Under the pieces are notes generated by a model that was not told the DNA's origin, did not search any database, and saw only the letters and a list, made by a program, of their open reading frames with translations. Shown here piece after piece: positions 1 to 64,000 of a stretch of 64,000 nucleotides of DNA. Location: assembly GCA_001662655.1 (NCBI GenBank), contig KV460259.1, one strand, 5' to 3'. The translations under genes were made by a program, and so were the position numbers. The DNA is from Pseudogymnoascus verrucosus (taxonomy: Eukaryota). Each line of letters starts with the position of its first letter. Positions within the stretch are counted from its first letter, which is position 1.

Positions 1-115
1 ATGGAAATGGAGTAATTGAAGTAATAGTAGCCATAATTACTATACTATACTATAGTTGTAGGAGGTAGGAGGTAGGATTTCAATTTCTACGATACAATTC
101 TACACCGCCACTTCG

Positions 116-164
116 CGGTTGGGCCGGCCAGCTCGCGAGCTGGCCGATCTGACGGTTGGGCCGG
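116..164. repeat. 22-bp perfect palindrome with 12-bp direct repeats
   Basis: CGGCCAGCTCGCGAGCTGGCCG at 125-146; CGGTTGGGCCGG at 116-127 and 153-164. Confidence 0.85.
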
Positions 165-831
165 AACATATATAATGTGCTTCCCTGTCGTGTATAAGGC
201 GACAAGGGTCGGGTCAGGAAAAGTGGGGCGCTAGGATGATCCACAGGGTCTGTGGTGGATCACCGATTTGATGACAACAGCTCTGATACTAAGAATCGTC
301 TTTGATATAGCAAGGGAGTATGCACTGTCATACATAGCTACGTATATTAAAGTATTGGTATGGTTTTACATTATTGAAAGGTGCAAGATGATGTGGAAGA
401 ATCCCGAACCTCTGTATCGCAGAAATGCCCTGACAGTCACTGTGACAAGGGCACAAGACAACAGATACCGAATCAAAGTCTGCGTTCTATTGGTAACTAA
501 AAGATTCCATAATCATGCAAGTTACTGTGGCATTACTTCACGATGGGAGTAACCGTATTTAGAAAATGTGCATCTTGAATGCCCATGGATCCAACTCGGT
601 ACCATGTGCTCTCACCACCTCAGGTTTTAAAATGACGGCGTCATCAATTATCATTTGTAAGCCCCATGGAAGTAACATTCAATCACAGTCACCCACATAA
701 ACATCACCTCGTCTACAAAAATGTAAACAGATATCGCATTTACAGTTACCATCAATTCAGCGTTGCTTATCACCAACTTATTTTTAGCGCTACCTACCCA
801 AACCACGCAGACCCTGGGCACCTCTCTCACA

Positions 832-1812
832 ATGAAGTCGATTACCCTATCCGACCCAGGAAAGCCTTCCACATACATCTTCAAAGAATTCCCCATTCCC
901 GAACCGCTACCAGGCCATGTCGTTATCGAAATCCGAGCATTCGGTTTGAATCATGCCGAGGTGTTCATGCGAAAGGGGGAATGGAACGAAACAGCAGAAG
1001 TAAGCGGTATCGAATGCGTCGGAGTTGTCCATTCATGCCCAGGTGGAGAATTCGCCATTGGTACGAAAGTAGCTGCGATAATGGGAGGAATGGGCCGGAC
1101 TATCCCAGGAAGCTACGCCGAGTACACCCGTGTGCGGGTTGGGAACGTTGCGTCTATCGACAGTTCGTTGAGCTGGGAAGACCTTGCAGCAATTCCTGAA
1201 ACATACGCAACTGCCTGGACATGTATATTTCGAAATCTGGAGCTCTCGCGTGGCCAGACCCTACTTGTGCGTGGTGGAACATCCTCCTTCGGCCAGGCTG
1301 CAATCAATCTGGCCGTGAATGCTGGAGCGAAAGTCATCGCCACAACTAGAAACCTAGATCGAGCCCCAATGCTACTAGGACTAGGCGTGAAGCGTGTCGA
1401 ACTGGAAGGCCCCGAACTGTCGAAGAGATTGCCCGAGACGAAGAGCATCGATGCTGTGTTGGAGCTCGTGGGAAATAGCGTGCTGCTCGACTCTTTGGCG
1501 ACTTTAAAACGAGGTGGCCATCTCTGCTTAGCTGGCTTTCTAGGGGGTCTGGCTCCAATACCAGACTTTAATCCCCTGCTCCAGATGCCGAGCGGTGTGC
1601 ATTTCAGCTTCTTTGGAAGCTTCGTCTTTGGAGAACCTGGGTTCCCGCTTTCAGATGTGCCATTGCAGAAAATTGCAAATGAGGTGGCGGAAGGACGATA
1701 CAAAGCAAGGCCAGTGAGGGTGTTTCGGTTTGAGGAGATTGCAGAGGCCCATAAAGTGATGGATGAAAACCATGCCGGGGGAAAGATGGTCGTAGTGGTT
1801 GGGAAAGCCTGA
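832..1812 (+). CDS. Medium-chain dehydrogenase/reductase, quinone-oxidoreductase-like (zeta-crystallin/ADH_N + Rossmann)
   Basis: Single-exon ORF; ATG in good context at 832 (MKSITL). Motifs AFGLNHAE, GIECVG, GSYAEY, GGTSSFG (NADPH binding) and C-terminal GKMVV. Confidence 0.9.
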   Translation: MKSITLSDPGKPSTYIFKEFPIPEPLPGHVVIEIRAFGLNHAEVFMRKGEWNETAEVSGIECVGVVHSCPGGEFAIGTKVAAIMGGMGRTIPGSYAEYTRVRVGNVASIDSSLSWEDLAAIPETYATAWTCIFRNLELSRGQTLLVRGGTSSFGQAAINLAVNAGAKVIATTRNLDRAPMLLGLGVKRVELEGPELSKRLPETKSIDAVLELVGNSVLLDSLATLKRGGHLCLAGFLGGLAPIPDFNPLLQMPSGVHFSFFGSFVFGEPGFPLSDVPLQKIANEVAEGRYKARPVRVFRFEEIAEAHKVMDENHAGGKMVVVVGKA

Positions 1813-1835
1813 ATATGGAAATAAGTTGCTAGTGT

Positions 1836-3410
1836 TTATGAAAATAGGAATCCATATTTGTTCCACACCTCACTAGTGACGTCCGCGTGGAACTGGTCGC
1901 ACTCAGTCTCGAGAATTCCTTCTACCCATAGCACACCTCGCACAGCCGCCATTAACTCATCCCAAGTATTGTATTGGAGACGCAAAAGTAGATTTGCCGT
2001 TTCAGAGACAAACCATTCTCGATCTTCTAGTTGGACAGATTGGGCTCCGCCGATTATGAGAAGCCATGGGCGAATCGGATCTGGGTTACTTGATTTGTCT
2101 TCCGATATCGCGTGTTTGAGATTTTGGACATGTATGTCAGATGTAAGCGTTATACCAAACCTACGCCGAATGCCAGAGAGGTATAAGAGGGCGCCGATCC
2201 TGCAGGCTTCTTCGGTGGCAAGAGCAGCGTCAAAGGCATTGTGTCGAATCGTCAGCAGTTTACTTAGAAGTGGAACTATGTATAGTCCTGCAAAGACAGC
2301 ATTGTCCCATAGATCGTTTTCCTCTGCCTTGTTCACCATATATTGATTTAGGACAAGGAGGTCGTGGATGGCAGATATCATTCCATTCGTGGCACAAGCT
2401 TGTAGCAGTCTGGATCCAGAAAGGGAAGTAACCTCGCCAGCGTATGCTTGGGGTAGTATATCGTATGGAATAGGAAATCGTGGGACTTGATCCTGCAAGA
2501 ATGCGGCATTAACATCGACCCTATATTGTTAGTAACGAACGAGAATTTAGGAAGAGGGCATACCAGAATATTACTGTACATAGCACCGGATTGGACTTTA
2601 TAAATTGCAAGCCTCCTCTTTGCTGTATTATTGCCTCCATGCCCTTAAAGTGCGTTGATATGCCTTTGATATCATTAAACATTACCTAAGTATAGTTAGC
2701 CTACTATAGAGTCCATGATGTCGGTCACCTACAGCATGGCATGCAAATGCAAGAATTGTAACTAGAACTCCATCGCTTATGGCCAACATCGGATCGGTGA
2801 TTCTACTATTGACTGATTGGATAGCTTGGGTAGATAGGACAATAGCTTCTGGATTTTCAGTCTCATCTCGTAATCTCGTCATATGCGCTGATGATGTGCA
2901 AAGAAGCTGACGAAATGCAGCTTCATCAAGGACCGTCTTGAAAAATCCAATGTTGTTCAATGTTTTAAACATGGGACACGTGTCGCCGTGCACTATTGCC
3001 GGTCAGCGTAGTTCTAATTAGGTCCTATAGGATTATTACATACAGTGATCAAATAACTCATGGGCTCGTAAGTTCATCTCGATAGGATACAATGTGAATG
3101 GATCTGAACGACCAGAGCCTAAGCGGCATAGGCCTACGTTGAGGCTTCCCAGTGTATCTGCGTTTGAAAGCGACGAGATATCTTTAGCAATCCCATTCTT
3201 CTTCTCCTGCCGCCTCCTGTCCTGAACTCGGCGCTGGGCATGGCTACGAACTCTCCTTTTTGTTTCCGCGGTTGTAGTCTGGTCAAAACTCGTGAATGTG
3301 ACGAATTGCAAGCTTGTCGGTTCTGTGGGATGTATGCTGCTACCAATGGATGACGACGTCGAGGCCATATCATTGGCTACAGTGTCTACTTCTCTATTCC
3401 TAGGTTCCAT
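1836..3410 (-). CDS. Fungal-specific transcription-factor-like protein lacking a Zn2Cys6 cluster (about 4 exons)
   Basis: N-terminal FVTF...KRRVRSHAQRR and LGSGRSDPF motifs typical of this fungal family. ORF pieces 3036-3410, 2682-2993 and 1836-2498 are joined by canonical introns (first about 2993-3043). Confidence 0.7.
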
Positions 3411-3825
3411 ACGACAGAAATATGAACAACTTGCATATGATAGATTGGACTTGAAAGATGTTTACATTGTCCGGAGCCGAGCAGCGAAGTTGTGCTGTCT
3501 ATTTTTGTGGGGTAATTTTAGGTATGACATGGGTTATTCGTGTGACATGCGGAAAGTACTCATGCGCATAAGAGTCCGATGAGAGACTGTGGATATCTCC
3601 CAAGATTTATTCTAGCAATTCGAAGTCATAGGATTTATCTCATCGGTTTGATTTCTAGGTTACTAACTCATTTACTGTTGTCTCGAGTGATTAAGCGCTC
3701 CTACATCAACTGTAGTTGCTGTGAATTGTGATTGTGACATCGAGTGATTAGGCACACTTACTTGAACCGCAGTTGCTGTAAATGGTGCTGCTATCCACAG
3801 GATCTCAAATATCTACGTGTTTTTC

Positions 3826-5329
3826 CTACTTAGTATCTCCTTCATAACAGAAACCCGCGTCTTCCAAGGTTTTAATCTTATCTCTGGCTTCAGGATCTAA
3901 CCCTCTAACAGCCGCCACTATCTTTCCGGAGCTTTCTCGAATCCAAAGAGACTTCCTGTCCCATCTCTGCGCCTTCTTCCCCAATCCCTCGTCTTCTCCA
4001 TCCGCCTTTTCTATCATGCTAACCAACTCATCGATGTAATGAGCATCCTCTGGAAATCCCATGAAGTGAAATGCCTTCCCTGAACCCTTCTCCTGAATGA
4101 GTCGGTCCTCCCAATCTGCCCGCCCAGATAAAGAAGGAAGCGCAAACCGTCCAGCCAAAAAGCGTGCCACAAGGGCACTTTGCACCTCCGCTATAATGAA
4201 TGGAACGATGCGTATAGGTAGGCATAGGAATGACAGCGTGGGTTCTGGGTGGTAAAATATGTGCAAATATAGGTTCTCCGTCCGATAGCCGGTTGTAACA
4301 ACCGCCGGCTCCAGGTTTTGAAGAAACGGGTATGAGTACAGATACCCAGTGCAAAATATCACATCGTCCACGCCAGTCTCTATTCTTCCGTCAACGAAGC
4401 GAATAGAGCGATTATCGGCAATGAATTCTTCGATCTCTGATACATCTTCGATGGACGTCTTCTCGGGTGGTAGAGGAGAGGAAGATCCTTTCGCCGCGCG
4501 CCTAGAGAGCAATAGGGGGCATTGTGCATGCGGTGCTATTTGGTTTGCGATATCGATGCCTGAGACTCCCGCGCCAACGACGACGACTTTCCTTCCCTCA
4601 TAGTTCTCGGGCCGCTTATAGTTTTTCGAGTGGATAACCGAACTAGGGTAAGAGCGATGCCAATCTTCGACGCCCTTAATATTGGGAATGAAGGCACAAT
4701 CGTAATGTCCGTTTGCCACCACAACCGAGTCATAGATAGCGGTCTCTTCGTTGTCTGTGTCGATAATTTTGCTCTTTACGTGCCACGTAGTCACTTCTTC
4801 GCCTGCTTTTTCCTTATGGCGATGGCGTTGGATGTCAAGGACCTGAGTCCCAAATCGAATCTGGCCCCGTATGTCATCCGCATACGCGTCTAAGTACCTA
4901 TTCACGGTCCCATGTGCAGGAAAGAGTGGCGACTCATCCTGAAATTTGAGATCCGTATAATTCATAAGCGGCTTTGGGATATTAGCTTCGAGGTAATCGT
5001 ATACAGCGCTTTGGAAATCCCAGGATCCTTCCTGGCCGTCCTTTGCGTCTCCCTTCAGCGGCACCGCCGGAGTGGTGTCGGGAGTAGTCTGCGGTATGGA
5101 ATAGGACGGCGAGGTGAGGGATGGGGTAGCATTCCAAACACCGCCAGGGGTTGCCCGTTGCTCGTAAATGGTAACTTGGGAGATAGATTTCTCAGCAGTG
5201 AGATATCTATGCCAAGTTAGTAGGGCAACATTTGAGGGGACGAGAGATTAACTTGGCAGCAGCGAGACCAGAAGGGCCGGCCCCGATAATAGCCACCCTT
5301 TTAACCTGGCCTGGCAATAATTTGGTCAT
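3826..5329 (-). CDS. Flavin-containing monooxygenase (thiol-specific FMO1-like), 2 exons
   Basis: Exon 1 MTKLLPGQVKRVAIIGAGPSGLAAAK carries the FAD GxGxxG. Intron about 5207-5252. Then GGVWN, VANGHY, an HSKNYK FMO-type motif, GAGVSG (NADPH) and FCTGY. Confidence 0.92.
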
Positions 5330-5653
5330 CGTGGCATCGGTGGTAATCTATATGTTTTGTGTATAATATGTGTATGATAGAAGTTTCAAAAATGGAGTCG
5401 TGAAGTTTACCCAGCGATTCACGTATGAGTCACGTGTTATGGGGTGCTCAGAACCTCAAGCACGCCAAGGGAATTGGAATAGAATTAATAGAATCAAGAT
5501 TGTTGAAAGGTTGGTATAGCGTCTTATTTATCGTACGAAATTTCGTTTTTATTGAGCATAGATCGTTGGGTATGATATATTTAGTTCCACAAAGTTATAT
5601 TACTACCTCTCAGATTCTACTTCAAATACCTGCCCCTGAAGACTACCTGGAGC

Positions 5654-6543
5654 TCACTCGTCGTGATTAGTTTTAGCTTTTACTGGGAGAGGCCTTTTCC
5701 CAGCTGCTGTGGCATACGCCAAACCCTCCTCATTAGATTCCTTCAGGAACTCCTCTATATACTCGGGAACTTTCTCAACTTTATTGAGCGGACTGGGGAT
5801 CGGCTCTCCATAGGTTTCATACACTGGAACAACACCGACCCAGACTTTATCCACGACCTCCTTGTTGGCCATATCCTCTGCAGAGTCAGATGGAATCCAG
5901 TCCCTGACCTTGCTGCTAGCCGAATCAATCGTCACACGTAGAATCTGTGTGCTTTGCATCTCAGCCGGAATTGGTGGGATGCGTGTATTATCATAACGTT
6001 GTGGAACAACGCTGTTTGTAATCATCTCCATGGCCCATTCCTTTTCTTCGGTATCAGTGACCGGCGTCGCGTACCCAAAGAGCACAGCTGAGCGATAGTT
6101 ATATGAGTGGCTGTTGGGTGTGAGGGAGAGGACGAGCCCGTCGACCTTTGAAGCAGCGATGCAGACGGGGAGACCGGGCTTGCCAGAGGCGATGGCAGCG
6201 CGAGAGACGTTCATGACGCGCGAGGAGATATAGCCGTGAAGATAGCAATCGAGGGGGTCGGAGATCGAAGAGGATGGGCGCTCAAACGACCCCATCTGGC
6301 CTATCATAGGGAGGATAGCCGGAAATGGGTCGGAGGGATCAGGCTGGAAGGAAACATGGAGAACAGGAGTGCTGTTGACGATTTTGTGGACCTTTTCGAG
6401 GTCGTAGCTTCCTATTCTCGTTCAGAATGGTATTCAGGGACAGGGAGATGGGCTGAGGATGTAAATGGCTGACCTCGATCACTGTACCTGTTCAAGGTGT
6501 TTTGAGCCCCCTTGGGGTATTGAAGGTCGTGCTTCGGCGCCAT
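5654..6543 (-). CDS. Pyridoxamine 5'-phosphate oxidase-like flavin-nucleotide-binding protein (NimA-like), 2 exons
   Basis: Exon 1 MAPKHDLQYPKGAQNTLNRYSDR, then an intron about 6413-6473. Motifs YLHGY, DGLVLSLTPNSHSYNYRSAVLFG and VWVGVVP. Confidence 0.85.
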
Positions 6544-7219
6544 TTGAGTGAGGGATGGCGAATGGAGTATGTAGGTTAGGGGCAGTGACTATTGCTTTGG
6601 TTGGACAGTTAAGATACAGAGACGAATCAGTTGAGATTTGGGGACGAGGAGTATATAAGGTAAATTATCACACAATAATCCTGCAGGCGAAACTTCGACT
6701 CATCTGCGTGATTGATCATTCATGATCCTTTGTGACTCTTCATTCCCTACGCTTTCCCCTCTTGACCCCCACTAACGGTTGCTTCCTTATCGAAGCCAAA
6801 TCTTTATCAGGAGGTCGGAGACTTGCGGGGTAGGTTGCCCACAGACGCTATACTAAATGTAGAATGTCCAGCCGAAGTGGTTTGTTTTCATGTTAGTGAT
6901 GGAGAGCGGCGCTGTCCACAAATACTCGCGACAAATCACCAACAAGCAATAACTCCGCAGGCATATTAATCTCAGTGATTAGATCATCATGAGTCAACTT
7001 GTAACTCCTCACTGCTCATTAATGGCCCTTCATTTCTTGATAATGGAGACTTATTCTATGGGTTTGGTTTGGTAGAAATGTTGTGACTCGTAACTGTCAA
7101 TAAACCTACTGTGGCCAGTTTCTGGAAACTTTCCGTGTCTGCTTGGACCCTGAGTTCGCGACTATATGGAAATATATTTCTTATAAAGTGTTTAGTCGGG
7201 ACGGGCCCCTGCAGCCGAT

Positions 7220-8388
7220 CTAAGCCGACCCCTCCCCGACTTCAAGCCCAAGCTCCGCTCTATTCGTAATCCTCTTCTTATATTTCTCCTCTTCCATCGC
7301 GACTCCAACTCTCCCCGCCATCGCTTTATCACTAATCCACTCCTTACTAGTAACATCTTCGTCTATCTCTCCCTCGGCCAGCGGCGGCACTACGCCTCCT
7401 TCCAATCTCTTCATCGGCACGTCATCTCCGGGCCTCATAAAATAAACAAGGCTGTATCTTGTGCTCGTAGACTGCTCCCCTGGAGGCGCTACGACACGAT
7501 GAATATTGCTCCGTAACAAGCCGCCTGACAACTTAACTAGCGCATCGCCGAGATTCACAATAGCGTGACCAGGGAGCGGACGCACGTAGGCCCATGTGTT
7601 GGTGGTGGGAAGGAGAACTTGCAGCCCCCCGACGCGGTTAAAGAGGAGAGTCAGCGACCCGAAGTCTGTGTGTGCGCCAAGGGCGGTTGCGAGGTCTGAG
7701 GGTGGCTGAGGAGGGGCACGGATAAATCGGATGTGGTCGCCAGAGGTTAGGGAGGAGTCATGGAGACGTGGGAGCGTGGAGGCGGGGACGGCGAGGTGAG
7801 TATTTAAGTGGCCGAGGATTCTGGTGAGGAGCTCATGCGCGTGAGCCGTATATGAGGTGAGTAGGGGCTTGTTTTTCATAAGCGTTGCTGGGTGCGCGAA
7901 AGGCGCGGGGGACTGATCTAAGAAGTCGTCTTTTCCTGCCTGTATTGCTTGTTAGCGGCTATATAGTCCACCTTCATCGTCATCACAGTCAAGGCCTCTG
8001 GGCAAGCAGAACTAACATTATAGAACTCATTTCTATCCTTTGTACCCTTCGCATCCACCACCTTCTTCCCCAACCCTTTATATCCGTAATAGCTCCCCTG
8101 TTCGCTATAGTCGAACCTCTCTAGCTCCTCAGGCCCTTCATCGAACAGTGATTTAGAGACTTCAAAGAGGCGACCTGATTCCTCGAGGAGAGTATCGCCA
8201 AGCTGGTCGCCTCTTAGATCCAAATAGAAGAATCCAAGGTCTTTAGAGGCTGTGAAGAGAGAAGCCGACTGAGCTTCCGACTTCCCTAATTCGGAAAGAG
8301 AGAGTCGGAGGAGTGGTGCTGTGGGGATGTCCGTGGGAAAAGGCGGCAGGGTTGGAAATGTCTCCAAAGACTCGTTTGCGGACGACAT
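7220..8388 (-). CDS. 2-oxoglutarate/Fe(II)-dependent dioxygenase (DIOX_N + 2OG-FeII_Oxy), 2 exons
   Basis: GFFYL in the N-domain; HTD...H iron triad (AHTDFG, NIHRV) and RYS 2OG-binding motif. An intron of about 7940-8017 joins the two ORFs. Confidence 0.92.
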
Positions 8389-9322
8389 AGCCAATCGTTT
8401 GAATTTGAGCAGCGAATAATAATATATTGCAAGGTTAGAACTAAGAATAGTAAATGTGCCACCTTAGAATATCAAAATGAAAGGGGGGTTCATTATATAA
8501 TGTAGACATGTGACATGGGGCCGCGGCATCAAAACGCGGGGTGCATGTTGGGGTAGTGGGGAGGGGAGCGGGGTGGCGGGCCTCGGTGACAAGGGGCTTC
8601 TCATCAAGAAATAGATAGCCAAGTACTCATGCCTCCCAAAAGTTTGCACGGGGAACTGTCTATAGTTGAGGATCAATACTAGTAATTCAAGTTAATAGTA
8701 TTTCTCTCCCCATCGATGTTCTTAAGTAACTAATGTGACAACAATAGCTTTTAGTAACTGAAAGTCTTTGTTTTAACTACAGTCACCGTAACAACTGTTG
8801 CCATCAGCAGCCCCTCTTCGGGCTTTAGGCAGCACAAGTATACTTATAGACATTGCAAAGAACCTAGTACGTTTATCTCGAATAAAGTGATAATCTAGAT
8901 TAAATAGGGAGGCTCTCATGAACATTAGGCAATATAAGAACGTACTATGGCGTTCTGGGTATCCTACTTATACGCCACTGACTAATTACTCTCCTCCCAA
9001 TTGTGCTTCTATTTCAGATATCTTTAACCTATCCAGTAGCACGAACATGACTGGGGCCAAGGCTAAAAATAAGGAGCAATCCAGATCCTCAGACGTTCCT
9101 AGGGACAACTGGAGCACTCTAAATACCATCAGCAGCCTCCTAGAATGGCCATTTGGCTATTAGACCGTACGATGGCCGCTTAAAATGCCGCAAATGCATA
9201 CCCCTACTCCATCATGCCCACTTTTTCGAATAACTCCTGCGCGGTAATGCCCCAAATGTCTACGATCTCTCTCAGAAGAGTTTAGGGCCTGTTGACAACC
9301 AAACAGTACCGCCGTCAGAAGA

Positions 9323-11508
9323 TCAAGGGACAACGCCGATTTCGTAGCCTATTAATACCTCCGTAGAACTCCCTTCCCACCCTCTGTTTCCAGCAGTAGA
9401 CAGCATATACCTACATGTAGGGTCTATGTGCAGCGCACTAATAACACCTGCCCTTGGGGGCCCAGGAACAATTAGGAACGGAACTGTAGAATGCTTGACC
9501 GCTTCTGTTTGCTTTAAGTCGTACAATCTCAAAATATCATGAGACGCGCTACAATCAATTAGCAACAAAGACCAATCTGATTTGGACAGTGGAGGAGACA
9601 AACCATATCAGATGCCTTCCGTTAGGCATCGCTCTAACAGCGCTAACAGCTCCACTACCAGCGGGAAACTTAAATGTCCTTTCCGGGCCTTTCAGGCCCT
9701 TGTGTAAGCTAAACTCTTCCACTGTCCCGTTTCTCCTTCCTGCATATATATAATTCCCATCTGGACTCCAGCATGCAGCCATGCACCATGGTGGCACACC
9801 TTGTCTGTTCGGGATCTTCGCAACTGGGTTTGGCATTCGTCGGTCCCAAACCCGTAAAGTACCGTCGATGGCAGCAGCCAGGAACGTTGAGTCCGATGTG
9901 GCAACAGCGTCCTGGGTCGATGGCACGGCTTCAGAGTTGCCCGCAGCTTCGACTAGTTCTTCCGCATGTGGCAAACCGTTTGTAAGTTGGCGAGGGCTGG
10001 CAGGTTGCTCTTCTTTTAGCGGTTCTATAGCAAATGACTCCGATTCGACCTCAGCTGGGGGTGGTGGCACTGAGCTTTGGTCTCCAGCTCCCGGTATTGT
10101 CGCGTCTTCCATCGCCGTATCAGCTTGACTGTCAAGCTGATCATGTTGATCCTGCTGGTCAATACCCCCAATGGCCTTGCTAAACTCATCATCGTCGTCT
10201 GCTGCGAAGTTTCCCCCCGACGGCGCACCACCTCCGTCACCATCACCAAATAATGAATCCGTATCGCCAAAGAGTGAGTTCGTCTCAACCGGCGAACCAG
10301 CCGCGTCCCCTTGGCCATCAATGGCAGTGGTAGCTCCATTTGTAACCACGCCATTTGGTATGAAACCGTTTGTAGTGGGCTTATCAGCATTATTGCTAGA
10401 GAATGTTGAACTGAATGCAACAGGCTCGCCAGATTCTTCGGGAACTGGCAGACTGGATGCAGGGCGGATTTCGATTGCTGAAATTTGACCGCCGCTCCCG
10501 GTAAAAGCTCGCCTGGCTTGACCTGTATTCAGGTCCCAGTCCAAGATATTCTTATCCCAACTTCCCGATAGAACAGATTTCTCGTCCGACGAAAGACTTA
10601 GCACCGATACCGCAGACGTGTGCTTCTGGAGGAATGCTATTCTCTTTCCCTCGTCATGCCGTACAGACTGTAGATTAATACACCCCGATTCGAGGCCTGA
10701 TAGTAGCCAGAGAGCTTCTGATTGCACGGCCAGCGAGTATACCGGTGACAATGCTGGTTCGTCGCCTGGTTTCGAGATAGGCTCTTCGTTCTCCCAATAA
10801 CTCATGAGTACGCCGGCCTTTGTCACTGTGTCGACAAACGGGTGGCGCTGTGCGACTGTCAAAAGCGTCTTCCCATTGACAGTGGCAGCCCCATCATATT
10901 TCCGAACGTAGCAGTCAGACCCTCCACTAAACCAATACCGCATATCTGGAGTGGCTGTAATCGCGTTTATCGAGGTGGCTTGTGGGGCTGCCATTGTTGG
11001 GACAATGTCATAGAGAGATGCTGTGAGCGCTTCGGGGCGGATAGACGGGCGTAGTGTTGGTAACGGCGGTATCGATGTCTGCGTCGGAGAACCAGTGGCC
11101 GGGATTTCATTTGACTGCACATGTGAAGTTGGGTCTGTTGCCCCGTTTGTATATAATTGTCCATTGGGTAGGTCGTCTGAGCTCTCGTCTGTATTGGGAA
11201 GGCTGGCTTGTTCCGGCTGAGATTGCAGTAACTTTGGTGATTCTGGGCGTTGGTCTTGCGTCTCTTCTTGATCATCATCATCATTATCGTCGTCATCGTC
11301 CTCGTCTTCCTGATCGCCTAGCGCATCTCCGTCGCCATCTACATCTCCCTCCATGTCGTCAATCGGAGGCGACCCAATATCCTCCATCAATTCATCTTGG
11401 TCGTTATCCGAGCTGGCTCCGGACGCTACAAGAGGTCAGTGTTAAAGCTCTCTGGGGCGCGACCAGGCGCGGTATACCTCTATCATCATCATCCATCGCA
11501 AAGGCCAT
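9323..11508 (-). CDS. SPT8: SAGA complex WD40 subunit Spt8, 3 exons
   Basis: Acidic N-terminus. Motifs LTVAQRHPFVD..KAGVLMSYWEN, SPVYSLAVQSEALWLLSGL, VLSGSWDK, PPWCMAACWS and STAGNRGW match Spt8. Introns near 11428-11476 and 9550-9603. Confidence 0.9.
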
Positions 11509-12784
11509 TCTTCCCCTGTAATTCTCACCCACTCATCCAAGTAAAAATATGACACGTCTCATTCAATAATATAAATTAAAGGCCGCAATGGGAATGTAGA
11601 ACAATAGTCTTGTTCGGCCGCTTGTGAAAGGCTGGTGTCCAAGAGGAGAAGTCGTGGAATCGGAGGTTGACGTTAAAAGTCTAGTCGAAATCGCAAGCAT
11701 TTAGTTGCTCCAAGCCATAGTTTCTCTAGAAGCTGGGTCAAGGTATTGTAAGTTGCGACTAAGGAGTGTGCGGCATAAGTGGCCGTTCATGAAGCTGTAT
11801 GCCCCAAAGGTTGCATATCGATCAAGTCTTGGCGTAGTCTGCCAGCTGACACCGCCTTTTTGTGGCTAGACTATAAAGTGTGAGATTAGGTAAGCGTCGG
11901 TGACAACATCTAGTAAGTTGGCACTGGACCAAGAATGCTTCTTTTTATTGATCACCTGCAAATCTCATTTTCTACAATATCCATGGATTTATGCAGTACC
12001 AATTGCTGGCTTGTGTGTCAACTCTGTGGTATTTAGTACAGTTCGAATCTACTCTTAATATAGCAATACTTTGTTCTAATTAAACTTATTTACAATGTTC
12101 AACTGCGTCTATATTTTCTGCACTTTATAACAAGATATGTTATGTCTCATTATTCAGAAATTTGTCACGATTTATTCAGACTAATTTAGACAACCCAGCT
12201 GGAGATTATAATGTTAAGTAAATGTTTTATTGTCTGGATTATATTAATCAATTCTTGGGTCTCAAACAACCCTTCTAGTGGAGGCAATAAAGCACCTTGA
12301 AACAAGGATAACATTATTATTTTATTTATACCAGTTTCCAGTTATTAATTAAGCAAACCCTCTGCTTACATTTATTGTGGGTGCTACGGAGCATGCACGT
12401 TTTCACCACTGCAGTCTCCACTGTCCAAGGTGTCTCTCGGCGTGACTTTCTTATAACCACCACTCAATGGTACTTTGTCCAAACATCAAGGCAATATGCA
12501 CAGTTTGTGTGTTTGCTCTATTGCTTGCGTTTGCCATGTCTCGGCAGAAGCACTTCCCCGTTTTAATTTGTCGGGTTGGGCAAACCTGCTTCACAACGCG
12601 CTTCGCTTCGCCTTCTTTGAACAACCATTTGAGGACAATATACTCCAAAAACGTTGTTCAATCCTACAAATAATCAAATTCATTTTGGTGCGATGAAAGG
12701 TCATTAAAATTGAAGCATCGGGCTCTTTCGGAGAACAGACCTTTTGATCTTGGTGGTATCTCTTTATATGCCGTTCGCAACGCA

Positions 12785-15700
12785 ATGTCTGTATTCAAGG
12801 CAGAGCTCCCGCGGCGGGGGCCAGACTTCAAGCCTCCTCCACCTGTAAGATTTGAACATTACAGTGCAGAGTATGCCTTTAAACTAACAATATGTTAATC
12901 AAGGTGAAAGTTGTTTTCTCAAAGGTGTTTCCCGCCGACTTTGAGCCGATACTACGCGAACACATAACCCGACCTTACCAACTTGATGACGAACATTCCC
13001 AAGAGGCATGGAGGCGACTTCCAGAGATTCCCTCTGGCACAGAGATAAACCCTGACTCTACACATGGCGCCACCCATACAGAAGCTCTGCCAGAGAATAT
13101 TATGAATGGCCCATGGGGGAGCAAAGAGGCCTATATCGGCTCTCAGTATCAACTCCTCCGCTACGATGCCATATATCCATTACTGGATTCTGTTCGTTCT
13201 TACAAGGAAAACCCAGGGACATCTGACCTTCAAACCACCTCTATTTATACAAATGTGAGATGCCTTTAGTTTTTTAGAGTCAAGCTTATGATGGACAGGT
13301 CTTCATTGTGGGGTATACCTTTGCAAATTTGGGTGCTGCAGCCCGAATCGAGTTCTCGACGGAGCGTGCTGGTAAGCGTATTCGCTGGCCGCAATCTAGT
13401 CGCCTGCAGCAAGGTACCATGGTCGCCCTCAGTCCAGTGCATGACAAATTCAAAACTATTTGCAAGGTTGCAATTGTTGCTGCTCGTCCACTGGCGGCAG
13501 TAGAACAGGATCCGCCGCAGATTGACATATTCTGGGCCAGCATCGAGGAATCCGAGTTTGATCCAACAGAGGAGTATGTGATGGTCGAGGCAAAATCTGG
13601 ATATTTTGAAGCTAGTAGGCATATGCTTGTTGCAATGCAAAAGTTGATGTCAGAGACGTAAGTGCCTACCTTTTATTCACGAGCGTATTTCTAACCAATA
13701 TAGTTTTCCCATGGCAGAACATTTGATAGAACTGAGAAGGACAGTGGGCCCACCTGGGGACGTCCAAGAACAACCCCGTATGAACCTGAGTGCACTACTA
13801 CCTAGTGAAGCAACCTGCGAAATACTCACGCCTGGATACTGTGATACGGATGTGCTTCAAGACGTCGATATTTTGGGTCCGTGGCCTGCTCTCGAGGGTT
13901 CACAATTAGACGCCTCTCAAATGGCCGCTGTGCGTAGAATTCTCTGCAAGAAGGTGGCAATAATACAGGGTCCTCCTGGAACAGGTACGCAAATTCTCAG
14001 AAGTTAATCAATTAATACGAAACTAATAATTATACCTCATACAGGAAAAACATTCGTGTCTATAACGGCATTGAAGATCATGCTCAACAACTGGGTAGTT
14101 GGTGATCCTCCAATTTTGGTGTCTGCTCAAACAAATCATGCAATTGACCAGCTACTAAATTTGATTGAGCCTTTTGAGCCCAACTTTCTTCGCCTCGGAG
14201 GAAGATTTAGTGAATCCAACGACGTCATCCAATTGAGGACGCTGTATAGGCTTCGAGGCCAACTCGCAATCGGGATAACCGGTAGTGCCGGCAAGATAAG
14301 AATTGCCCAGGATGCTCTTAAACGCATTTCAGAGGAAATTATCCATGACATCCAAGATATGAATGATCAAGGCCCTGAAGAAGGCAGCGTTTTCCTCAAG
14401 TTAAATCTCATAACCCAAGAGCAGTACGACTCACTTAATGATGATGATTGGGTGGACGCGGGGGCTGATGCTGGCGGCCTTCTCTATTCTTGGCTTGGTC
14501 TCGATCAACAGCTACTGCCCAAGCGATGCCCTCTTAGCAACAACGGATTTGAAGACGATGAGGATGAGGATGACTACGAATATGAAACCCTCAACGAGGC
14601 AGAACTTGAGGCAAGAAAGTCAAAGGACGAAGACGATATTGAGGCGCTAAAAGGCAAATATGTGCCATATCGAAGAGAGTTCATTGGCAGGAACAGCAGA
14701 GCGCGCTCAAATATGCAAGCCGAGGCAATTCTCCGCACGACACCAAATCTTTGGGACATTGACGAAGAGGATCGCGGCGCAATTTACCAATACCTGAAGG
14801 ATGCCGCCACCAAGGAATATCTGGCTAGTTTTCGAAGACATTTGACTGATTATTCGAGGGCGATGGATCGTCTCAAGCTTGCAAGATGGCAGGGTGATGC
14901 TACTTTCATTAGAAAAACAGGCATTAAGCTTATTGGGTGCACCACAACCGGTCTTTCCAAATATCGAGGACTGATCGCATGTCTGAAGCCGCGCACTCTA
15001 CTCATCGAAGAGGCGGCCGAGACTTTGGAGGGAACCATTCTGGCTGCCATGTTTGAGAGTTTAGATCACCTTATCCTCGTCGGTGACCATCAACAACTCC
15101 AAGCCCATTGCAACGTTTCGCATCTCGAGGGACATCCCTACAATCTCAGCGTATCGCTGTTTGAGCGGTTGGTAAATAACGGCGTTGAGTTCACTATGCT
15201 TAACAAACAGCGTCGAATGATTCCGGGCCTACGAGAGCTTTTGAGCCCAATATACGAAGGCTTGGAAGATCACCCTTCGGTTCTTGATCGGCGTGTTCGC
15301 CAACCAATCCCTGGAATGGGTGGTCGAGACTCATACTTTTTTCACCATTCTTGGCTAGAGAGCAGAGATGACGCACAAAGCACGTACAATATCGAAGAAG
15401 CAAATATGATTGTCGCATTCTTTAACTATCTGGTGTTGAATGGCATCGAGGACTCGAAAATTACGGTTTTGACATTTTACAATGGCCAACGCAAGCGACT
15501 TCTCACTCTACTGAAGAGAGTTCCAAACCTCGCAACTCGCGGGCCCTTCAATGTATTCACTGTTGACTCCTATCAAGGTGAGGAGAATGACGTTGTATTG
15601 CTGTCACTAGTCCGTAGTAATGCGCATGGGACCATTGGGTTCCTCGAGAATAAGAACCGCGCCGTTGTGGCTCTATCTCGTGCACGACGTGGCATGTATA

Positions 15701-17360
15701 TCTTTGGCAACTGTATCAACCTTCTTCGTTCAGAAGCCGAAAGCTACGACCTTTGGCTTTCTGCCATGAAGACTATGAAATCGCAAGGGCGCTTTGATAT
15801 CACTTCTGGTTTTCCTATGGTGTGCTCTTCTCATTCCACTGAAACGGTGGTCGAGTCTGCAGTGGAGTTGGATAATTTGACTGGTGGCTGCGGCATCAAA
15901 TGTAACGGCGTTATGCCTTGTGGTCATAAGTGCCGATATAACTGTCATTCGTGAGTTATCCCCAATATTATTGCTATCATAATGCTAACTACTCTAGCTT
16001 CGCGCACGAGGATCTAGTTTGCAAGGAGCCCTGCACAAAGGCAATGAATTGCACTGCCGCTCACGCCTGTAGCATGCGTTGCTCTGACCCATGCGCTTGC
16101 CCTTGTGAACAGGCGAGTCATGTTGCTGCTACTGACAGTCGCTCACTACCCGCATCACCTGCTGTTGCCGACGATTCTGTTGCGCCTACTTTGTATCCAG
16201 CAGTTCATTCTCTCGAGTCAGAGTTGGCAGAAAATGTAGAGATATTTGACGCGGCCGCTTGGCGGGAATGGGATGCCCCAGCATCTGATTTCAATGCCAG
16301 ACAATCTACTAGACCTCCTCCAAGCAAGAAGGCCCTTGTTATTCGAGATCGCCATCGACCCGTGGACCTTTCAAATGGTGCTAGGCAAACAGGGCGGCCC
16401 AATGCTCCTATATTGCACAGCCCCCCAGATATCTCAATTCAGGTAGAACAACAACGATCGCCGCGCGGATCTCCTCAACCACCCCAAAGTAGTGCAAAGG
16501 GCTTTGTTCACCAACCCAATGAGAATTTATCCGCTGCGCCACCAAGATCTAGCCCAAATCTAGACACTTATGCTGCGATCGCCCGGGCACCCAGCGTCCC
16601 ACATAGAAGTGACGATTCGACTAAAGTCGTTGCATCAGCACAAATGAATAACAATGGACAAGGTACCAAGAAGGCTTCCACAAAGAGTCCATTGGTCTCT
16701 AGGCCAGGCCGTTCCAACAGTCGGGGTCCTCTCGCGACCAATACCACTAAGCCTAGTGCTTCAACGAAAATGGTGACCACGACAGGACCTGCTTCTGCCG
16801 CTCATGGGAAACTTTTTGTTTCGGGAGTCGCGGAAGCTGAATCCACTGCATCTCTGAAACGTCTTTTCATGCAATATGGTACTGTTTTGGAAGCTGTCGT
16901 CAAGGACGGTGCAGCAATTGCAACGGCTACCAATCCTAACAGATTTGGTTTTGTCACCATGGCTTCCTCAGCGCAAGCCGATACTGCAATATCAAAGCTA
17001 CATGGAACACGTCGACACGGTCAATCTTTAAACGTCCAGAAAGCTTGGCCGAATCCTCATCCGAGCAACGCTGGCCCGAGCAATCCACAGGAGTATTCAA
17101 CCCCAGTATCGAAGAGCAAGGAAAACAATCCCAGCTCAATGGCCCAACCTAAGAAAGATGTCCCTGGATTGAGGACTCAGCCCGAGGAGTTGGACCAAGT
17201 GCTAACGGAGCCCCACTTCTCCCTAAATGATACGAACGTTGAACATACCCCATCCCTGACCAATGGGCCTTCAGATAACAATGGAGGGGCTATTACTGTC
17301 ATCACTGAAAAACAAGAAGTGGTAGAAACTCAAGAAGACGATTTGATCAGTTTTGATTAA
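12785..17360 (+). CDS. sad-3/hrr1: Upf1-like SF1 RNA helicase of the Hrr1/SAD-3/ZNFX1 family with NF-X1-type Zn fingers and a C-terminal RRM (about 6 exons)
   Basis: Walker A QGPPGTG|KT split by an intron (about 13985-14044). Motifs IEEAAE, LVGDHQQL, SLFERL, TVDSYQGEE and VALSRAR. N-terminal RIRWPQSSRLQQGTMVALS signature. Cys/His fingers at about 15880-16110. Confidence 0.88.
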
Positions 17361-17990
17361 GTAGTCGGAAGTGACGGAGCCAACGGCTTCATCATATCAG
17401 GGAGCCAGCAATTTGCTCACAGTGCCAAATTCAAGAAGCATATTGTTCGTGGCCAAGCAAGGCATCAACTGGCTGACCTTATTGGAGTTTCAGGGGTATG
17501 AAAAGTGAAAGCCAACGTGTTACCTAATGGTCGGTCTATTAACCTATTTCTTGCTTTCCTCGGAATCTTGGAAATCTTGGAGCTATGCGCATCGTAGACC
17601 AAAGTAGATGGGTAGAGACATTTGGAATACCATAGGAAAATAAAATGCATGTGAAGCCTCATACGATAGTTTCATTCGCGTGAAGGTGTACAAGGGGAAT
17701 CTTCTATGTCGTCGAGTATGGGAACTGTAGATATCTCGTATGTGCATAGTTTCTTCACGCCATTGTATATTTGTAGATTTATAGATTTATAGATTTGTGG
17801 ATATCTCTTATACCTACCTCGCCGAGTACGATTAGAAGAAAACCCTCTCCCTCCCTTCCCAATGCAATATAACCTTACAGCCCGAATGCCTCTTACCCTT
17901 CCTACCTGTATTAACGTATCATACAAACCCAACCGCTCCCAAACGCTAACATTTACAACCGTTCTACTTCCTTTACACCCGCGAATCCCC

Positions 17991-19277
17991 TCAAGGCCAC
18001 AAACAACTAGCAAACTGATCATCCCCCTTCTTCCCATAAATCCGACTCAGCGAATCCCGCATCACCTCCCCCTCCATCCCCTCGCCCCCCTCCCTCCTCC
18101 ACTTCCCCCCTCTTCCCAGCGCTACGCTCCATCCGAAGGCATCACCCCCTACACTCATGAACTGGCTCGCCCTCCCCAAGACAAGGTAATCTATCAGCGC
18201 CTGCTGCTCCGGCGATAACGCTTGTAATGCCGGCACATCCGATGCTGGGAGGAGCTTGAATTTCGTGGCTACGAATATTCCGAGTTTGGAGGCGTCGGCG
18301 GCGAGTCCCTCACCACTAGACGGGTCGGTGGAGGCGAGGTAGAGCACTTTGAGATCGGTAGCGAGGGTTTCGTTGAGTATGCGCTGTGCGAGCGTCGTAG
18401 GTGGATGGTTTGTGTCTGCCGCTGCGTCGTTGGAGCCTAGATATGCTCCTACATAGGCATTTTTTGCTATCGCACTCGAGTCCGCCACGTCGATGTTGTG
18501 CTTGCGAATCAGGGCGTGAAAGATCGACGTAGCGAGTATCCGCGCCTCCGGCTGGACCTTCAGGAACATCCCAAATTCATGCGCGAGTTCTTCGTCGCTG
18601 GAGACGGGGTATACAGGGGGGGAGCGCGCGAGGTTAACGACTGTGAGGCCGCTGGTGGGCTCGCGGGTGGTGGTCTGGTTGTCTAGCCAGTTGTGGAATT
18701 CGCCGCCCCAGGACTCTGGACGCGGGATGCCGGATGAGAGGAACGGGGACTGGAGGTCTTCTGGTCGCAGGGACAAGGGGTCGTGTTTCCATGCTCGGGG
18801 GGGGACGTCGCCGACGTGTTTGTAGGTGTTGAGTTGGGGACAGGAGAGGTGGATGGACATGAGGAAGTGTTGGAGGTCGAACATGGAACTGAAGTCTGTC
18901 CGTTGGGTCGCGGAGTCGACTGAGGAGGTCTCGCTGGTGTTGGAGACGATGATGCGTGGGGTGACGAGGCGCCCACCTGCGGCGATGGTGAATCGCAGGC
19001 AGTTTAAGATCGAGTTCTTGACATCTGCGACACTGCCTGAATTGTTGTCGCATGTGAAAATCAACTCGTCGTTCCATTCTACTGCGTCGCATATGTCCCT
19101 GAGCGCAGTGGACTGGACAAATCCGTAGTCGAAGATATCTTTATTCTCTTTGTGCTGAGAGTGAAGGGAAGATAGAATGTCCTTGTGCCCAGGGCTGCCG
19201 AGGAATACCCACGTCCATTCGAGGAAAAGGACGGCGCCAGCAAGCGTAACATACCGGCGATTGGGAGTCAGGAACAT
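17991..19277 (-). CDS. Type II membrane O-fucosyltransferase-like (GT-B) fungal protein, divergent
   Basis: Single exon; N-terminal TM (VTLAGAVLFLEWTWVFL). Motifs C..VEWNDELIFTC, NSILNCLRF.IAAGG.LV.P, FDLQHF, LYLAS, TKF.LL and EQQALIDYLVL.RAS.F. Confidence 0.65.
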   Translation of the reverse strand: MFLTPNRRYVTLAGAVLFLEWTWVFLGSPGHKDILSSLHSQHKENKDIFDYGFVQSTALRDICDAVEWNDELIFTCDNNSGSVADVKNSILNCLRFTIAAGGRLVTPRIIVSNTSETSSVDSATQRTDFSSMFDLQHFLMSIHLSCPQLNTYKHVGDVPPRAWKHDPLSLRPEDLQSPFLSSGIPRPESWGGEFHNWLDNQTTTREPTSGLTVVNLARSPPVYPVSSDEELAHEFGMFLKVQPEARILATSIFHALIRKHNIDVADSSAIAKNAYVGAYLGSNDAAADTNHPPTTLAQRILNETLATDLKVLYLASTDPSSGEGLAADASKLGIFVATKFKLLPASDVPALQALSPEQQALIDYLVLGRASQFMSVGGDAFGWSVALGRGGKWRREGGEGMEGEVMRDSLSRIYGKKGDDQFASCLWP

Positions 19278-19721
19278 GGCGGCGGCGCCGACGACTCTGG
19301 GCAAGAACAAATAGCTGGGCGACCAGGCAGCTGATAACGATCACAACGAAAGAAAAATTGGCGGTTAAATAAGGACAGTAGGTTCCATGTTCTTGGAGTT
19401 GGAGGATGGCTATTTGGGCAGTAGAGTTGCAATCAGGGGTGGGAAGGAAGCAGTGGGAGCAGTGGGAGTAGAGAGGGAGCAGTGGGAGCAAAAGGGTCAC
19501 GATAACTGGCAAGCCGTTTTCGATCGATAATAAACGGCGCATGTTGATACCTTCTGGCTGCGCCACGCCGTGCCGTTCTTGTGCCTGAGTACGGATCCGT
19601 CCAGGCCCAGTCCGATACGAAACGCTAATCTATTTAGGACGAAAGATTCCCCCTAAGATCGTCCAACCCCACATATATTGAAGCTTGATTGTTATACAGA
19701 TGTCTTGGCATTTAACCAGCG

Positions 19722-20090
19722 CGATTTATTTCGATTTATTTCGATTTATTTAGGGCCAATAAACGGCGCGGAAGAATAAAATCCCCTGGAATTCCCTGCA
19801 ATCGCCTGAATATCCCTTGCATCCCTTGCATTTATTGATCTTCTTGCTTACTAATCACATACTAACCACATACTAACCACATACTAACAACACCTACCCA
19901 TGTACAGTAAAGAAGGGAATACGAGTTATGGTACTGTTTTTAGCCCTGGCATCTTCCGAACCCGTATATTTTAACTTGGCATCCGAACCCGTATATTTTA
20001 ACTTGGCAGCCTATATCAACCTCTAATATAGTGTAGCAGTATAGTATCATCTAGTATAGTATAGTATCGTCTTAGTATCATCTCATCGTC
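19722..20090. repeat. Cluster of short tandem duplications in an AT-rich intergenic region
   Basis: (CGATTTATTT)x3 at 19722-19751; ACTAA(C/T)CACAT units at about 19849-19888; 27-bp tandem TCCGAACCCGTATATTTTAACTTGGCA x2 at 19955-20008; TAGTA runs. Confidence 0.8.
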
Positions 20091-20266
20091 AACCTAAAGC
20101 ATGCTAAAACATGACAGTCATGCTTTTAAATATTAATCCTGGAGAACATCGAATATCGCCTAGATCGCAAACATGGGTATGGGTATACATTGTAATGTAC
20201 AAGACTGCCATGCCGGCGATATAAGCCTGCGACCTCATCCTACGTCTACTATCTATCCTTCCTTTA

Positions 20267-21791
20267 CTATCTATAGGTCGCGAACCCCTTTTCCTCCTCT
20301 ATCCTTGACTCTACGTACTCTACAATATCCTTTCCGTACATATCATCCACATTCTTTCCTCCGAGCACCACCTCCCGTTCATGCACCTTCGCCTCCTCCT
20401 TCGTCATGCACACAAGCTCTCCCAACCGTAGGCGGCTACTCTTCTGCCCCTCTCCTTCCTTTATCGTCTTTCCCTCAGGGGCCTGCCACCTTACGAGCGC
20501 CAGCCTTGTCGGCACCCCACTAACCACGCTACGACCTCGGTATACCTCCTCGACTAAGTATCCCACATCTACGGCCGTCAGCGGTAACTTGAGGCCCTTC
20601 ACGTCTTCAGCACCCCAACCCATAGTAGCTCTAGCAACCTTCTCCTCACTGCCCTGTACCTGCGCCAGGATAGTCTCGTACAGTTTATCTCTCCCCTTCG
20701 TCTCAACATTATCCGTAGGGTACCCTGCTAGTTTCAAAATAACGTAGTTTGCCGCTGCACAACCAAACACCGCTGGCATCGTGCCGAGCACAGGTAATAT
20801 CCTGACTCGGAAATCGGCCATAGGCGCCAGCTCCCCGACTTTTCCCTTCGCAAACTCCTCTTCGGAGAGGGGAAGTAGCTGTGCCTTTCCTGTGCCTGGC
20901 TTCTCCGTCGAGAACACAACGGGGATCCCGCTTGCAATGCCTCGTAGACGCAGTCGGCGGCGTGTAGAGCGCGACAGCGGATCCTCAGTTGATGCACTGA
21001 TATCCCCGACAAATATCCTTGTCGGGTCGCTCTTGCACCCCGCGCCCATGGAGCTAACCACCTGTATCCCATTCTCGTGGCAGTAAGCCAGTAGCCCGAC
21101 CTTCGAGTCGATATTATCAATCGCATCCACCACGAACTCCGCATCCTTGAGTAGCCTACTCGCATCCTTCTCGCTGAACATCTCATTCCGGCAATCGAAA
21201 TCCACCCAAGGTGTCACAGCCCGCAGCCTCCGACGCAAGCACTCCACCTTCGGTGTCCCAACATCCGCCAGTGTAGCTACCGCGTGCCGGTTCAGCGACG
21301 ACAGAGACACCATGTCGAAGTCGATAAGGCGGATATGCGAGGCCCCCGACCGCGCAAGCGCAGCAGCGCAGTGCGACCCAACACCGCCGCAGCCTACAAC
21401 CACAATCTTCGCATTTCGAAGGGCAGCAAGGCCAGAATCGGAAAGAAAAACGCGGTTGCGCGCCAATTGCTCGAGAATGAGTTCTACTTGTCCGTTAGTC
21501 GCAGCTACGTCAGATCTAGGTACAGTGAGGCCTACCGTCATCGTACTCTCCCCTTATCGCCCGCGCAGCAAGCTCGGCGCTCCTCTCATCTTCTTTACTC
21601 CACTGTGGCGTCGGCGCGACGAGATCAGGTAGTTCCTCCCCCGTCAGCGGCGGAATCGAGTGTTTCAGGTCGTCGACCCTGCGTTCCCTCCGCAGGCGCT
21701 GGAAGGCAAGTATAGAAGTCGCGACGAGGGCACCAGATACCAGGGCTGTCGCGGCGAGGTGCGCGGCATGGTGGGAGGATGTCGGGGTCAT
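20267..21791 (-). CDS. TCD1/TCD2: tRNA threonylcarbamoyladenosine dehydratase (ThiF/E1-like), 2 exons
   Basis: N-terminal TM anchor, then EQLARNRVFL, GCGGVGS, SSLNRHA, DAIDN, SSMGAGCKSDPTR and RILPVLGTMP. Intron about 21487-21537. Confidence 0.92.
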
Positions 21792-22267
21792 GGTGGGGTG
21801 AGGGGCGCGGTGGGCGCAATGTCAATGTCAATGTCGTGCAAGGTCGATTTGCGCTGCTTGATTGCTTTGCTTGGTATCGGTGCGATTAGAAGACGATTAC
21901 CTCTGAACTTTTTTTTAGCGAGGCTGGGGAGTTCGGGGCTTGGCACACGCACTTGGTGTGGGGGCCTACTTACAGTAGTGCCCGCTGGTTAAACTGTCAG
22001 AAAGTGTGGGGAAATCCCTGATGTCTACACTGGTAGATCTATAATTCCTATAAGACAAGTTCTCACCCTATACTATACATATTGATCCAATATTATGTTT
22101 GGATAAATCAAACAGAATCAAAACACCAAATCTCAGCGGGAAAATAGGAACCTTTGAAACCTCCGCCATATCTCATCACTTCGGCGATTCATTTTGGTAA
22201 GCCGGGTTTTATACAACATATCAATTCATCCATGGCCCCATCCCGTTTATTATACCCGACGATGCCG

Positions 22268-22449
22268 AAACATCATTTTCGGTCCGGGAATAAGGAAACA
22301 GAAACCTTGCTGCTGAATAAATCTTGGTCAGATCCGGGCTCCCATCACATCTCTGCCTCAACTCAAACGCCGCTTCAAGTTCTCCCGAATAAAGGCGCAA
22401 CTCCCGGCTATGGTAAACATCATTTTCGGTCCGGGAATAAAGAAACAGA
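22268..22449. repeat. 35-bp dispersed direct repeat (1 mismatch), 147 bp apart
   Basis: AAACATCATTTTCGGTCCGGGAATAA(G/A)GAAACAGA at 22268-22302 and 22415-22449. Confidence 0.9.
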
Positions 22450-22937
22450 TAATTCACTAGTTTCTATTGTTCAAAAATTACAAGTTCATCCTATTGGTTA
22501 ATATGAACGTAGCCGGTAACCTAGGCTATAGATCTGGGATGTAAGATCATCTGATTAGCTCTCAGATTCCGGAAGGATTCATCCGTCTGCAAGTATAACA
22601 TTAGCCCGGTATATTCATGGTTCCGAGTCGGGAAATAAATAAACTTAACTGCTAGACTAACTCCCTATTCGGGGCACTGCAAAATTATATATATTAAACG
22701 TCATCTACGAATGACCACGGTGCAGCTTCCCACGCGTTTAACCCACAGGGAAAGGCCAGTATGCGCGCTGACATGCGCAGATACCCCACAGTTGGTTGAT
22801 CGGGATGGCTAAGTTATTAGTGCTCTGACTTGGGCTTTAAAAAGTAATGACTTCCAGGTCTCAAAGCTCAATTGTCCCCAAATCGACGGCCTCCATCGCC
22901 AACAGAGATCAGTATCACTCATATGTTCGTCAACATC

Positions 22938-24340
22938 ATGTATTCTCTTATAGTTCTCATGAGCTTAGCTCATCTAATATCTGCCCTTCCCGGAGGAGTT
23001 CAGATAATGGAAGCTCCTCTTGCCAGAAAGGACGCAGCTCCTGTAAAGAGAGATGATGTTTGTGGGCGGGACTGGAAGTCAGAATGCTTCCTGGGCACCT
23101 GGAGTGCCGGACCTGGTGCGTTATTCCCATTAAATATCTTGCCAAATGCTATAGGCTGCTAACAAGTGCTAGAATGTACGGAAACAGCTTGGATTTCAAC
23201 GATAGTCAGCCAGCTAGTGAATCCGTAAGCTTCCCTATATTCATATATTCTATTTATGAGAGTTTCTAACCGCACTGTTTAGACCAGCCACAGAAACAGC
23301 GTATACCCCAACCGCATACTGCTCTGAGGTCTTGCAACAGACTTCTACTTCCACAATTCGCGTCACATATTCAGCAACTAGCACGATTTCGCAGAATACA
23401 TATATCTACAACTATGTAACCAAAACCGACCACGAGTAAGTATCAAATCTACCAGCTTCCACAGAAAGTTTCCCTATAAATACTAACAGAGACAAAAGCC
23501 ACCCTACATCCACCGTCTGGTGCCCAAAGCCATCGCAGAGCCAGGTCTGTGGTATTGAATTTCACGGCACAATCTACGCGACCGACATGCAGCCAATATG
23601 GCCCCAAGATACCATCAGATTCGTCGACGTCAATACTTGCCACCAGAGATGCCTAAGCGACCCCGCGTGTCACAGCTTTCTCATTCAACGTTCTAGCAGC
23701 GGTGGCGATATCATCGACTGTTCCCTCTTCGGCGCGAATCTAGGCATCAATGGCACTCGCGCCGAGCATCCCCCTACACCCTTAGCCACACCCAGTGGGA
23801 AGGGCTGGTACGATCGCAACTGTCCCGAGTTCTTACCCGTAAGTCTTATGGTTCTCTTTCCAATACGCCACTTCACCCCGTGTTATATGAAACAAGCCTC
23901 TAACTATACCGTCCTAGACCGAGTGTGGGCCCCAACAGCAATCCCTCGCCCCCCGAACCGAGGCACCCAAACCTCGCGACCCCATGATAACTGCCGCGCC
24001 GGTGCCTCCGGCCGTAGACAACGCCGCAGCGCTCGAAAAGCGCTATATCTCACACTTCCCCGATTATCTGAGTTCGGACTTTGCGTGGGCGGGCGGGTAT
24101 TTCCTCACGTGGGGGTGCTCGTGTCTCATTACTTCTGCGTTGCCGGAGACGACGTCGACGTCGACGGTTTCGATTCCGGTCTGGCTTGGGACTGTGGTAT
24201 GTTGTATTGTTTGTTTAGGTGTTGTTGTATGATGATGAATGGGGGCTAATACTGTGTAGAGTACGACGAGTACCCATTATCAAGAGTATACGGTAACTGT
24301 GACGGCGCGGACTACGACGGTTTATCCAAGTATTGATTAA
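22938..24340 (+). CDS. Secreted Cys/Thr-rich protein with a PAN/apple-like domain (6 exons)
   Basis: Signal peptide MYSLIVLMSLAHLISA-LP. Five canonical introns keep the frame open. Contains CHQRCLSDPACHSF...DCSLF...WYDRNC. Last exon STTSTHYQEYTVTVTARTTTVYPSID*. Confidence 0.75.
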
Positions 24341-24697
24341 AAGGATGGAATTGTGGAACAGGAGTGTGAGTTGGGTGGGGTTGATAGAATGGAATGCAGC
24401 AGGAGAATTAGTCGTAAGTGTTGACAGTATTACTTTATACTTGTCGAGTGTTGGAAAGAGGTTTTGAAACGACTTCACAAAAAGGGCAAAGCTTTATTTG
24501 GAAGACATAGAAACTTTGGAAGTATGCTTCAATATGCTACTGTTGTGTTCTGTACTGACCATCGGCCACTGTCTGCCGATTCCCTCAAGCCCCAAGCCTA
24601 CTCATTCCTCCTTCACGCCTAAACTAAAATATATGCATCCATATTCCTTCCAGTCCTATTCAACCGTAAAATCATTCAACGACATCAATATCATCCC

Positions 24698-27363
24698 TCA
24701 TAACGGCGTGAAGCTACTCTCGACCTTAAAATCCCTACTACTAAACCCAGCATGCACACCGATTTTCCCAGGCGCAATAACCCACTCCTGGCTAACTGTA
24801 TCCCAAAAACTCACATCCCTTCGCATTAAATTAAACGTCACGGTCTGGCTCTCCCCAGGCTGCAAAAGCACCTTCTCAAAACCTCTCAGCACTCTAACCG
24901 CTGAAGCGGTAATGCCATCAACTGGAGGCAGCGAGAGGTAGAGCTGTGGCACCGCAGCTCCAGCCACCGCGCCAATATTGCTCACGACAACAGTAACTCG
25001 GAATATGGTTTTGAACAAGTTCGGGTTACCTCCTGGTGCTATCTTGGCAGCCGGTGCGCGCGCCGTAATTTTCTCGTCGATTTTCGCGATTCCCAAGTTC
25101 GTCATCCCAAATGTGGTGTACGACAAACCGAAGCCGAATTCGTACAGCACGCTCGAGTTGTAGTAATCGAAATGACGGTAGTCGATCAGCGGCCCCTCTT
25201 TGAAATCAGACTGCCATGCGTTTGGATCTTTCGTGGCTCGCAGTTCTGGGGAGTCGGTAATAGGCGCAAACTTGTCTTCGGCTTCCGAGTTGGCAATTGT
25301 GTATGGCAGCTTGCCACTCGGGTTAACAACCCCGTAAAGGATGTCCACGATTGAGTTGCCACTCTCTTGGCCGGGGAAGTGGGCAGCGACTATGGCTTTG
25401 ACATTTGGGTGAGAGGCCCAGGGCATGGTGTTTGGCCCTCCAGAGTGTGTGATGACGACGGTGTTGGGACAGCGATCAGCGACATTCTTGACAACAGCCG
25501 CGCTGTTCCAGTCAGCTTCGAGAGTGGTCCTATCAGAACCTTCTGAGGCCCATGTCTTGAGAAAGACCAGACAAACGTCGGGAGGGGAAGGGGCGAATGT
25601 GGAGAAAGCAAGATTGGGATCGCTGGCTAAGTAGTTGTTGTTGAGAATAAATTGTACGATAGACCCATCAGCAGCCGCGCGTGCTTTGATTGCATCCATC
25701 GGTGTCACAACATATGTAGGTCGACCAGTCCTTTATGGGTATTAGTTTTGGTTTCAAAATAACAGAATTGCAACTTACCCTGAACCGCCTCCAATCGTCA
25801 AGGTACCATATTCGAACCCTTTATCGCGGATGACATTAAGAGTGTATACACCATTGATATTATCACCAGCGTCATTTCCAAACACGCCTATGTTCTTTGG
25901 GGCCTTTAGTGGAAGGATATTTCCTGTATTCTTAAGAAGCACTGTTCCCGCAGCTGCCGCATCGCGGATGAGTTTTGCGTGCGTTCCGCGTGCGTCGACG
26001 TTGGCTTTGGCGCCATAAACAAAGGACTGGAGATAAGGATGGAGTCCCCATTTGTTCAATGAGGCCGACGATTGGTCTATAGACGGGTAACTTGTGTCCT
26101 GTTTCAGGAAGAAGTATGGCGTCATAACGCGGTGCACCATATCGTCGATTCGAGCCATCGTTAAAGATCCGTTATTTACCCCGATAGTCAAATTTCCTCC
26201 AAAATATGAAGGTCCTGGTGATTGGAAATTGATCGAACCCGGCATATCCATGTCCAAGCCGGCCTTGACAGACGCGACGCCGGAGTGGGTGGCACCCCAG
26301 TCACTGACGACATATCCCTGGAAGCCGAGTTCTTCCTTTAGCAAGCCGTTCAAAATCTTTGAGTTCTGGCAAGCGTAGGATGCATTAAGGCGGTTGTATG
26401 CACACATCACTGACGAAACTCCAGCATGAAGCGCATTGGCAAAGGGCCACATGTACACCTCATGCATCGTCCTGTCGTCGATGTTGGAGGAAACAGCATC
26501 GATTTTAATGCCTCCATTGTTGGAGGGAACTCTCTGAGTTTCTTGTTCATTACCGATCCAGTCTGCGTGGTCTAGTTAGTATCTCATCCGTATCTTTCAC
26601 AGAATCATCATCGACGTACGTTTAGCATTGGCTTGCACGCCAGTACTTTGGATCCCAGTGATCGTTTCCTCCATGGCTACTCCCGTAAGATACGGATCAG
26701 GTGAGAAACCTATCAACGCGTCAGTATGCCTAAATACGTGTACCAAAGCAGGTAGGTAAATACACACCCTCCCACCCCCTTCCAGCATATGCAGAGCGAC
26801 CTAGCGGCCCAGCTACAGGCCCAAGCATAACATGTGCTCCTTTAGCCTTAAACTCGGCACCTAAATATGAACCTCGCGTGTTCATGAGTTTCCGGTCCCA
26901 TGTCGCGGCAATAGTCAGGCCAGCGGGGAAGACAGACACAAAGGTAGCTTGGCGAATAGCTGCAGGGCCATCTTGCATACAAAGTCCCTTGAAACCGAGT
27001 CTCGCAATTGGTACGAGATTCCCTAGCTGTGTTAGTACATCGCCGATAAGTTTCACATGGACGATTCTTACCAACACATGGGCCCCGAATGTTCCCTGTG
27101 AGGAGGCCGGCCTTTTCATCTAGAGTCAGGTTTGCGGCAAATATGCGCGCCTTGGCTAATGCAGCCTCCCATCCATTCCCATCAGTAGAAGCTAAATCCT
27201 GTCAGCGCGATCGCACGTATATTGACAAGTTGGTGGACTCACGGCTCGGGTAGACCGGGGGGCTGCTTGTAAACAAATCGTGGTCCCATGAGCTCTGCGC
27301 ACTGGCGACCAGGAAGAACGATATCAAAGTAGTTAGGAGCTTGCCCAGACGTAGGTGAGCCAT
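24698..27363 (-). CDS. Secreted glycoside hydrolase family 3 beta-glucosidase (multi-exon)
   Basis: Signal peptide; motifs QDGP, GPVAGPLGR..GGRGWEG, VMCAYN, nucleophile VSDW, AGLDMDMPG, GQESGN, PSGKLPYT and FGFGLSYT; C-terminal FN3-like domain. Confidence 0.95.
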
Positions 27364-28666
27364 GTTGTAAGAGAATAAATCACCAATCCACTCGAAAAAG
27401 AGGGATCTGCAGTTCGCAGAAGAGAAGAGCACGGCAGCTGTCTTATACTTGACTTGCGCCCACATTGCCAAGGAGGCGTCCGCCACAACCTGGGGAAGCT
27501 GCGGGAGGGGAAACATAACGGCACGGCTCATCTGACAGGCAGTGGCTTTGTTGGTAGCATTCCAGGGGCAGAAACTTCTTCGAGATGTAAGTACGAGGCA
27601 GGTGATAGGTCATGGCAGTTTTTACGGCGTCATGTAACGAGGCACCAGGACACTATTCATCAGCCAAGTCCAGCGCCAAGGGAAGATCAATAAACAAATT
27701 GTCGATACGAGATCGAGACTGGCAGTGCCGTGAAATAGCGGCGGAGTCTAGAGGGTGCCCCGTTGCGTCTAGCTCCAGCCACACATATGTTCCGACGGCA
27801 CTACTACCGACGGGGATAATATGTAGAATAAAGGAGCACCTAGGGAATGTGGGACCTTGGATGTGGAACCGCTGACCTCTTTGTGCACAGTAACGGTCCG
27901 ATGCCTTGTTTAATCAAAGGTAGACATTCAAAACTGAAGGGCTGGTTATTATGAGCCTCGTGTTCATAGTTCGCATGATACCGACGATCACAGGCGGGGA
28001 ACAGTCCATATCGGGGTTCTAGGCCAGACGCCTAGTGGGGAATATTCGGCAGAGATGTAAATGTGAGGTAGTGAATGGGCCCATGGATATATGGAGATGT
28101 TCTCGTATAGAGCTGGTTTGATAGGCTCATAGGTCGACACTACTCGAGTAAGTGTGGTCTCACTCTTGTTGTGTTGTTGTTGGACCGATGTCATGCGACC
28201 AGGGTGGGGGATTGGGATGGCCCGAGCAGCGAGCTTTCCCCGGGTTTTAACCCCGCCATCGAGGCAAGATAGCTTCAAATATGAGAAATTCGATGTGCAC
28301 TAAAGCAATAAGTATACTGAGCTAAGAAATGCCCAGAACGCCCGGGCAGGCTTTTGACCTCTTGGTTGCATATGTCGTATATACATACATACTTTCATTA
28401 TAGATACATATACTACACAATAGATATGCACTGAAGGCGTGACTGAGACTTGTGTCTTGCGCACTGCCAGGTTTTGATGTCACGACTCGGTACCATCACC
28501 ATCCCCGTAGGACGTAGTATATCCAATTATGGTATTGTTACAAACAAACATCAAATGGCCTAACATCCATAACGGATCTCCACTTGTAGATTCCCGCCAC
28601 CTAACGCCGAACGGCCACATGCTCATATTCATCTAACCAACCCCCCCTCCAACCCCTCCAACCTCC

Positions 28667-30235
28667 TCAACCGAGAAACCTTCTCACATTTCCCCCCACA
28701 TGTTCCAGGTCGAGCAAAAATGTATCATGTCCAAACAAACTCGCGTCCTCGCCAAGCTCCACATGTGTCACCCTCTTGTTTCCTCCACTCCTCAGCGTCT
28801 CCGCGATCTCCCGCTGTTGCCATGCCGGGAACAAGATGTCGCTCGCCACACCTAGCACAAGAGTGGGGATGTCTCGCATCGGCTGCAGTCCTTTCACCAA
28901 GTCTGCGGGAGGAGCAGTGGACGTTGCGATAGGCCCGTTGAGGTCGACAGGAACCTGGCCAGGCTGTTCTACGTACGGCGTGTCGGGTAAATCCAGACTG
29001 CAGGTCGATGAAGAAAAGTCCCCCCCAGATGCCTCTAAGCTGTCTGACCGCTCCGCCCTCCTCAGAGCGGTAGCATGTTGGTGTTCGGCACCCAGATCAA
29101 ACAAGTCCATCGCCTTGCTCACATACAGCAAGCTATTCGGATCATACTCCAAGCAGAACTTCTCGCCTGCATGGTCCAAATAAGTCTCAATGAGGAAATC
29201 TGGACACAATGCTGGCTGCTTGCTCGGATCCGCACGCCTCCTCCCAAACCGCTGCTCCCACTCTGGACCGCTGCGATATGTCACCGTGGCGATCTCACGC
29301 GCCAGCTTCATCCCTGCGTGCGGCGGCACCCGATCGTAGTAGTAGCCCCGCGCCCAGTTCGGGTCCATCATCAGTACCTGCCGCTGTGTGTGTCGCATCG
29401 CAATGCTGTAAGGGTGCGAGCGGGCGCAACCTGAGATCGATACAACGCGGCCTACGCGGGAAGGGAAGTGTACGCCGGCCGCCAGGGACTGCATGCCGCC
29501 CATACTGGCGCCGACACTAGCGTAGAGCTTGTTGATGCCGAGGCCGTCAAGCAGGCGAAACTGGGCGCGCACCATGTCGTTCAGGGTGAGAATCGGGAAG
29601 CGGGTGGCGTAGTTCTTCCCGTCGGCTGGGTCGATGCTACTTGGTCCAGTAGAGCCGTAGCATCCGCCTATAACATTTGTGCAGATGATATGGTATTTAT
29701 CCGTATCTAGGCACCCTCCTGGCCCAATAAACTTCTCCCACCATCCACGCTTCGGGTTCTTCTCTGTCGAGTGCGCATGCGAGGATGCGGAGAGTCCAGT
29801 GTGGAGCAGAATCGCATTCGATTTGTCGGCGTTGAGCTCTCCCCAGGTCTCGTATGCGATATTGAACTCAGGTAGGACACCGCCCCAGTCGAGCAGTATA
29901 GGGTCTTTGCAGTGGTAAACTTCTGTTGCGCCACTGGTATAGGAAGGCTCCGGGCCGCTTGCATGAGAACGCGCCTCCAGCGTCGCCGTCTTGCTCTCGA
30001 GCGCATCGAGGCATGGGAAGGACATTGCCGGGTTCGAGGCATCTGTCGCTGCTGGAGCCTCTGCTCGCCTTGACGGCTGGGTGTGGAGCTGTCGTGAGGA
30101 ATGGTGGCAGGCCGGAGCAGCCGCAGACATGGCCGGTCTGGCGGCCGAGAGTGGTCGGCTCCATGATCTCGAGAAAGGTTTGATTGGTTTTGAAGCTATC
30201 CGCGTCGCGGACACGGCCGCTCTTGAGGCGCTCAT
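28667..30235 (-). CDS. cys2/cysA: Mitochondrial serine O-succinyl/acetyltransferase (MetX-fold, cysteine biosynthesis)
   Basis: Arg/Ser-rich presequence; [23 protein letters not shown] (Cys2-type rather than Met2-type motif); nucleophile GASMGG; FGHDTFL. Confidence 0.88.
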
Positions 30236-30419
30236 TGTTCTATGAACTCGTTTGCAGCAGGCCTCCGATAAATTGACCACGGCGGCGGCTATTTAAACAG
30301 AGAGACGTCGGTGATGAAGCTCCGACAGTCGGCTTGGTCACCAAGCATCCACCCATCAAGGCTAAATGGCAGAAACTTTAAATCTCTCCTAATATGGAGG
30401 CGGTAAGTTTTTGCTGTAC

Positions 30420-30437
30420 ATGACGTGATTTCACGTG
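30420..30437. promoter_or_regulatory. Candidate sulfur-regulon sites (CYS3/MetR-like ATGACGTGAT next to Cbf1-type TCACGTG) upstream of cys2/cysA
   Basis: ATGACGTGATTTCACGTG about 190 bp upstream of the ATG; one mismatch to ATGRYRYCAT. Confidence 0.45.
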
Positions 30438-30726
30438 CCCTTTTTTTCTTAATTAGGTATAGACAGCGGCCGCTCCCGCGTTTAGCTTATTCCAGGCAGA
30501 ACAGACCATCTTGCGTAGGCAACCTCGGTGGATGTGGGGGAGGGAGGCGTCACCATCTCGCCACTGATATTCGATATTCAATTCCGTAGGATAAACAAAT
30601 GGTTTAGAGTAGCAACATTTCCGGTTCACTATATCATTTCCAAAGTTTACATTTCACCAACTTAGACCACTGAAATAGTGTATTGTTTGCCACGATCCCC
30701 ACACCGTCATTCGCTGAACAAGTCCA

Positions 30727-31844
30727 ATGGCATTCCCCAACTTTCTCACGGCGTTCTCCTCCAGCCTCCAAGCCATTAATCCGTTCAGCACTCCTCCGAA
30801 CTCTCACATTGATCCCACCGTCGCCGATGTCCTTGTCGTCAAAGCAATGCTCCAGAGCCTCTCCCTTCCCCTCGAGCTCGCCGACGCCATCATCGACTAT
30901 GCCGAGTACTGGCCTCACACCTCCGCCGTGCTCCCGGGTATCAAACCCGCCTGTGCGCATGGTAATTCACGCGAAGACTATTTTGTTGTATGTCCCCCTC
31001 ACTTTGCCCATCCGTAGCCCACTAACATTTCAAGACACGCACCCTCCCTCTCGGATGTCTCTCAAGCTCCCCTTCCACAGACCCCAGCCGTGCGCCTCCA
31101 CCAGCAAGCCAAGGCAGTATGAGACCGCATGTCTTCCCACCCACTCAATCCGAGGCCTCGAAAGCAGCAACCGCCGCCCTGTATGCAGCATGGGCGGGGA
31201 CCTCACAGCCGCGTGAAGTGCATCCATGTCGGAAAATCGTTTTCAAATTCGGGATGCGCGATCAGGGGTGGGGCGGGGATTACAAAGATCACGGAACTTA
31301 TAATGGGTCGTTTACGTGGTTAGATGTTGGGAGAGAGCGGGCGAGGGCCATTGACAAGTATGAGAGTGAGACCTTGGAGGGATCTGCGGAGTTGCCGCAA
31401 CCAAAAAGGCAGCGGAAAGAAGGCTCAGAGAGCGATGTGGAGAAGACGTTAGCTTGGAATTTGGAGTCTGTGGATCCCCCATTGAAAATGAATGTATCTC
31501 CAACAGGGCGTCAGGCGTGGCTTAATGAAGAGAACAGGGTACGTATGGCGGTTGAGCTAGAGCATCCGTTCTTGCCGCATGACAAGACGTTGCAGAAGAA
31601 TCTAGTTGCGACAAAAGAGGCAGTGGACTACACAATCGTATGGCGCTGGGATGACGATATTGATGCCGAATCCGATGACGCGGAAGAGTTGCAGAAGGCC
31701 GGCCGCGGTAAGGCCACAGGAAATGGCGAGTTCGTTCGGAGTTTGGAGGTTGGAGATGTGGTGACTTTGTGGGCAAGAGCGAGATTTCCGGGGTGGTCTA
31801 TTACGGTAATAGATGTTGAGGTTGATATGTTCTGGGCGGTATAA
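30727..31844 (+). CDS. Conserved fungal protein of unknown function (LPLEL..IIDYAEYW F-box-like N-terminus, DQGWG motif), 2 exons
   Basis: Intron about 30988-31034. Motifs PCRKIVF...DQGWGG...TYNGSFTWLD, LQKN and WARARFPGW. Confidence 0.75.
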
Positions 31845-32527
31845 TACATCTATGGAATCCATGGTTGCATGAGGCTATGGTTTGTAGAATTGGACAGGGT
31901 TACAGAGAGGCCAGTAGCTTTCCGTCAATATATAGTAGATATACAGTATGCAGAAATTAGCAACGCCTTTCAGTTATTTTTCTAGTTGCCTATATTGCTC
32001 TATTCTTCATTTATGGCCTATCTCTTCGCTTATTAAATCATTTGCTCACCCTCGATCTAATACAACAGTGAGCGTCACCGATAATAGTGTGCGTAATTTA
32101 AAGTTGGATTCTTTAAAAAACAGATAAATTCGATGATTGTTTTAGCTTTTTGTGAATTTATCCTAAAACGCAAAGAGTACTTCTACAAAAAAAACTAGGT
32201 AAAAAGAAATTTAGGAAGCAATTACAGAAGTACAACCAAAGTATGATCATACCAGGGATAAAATGATATTTTGTCTCGAGGCTCGCCAAGACTTGAGATC
32301 GAGAGAGAGACATGGATTTGAAACTCCGATGTGATTGGTTGTCGCTTGGACCTTGGAGAGCAACTTTCTTGAACCCTCAGCCTTGTCTGCCACTGCCGTC
32401 AACCGCAACAAATTCTGGCTCCTACAATAACCCACGGTGCTCCATTCCACGTCCTTACTGCCCAGTATCAAGGGATTAGAAACAATGTCCCGAGGCGCCT
32501 ACCGGTAGACAAGCACAACCTGCCAAA

Positions 32528-33562
32528 ATGGCATCCTCATTCGTTCCACGCGCCGTCTTCCCCCCGAACCTCAACCTCCCCCGCTCATACTTCCTTGGCC
32601 ATCATGCCGCCGGCCTCTCGAAGATGGTCACTATGCTTTCACACATCGACCTTATCATCGAATGCCGAGACTACCGCGTCCCCCTCACCTCTCGGAACCC
32701 CCTCTTCGAAGGCTCACTCGCCGGCCGCCAACGACTCGTCGTCTACACGAAGCGCGATCTCGGGAGTCGAAACCGGCCCGCCGACAAGGCGCGCGAGGCT
32801 ATAATCCGAGACTGGCACAAGCCGCAGCAAGTTCTCTTCTCGGACCACAAGTCGAAGAAGGATGTGCGGTCTGTGCTCGAGTTTGCGAAGCAGCATGCCC
32901 AAGAGCTGGATAGCTTGACGGGGAGTCGCATGCTCATTGTCGGCATGCCGAACGTGGGCAAGTCCTCTCTTCTTAATGCGCTGCGCATGGAGGGCGTCCA
33001 TCGTGGAAAGGCGGCATATACGGGGGCGCAGCCGGGGATCACACGCAAGATTGCGTCAGGAGTTAAGATTGTGGACCGTGACCCTGAGGCTGGCTCGGAA
33101 GGCGTGTACCTCGTTGATACGCCTGGAGTCTTCGTGCCATTCGTGCCGGATCCGGAGAGCATGCTTAAACTGGCGCTATGTGGAAGCGTTAAGGACACGA
33201 TTATTGCACCCACGACGCTGGTGGATTACCTCCTCTTCCACATAAATAAGCACGACCCAAAACTTTATCGCGAGTATTGCCCGCCAACGAATGATGTTCA
33301 TGAGATGCTCAATGCAGTGTGCCATAAGACTGGTCGGCTGCAGAAAGGAGGGGTGCCGGATATAGAGGCTGCAGCGCTGTGGTTGATTCAGCGTTGGCGA
33401 CAGGGGAACATGGGGTGCTTCGTGCTCGATGAGATCGAAGAGGATGGGCTTGCAAAGAAGATGCAGGAAGAGGTTGGAACGAGTTTGAGCGCGGCCAAGA
33501 AGGCGAAGAAGGAAGCGCAGAGGCAGAGGAGTAAGACGAGATTCTTGGAAAGCAAAGCATAG
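32528..33562 (+). CDS. MTG1: Mitochondrial ribosome-assembly GTPase (RbgA/YlqF circularly permuted)
   Basis: YFLGHH, ECRDYRVPLTSRNP, G4 TKRD preceding G1 GMPNVGKSS, G2 PGITR and G3 DTPG. Confidence 0.95.
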   Translation: MASSFVPRAVFPPNLNLPRSYFLGHHAAGLSKMVTMLSHIDLIIECRDYRVPLTSRNPLFEGSLAGRQRLVVYTKRDLGSRNRPADKAREAIIRDWHKPQQVLFSDHKSKKDVRSVLEFAKQHAQELDSLTGSRMLIVGMPNVGKSSLLNALRMEGVHRGKAAYTGAQPGITRKIASGVKIVDRDPEAGSEGVYLVDTPGVFVPFVPDPESMLKLALCGSVKDTIIAPTTLVDYLLFHINKHDPKLYREYCPPTNDVHEMLNAVCHKTGRLQKGGVPDIEAAALWLIQRWRQGNMGCFVLDEIEEDGLAKKMQEEVGTSLSAAKKAKKEAQRQRSKTRFLESKA

Positions 33563-33889
33563 TGGAGACTGCTGGGTGGTGTCTTTCAGAGAATGGATTC
33601 GCAACTGTACAGTACGACTAGAATTCTGGGACACAGTGTAAGTTCCATACGATCAATACCTCTACCCCATCTTGGGATATGATTTACGAAAACACCAAAC
33701 TGTATTATATTATTGTATATATATTAAACTGTCGTAATTAGAATATTATACTGGCTTGCACCATGGCTCGTATCGATTGTTCGTCTTAACCCAGAGTATC
33801 TGTCGCCAGACGCCATCTTGTGATGCCGTCCAATGTTTACTATCATCAAGGACACCAGCTACCACCATACTCGCTGCTCAAAAACACTT

Positions 33890-35188
33890 CTATCTACACT
33901 TCACATGAACCAGGCTTGTCTTGACTTCTCGTTTCCGCCCTTCAAGCACAAATGCAGTCAGCTTCCCACCCTTTAAGCATCCTGTATCTATCCCCTTCGT
34001 ATAATCGCCAAGAGATAGGCCCCGTCGAGAATCATGCCCGTATATGACTGTGGTGCGTTCATCCTCTGGGAGATGGGACTGAAATTCGTTCCATAACTAT
34101 ATTTGTGTTAGTAACTTAAGTAAACTCAACCGAATGCAGAATTATACCTTCGTCCACACACTTCCCTTGTGCCTCTCACTTGGTTCAAGTTTCTTTAGGT
34201 TTATAGTGCGAATGTTCATAACCATAAAGGGGTCCTGCCTTCTGAGCTTCAAGCCAGGCATCAAACCGGCATGTACCACGACCAAACTCCCCATCCCTTT
34301 GATATCCCCAACTTTAAGGATAAGTGGCAGATCCTTCAGCCACTTCACATGTTCTTTTGTAAGCTGTTTCGCAAGCTCCTTATGCTTCTGCTTCCTCTCA
34401 GGATGCTTCTTGCCACGGCCCTCAATAGCCGGCCCCCTAACCTCGACATCTGAGTCGGCATCCTCTCGTCCCGACGTCTTTCGCCTCGGCGGCGAGTTGT
34501 GAGCTCCGGACACTGACTTTGCATGCAACTTCTTCCATGCCTTCAGAACACCATCCTCATGATTTCCCCTCACCGCGCTCGCGCCCAGCTGCATCAGCAG
34601 ATCTAACACGCCGATAGAATCGGGGCCTTTGCTGATCATATCCCCTGCGCAAACCAGGTGGTCACGGGTCGAGTCGAAGTCCAGCTTCGCCAGTAGCCGC
34701 TCTAGGTCGCTCCTCATGCCATGGATGTCTCCGACTACAATCAAGCGACCCTGGAGGCCGCTGTTAGAGTTGCCCTGTCGGCCGACCTGCGGTACAAGGG
34801 AGTGATCTAAAGTCTTAATAAGAGTGATGCTGGCTGGGTCCGGAGAGAGATTGTCCGAGTCTTCCATAAGAGATAATGCCGTGGCGGCTTCCGGGAGCTG
34901 ATCGGTTTCGGAGAGTGATTCCCATTCCACCGTATCCGAATAAGTGGACGAAGAGAGAGATATGTTGTCTCGGGCATTGTACTTGAAAACAAAGAGGAGA
35001 GAGAGCGTGAAGAGGGTGAGGCAGATGCAGTGCCGGACGCGGAGACCACCAAATGCGGAGGTCATGAGCTTTTTAGGTCCCGGCGCATCATATTGCGGAG
35101 GACAGGAACTCATTCTCGGGCCAGGAGTTACTTCATCATTGTAGAGGCTGTTTGGCGTCAGAGCCTGGTTGTCATTGTCTTGCTTCAT
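33890..35188 (-). CDS. Calcineurin-like metallophosphoesterase with TM anchor, Ppn2/ApaH-like (possible endopolyphosphatase), 2 exons
   Basis: Motifs GDIHG, GDMISKGPDS, RGNHE and VHAGL. After an intron about 34097-34147 comes LWNEFQ...VIYGHDSRRGL...GIDTGCLKGGKLTA...VKCR*. Confidence 0.88.
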
Positions 35189-36040
35189 GCGTAGACGATT
35201 GGCCCACCTCCCAAGGTGGCTGTTCGCGGAATCAACCGCTTCGGCTTTGGTGCTCGGTGGATGTAATGTTGGTGATCTTTCACTAAAAAGTGTAGAGATA
35301 TATATAGTACCGTTCAAAGGGGTCAAAAACAATATAGACGTTATTCAAGTAAGTAGTGTTTAAAATCTATTATTCGTATGTTGTGGTTTAATGAAGAGCA
35401 ACAGAGTTTTGGGTGCCTTGGCGCTTGCGTGTACCTCTGACGTTTTGTCGTCGTCAACAGTCGCTGTCTTAACACGTGACTAACTGATGCTCCTACTTTC
35501 ATAATTTAAAGCAACAACTCACAAGGCGGCAAATTATTTGGTGGGTAATAACCTCATCTCTATTAATTTGAATGCCTGTCTGTCTCCCTCCTTGCAAAAG
35601 TCTCGATAGGGTACCTCTATTAACTCCGACATCCAACTCCAGATCTTGCTTGCCCATATTACAGAAGAAGAAAAAACGATCATGCTGCAGCTTCTAGAAA
35701 TACAGGCCCTCCAGCTCCAATCAATCGCCTCAAATGTGCAGTCATTATATATACATCGTCCCTTGTTGGAAGGCGACGACCGAAACCCGTGATGTTGAAC
35801 ACCGGCCAGGCCAGCGAACAGGTCGGAAACCGAAAGCAAAAAAAAACAACGTTGGTATTCGCACAAACAAGAATCAAGAGAGAGAGGCAGACGAAGGCTA
35901 TTGTACAACAAGGTTCTACTAACAAAGGTAGCAACTTTGTGAGTTTCGGAATCAACCATTGCGGATTTCCGACGCCGAGGTAATAACAGGATTCTTATTG
36001 ATTTCAATTTCTCGGGCGACGGCAATCGTGCTTGATGCGT

Positions 36041-37484
36041 TCAACTGAGCCTGGCCTTCTTTGCGGAACCTTGAGAAAGCTCGGAGCCGTTCTTTACCTT
36101 GGACACTGGCGAGCTTGACAAGGGTGAGCTCCGCGGAACAGAGCCTTTTGGAGCGCCTGGAACCGGCGAGGAAGGGGTTTGAGCCACAAAGAGGGCCCTC
36201 TCGTTGCCTTTCTCGGCCTTTGTCGCCGGACCCGCAGGAACTCGGTGCTGGACGCCGAGGGTTTGGGCCGTGTACCACGGAAGCTCCTCGTCCTTGAACT
36301 CCGTGAACGTCAGATACGGATAATCGTTGGGCAGACGAGAGATATTTGAGCGCGAAATCATGAGCTCAGCAACCACGGCCCTCAGCTCTTCTTTGACGGT
36401 ATTCAACGAGTCTCGAAGACGCTGCTTCCCCTTTGCCGTCATATCAAATTTCTTGTGCCAATCCTCCAGGTCTGCAGCCTTGCAGTAAGATCCGCCACCA
36501 GTGCCAATATCGGTGTAGAACTTGGAACCGCCATCGACCGCAGCATAGCCATGACCTGCCATCGTCTCCTTGACAATATATTGGCGGACAAGTGTGAGAG
36601 CCTGCCAATAGTAGACATCGTTGGCATAAAACGCACGCCCTGGTGTCGCTGCAGCTGGGTCGTTGCTTGGAGGGTGCAGCATGGCCCGAGGGAAAAAAGT
36701 TCGGAGGCGCTCTTCAATCTCCATCTTGCGAACGGTCTGCTCTTGAACCTTCTTGTCCGCAATATCGCAGAGAGTAAGGCCGTTGGCTGTATTCACAAGA
36801 GTCTGCTTATTGATCGCAGACGGGACCTTCCACAGCCCCACGATTCTGATCATGGACTCTCGGAAGATGACGGGCGAGCGAAGGCGGACTCCGATATCAG
36901 CCCAGTATTCGACGTCTCTCAGAACGCGTTTCCAAAGATAGGCGCCGGTGCGGAGGAGGTGCGTCTCAATATCGCGGCGAACGCACGGGACAGCCTTGAG
37001 AGGTTCTGCAGCCTGGAGCAGACGAAGGGAGTCGTTCACCAGTGCTTCGTCACCAGGAAACAGGATCGGATCGATGTTGCACATGCAGCGAAAGAGATTA
37101 TCGTAGATGTGGAGGTAGTCTGTTCCGATTTGGGTATCGACGGCGTTGAAGTTGAAAATGGCCTGTTTGGCCGCTGGGGGAGCCTGGCAACAGTTAGATG
37201 AAGTCGACGGATTTTTGTGAGGAGAAACATACACATACCATGAATTCAAACTCGACGAAGCGGCCCCTCGGATCGGGCCTCATGTGAAAGCGCCACTTGA
37301 TGGTTTTTCCATCCTCGCGTTGCTTCGGAGTGACGTGCGCGGGAGGGTTGATGCCCAGGAGCTCGGAGAATTTTGTGGATGCCGAAGAGAGCATGCTGGA
37401 GTGCAGGTTCCACGTGTCTCCGGTTGGTGCCAGAATGAAGACATCCGCCCCCTGGAAATGAGGGTACTGAGCTGGGTTGAACAT
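36041..37484 (-). CDS. Fungal protein with N-terminal BTB/POZ-like domain, function unknown, 2 coding exons
   Basis: MFNPAQYPHFQGADVFI...WNLHSSMLSSAS; intron about 37184-37238; helical region LRSPVIFRESMIRIVGLW; YPYLTF near the C-terminus. An in-frame stop upstream fixes the ATG at 37484. Confidence 0.7.
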
Positions 37485-39020
37485 CTTGTCAGAGGCCAAG
37501 ACAGGATATCAGGTTGTCCTGAGAACGAAGTCAGTCACTGTTCATATAAAAGGCGAGGTAGGACATGGACCATAAGGATGGAGTCTGAGTGAGATAAAAG
37601 TTGGGGGACTGACCTGAGTGATGATGTTGATGATATGGGTCCAAATAGACCGAGACGGTCGTTCTGAGAAGGCCGGAGGCTGAAGCTGGTCAGATATTTG
37701 AAACTTGGCAACCGAAATCAAAGAATTTGAAAATATGAAGGTGTAATGATGAATGCTGTTGCTGTGTTCTGAGAAGACGGATATGGTTGGATATGAATGA
37801 AGTATGGATAAGAGGGCAGCCCGAGGTCATACAGGTTATATGAAGTTGAGTGCCTGATATTGCCAAAGGGTCGGTGAACTCCAGTTGTAGACTTCTGATC
37901 AACCTGAGGTTCAACTTGAGAACCAATAGTGCATTGAGTGAGCTGTAGGAACTGTGCAGAAGGCCGGGACTGATTCAGATCATGGAAGGATAAATGAGAG
38001 GTAGATGACCAGGTTGGGTTACATGTTTGGAGGAAGAAGATGAGACGACCCAATGGAATAGAAGACTTACCAAGACGGACAAAGTGGGCAGCTTGAAGCT
38101 CTGTATATTAGTTAGTGATGAAATAGGCATTCAGAGATACGAATCTTACCTGAACAATGAGTGGAGGTGAGCCACGATCCAAAGTGTGTACTCGTATCAG
38201 CGAGTTTTGGTGATTGTGCCGAGTTGTGGTTGTGAAGGAAGCGGAAGCCAGAGGAAGTTCACGTCAGTGGTAAATAGCAACCACGACCCACGCTAGCGCC
38301 CCTTAACCAGTTCACTTCTGTTGACGCTGGGCAATAGTTAGTTAAAGTTTGGGCGTTAAGACGGGTTCCTGGGAGCTGAGGCGCTCAACTTCTCGATGTC
38401 AAAAATTGAAACCCCACATACCCCAACATCCAAGACCACACCCACACTTGTAGGAGCCCAAGAACAAAGCAGTGAATACATATAGTCGAGAATGGCGAAC
38501 TTTGAATGAAGCAGATGATTCACAATCTTCTCTCCACCTCATACCTCGGAAAACAACTACGATTTATACATACAAAGAACAGAACATAAACTACCTCGGA
38601 TTGTACCAACGTAGTGGATACCACTATAGGTTCATTCATTCCAGTAACAAGGAGAGAATGTTTTCACAAGAGATGCTCTGAGGTTGTAGGCTTATACTTG
38701 ACTTTGGTGGATTTATTGAACACCTATAATGATGGCGTTGGTATGGAATGTTGAAGAAGTATACATCACAGCATCTGAAGGTAACATGTAGAAAGGTTGA
38801 ATATGATTACTATCTCAGAATTATGAAATAGGCAATAATGAATACTTGAATACATACAACTATGGTATACTATTCATCTCAGATGTGGAGTGGTTATTTT
38901 TGGCAACATCACAAGAAATTTGAAGGCTTCAAGGCCACAGGCCGCAAACTGATGTCATATCCCCTGAATTTTAGACAAGAACGTACAATAATAAAAACAT
39001 AAGGAAATAAAACGATTGGG

Positions 39021-39147
39021 TGCCCTCAGATCAGCTCTCAAGTTCTCACTGCCAACACTTGCTGGTTCTGCTCCTGTTGATACAAGAGCAGGTCAGTAGG
39101 TTGGCCTGCAATTTTGGCTTTTTGGACACATTGGTCATCACCGGGCA
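39021..39147 (-). ncRNA. Candidate box C/D snoRNA, intronic
   Basis: Terminal stem TGCCC/GGGCA, C box GTGATGA, D' CTGA, a 10-bp internal hairpin (CTGCTCTTGT-ATCA-ACAGGAGCAG), C'-like GTGAGAA and D box CTGA. Confidence 0.6.
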
Positions 39148-39840
39148 AAGAAACGCGCATTCCCACCTAACCACCAACAATCTGAGGAAGCATGTCGTGC
39201 TGCGAAATCGAATAATGAAATCTAACGTGCATATCAGTACGAGGAAAGTGGGCACAAAGTTGCTGATTGCAATCATACCAGGTAGCTCCGATTGAAAACT
39301 ATAACGCCTTCATCGGCCTGTCGATCAAGAGATGTGGCCAGAATATCAGCCCCCAACCCCCATTAGAAGCTTACAAACCGACATTGATCCCACTTGGAAC
39401 CACAGGCTCTCAGGACGTTGCAAAATGTCGTCCTTGCCACCCTATTCCCCATCTCAATCGCAGCATCAAACGTGCCCAATCCCAGACTGCGTGGTATGGC
39501 AGGGCAGCACGGCAGCCCAGCTAAGATTTCTGTTCCTAGCTTGCGCATCCCTAATCAACTGTTCACACAGTGACTAGGTAGCATTACGAGGTGAGTTTGT
39601 CGTCACTGCTGGGTTGCTTGGAGAGTATGTTGAAGGAGTAGGAGAGTCGACGTTGGGAATCGCGTGTATATTGAGATAAACGCGACAAACGCACTAGTCC
39701 TGATTTGTAAAATTCAACCGCAGCCTGACGACCTTGGGCCATCTAACGGAAGCTCACGACAACGAACTCTGCATCACCACCACAATAGCGTTTGACCCAG
39801 CTCCTGTTCAATTGTCAGAAGCTGACCTCCAACCGCCATC

Positions 39841-40621
39841 ATGGTAAGTCGGATTGCGATTCCCACTCTCCCAGCACCACTAACGTCCACAGGCGCGCAA
39901 TTCAGAAAAGGCGCAGTCCATGCTCTTCCGCTTCCGCGAAGCCCAAGCCGCAGATCTCGGAATCCTCGATGCAGGCCGCTCGCGGCGCCCGAAGCTAATC
40001 ACCTCCGAAACTTCTATTCCCTCATGCGAGAAGTGGCGTGGACAAGTGCTGAAGGAGATCTCGCGGAAGGTCTCGAAGATCCAAGACCAGGCGCTGAGCG
40101 ACTTCATGATCCGCGACTTGAACGATGAGATCAACAAGGCTATGCGGGAGAAACACATGTGGGAGGTGCAGATTCGGAATCTGGGAGGGCCGAACTACAT
40201 GAGGAGTGCGAAGGTTTATGATGAGGCTGGTCGGGAAATACAAGGTGCTGGGAAGGGGTACAGGTATTTTGGACGAGCAAAGGAGTTACCGGGTGTCAAA
40301 GAGCTCTTTGAGGCGCAGTCGAAGCCGAAAGAAGAAAAGCCGTTGGAGAGTCGTGCGGATCTGAGGAAACAAGTCGATGCGGCGTATTATGGGTACAATC
40401 TGGATGAAGAAGATGGAACATTACTCGATTACGAACTATTCAAGGAGAAGGAGGCGTTTGATAATCTTCTTAAGCAGGGGAATGGAGAGGTTCCAGAAGG
40501 TTGGGAGCCACTTCCCGGGGATAAGGGTGATGGTGAGGGCTGGAGGCTGCCGACACTGGACCAAGTACAAGAGGAACTGGTTGAAAGGAGACGAAAGAGG
40601 TTACTGGACAAGCTGGGATAA
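39841..40621 (+). CDS. ISY1: Pre-mRNA splicing factor Isy1 (NTC component)
   Basis: ATG|intron 39844-39892|ARNSEKAQSMLFRF; motifs IRDLNDEINK, LGGPNY, GYRYFGRAKELPGVKELF and YYGY. Confidence 0.96.
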
Positions 40622-42086
40622 CCTTTGAATGGCCTATGTACAGTATGTGTTGCAGGCAAGGAAAATGTTTTAGTATTTCAGACGGGATTGTAAGCAAATA
40701 TACCACTTCAGAAGAATATACCTGGTCGTGAACAATGTTACTTGGAGAGGGTTAAATTGCCTTTATATTAGGAAACGTTTCCACGTGTAGGAAGGAGTCT
40801 AATCGCCGGTTCTGTCGTTTCAATTGCCCGAAGAACAAGATATAGCTTCGTATGTGGTGCGGTAGCTTGTCTTAGCAAGCATTATGAAGCTTAATTCCCA
40901 CTCACATGGCGTCCAGGGACAAATTGAAGCATTTCGCCATCCCGCCCTCCAATTATACGGCCGCCAATTATATTTCGCCCATACAATAACCCACTTACCG
41001 CGGTCGATCCACAAAATTTCTATCACAATTTTTGTTGATCTGTCACTTATAAAACGACGACGGTCTCGATAACCTGACCCGCTATAAAACATGTCACGAC
41101 GACGCCGGAACATGCAGGTCGCTTGCCCCGGGCCTTGCCCGTGAGATGAGGCCCACGATTGGTCGCGGCGATCCATAACACACGGCTCAAACAAAATCTT
41201 GCTGTGGAGTGACCTGCCGTTCTGCATGCATACTGTATCGGGCTATCTCACCGGCCACTCTCGTCCAACTCATTTCCTTCGGACATCCACAGCACATCCA
41301 CAATCGTCTTGTTTGCATCGCTCCTCAGCGCCGTCCTGGGCGCCATCTGTCACACGCTATCATCCCGAGCTATGCGCACTGTGGCCAGGAATGGGCCATA
41401 CGTCGTCCCATAGGTGTAACGGCCAAGCTCGCTCACATAAAAAACATGGCACGAAATGCCGATCATGATCGCGATTGCTCCAACCAATTCTCGCCAGCTT
41501 TGTGAGTCGTCGCACTGCGTGGCGTTGTGCTATCTGGTCCGCTGGCAGTCTGTGGCGCTGGAGAAAATTAAAACGCTGTCGTGGTCGCTTCTGGCCACGA
41601 AAACGGTGTTTCCTTAGAGACTCCTGGTGACCATAACCGTGACAGCCACACTGACTCGGGTGTTTTTGTTCCCGCTGGTGGAGAGAACTGAGGATGAAAT
41701 AGTTTGTTGATTGGGCATGCGGCATTGCCCCTGTCTAGCTGATATGATATTCTGCATGTTTCGCGATTGTGGCATAGTTATTCTTGTACCACCCGCCTCG
41801 GCCTTGTCCAACTAGCACAAAGGAGGGGTAGTGGTGCTTGTGCCTTACTTGCTAAGTGGGTGCGCTTTGCCAGTAACCTCATCCCGTCATCCCGTCTAAA
41901 CGATAAGATGAGCCTTTGAAAATCACCGGGTCTTCGGCGACCACCAGGGTGACGGGCTGCATGTTCTGGCTACACTATGTCATTTGTCTGCAATCATAAA
42001 GAGATCTAACACTCCTTCCACCGCACAACTATACACCAGTCCGCCCTGGCTCATGCCTGTCGCATCCAGATAGTCAGTTACTCAAT

Positions 42087-43549
42087 ATGAGCGACGATGG
42101 AGCTTACGCCTCCAAATCTCCAACTTGGATGACGGCGGGTGCAGCGGCAGAGGGTTATCCTCCGAAAGGGTCCTCTCCGAAAGACTCTTCTAGAAAAAGA
42201 TTATCTCCAAAGGGCTACTCCCCGAAAGGCTCTTCTCCAAAAGGTTACTCTCCAAAACCCGGATCGGAACATGAGCGCACCTCGCACTCTCCACCGTCAA
42301 TCTACAACATCCCCCTTGCGGGTTCACCGGGCGCCGATGCGCCTACAGCTGAAGAGCAGGCTGCCGCAGACGAAGATGCGGCTGAAGCGCCAGTTCAGGC
42401 TGAGAACGGAATCGCGATTGACAGCGACCAGGGCTCCTTCTTCGATGATGGTTACGAGACGGACTCAAACCCATCTATTTCGACGTCCCTCGCGAGCAGC
42501 ATGCGTAATTATAAGTTCGAGAATGGGCGTCGCTATCACCGTTTTCGGGAGGGCAGATACAATTTCCCGAATGATGAGATGGAGCAGGATCGCGAGGACC
42601 TAAAACACGCGTTGGTAGTGAAGCTGTGCCAGACGTATTATTTTGCGCCTATTCATCATAACATGCAGTATGTTGCTGCTCCGTTTCTGATATTATCAGT
42701 CTTATGGGGGTACTACGCTAACAGCCGCCCAGAAATATTTTAGACATGGGAACAGGGACAGGCATCTGGGCGATTGAGGGTAAGACCTTCGATGTACCGC
42801 AAGAGACGAGTAACTAACGAGTGCAGTGGGCGACCAACATCCCGAAGCCACCGTCCTCGGGGTGGACCTTTCCCCGATCCAGCCCGAATGGGTACCACCA
42901 AACGTGAAGTTTATGGTCGACGACATCGAGAGCCCCTGGATCCATCCCCCTAATCACTTCGATCTCATACACTCACGGCACATCGTCATGGCTGTCAAAG
43001 ACTGGCCCCGCCTGCTCCAAAACGCCTACAGGTGCGACCCCCACTGGCTCTCGCCCCCATCCCATCGCTAACAAAATATCCAACAGACATCTCAAACCTG
43101 GTGGTTGGATTGAGCTGCAGGAGATCCACCATTTCCCCCAGTCGCCCTCCGATACCCCCCTACCGGCCGATCTCCCCCTTGTCCAGTTCTGGGACCTCGT
43201 CGCACAAGGTCTCGACAACTTGGGCGTCGATTTCAAGCGCACCCTCTCCCTTGCATCCATGGTGCGCGACTGTGGCTACGCCAACGTGACGGAGCGCGTC
43301 TTCCACGTGCCAATCGGGACGTGGCCCAAGAACCGCACGCTGAAGGAGTGCGGATTATACTGGAAAACTGTACTTATGGAAGGGCTGAGCCCGATCGCGC
43401 TGGGCCCGTTTACGCGAGGATTGGGCTGGTCGCAGGCACAGGTTGAGGCGTTCCTGGTGGGAGTGCGGCAGTGCATGAAGGAGGGGAAGGATAATGCGTT
43501 CATGCCTATGCATATCATCTATGCGCAGAGGCCGTGGGATGATGTGTGA
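42087..43549 (+). CDS. LaeA-like class I SAM-dependent methyltransferase (4 exons)
   Basis: ENGRRYH, PNDEMEQDREDL.H, spliced ILDMGTGTGIWA motif I, GVDLSPIQP..VPPNVKF.VDD, LKPGGWIE and PIGTWPK. Confidence 0.92.
42150..42260 (+). repeat. Degenerate 15-bp coding tandem repeat encoding (G/K)-(Y/S)-S-P-K units
   Basis: Translation GYPPKGSSPKDSSRKRLSPKGYSPKGSSPKGYSPKP. Confidence 0.8.
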
Positions 43550-45972
43550 CTGGGCTATGAACGGGGTGTATCAATTTTTTCCGATCGACGCTGTGAAACA
43601 TAAATTGGGAGCTGGGAAAGGAGGGGTGTACAGATCAAGGGGTTATGAAGTGATAGGGGTAAAGTGCGGGTGCACAGCGTTCGGAATGGTTTGGATCACG
43701 GCAATGGTGCATTCCTCGGCGGCAGGGTGAGGGCAGTGAGCATGCAAGTAGCCATTGAAGCAGACATGGTTGGTAGCGATGACAGGTCTCGGACCGAGAG
43801 CGATCCCTTACGTCCCGACCGCGCAAGGCATGTCGGGTGATGCTCATACGGGAAATCGGGTGATACAGTGACGACGGGAGATGCGCCAACTATCCTCAAA
43901 TCCGTCATACCAGAGCCAGCAAATACCGCATGGGAAGCCAAAGACATGCAGAATGGGTTTCATCGGGGGACCGACGTAGCCATAATACCCCTCAAAGAAT
44001 AGAATTCCTTTTGAAGCCAAATTGTTTCAAGGCTCGAAAACACATGATAATTCCAACATGGCCAAGTGGCTTGGTTAATGCCTTCGCTTTGTCTTTTTAT
44101 CCATTTGCAACTGCCGATTCACCACTTTCGTAGATAAACAGCTCAAATGGCAAGTAAACCCCCCGTGCCCCACTAGACCACCATCTCCGGCGACGGGCCG
44201 TCCGCCCCGCGCACCCAGAGTCATATGGCCTTGAAATTGACGTTCTAGTGGGGTCTAGCAGGGGTTATTGCAGCAGCGCTAAGGATACTGGACGCGAGCA
44301 CATCTCCCAAAGAGCGTATTTTCTCCGACCGACAAGATCCCACACACGCGATGCTCCCCCGTGCAGAGCCGTCACGCGCATGGCGAGAATCCGTCGGGAT
44401 CCCATCGCGTAGGCGCAGCGAAAGCTCGTAGCCGTAATTGTTCAGCTGGGAGACTGAGACGTGACACTGCTTCATGGCATTCCGAGTATTGGGTGTCCCA
44501 AGGCTGGTCGTTACACCGCTGCGGAAGAATGTTTCACGGACATGTAGCCTGTGGGGTTGGAGATGGAGGTGGGCAACCGATAGGCGGTTCGTCCTGTGGA
44601 TAGCCACGGCGTCGATTTGCGACGTCAGCAGTTGGAGCGAACATAGTTAGCCCCCGTCACCCACGATGGTGGTGATGGGAGGGGTATAGGACACATCTTG
44701 CCTCATTCGTGCCACACAACACGGCATAGATCCAAACCGTAGTATGGGTTCGATGCCATACAATAATGCCGCATGAGGGGGCGTGTCGTCGTTGCGGCGT
44801 CGGAGAGTGGTAGGTTTCTGCTAACGATACCACCATCTGCAAGGCCTTCATGCAAGTAACCAGGGAATGAGCCGCTGGGTCTGTGCCGCCCAATTGAACA
44901 TTGCCAATCTATCGTGGTAGTTTCACGCGTTTTCGCTGGGACCAAGTCTGAAATATGCACACCTGACGTGCTTCAATGAGAAGTGTGGAGATACAGTGGG
45001 ATTTTGCATCCCAGTGATTGTATTGCTGGGTCGGTCTGGTTGTGGGTGAATGCATATCTTGGAAAATGATGGCTGGTATCGCCGGAAATGGAACATCCCA
45101 AATGCGCAGGAATGGTGTGAGGTGAGGTTTCTGGGACCATGGATCTGGTTCCTGCAAGATGTGTGGATTAAAGGCAGGTCCACGAGGACAGCTGAGAGGT
45201 ATAATGACCTTCACGTTGACTGTTTTTGTGGCGTCGACGTTAGGAAGGAAACATCGATTTGTCAAAAGCAATGCGGGAATGTTCTTGCTGAGACTCTGTG
45301 TTGCGTTATTCGTATGGAACTGCACAGGAATGGGGTAGGAAGTCGTCAAATTCGGGGATATCGAGATGTCAAAGCGTATAGCCCGAGATGGGATATCTCC
45401 AAATGGGAATCTCTGGCCGCAGAAAGAGGAATGCCATCTCTGTCCCTGTCGATACGTTGATTCCAGCTACGTGGTGGTGTAGCCCTGGTGAAGTTCCTTG
45501 TCTTGTTGCTATCTTTATTGTAATATTATAATTATACTACAGCCGACGTGCCGATTGATGCACGGGGACAACGCCAGTCAATCTGCTCCGAACAACCCGA
45601 CCAACTCCGAAACTGCACGTCTAATCTCCTCTACAGCCGTTCTGTGCTTGTTGACTTCGGCCCCCCACCCTTCCTTTGCTTCCCCAACCTCCCGTTGGAC
45701 CCTGCGTTGCTTCCGATCTAGTAGCTTGATTAGCTGCATCCACTTCCTCACCCCTACAACTTCCACACCTTCCACTTGTTCCCTCTATTAACCCTAATTC
45801 TCGCCATCAGACAGGCGCTTCAAGTTATTTAACTTTAGAGTTCCGCTACTCCACTCCAGATCCAGGGAATATCAGCACTATAAATCCCAAACTCCAAGCT
45901 CCTTGCCTACGCTGTCGTGGGCCGTGTACGACCTTATCGTCGTTACCGATCTCCTGGGACGACGTCTCCACA

Positions 45973-47922
45973 ATGGGCGCCACAGAGAACATCACCGGTT
46001 CTCCGGTCGACGATGTCATTCGACCTATCGATACAGTTGTCACCGACGACAATGTAAACGTGAATAGTCATGTTGACTCCCACGAAGGCACGAATGGCAA
46101 TGTCAAGGTCAACATCACCAATGGTCACGTGGAAGACCTACCTGTGGACAACACTTCCCTTCTGGTCAAGCTTTCTCAGACCATTGCCCGTGAGACCGAG
46201 AAGGTCGATGCATACTTCCGCGAAAACTCCATCCCCGCTCCTAGCTTTGAGGCCGATGGGCCCTCTGACTATCCCGCTCTTCCCGACGAGATCCAGAAAG
46301 CGAGAATGGCGGTCATCAAAGCGGCTGCGGATCTGAAGGACTTGATGGTTGGACCCAAAGAGTCTGTGAGATGGATGGCCTGGGATGTGAGTCTTCCGTA
46401 GCCTTTGGATTCTCCAAAATGAAGCGTCTCTAATAGCACGCGATAGCATAATAATTCCTTGTCATTAAGGGCTGTGAGCCAGTTCAAGCTCGGTAGGTGC
46501 CAACATCACACAATTGGGAATACAAATTCTGACATAGCACGCAGCAAATGCTTTCCCAGTCGGATCAACGGCAACTTTCGCAGAGCTCGCCAAGGTTGCT
46601 AACGTCGACGAAATGAACACTCGCAGACTCCTCCGCCACGCCATGACAAACCGCATTTTCAAAGAGGTCAGCCCCGGAGTCGTGGCACACACCGCGGCTA
46701 GCAAAACCCTTGCTCAGGACGATCTTCTTCAAGACTGGGTTGGATATTGCGTCCAAGACTTATGGCCTGTGAGTACCAAATTCGTATCCGAACTCTCACC
46801 TGCTAACGTATCCAAGTCCGCCGTTGGAACCCTCGAAGCTTTGACCCGCTTCCCAGGTTCGCAGGAGGATACTCAGACCGGCTTCCAGGTCGCCTTTGAT
46901 CTTGTTGACAAAGAGTCCATGTTCACTGCCTTGGGCAAAGACCCTGCCCGCGGAAGACAGTTCCATCGCGCCATGGGCTCTTTGGCGAATGGTGCTGGCT
47001 ATGAGGTCGAGTACTTCGTCGATAACTATGACTGGAAATCCATCAACGAGAATGCTGGAACCGTTGTCGATGTCGGAGGTAGCCACGGCTTCGTCTCCGT
47101 AGCCATCGCTAAGAAATTCGACAAGATCAAGTTCATCGTCGAGGATCTCCCAAAGGCTCTTGCAACAGCGCCGAAATTTGAAGGCGACCTCGCCGAGAGA
47201 ATTACCTTCAAGGACTATGACTACTTCACCCCTCAGCCCGTAAAGGGAGCGGATGGTATGTCCTGACCCATCCAACCAAGCTGTCGGCGCCAGTAGGCTA
47301 ATTTTTAACCTCTCGCAGTATACTTCTACCGCTGGATTATCCACAACACATCCGACAAGTACGCAATCAAAATCCTGCAATCTCTCGTTCACGGCCTCAA
47401 GAAGGGAGCTCGCATTGTCATCAATGACCACTGCCTCCCCGAGCCAAACACTGAGAACCCGTGGGACGAGAAAATCATCCGGTAAGTAGGCTATGTGGCT
47501 CGTTCGTGGAATATACAACTCCATCTACTCCTCCACCACCTTGAATCTTAAACAGCAAACAATGATGAACATTACTGATGTAGTACAGCACGATGGACCT
47601 GGTCATGCTCACTCTGATCAACGCCCAAGAACGCTCGAAGGAGGAGTTCGAGACGCTCTTCCGTACAGCAAACCCCAACTACCGCTTCCTAGGCGTGACG
47701 CGACCAGCCGGTTGCCGTATGAGCATTGTTGAGGCTGTCTGGGAGGGTGAGGACTATGATGGTGCAGTCGATGCGGAGACGGTCGCAGTTGAGGCCGAAT
47801 CTGAAGCTGCGCGCAGCGCAGAGAAGGCCGAGACTGAAGCTTCATCTGGCAATGTAGAGAACACTATTGAGATTGTTGACGCTCAGGTTGCCAATAACGT
47901 TGAGGCTGTGGCCGCGAATTGA
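45973..47922 (+). CDS. O-methyltransferase (Methyltransf_2, secondary-metabolism type), about 6 exons
   Basis: RRLLRHAMTNRIF.E...VAHTAAS, VVDVGGSHG, YFTPQPVKGAD, RWIIHN..D, MDLVMLTLINAQERS. Confidence 0.92.
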
Positions 47923-48553
47923 GGGTTAAGGGTGGCCGGTATTGGAACTCGGTTCTCGACTTTGGTTCGTGCCAGAAAAGCGGCATTATAAGTTGGAGCG
48001 ATTGGATTTTACACTTTATTTGGTAGTCTGCTCTTTAACGCATAGTTAGACAGAAAATCGTTGCCTAATTCTAGAGATAGGATTCATAATACATGCATCA
48101 ATTGAGAAGAGTGATGGGATCGTTCTCTCACGAGGGCATCACATTGTGGCGTAAACACATTTTTTCCGCATAGCCCCATCCAAGTAGTATTTCTTTATCT
48201 CTGTAAACAGCCGCAGCATCAGATATTGCAAATTCTTAGGCTAACACCTAAAATTAGTGTTTGCTGGTGGTACACATCGATGGGTGATCGTATGCTCAAT
48301 CAATTGGGTGCAGCTACCGGGATCTGGAAGTCTGCACTCCGTATAAACAGGAACATTATTAATCATATATCCTCTGTAAAGAATATTATTCGTAATAGCA
48401 CCTCACTAAAAGCTATCAACGTAGATACCCAAAAAGAAGCAAGCGCCAAGGTAGTCGTCTGCTTCCCACGCGCTTATCGCGATATGCCGCTCCCGCATGG
48501 TGGGGCGCCCTCAATTGTAGCCGCGTCCACCCCCACCTTCACCTCTCCACGTC

Positions 48554-49494
48554 ATGCACCTCCCACGACAATTATCACACCGCGTAATCTACAGTTCTAT
48601 TCTCCTTCGCCCTTGTAGACCTCGGAGTTTCCATACTACAATGTCTCTCTCCCTCGCGAAGGTCGTCAAGACTGAACCTCTGGTAAACAAACTTGCCTAA
48701 AATAGTCCCCAGCGCCGGACTGATCCACTGATTCCCGTTACTAGCCAGAGGCAGAAGCGGCTTGGACGAAGCTTGTAAAGTATGTGGTTTATGTTACGTT
48801 TATGAGGGGTGGTGCTAATGAGTAAGGTCTACCTACACAGACCCAAAGGGCAGGAGTCGGACATGGGAGCACGCGGAACGGAGGACGCGACCTAAGGGGT
48901 CTGATATTGACGGCGTGGGAATCCTTGCTATCCTCGAAAAGTCGACAGGTGAGTTATTTACGCGTTCAACCCGTCGCGGAGATTTTCGGGCGGTTCACGG
49001 TACTAACAGTCGTAGGACCGGAGATCTTGCTCCAGAAGCAGTTCAGGCCGCCCCTGGATAAGGTTGTCATTGAGGTTCCAGCAGGCCTGGTTGATGCGGG
49101 TGAGACGGCGGAGGAAGCTGCAGTGCGGGAGCTGAAGGAGGAGACGGGATATGTCGGAACTGTGTCGGAGACCTCGCCTGTGATGTTCAATGGTACCATC
49201 ACCAACACCCCTCCGAGCATTTTCTCGAAAGACTAATCATCTCCAACAGATCCCGGTTTCTGCAACACAAACCTGCGCATGGTCCACGTTGTGGTGGACC
49301 TCTCGCTGCCTGAGAACCAGCCTGACGGGCTTAAACCGGAGCTGGAGGAGAATGAGTTCATTGAGACGTTTTCTGTTCCACTGGCGACGTTTTGGGCGGA
49401 GTGTAAAAGGTTGGAAGCAGAGGGGTATGCGATTGATGCGCGTGTTGGGACGCTAGCTGAGGGGATCGAGGTGGCCAAGAGGTGGAAGCTATGA
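48554..49494 (+). CDS. YSA1: ADP-ribose pyrophosphatase (Nudix), multi-exon; alternative start at 48641
   Basis: Nudix box [56 protein letters not shown] and IDARV. Confidence 0.9.
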
Positions 49495-49793
49495 CAGGGG
49501 AATTGCCTAGGCTGCCAACCCCGGTCATCTAGCACCAAGGGGGCCTCGCGTTCTAGATCATTGAGGTTATATCACGCCATCTTCTCATTTAGATTACTGT
49601 GAAAAGATAGAATATAGGCTTTGATAACACGTGACATGGCACAAGATCGAAGCTCGGCATGTCAGCAACTTGTGCGGGGTAGTGAGGGGTCCACGATATC
49701 GCGACATTATGAGTAAGACTCATAATAAGGTAAGAACATCTCATATATTCAATTGCTTTGATTGTCATACCTCGTATAATAGCCGATCCCACA

Positions 49794-51007
49794 ATGGCCA
49801 GCGCGGCGTCAGACCTACCTCCGTTACCCCTCCCCGATGGAATCTCGGAGCACTACATCCCAACGGATGACTTGACATTTCATACTCTGGAGGCCGGATT
49901 CTCCGCATCCCCAGCCAAGCCACTCATTCTCCTGCTCCATGGATTTCCAGAGTTGGCATACTCATACCGGAAAATCATTCCAACTCTCGCAGCTTCCGGT
50001 TACTACGTCGTCGCCTACGACCAGCGTGGCTACGGCCGAACGACGGGCTGGGATACGAGACCGTATTCCGAGGTAGACCTCACCTCATACGCAGCAACGC
50101 GTATCGTCACAGACGCCGTGAGATTAGTTTCCGCCCTTGGCTACAGCGAGGTGGCATGCATAGTCGGCCACGATTTCGGCGCCGTCGGCGCCAGTCTCTG
50201 CGCCCTGATCCGCCCCGACATATTCAAGAGGTAAACACCTCCCCTTTCCAAACCACAAAACTTACGATATACCACAGCACGGTACTGATGTCCCACCCCT
50301 TCGGCGGAGTTCCGGCTTTCCCCTTCAACACGTACCGGAACCCCGCTCCCCCCGCACCTGCCAAACCGGATATCCAAGCTTCTCTCGCAGAGCTGGATCC
50401 GCCGAGGAAGCCCTACAAGTGGTATTACTCCACCGAGCCGGCCTGTCAGGAGATGACATCCCCCGCAACCGGCCTTCATAGCTTTTTGCGGGGTTACTTC
50501 CACTTGAAATCCGCGGACTGGGCAGGCAATGCACCGCACCCGCTGTCAGCTTGGTCGGCGGGCGAGCTGTCCAAGTTGCCGAATTACTACGTCATGCCCC
50601 TAGGCTTGACTATGTCAGAGACGGTAGCGCAGGATATGGCACGCGAGGACGCGGCAGAAGTGGAAACGAAAGCTGCCCGCTGGCTCCCAAATACCGAACT
50701 CGCAATCTACGCCGCTGAGTACGCGCGAACCGGGTTCCAGGGCGGTCTGAACTACTACCGTGTCGCTACGAATCCAGCGTATCAAGCTGATATGGCGGTA
50801 TTCTCAGGTAGGAAGATTGAGGTGCCGTGTCTCTTCATCTCAGGGGCGCAGGACTGGGGCACGTATCAGAATCCTGGGGCGGTGGAGGGGATGGGTGAGG
50901 TGTGTAGCGATTTCCGAGGGGTGAAGATTATAGAGGAGGCAGGGCATTGGGTTATGCAGGAGCAACCGGGTGAGGTTTCGGCGTTGATTTTGGAGTTTCT
51001 GAGATAG
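49794..51007 (+). CDS. Alpha/beta-fold epoxide hydrolase-like protein, 2 exons
   Basis: LLHGFPE, DQRGYG, nucleophile GHDFG, GGLNYYR and catalytic AGHW..QEQP. Intron about 50231-50277. Confidence 0.92.
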
Positions 51008-52594
51008 ATTTCTGGATAAACTTCAATGTACAGAGCTTACTGTAGAATGCCTCTGTGTCACACTGAACCAATTTGCGCCGGGCAGTTGTGCTTCAAAGAG
51101 TCTCGTCGCACGAGCTAAGTGGCAGCAGAATATCAATCGTAATACATGACTAGTTCTCCTCCACTCCTGTAGATAATTTTTACTTTCGGGAAACATTTTG
51201 AAGGACATGTTGAGCAGTATTACCAGATCATCATGGTGCCACTTACAATGGCACACCTACTCGCTGATTATATACATATTTGTTCACACTACTGTGTAAC
51301 GTAGGTAAGGATATCAATAATACTACCGTGCACGACGCATAAGCCGCATAGAGGTACTGAGCAAGTGTAATCCCATAAAATAATGAGAGCACTATAATTA
51401 CATTGCATGTTTTATGTCAGGGCGATAAATGAACTCAATTACCTTTCATTCAATGGAGTTTTCTTCGTTTCCCCTATTATCCTTTTCCTGGGTTGAGCTT
51501 CCATGAGCTGTTTAGCATACCGTCCATATACTCACCAAAACAGGACAGCCACATGCCTTATTTTAAGGATTAATCACTGAGATATCTGTTTCCGCTTTAT
51601 AGACCACTATCTCCGCCTATGAACAACCTTTGTCCCCCATTTTATCGTTGGCGTATCAGGTAGAAAATATTCGTAATATTTTAATTTCGCTGAATTTATT
51701 TTAAAAGGTAAACTCCAGTCTCCAATTTTTTTCGTTGAGTTATATTACCAGGCAATGAATTAATTTACGTATGAACAAGCAAACTACTTTTTTTTGTATC
51801 CGTGCTGCGTTAAATTTAGGTCCAAATATGATATTTTCATCTCATTCCCTTTTATCCCCCCAGAATCATCATAATGTTGACATGCATGACCTAAAAATCC
51901 CAACCTGTCACCAACAAAACCAGTTCCAAAAGTCCTGTCAAACGTGTGACAGTGGAAACTCTCGTATGGATCAAAGACAGCACTTCTCCATGCACCAAGC
52001 CCACAAATCTAACAAAGTTGATCATCTAACACACGCACGCGGCGAGCGCAGATCTGTGGATGAAACGACCCACGATAGTACGGAAAAATACGGGGAATGG
52101 AAATAACATGTAATTTCAGACTCTGTTTTCAATTACACACACCGAAGGGGCTGCTGCTTGGCAGATTTGTAAATCTGTAAATTTGTAATGCAATTGTTTA
52201 GTAACGCTTGACTCAGTAAAACATATGCGAGCGATATCAAAGCTCACGACCCTCGACCAAAAAAACAAGCGAGCGGGAGCACGGAGCGGCAAGACAAGAC
52301 GCTGGGCAGTGGATTCCAAGACGGATTCCAAGACAACGCAATGCTTCAATGGATCGGCAAATGCCTGTGCTCCGAATTCTTCTTATAGAAACCCTCCCTA
52401 TTGCCTCTTGGCGGCAGGATGGTGTCGGGGCTAACTGAGTTACAGCGCGTTTAAGAGAGGGAGCAGCTGATTGATGATCCCCCCACCTTCCCAAAACGCT
52501 AACCCGTTGCAATAGAAGATCTGTTTGTTTTCAATTCTAGCTGTGGAATCGCGTAATAGAGATGTGATGAATTTATATACTGCATTAGGAAACA

Positions 52595-52614
52595 GACACA
52601 CACACACACACACT
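52595..52614. repeat. (CA)n microsatellite
   Basis: GACACACACACACACACAC in the long intergenic region. Confidence 0.9.
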
Positions 52615-55600
52615 TCTGGTTGATAATCAATCACCCCTCCGTTTGGTGGGTTGCATAGCCACTACCAGGCAAATCGTTCGATGGCAGGATGGATGTGTGG
52701 AGGGAGGGGAAAACTGGATAACCCCATGATCTTGAACGAACCGCTACTGCAACGTTGTAAGAAATTTGGGGTATTGGGGCTGCGGAAGGAATGCGCTCTC
52801 CACGATCCTACGAGTGTGGTACAGTGTGTTGTGGAGAGGGAGACCCCATTATCCCACTCAAACGCGTGGTCGAAAGGGGGGGGGGGTTAGGAGGGGGGGT
52901 TTGTCTCCATGATCCGTCACACTGGGGTTCGTGTTGGAGACTCACCTACCCACCTCATTGCCCCCGGTGGGGGTTTATGTGAGGAGATGGGGGGGTGGGC
53001 GGTGGAGAGGGAGTGGAGGGGTCGTGGTGATAGTCCAAGTACAGTGGGGTTCAGCGAGGCTGAGATGATCGTCGAGAGGAAGCACTCTTCTCAGCGTAGG
53101 AGATTTGCAGTGAGGAGTTTGCCAAGATGTTGGAAACTCGCACCATGACTCGGCTCATTTGCTGTTTGGTGGTACAGACAGGGCGATTTCGTTTGCACTC
53201 CTTTTTTTCTCAGTACTGTACTGTACTTTCCTTTTCAGCGGTGCCGAGTTGCGGAGGATGGGGGGGATGATGCTCGCTACTGATTTCGTTGCGCATTACT
53301 CGGTCGTACGCTCCGTCCACTTATATCTGGATGTGGAAAGAGTCGGGGTTTTCCCTGTTGCATATGGACAAACACCGAACGCATCAGGCGCACGGCCCTC
53401 ACGTGATTTGGTACTGTTTGTTGAAGCTGTGTGTTGGATCTAGAAGTAAGATTAGTGCCATGAGTTTGGTTTGGATCGTTGACACGCCATGTTTTTGCAG
53501 CGCAGCAAGATCAGCACTTGCGCGTCTGTCAACTGTCATCAACGTGCTGGTTATAGACCCGAAAGAATAAAAGAAACAGGAAGGAAAGAAAGTTATTTTA
53601 CTACTGCGTAGTTTGAGTATAACAAGTAACATGGCCGATGCTGGCAGTTCGGACTTCAATGCTGTTGTGGTTTGGAGATCAGGATTTCAATGGGGCACAC
53701 ATGTGACTCGGGTATAGTCGTGTGCATAACAGTGGGACGAACAGCGAAAATCCCCGAATTTCAGCCGTTAAACAGTGGGACGACAACCTCCTTACAGTGG
53801 ACCATTTCGGACCGAACAACTACATTCGGAGGAGATGTGGTGGGTCGGAGTGAGTAAGTTGGAGTACAGGAAGGATGAGGGAGTTGCAGAGTTGCAATGC
53901 AAGGAAACACCGAAGGCACGAAAATAACAGCCCAATAACAAAATACTGCAGGGCAAAACATATGTACAGTTACAATATCTAGCATACGAAGGAGTACCAT
54001 CTGTACCACAGTAATTCCAACATGGTATGCTATATTTTCACGTGGATAACATACATGCACCCCGAACTTCGGTCTGTCTCTCCGCAAAATCTACCTCTGC
54101 AAAGTGACCTCCGCAAGTCAGATTTGGCCTCCGCAGTATTCTACTCCGTACTCCGTAGTTATTCTAGCACCGAGCATCATCAGCACCTTCTTCGTGGCAC
54201 CCCTGAGTATGCTTATCAGAAGAAGCAGGGAAAAGACAAGGGAAAACGACAAGCATGATGCACATCTGGCGTGAAGAATTTGACTATACCGCGTCACCAA
54301 CCTGTTGCCGGCAATGATCCATGATCATATTGGGTATCCCGAGGGGTGATAACGGAATAATTTACTATGGCCTTCTCCGATACATTCCCTTTTTTTTTCT
54401 TGACCTCCATGAAAGGAAGCCGTTAAGGCCGATGATGGGCCAATGAGGGCCGATGATAACTAACAACCGAGGCTGTCGTCCCAATAAAGCCCTCGTCTGG
54501 GAAGGGAGGGAAGGGCTGGGATGATGTCACTCCCGTCAACGCCCCAGCCGGCATGGCGTTGTATGTACCGTACATAGTATGGGTGGGTGGTCGGTACATA
54601 CCGTGGTGGAGGACCATACATACAGTACTCTACATATACATACAAAAACTATCCATGGTGGTCCGTATATACATCTACTTCGAACTATGGCAACTCCATA
54701 ACGCAGCAGGGAAAAACTCGTTGACCGATGGCATGGCACTGGCAGCTGACAGTGTCAGTTTGGAGGGGTAATAGTAGTGATACTACTCCGTCTTCTATAC
54801 AGTACTTCACATGCTATGCATATTCTGTACTATACATCCGTCCATACTATGGTTTTTTATAGTAACCTCTTCCTTCCTGCCACGAGTACGCAGGTATGAT
54901 CTTGTATGATCTTGTATGATCACCTACGAATGTAGCACTCTACTCCTGGTCGACTCCTACTACTCCTCCTCTAGCGCTTTAGTTCTTACTGTACTCGTAC
55001 TAATCATCGTGCGCACCATCGCCCACCACCGCCCACATCGTCCACATCGTCCAAATTCGTGCGCATTGGCGCTTCCTTCACATCTCTTACCTTTCTACTC
55101 TCAGCAATTCTCCCTGCCCATCGAAAGTTATGACGTATTTCACGTGCAGATTCCCCCACCTCCCCGATTTTATTATCAGATATTCCTTGCTAGCCCTACC
55201 TAGTTACTTCCACTATTCGGCAGGCGCGACTTGGCAACGGGCGGAAAGCTTGGGGTTGGCACCTTAGCAGGGGAGGGATATGGGGCCTACCGGGATGGCT
55301 TACGGGGGGCGCACGGAGGGGGCGTACGGGGCGTATGGGGCGTTTGCATCGTGCCTGCAACTTTTCAACAACCTTCTTAGTTCACACTGTCCAACATGCG
55401 GTCCTCCAATAATGGTTCCCTCATGGCGAGATGAGGACCCAGCGGCGAAGGGGGTATAATTGGAGAATATATTAATTTCCTATGCGCTGATTGGGAGCCC
55501 GCAACTGATGGATGGGATGGATGGGGATGGATGGTGTGGGGTGCGGAGAGAACGATCGTCATGTCTGGGTGGCTCTTGCTTGCTCGTTCTTCGTGGTCGT

Positions 55601-55863
55601 GGATAGATTCGGGGTTCCAACGTCGCGACTGCCACTTGTTGGTTGGTTCGCGGCAACCTTCCCGCCCCCATGGGCTGACTCTTCTCGATATATAAGAACC
55701 GTACAACCTCCTCTCCCGCTTTCTCTCCCCCCTCCCTTCCCACATATCTCTACTTTATCGCCAACCGCTTCCCCAGAAGCATTCACTCCTTTTGACAGCA
55801 CGGGGATCTGCAATCTATTCTATATTCACTGCACAACTCTGAGAGTCGCATGAGTACGCCACC

Positions 55864-57646
55864 ATGTCGACAGACGTAGTCACCACCGGCGGTTCGCCCG
55901 TCAAGTTCCTGGGTATGGCCGGCCGTCCTCTCGGTCTCGCCATTTCCACAATCGCGACCACTGGTTTCCTGCTCTTCGGATACGATCAGGGTGTCATGAG
56001 TGGTATCATCTCCGCGCCGCAATTCAACGCCTTCTTCCCCGAAACACGTGAAGACTCTGTCTACCAGGGATTTGTCACTGCCATCTACGAGATTGGATGT
56101 CTTGCTGGAGCCCTCTTTATCCTGTGGTGTGGTGACAGTCTCGGTCGCCGAAGATCGGTTTGTCTCACCTTCCAAAGGCCCGTGAATCCTATGCTGACAG
56201 ATACCAGATGATGCTTGGTGGACTTATTATGATTCTCGGTGTTATCATCCAGGTTACTTGCATGAAGGGACACAAGGCTACCGCACAATTCATTATCGGC
56301 CGTACCATCACTGGTATCGGAAACGGAATTGTAAATATTCCCGCGCTTTTCATTATTGAAACGCTGCTAACAACTGCCAGAACACATCTACCATCCCAAC
56401 ATACCAAGCCGAGTGTAGTCGCACCACTAACAGAGGTCTCCTGATCTGTATCGAGGGCGGTGTCATCGCCTTCGGTACTCTGATCGCCTACTGGATCGAC
56501 TACGGATCTGCCAAGAGCTCCATGGATGACTTCACCTGGCGTTTCCCCATTGCCTTCCAGATTGTCTTCGGACTCGTTCTCGGCATTGGCGCATACTTCC
56601 TGCCAGAGTCCCCACGTTGGCTCCTTTCACGTGACCGTCACGAGGAGGGTCTCACTGTCATTGCGGCACTCTACGATCTTCCAGAGGACCACCCCCAAAC
56701 CCAGCTCCAGAAGACTATCATCATGGAGAGTATCGCCGCTTCTGGCCACAAGGGTGGCAAGACCCCATACTCTGCCCTATTCACCAACGGAAAGACTCAG
56801 CATTTCAGACGCATGCTCCTCGGTTCATCGTCCCAGCTTATGCAGCAAGTCGGTGGATGCAATGCTGTCATCTACTACTTCCCGATTCTATTCCAAACTT
56901 CTCTTCACTCTACCCACGACGAGGCTATGTTGTTGGGTGGTGTGAACATGATCGTTTACTCCATCTTCGCCACCGTCAGTTGGTTTATCATCGAGCGCGC
57001 CGGTCGCAGAAACCTCTTCCTCATCGGTAGTATTGGACAGGGTCTAAGCATGGTACTCGTCTTTGCCTGCTTGATTCCCGATACGACAGGCGCTGCCAAG
57101 GGTGCCGCCGTGGGTCTGTTCACCTACATCGCATTCTTCGGTGCTACCTGGCTTCCTCTGCCATGGTTGTACCCCGCCGAGATCAACCCCATCCGTACTC
57201 GTGCCCGTGCCAACGCCATCTCGACCTCTGTCAACTGGTCCAGCAACTTCCTCATCGTCATGGTTACGCCTATCATGATTTCTAACATCGGTTTCGGCAC
57301 ATACGTCTTCTTCGCCGCCATGAACGCCTGCTTCATCCCCATCATCTACTTCCTGTACCCAGAGACCAAGAAGCGTTCTCTCGAGGAGATCGATCTCATC
57401 TTCGCCAAGGGCTACGTCGAGAACATGAGCTACGTCCGCGCCAGCAAGGAGCTGCCTTACCTCACCGACGCCGAGGTCGAGAATGTCGCCCGCAGCTACG
57501 GCTTCGGCGATGAGGAGACCGGTGCTACCGGAATTGAGAAGAGCGGTAACGAGAGCAGCAGCGGTAGCGATATGAGACACCGTGGTGCCGATGCTGAGAA
57601 GACTGCTGAGGCTGCTTCTGAGGAGAAGACCTCTGCTACCCAGTAA
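55864..57646 (+). CDS. MFS sugar porter, STL1-like (polyol/sugar:H+ symporter), 3 exons
   Basis: LFGYDQGVMSG, GDSLGRR, GRTITGIGNG, WRFPIAFQ, PESPRWL, QQVGGCNAVIYY, WLYPAEINP and PETKKRSLEEID. Confidence 0.92.
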
Positions 57647-58455
57647 GAGTTGTCAAAAACATCAAAATAGGAAATTAATGGATGCCTATGAAAGAACATT
57701 ATTGATACCTTTATTTTAAGATTATAGAAGAGATAGACCATAGACATAGATTGAATAATGGCTTCTTAAACAATATTGTTTCCAATACCGACTTGTGATA
57801 TATCATATGAGTCAGAGTTAATTATAGTGAGGTTCAAAGATTCCGATCACCTACAAGGGATTGTAGAGTAAAAAGGGGGAATCCCACCACTGTTCGCTCA
57901 GCAGGTTATATATAACATTCTCCGCAACCCCATCTTACCCACACAAGCGCATTTGCGGCACAGATACACGTCTAATGTGCCTGGTGACCTGCCCTGATGC
58001 CGTCCGACGAACAACTATAGCCAATGGTGCGAACCAGTACGCTTTGAGGTATCGTATGGAGGTATGTGCCTGTGGTGACAGCAGCGTGTGGTGGCGGTAG
58101 GATAAGATCCAACAGGTGAACGTGAGCGGTGACAGGACGACCGTAGTAGTGAGAAGTGAGAAATGCGAGCTCGGCTCAACGAGGATAATCATTTGCGTAG
58201 GTAGATTAGTTGAACTGGGAGGGGTTGCTGCACATGAGAATCTTGGATTTCCCGGAATAATGGTTTGTTTGCTATTAGTGTTGATGGGCAGGCGGGAGGG
58301 GGTTATACCAGGTCGGTTTGGAAAATTGATTGGAGATACTGTAGAATACACTTGTGGCTTACATTATGATAACTTGAAAGAATTCTCATAACATCCACCC
58401 ACCCAACACAGCCATACAAAACAACACCCAATCACCCAACCACCCAACGATCACC

Positions 58456-58881
58456 TCACACCCCCTTCGCCCCCTCCCTCAACCCCCCCAACACCTCCAT
58501 CGCCACCCCCTCCATCCCCTCCGGCACAAAAACATGATCATGAAAATACCCGCTCACAACATTAGCACTACACCCCCTCTCCCCCAACCCCTTGGCGATC
58601 GCAGCCATAAAACCCACTGCGGCGAGACTAGAATGGATCTCCAGCGTGATCATCCTGCAGGCGTAGGTATGTTCGTGTCCGTGTGTGGTGGCGAGATCGA
58701 GGGTTGTGATGAGGGTCGTGCCTTCGGCTTCGCGGAAGGTGAGGATGGGATCTAACTTGGAGAGAAGGGCGGGCGTGGGGGAGGTGGTGGTCAGGTAGAC
58801 GTAGGTGGTGGGGGAGAGGGTGAAGGTCATGGTGGAGAGGAGGGTGGGGAGGTCGGTTTCGCCGGGGGGAGGGGCGGACAT
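58456..58881 (-). CDS. ACT-domain protein (DUF2241/ACT_3 + ACT_7 type), intronless
   Basis: PGETDLPTLLSTM, FREAEGTTLI, ITLEIHSSLAAVGF and ANVVSGYFHDHVFVP. Confidence 0.88.
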   Translation of the reverse strand: MSAPPPGETDLPTLLSTMTFTLSPTTYVYLTTTSPTPALLSKLDPILTFREAEGTTLITTLDLATTHGHEHTYACRMITLEIHSSLAAVGFMAAIAKGLGERGCSANVVSGYFHDHVFVPEGMEGVAMEVLGGLREGAKGV

Positions 58882-59021
58882 GGTTGCGGTTTGTGAGGCG
58901 GGGTGGTATGGTTGGTGTTGGTGTTGTATTTCGGAGTTTGAGATGTCTGGGGCAGTGGATGAATGTTTGGGGTTGAGGTTGTCATGTTGTTGTGACGTTT
59001 ATGAGGGGTAGTGGGGTAAGA

Positions 59022-59190
59022 ATCACGTGAGTTGTGCTGGATTGCTTCATTTCTGGACTACTGAATCAACTACGTCGGTTGGATATGTACTCATATATGT
59101 CGATTTGAATAGTTTGGCATGGTAGGACCCGCCATTGAGTCTACAGTCGATGGTATGAGTGTCTACATTGTCAGCGTATCACGTGAGTCA
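59022..59190. promoter_or_regulatory. Twin ATCACGTGAGT E-boxes, the second overlapping a TGAGTCA (Gcn4/CpcA-type) site, upstream of the ACT-domain gene
   Basis: Identical 11-mers at 59022-59032 and 59178-59188; TGAGTCA at 59184-59190. Confidence 0.4.
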
Positions 59191-59690
59191 AAGGGTGAGA
59201 ATGAAAGGTCCAAAAGTTGTATATATAAGGAGAGAGAACCCTCGTAATAAATCATCATTGGCACCACAGACTCAATGCAGGGCGCCGAGGCATGGGTGTT
59301 GTTGTTGTCTTTGACGGCGGAATTGTGCGATCTTTGAAGTCTAGTTTCTCCACAGAGAAGGAGAGCAGGCGGCCAGATAGATAGCAGTAGCAGTAGATGT
59401 ATGACAGCAAGAATTATTTAGCGACAGTAGGTCAGCGATAGCAAGAAACAATTTGCTACGGTAACTTTGTGACAGCAGGAAGTAGCAACAACAAGAAGGA
59501 CCGGAATGACAGCAAGCGAAACAACCATCGGTACCAGGCTCGTGTCATATTGGAGACAGACGGCCATCTTAATCGCTAAGATTTGTGTCTCTCCCAATCC
59601 TGCCCGGCCTGTTATGATGCTTAATATAACGATACCGAGAAAAAGCCCAAATAACTGATGTGCATTTAATAAATAGCCTAGTATAGGAGA

Positions 59691-60212
59691 TTATCGGTAC
59701 ATTCTCTCCTGCATCCCTATCTTCCGATCAAATATATCACTGTCGAGTATCCCGTCAGCCTCTTTCTGGAGAACACTGCTCGCATATAACGCTGGAATCG
59801 CCTGCTCCATAGTCCACTCCGTGCATTTAACCATTCGTAGCCTCTTCTCGCCAGGTTCATAGAACGATCCATCCGGTTTCATCTGCTCCGTCCTCATGGT
59901 TTTGATATTAAACTTCTTCTGCTTCGGCGGTGGCGGCAGTGCTTCCAGGACCGTATTGATTTTCTCCGGGTAGGTAGCTGATGCGACCTTGCCAATGAAC
60001 TCTTTGCGGACGAAGATCTCAGACTCCTCGGGACGGCCCTCCCTTCTCGTTGCATACACCATCCCAGATGTAATGTCCCCCGTGAGGTGATGAACAGCGC
60101 CGCTGCCATCGGCCTCCGTTTCGACGAAGATTACATTGTGGTACCGCGGGCTTGGCATATCCGGATCTTGCATGGCCATGGTGAACTGAACTCTGTAAAC
60201 ATTGAAAGCCAT
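59691..60212 (-). CDS. Uncharacterised fungal His...Cys protein (DUF6540-like, putative permuted papain-like fold)
   Basis: YHNVIFVET.ADGSG.VHHLTGDI..GM.Y, KEFIGKV, PPPPKQ and KCTEWT. Start could also be 60218. Confidence 0.7.
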   Translation of the reverse strand: MAFNVYRVQFTMAMQDPDMPSPRYHNVIFVETEADGSGAVHHLTGDITSGMVYATRREGRPEESEIFVRKEFIGKVASATYPEKINTVLEALPPPPKQKKFNIKTMRTEQMKPDGSFYEPGEKRLRMVKCTEWTMEQAIPALYASSVLQKEADGILDSDIFDRKIGMQERMYR

Positions 60213-60772
60213 TCTCATTGCGTGTGGACTTGGAGGTAAAGTGCGTGTCGAGCCGTAGTTTGTTGGCGGAACAAGCAGAGCTTCACCTGGCGCAGTGATA
60301 ACTGGAGATAGGAAGCAGACAGAATTATAGCGATATATTAACATCCAGTGATTGTTAACGATGCTATTATAGCTTTTATTTCCGCCGTCGGTGCTTGCAG
60401 AGGTATGGGGATGGTCTTATAATCCGTGGGGTGGCAGGTGGGACGAAGCGAAATCCACAACTCCGATTGGTAGTGAGTATGCACCTGCATAAAGAAACCT
60501 AACCAAAATCCCAAGCAAACATGCTAGATATTGCTGTTAATATTCACGCACATACGACGATGTTGGCGGATATATTGAAAGCTGAAGAATTTCGAGGACT
60601 GTGAATGGATGTGGCGCAGTCTAGTGAGGTATCGTGCAAGTACAGGTGCTCCTTAACAAATGGGAATATATATATTGAATCGATTTCCGTGCCTTCGCAA
60701 CATACCAGTTTTATACCACCTTGAGCTTCCAAGAAACCCCTTCTCCAACCTGAGAGCACACTGTCGCCCGCC

Positions 60773-63265
60773 ATGGCAGCGCTAGGTTTTAACCCCCTCT
60801 GCTGCATCCTCTGCGGCGCCCTCATCTCCCGAGACCGCCAGGGTTTCCAACCATGGATGCACTCATTTCGTGCCAGTGAGCCGCTCGCCACCACAGCCAC
60901 CACACACTCCGCTTACTATGTCTAGTCTACACCGTCAACGATTCCTGTGACACGGCGTGCGTTTCTGGTATAGGGATACGGCGCCAGGGCCGCCATCCCC
61001 TTCGGAGCCACTGCCGAGCGTCTCTTTGGTGGCCACGAAATGATCCATCTCTAGAAGGCGGACATACCGCAGGCCAGGATGGGGCCGTGACTCGCCCGCT
61101 AAATTTTAACTCGCCGCCTTACAGATTTCGACAGACAGGTGAATTATTCTGGGGTTTCCCCTTCCACTGCGCGTGCTGGGACCTGTTGACGAAGCTGCGA
61201 CCGTGGGGGCTGTTGGATACGCAGACGATTTTTGATATATGCCGGTCTTTTCCTGCGCGGGATCGGGTGCTACTCTTTGGACATGATTATGGTGGCATTT
61301 GCGAGCCTGACTCGATGTTTTCGACTTACCCTGGGGAGAAACCACAGCGGATGCTCCATAGGGAGCAACCGCTGAGCCACGAACCGGTCATGAATGAGGC
61401 GCACGAACATCCCCTGGAGATTCCCGGTCTGCGAGAAATTTTTGAAGGGGACTACGCTGATCACTGTTTTGCAAACTTTCTTATGGTGGGAGGGAGCACC
61501 GAAAATGACCCTTTCTCTCCGTTACCCTTGGAGATTTTGGAGCTTATTATCGCTGAGCTTACATTGGAAGATGTATCACAGCTCAAGCAAGCGTCCCAGG
61601 TCTACGCAAATCTTGTCCTACCCGATACCTTTTGGCATTCACGATTTCGTCGGGGCGGTGAATTCGAGCACGTGTTCGAATCCATGGAGTGTGGGCCCCA
61701 ATGCAAGGGAAGATGGAGATCGATATGCCTTAGAGCCAAGAAGCTTCAGAATCACCCAGGAATGCTCAACAGAAAGAGGATTGTAAAGCTTGCATGGGAT
61801 CTTCTAGACTTAGTAGACAGTCGAGGCAAAATTTCCTGCAGCATGCTTGATTCTTCCCCCTTACTCTTGGGATTATGGGAACCCAGCGCCCCCTTACACC
61901 TGCTAAAATGGGTAACAGCCAGCAGAAGCCTGCTCTCACGCGACGAGAATTTTGATCATGGCACGAGATGTCTTTATAGACTAACCGTTGCTGTGCCCTA
62001 CGATGTAACTTCCATTTTCATCTCAACAATTGACGTCTTCGGCCTACTTTACATTTCTGGTATTAGGTTTGAGCAGAAGAGCGGACCGAGCACAGAGGTT
62101 GGGTATATTCACGTGGAAAGTGAACTCCTCGTCACTTGGACAGACTCAAAACTTGATTGTGTTACAGGGTTTCAGCTCGCGCAGGATCCGCGAGGAATCC
62201 GTGGGATCGCGATTGAGTCGGCGGCAGGGGTGTTGTCGAACTGGGTAGGAGAGTACGACGGAATTCCAAGGAGACGATTGATTCCCCATGGATCTAAACC
62301 GGATGGTAGTTATGGAATTGTGCTCATCCAGGGCGGCTTCGATGTAATGTTATTTTATCCCCTGGATAGTATTTCCTCTGACATTTTCAGGCCCTGAAAC
62401 TCGTTACTTTGTCAGTAACTGGCAAAGATGAGATAGCGCGGGATATCGAACACCAAGTGCCCCGAGATGCGAATGTTTGGTATCCTGAAATCCCGGACCC
62501 TTGCCTCTCATTCATAAGCGTTCCCGAATTACCGCGGGCCTACAGGCATAGACAGGAGGAAATGCCCTTGTCTATGATCCTGTTTGGCGGCCTCAAGGGC
62601 GAGCTCCTGCCCCACATTATCAAAATGACAGTTTGGATTGCGGATACGCATCCCGTAAACTGCGTAGTCTGGGGTATCGGCTTTACCTTTGATTGTCTTG
62701 TCGAAGGCAAGAGCTCGCTGGTGCTCGGCTATAGTAGGGATGACGGAGAATATGACTTTCACATCGATGGCCAAGGCGGGGAACGCATCTGCCAGATTGA
62801 TAAGATCTCCCAGTATAGCTTAGCCTGTGATCTCGGCTTCAGGGTTCGTGTAAATCTGCGCTTGGGCGCCTGTTCAAGCTCGTATGCTTTTGGAGATGGC
62901 TTTGCTAACTTGCTGCAAAAGATTCATACAACTCGCCACCGGACCTTCGAATTCCCACCTACCAGCTCTCGGGTGCGTCTTCGGGAAGATCCCATCACCA
63001 CGTCTCTCTCTGTACCTGATGGGACGATTGTAGGACTTTGTTCGAGAATGGTAAGTTGAGCCCCCACACGCTCTGCCCCTATCCTATGAACGCGGTGCTG
63101 AGTTATACTGCATCTCTACAGAGCGAGCAAATAACCCCGAATGATACCGGGCTCGTGTATATCAAAGATACCGTGGATGAGCCCGTGTATATCGAAGACC
63201 CCATGGAGTCGCCTCCGATGGATGAACGCCGAAACCCTTGCATTGAAGTAAAGAAGGAAGAATAA
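60773..63265 (+). CDS. F-box-domain fungal protein with N-terminal CxxC and C-terminal repeated beta domains (multi-exon)
   Basis: Exon 1 MAALGFNPLCCILCG...WMHSFRA; intron 60876-60925 splices in frame into ORF 61087. Motifs GFPFHCACW and F-box DPFSPLPLEILELI...L..LKQAS...FWHSRF. Later introns near 62344, 62844 and 63052. Confidence 0.75.
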
Positions 63266-63574
63266 TTTCAGACGATTCTCGAATAACCTAGATGGCCCAC
63301 GAATGTTAGAATTTGTAACGGCAGATCGAAGGTGAAAAGCGCTACAGCAGTATGGCGAGCGAGTGTTGGAAATAAGTTCCTGGCGGCTGCCTAAATATCT
63401 GTTTCACACGAATAAGCACCCACCATCGCTATAAATCCGCACTTCACCCAGTTTTATACCCATTTAATTCAAATAACAACTGCCTTAATACCCAGTTTCA
63501 TTTATAAGCCATTCCTCCGCATCTACAACCCCCACATTTCCCCACGCCAAAACCAGTCCCCCACAACCCCTACC

Positions 63575-64000
63575 ATGGACGACAGCTGGACCCGCCACTT
63601 CGACTCAAACACCCAGCTCTGGGCCTCCACCAACATATCCACAGGCGAAACAAAATACGAAGATGACGCCGAGGATCCCCAGCAACAAGAGGAACCCCCA
63701 CTAAACGACGAATACCGCCTCATCTCCATCGTGCGGCGCATCGGCGGTGACCCGGCCTTCAAGCACTGGGCCCTCTTCATCGAGGACAAAGACGGCGAAA
63801 GCGAGGGTTTTGAGTGCGAGATCGAGGGGTCGAGGAAACGGTTTACGTATGCGGAGAATCGGGCGAGTCCGAAGACGTCGGGGGGGACGTTGGATATGCA
63901 TCCTGTGGGTTATGTGGATACGGAGAATCTGGAGAGGGTTAGGGGGTTTGCGAGGGAGTCGAGGATACGGAATGAGGATGAGTGGTGGTGTTGTCAGGAT
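63575..64000 (+). CDS. Partial gene (runs off window): WW-like N-terminus plus DUF6540-like His...Cys domain
   Basis: Open for 142 codons from ACCATGG: MDDSWTRHFDSNTQLWASTNISTGETKYED...FKHWALFIEDKDG...IRNEDEWWCCQD. Absent from the ORF track because no stop falls in the window. Confidence 0.75.
   Translation, partial: MDDSWTRHFDSNTQLWASTNISTGETKYEDDAEDPQQQEEPPLNDEYRLISIVRRIGGDPAFKHWALFIEDKDGESEGFECEIEGSRKRFTYAENRASPKTSGGTLDMHPVGYVDTENLERVRGFARESRIRNEDEWWCCQD

Follow-up and report, generated by a model that had tools for sequence, protein, structure and literature searches.

A probable orphan box C/D snoRNA carried by a spliced non-coding transcript divergent from ISY1 in Pseudogymnoascus

Small nucleolar RNAs (snoRNAs) are rarely part of fungal genome annotations. 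Pseudogymnoascus is a genus that includes the bat white-nose pathogen. The stretch of DNA analysed here (64,000 nucleotides, hereafter the window) raises the question of whether the apparently empty region upstream of ISY1 encodes such an RNA, what transcript carries it, and what it guides. An initial annotation had proposed a minus-strand transcript with three introns, the third of which would host a box C/D snoRNA. We conclude, with a rough probability of 0.6, that the element at 39147-39021 is a genuine, unannotated box C/D snoRNA of a Pseudogymnoascus-like fungus, and an orphan; overall, the locus probably holds an orphan box C/D snoRNA with a single guide, carried by a spliced, non-coding transcript.

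Evidence on splicing came from assembled contigs of related organisms, namely the RNA-type runs X1 and X4 and the DNA-like runs X21 and X22. The contigs of X1 leave 38200-39039 and 39376-39627 uncovered, and those of X22 leave out 39040-39123; no weight is placed on these gaps. The features that frame the transcript are these:

39841-40621, plus strand: the ISY1 gene (Pfam Isy1, E 3.7e-82)
39318-39374, minus strand: first proposed intron, GTAAGC..GCTGAT..CAG, an unsupported look-alike that is kept in X4
39222-39278, minus strand: confirmed 57-nt intron, GTATGA..ACTGAT..TAG, absent from the X1 and X4 contigs
38964-39166, minus strand: third proposed intron, GTGGGA..CTAAA..CAG, which would enclose the snoRNA; weak sites, no splicing seen
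38389-38447, minus strand: a possible further intron, or a 57-nt deletion in a relative; skipped in X4 only

The ISY1 open reading frame shares 99% identity with a protein cluster that bears the name pre-mRNA-splicing factor ISY1, from Pseudogymnoascus sp., and its 49-nt intron (39844-39892) lies directly behind the ATG. On the opposite strand, the segment 39278-39222, bounded by GT..AG, is removed exactly in RNA-derived contigs of two relatives (X1, 245 nt; X4, 8654 nt) and is present in the DNA-like contigs from X21 and X22, where 4 of its 57 nt differ. The X4 contig must derive from RNA because the ISY1 intron is likewise removed from it. A spliced minus-strand transcript that lies upstream of ISY1 and runs away from it is therefore real, as had been proposed. 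One of its three proposed introns stands; the other two are retained in the RNA contigs. The X1 contig reaches 28 nt into the first of them and X4 retains the whole of it, while its GT (39374-39373) reads GG in X4, X21, and X22 (A to C at 39373 on the plus strand). Judged by these sequences, that donor is peculiar to the window's strain.

On the same strand, 74 nt downstream of the confirmed intron and in sequence that the RNA contigs retain, lies the snoRNA candidate:

39021-39147, minus strand: box C/D snoRNA candidate, 127 nt with both stem halves included, read from the sequence
39143-39147, minus strand: 5' half of the closing stem, TGCCC, partner of GGGCA at 39025-39021
39021-39025, minus strand: 3' half of the closing stem, GGGCA, partner of TGCCC at 39147-39143
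39135-39141, minus strand: C box GUGAUGA (TGATGA at 39140-39135 with a G in front)
39026-39029, minus strand: D box CUGA, read from the sequence
39051-39105, minus strand: internal rod, GCCAACCU / AG.GUUGGC, CUG/CAG, and a 10-bp apical hairpin, from minimum-free-energy folds
39091-39068, minus strand: the 10-bp apical hairpin of the rod, from fold and sequence
39096-39093, minus strand: the CUGA initially called D', predicted to lie inside the rod stem
39043-39048, minus strand: weak C'-like box UGAGAA, matching UGAUGA at 4 of 6 positions, picked by eye
39030-39043, minus strand: guide upstream of box D, ACUUGAGAGCUGAU, whose fifth nucleotide counted back from D is C39034

Every motif named by the initial annotation occurs as written and where it was placed, and the element is well formed in its canonical boxes, closing stem, and sizes. 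It has the two hallmarks of its class, an RUGAUGA C box near the 5' end and a CUGA D box near the 3' end. The closing stem comprises 5 Watson-Crick pairs, 2 nt ahead of the C box and directly abutting the D box. By eye, the U ahead of the D box is able to pair with the C box's final A, and the kink-turn context (R before UGAUGA, U before CUGA, a stem abutting D) is complete. A possible internal C'/D' pair would consist of CUGA 39096-39093, in a predicted stem, and a C' box of weak match. A guide had also been assigned upstream of D'; in view of the folds and the substitutions in X21 (below), this "D' guide" more probably forms an arm of the internal rod.

How readily might such an arrangement arise by chance? 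We scanned both strands of the 64-kb window for a C box and a D box 50 to 170 nt apart, joined by a 5-bp Watson-Crick closing stem, and the element was the sole match. In 200 first-order Markov simulations of the window the motif appeared 0.22 times per window on average and at least once in 19% of the simulations, so the bare motif is suggestive rather than decisive. A relaxed scan of 38300-39760 returned no further minus-strand C/D candidates. Against Rfam, which includes some Afu families, the whole window gave no matches at gathering threshold, and 3.5 kb of it gave none at E<=10. The Rfam check suggested at the outset thus yielded no family at or above threshold: a search with 191 nt returned only subthreshold matches (the best being SNORD89, 14 bits, E 3.1, against a gathering score of 41), with no snR family among them. 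There are no tRNAs within the 64-kb window, and the viral contigs scanned contained no ITS4 primer sites. Among the matches listed for Pseudogymnoascus with snoRNA in the literature, none was about fungal snoRNAs by title, and those listed for guide fragments in paper text were all unrelated by title.

The relatives also show natural variation in the element. The X21 contig over 39001-39158 differs at 5 positions, with no change in the C box, the D box, the closing stem, or the D guide. Three of these substitutions (39074, 39077, and 39101) keep rod pairs, a fourth (39097) adds a pair, and the fifth (39079) falls in a loop; together they take the energy of the rod from -27.5 to -32.8 kcal/mol. 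Positions 39044-39147 are identical in X1. In X4, the piece 38985-39219 carries 10 substitutions and 1 gap in 235 nt, the lowest divergence in a comparison that includes the ISY1 coding sequence (48 + 2 in 809) and the pieces downstream (20/117, 19/189, and 20 + 10 in 254); two segments neighboring it are unalignable. Up to nine of the 10 substitutions may lie inside the element. The conservation in X4 is not confined to the element, because substitutions are about as frequent (27/564) in 39279-39842, the piece upstream. Within X21, the element (5/127) is no less diverged than its flanks (19/831 and 5/190). The X21 contig has a depth of 33.4 against 15 to 21 in its neighbors, which suggests that two X21 genomes, 10 to 12% apart elsewhere, share this block unchanged. 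All of this conservation is seen in close relatives only.

These data allow us to weigh the reading that there is no snoRNA here and that a chance C/D-like motif sits in a conserved non-coding exon, or in the promoter-proximal part of a long non-coding RNA. The simulated frequency of the motif, the weak C' box, the empty Rfam result, the lack of a target in 110 rDNA loci (below), and the about equal conservation, in substitutions, of the neighboring 39279-39842 in X4 all speak for it. The motif lies, however, on the transcribed strand and within the least-diverged block, its kink-turn detail is complete, and all five natural substitutions fall outside the boxes, closing stem, and D guide, four of them keeping or adding rod pairs. 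We consider a chance motif improbable.

The carrier of the snoRNA can be read in more than one way. In the model of a three-intron non-coding host, the third intron (39166-38964) would carry the snoRNA, to be released by splicing, debranching, and trimming. That intron has GT..AG ends, a pyrimidine-rich tract, and a branch-like CTAAA 8 nt before its CAG, and both its length of 203 nt and the 57 nt from snoRNA to acceptor suit snoRNA-bearing introns. A report on Neurospora crassa places 45 of 55 box C/D snoRNAs in introns, many of them in non-coding hosts (PMC2780460). Rare forms drop out of assembled contigs, so a spliced isoform is possible. Yet no joint occurs at 39166 in either X1 (covering 39044-39221) or X4 (covering 38985-39219), and both run straight through the donor, a weak GTGGGA; 38894-38984, where the acceptor lies, has diverged beyond alignment in X4; and the snoRNA would begin 19 nt from the donor, as against donor-to-snoRNA distances of mainly 41 to 60 nt in N. 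crassa, according to the same report (PMC2780460). The first intron of the model is itself unspliced and lacks its GT in three relatives. Because both outer introns are kept in the RNA contigs and the donor of the first is GG in three relatives, an intronic placement of the snoRNA is unsupported, and the three-intron host looks unlikely to us.

Alternatively, the snoRNA could be real but ride in no separate non-coding gene; its carrier would be the 5' leader, long and broken by several introns, of the protein gene that follows on the minus strand (open reading frames 37484-37194 and 37084-36041). A single X4 RNA contig runs unbroken from 38200 past 39842 and skips another GT..AG-bounded minus-strand segment, 38447-38389; farther on, intron-like segments can be seen by eye at 38149-38101 (GTAAGA..CAG) and from 38070 (GTAAGT), ahead of the ATG at 37484. 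However, a contig extending over multiple genes of either strand proves no single transcript, and an AATAAA (38716-38711) together with an A+T-rich tract (38900-38700) could end a separate one. The skip of 38447-38389 is confined to a single diverged relative and could instead be a deletion; its ends read CT..AC on the plus strand with 2 letters between them, and its donor, GTGTGG, is weak. A leader of this kind strikes us as a doubtful carrier.

It had also been noted that a spliced open reading frame of about 100 amino acids starts at ATG 39548, so that the transcript might encode a small protein. The frame does stay open, at 100 amino acids with all three introns removed and at 61 with the confirmed intron alone. 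The longer form, however, requires two introns that were not seen spliced, and X4 carries +1 insertions at 39301 (inside the proposed exon 2), 39157, and 38764. No Pfam family matches the frame, and no homologue of its 61-residue core occurs among 5.8 billion clustered proteins, searched at 33 to 107 amino acids. A small protein is highly improbable. As far as these frameshifts and searches can tell, the transcript is non-coding, and the host is spliced on the strand of the snoRNA without a conserved open reading frame.

The search for a guide target covered rRNA, in 110 metagenome rDNA loci, with three known N. crassa guides as controls and 40 shuffled guides as a null. Each control guide matched 4 to 7 loci. 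Neither guide of the element has a conserved complement among the 110 loci, nor did these yield the match expected of the class, at least 10 nt of guide paired with rRNA and the modified base opposite the fifth nucleotide upstream of D or D'. The best match for D' comprises 12 pairs at one locus (L047), falls in ES27, a variable expansion segment, and is missing from the other 13 loci that cover the site; the best for the D guide, invariant in X21, comprises 10 pairs at 2 of the 110 loci. Both are within the range of the shuffled guides. The initial statement that no rRNA target could be recognized thus agrees with a wider search, and the snoRNA is therefore an orphan for now.

Several further candidates were set aside. 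At locus L008 the complement to the D guide is 11 positions long, with 10 Watson-Crick pairs and a single G·U, and the usual 25S sequence at that site would probably mismatch the guide at position 5. A recurrent match in 5.8S (10 pairs, 3 of them G·U) and one in 25S near +1874 (9 pairs, 2 of them G·U) are too weak. With an alternative D box, the first CUGA of GCUGAUCUGA, 15 pairs form in 7 loci, but with antisense 25S; this is a likeness to the sense strand and not a target. Yeast snR4 and snR45 guide 18S acetylation; among the 8- and 9-mer complements found in at least 6 loci, nothing coherent resembled a two-part 18S complement. No complements of at least 12 nt occur within the 64-kb window.

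An orphan, single-guide snoRNA on a non-coding transcript would work as follows. GUGAUGA and CUGA, joined by the 5-bp closing stem, would form a kink-turn that binds the core proteins Snu13, Nop56, Nop58, and Nop1/fibrillarin, the last being the methyltransferase. Trimming of the non-coding precursor up to the protein-protected ends would leave the mature RNA, presumably out of an exon or a 3' tail; an intron with weak sites and inefficient splicing is a less likely source. The single usable guide would be the 13 to 14 nt upstream of box D, directing 2'-O-methylation of the G opposite C39034, and the stretch once read as the D' guide would serve as one arm of the rod. A bolder and less likely reading is a genus-restricted C/D RNA in an exon of a spliced non-coding transcript next to a splicing-factor gene. 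Its release would then destroy the carrier transcript, its guide would act on a non-rRNA target or the RNA would serve as a non-modifying chaperone, and the rod would be a lineage-specific protein- or RNA-binding domain. Spliceosomal snRNA, tRNA, and mRNA are the non-rRNA targets that we envisage for it.

The locus has parallels among filamentous fungi. In the respective reports, the orphans CD53 and CD55 of N. crassa (PMC2780460) and Afu-40 and Afu-514 of Aspergillus fumigatus (PMC2377427) are canonical C/D RNAs without rRNA or snRNA complement, and the orphan C/D snoRNAs of both species resemble the element in size range (CD55 is 137 nt and CD54 is 125 nt) and in their intergenic or non-coding setting. 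None of the 8- to 9-mers of its guides recurs among the 55 box C/D sequences published for N. crassa, and Rfam gave no match. Like the UHG-like hosts of N. crassa, the transcript is spliced, has short open reading frames only, and carries a box C/D snoRNA. Those hosts bear clusters, one snoRNA per intron with canonical splice sites round each, whereas the present locus bears a lone snoRNA behind a 57-nt intron too short to hold one, with no canonical intron enclosing it. The same N. crassa report has at least one exon-encoded snoRNA in a UHG-like host, CD6 of cluster III (PMC2780460). Yeast snR4 and snR45, too, belong to the box C/D class and lack a canonical methylation target, but the element shows no Rfam snR match and, among the 8- and 9-mer complements scanned, no two-part 18S complement; certain Pezizomycotina are reported to have the snR4 family (PMC5824354). 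Our analysis adds to Pseudogymnoascus a probable new box C/D RNA without a family, together with a spliced non-coding transcript. The kind of gene is an ordinary one, as orphan, non-coding-hosted box C/D snoRNAs are already known in Neurospora and Aspergillus; should a non-rRNA target or release from an exon prove true, it would be a useful case for the origin and processing of the orphan snoRNAs of filamentous fungi.

A 127-nt sequence on the minus strand near ISY1, at 39147-39021, has in our estimate about an 80% probability of being a genuine box C/D snoRNA. It is unannotated, outside the curated families, and carried by a spliced non-coding minus-strand transcript adjoining ISY1. The initial annotation had proposed this element, a spliced transcript around it, and a missing target, all of which stand; two of its three introns, the intronic placement of the snoRNA, and probably its D' guide are wrong or lack support.

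The evidence for transcription and splicing consists of assembled contigs from sequencing runs of related organisms. The run X4 comes from a relative ~5 to 10% diverged, and its single 8,654-nt contig is RNA, since it lacks the 49-nt ISY1 intron (GT..AG, plus strand). This contig skips 39220-39278, with 2 letters between, and the ends of the skipped segment read CT..AC on the plus strand, that is, GT..AG on the minus strand. A 245-nt contig from X1, a run near-identical to the window, joins 39345-39279 to 39221-39044 and skips exactly 39222-39278. The DNA-like contigs of two further runs, X21 and X22, keep this segment with 4 differences over 57 nt. The middle proposed intron (39278-39222, minus) is therefore real, and with it a spliced minus-strand transcript near ISY1. 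A second X1 contig (39702-39984) keeps the ISY1 intron, so X1 is a mixture or else RNA in which introns can be retained. The plus-strand neighbor is ISY1 itself (Pfam Isy1, E = 3.7e-82); its ORF shares 99% identity with a cluster of proteins that bears the name of a Pseudogymnoascus species, which puts the window in that genus or very close to it. AGTCAC occurs at 39570-39575 (minus), upstream of where the minus-strand transcript lies. In fission yeasts this sequence is described as the unvarying core of the Homol-D box, an element driving the promoters of snoRNA and ribosomal-protein genes (PMC4138321); a lone 6-mer of this kind could easily arise by chance.

The outer two introns fared differently. 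Intron 1 (39374-39318) is kept in X4, X1 extends 28 nt inside it, and its GT reads GG in three relatives because plus-strand position 39373 is C in X4, X21, and X22. The window strain carries an odd letter at 39173, 39335, and 39373, since the same alternative letter occurs in every relative covering the first (X1, X4, and X21) and third (X4, X21, and X22) sites and in all four runs at the second; at intron 1, the odd state creates the look-alike GT. The donor of intron 3 (39166-38964) is a weak GTGGGA, with no better GT nearby, and is read through by both X1 (39044-39221) and X4 (38985-39219); in X4, divergence prevents alignment of 38894-38984, the stretch with the proposed acceptor. A minor spliced isoform of intron 3 is possible, since contigs drop rare forms. 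On the evidence of the two RNA contigs, the snoRNA follows the confirmed intron at a distance of 74 nt and lies in sequence that the transcript keeps.

Every motif that had been listed, for the element and for the three GT..AG-bounded segments, was found at its given position on reading the minus strand.

Parts of the box C/D element
39147-39143, minus: closing stem, 5' half, TGCCC
39142-39141, minus: spacer GG
39140-39135, minus: C box, TGATGA
39134-39097, minus: spacer, 38 nt
39096-39093, minus: D'-like box, CTGA
39091-39068, minus: hairpin, 10 bp
39048-39043, minus: C'-like box, TGAGAA
39042-39030, minus: D guide, 13 nt, CTTGAGAGCTGAT
39029-39026, minus: D box, CTGA
39025-39021, minus: closing stem, 3' half, GGGCA

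A purine precedes UGAUGA, and the terminal CUGA follows a U able to pair with the final A of the C box, so that by eye the kink-turn context appears complete and textbook-like. A scan of the 64-kb window for TGATGA, a CTGA 50 to 170 nt further on, and 5 closing Watson-Crick pairs returned this element as its sole match. First-order Markov simulations gave a mean of 0.22 matches, with at least one in 19% of 200; the motif by itself is thus suggestive, and the case depends on context. TGATGA...CTGA pairs with 4-bp stems only occur at 46176-46318 and 10051-10191 (both minus), with ~1.1 expected per window by chance.

The segment that holds the snoRNA is the least diverged piece of the X4 contig, one of its 10 substitutions being placed among the differences listed; the other nine may fall inside the element.

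Divergence of X4 from the window
38985-39219 (holds the snoRNA): 10 substitutions and 1 gap letter in 235
39892-40700 (ISY1 coding): 48 substitutions and 2 gap letters in 809
39279-39842 (upstream): 27 substitutions and 30 gap letters in 564
38200-38388: 19 substitutions in 189
38448-38564: 20 substitutions in 117
38640-38893: 20 substitutions and 10 gap letters in 254

All five differences in the X21 contig 39001-39158 (39074, 39077, 39079, 39097, and 39101) fall outside the C box, D box, closing stem, and D guide, but the element as a whole (5/127) is not less diverged than the flanking contigs (19/831 and 5/190), which counts against a simple "conserved island" reading. X21 yields two contig sets of very different divergence (3 versus 35 differences over 39291-39582 and 7 versus 66 over 39958-40621), so the run holds at least two related genomes. 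Contig 39001-39158 has a depth of 33.4, versus 15 to 21 in its neighbors, which suggests that two genomes 10 to 12% apart at 39291-39582 and ISY1 share this block unchanged.

In the minimum-free-energy fold, GCCAACCU pairs with AG.GUUGGC and CUG with CAG beneath the 10-bp hairpin. The resulting rod of 21 pairs (39105-39051) engulfs both the D'-like CUGA and the stretch before it that had been taken for a D' guide. Of the five X21 substitutions mapped on the rod, three replace one pair by another (U·G by U-A, U-A by U·G, and A-U by G·U), a fourth creates a pair, and the fifth falls in the loop; with all of them its energy is -32.8 instead of -27.5 kcal/mol. Many transitions leave a pair intact, so the support is modest. 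The rod does fit an RNA that has one guide and a structured domain inside it. The D' guide was probably misread, its stretch being a rod arm, which would also account for a change at position 5 of the supposed guide.

Targets were sought in 110 rDNA loci, of unassigned taxa, recovered from metagenome contigs via the ITS4 primer and oriented by it. Seven carry both 18S primer sites, 21 reach +2000 in the 25S, and 4 to 5 extend beyond +2500; two more include the 25S 3' end of the preceding repeat unit. On the rRNA sense strand, the D' stretch has one 12-nt perfect complement in a single locus (~+1918 from the ITS4 site), and the D guide reaches at best 10 Watson-Crick pairs, in 2 of 110 loci. 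Neither value stands out from shuffled guides: of 40 shuffles, 4 gave 12 for D' and 31 gave 10 for D. The 12-nt complement, in locus L047, was rejected as a target: it falls in ES27, a variable expansion segment of the 25S, and none of the other 13 loci that span the position has it. Three Neurospora crassa guides, used as positive controls, found conserved sites in 4, 7, and 6 loci, and no conserved-core complement of the element appeared among the 110. "Orphan" here means without a conserved-core rRNA target, the search having covered rRNA only. An alternative D box gave a 15-pair match to the 25S antisense strand, a sense-strand likeness and not a target. The C'-to-guide stretch AGTGAGAACTTGA (39036-39050, minus) closely resembles the conserved 25S sense strand ~1.4 kb into the LSU, its match in 7 of 110 loci being antisense; such sense-to-sense likeness cannot be a guide-target pair.

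It is very unlikely that the transcript encodes a small protein, an alternative the initial annotation had allowed. The 100-amino-acid ORF from ATG 39548 requires removal of all three proposed introns, two of them unsupported, and in X4 +1 insertions occur at 38764, at 39157, and, within the proposed exon 2, at 39301. With the confirmed intron alone removed, the ORF is 61 amino acids long and has no Pfam match and no homologue among proteins of 33 to 107 amino acids. X4 also skips 38389-38447 (GT..AG, minus), which may be a further intron or sequence that the X4 species has lost. The carrier may end near AATAAA (38716-38711) or continue as the 5' leader of a downstream gene (ATG 37484), whose ORFs matched no Pfam family; the X4 contig accommodates either, since it spans several genes on both strands. 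Upstream of that ATG, several intron-like GT..AG segments in 37520-38149 suggest that the downstream gene has a long 5' leader with multiple introns.

Intron-like segments upstream of ATG 37484
38149-38101, minus: GTAAGA..ACTAAC..CAG
from 38070, minus: GTAAGT
about 37613-37520, minus: GTCAGT..CAG

Rfam searches returned no family for the whole window at gathering thresholds and none for 3.5 kb at E ≤ 10. On 191 nt there were five sub-threshold matches, three of them minus-strand matches to generic C/D families, among which SNORD89 scored highest (14 bits, E = 3.1). No guide 8- to 9-mer of the element is common to 55 published N. crassa box C/D sequences, and among the titles listed for Pseudogymnoascus and snoRNA, none concerned fungal snoRNAs. 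In N. crassa, 45 of 55 box C/D snoRNAs are reported as intron-encoded, some in UHG-like non-coding hosts, with CD6 exon-encoded and CD53 and CD55 orphans (PMC2780460). Aspergillus fumigatus is reported to have ten box C/D candidates that lack a target (PMC2377427), and a fungal survey describes 68 box C/D families, nine Pezizomycotina-specific and six orphan (PMC5824354). Filamentous ascomycetes thus already have orphan, non-coding-hosted, and exon-encoded snoRNAs, which makes this element only modestly notable among them.
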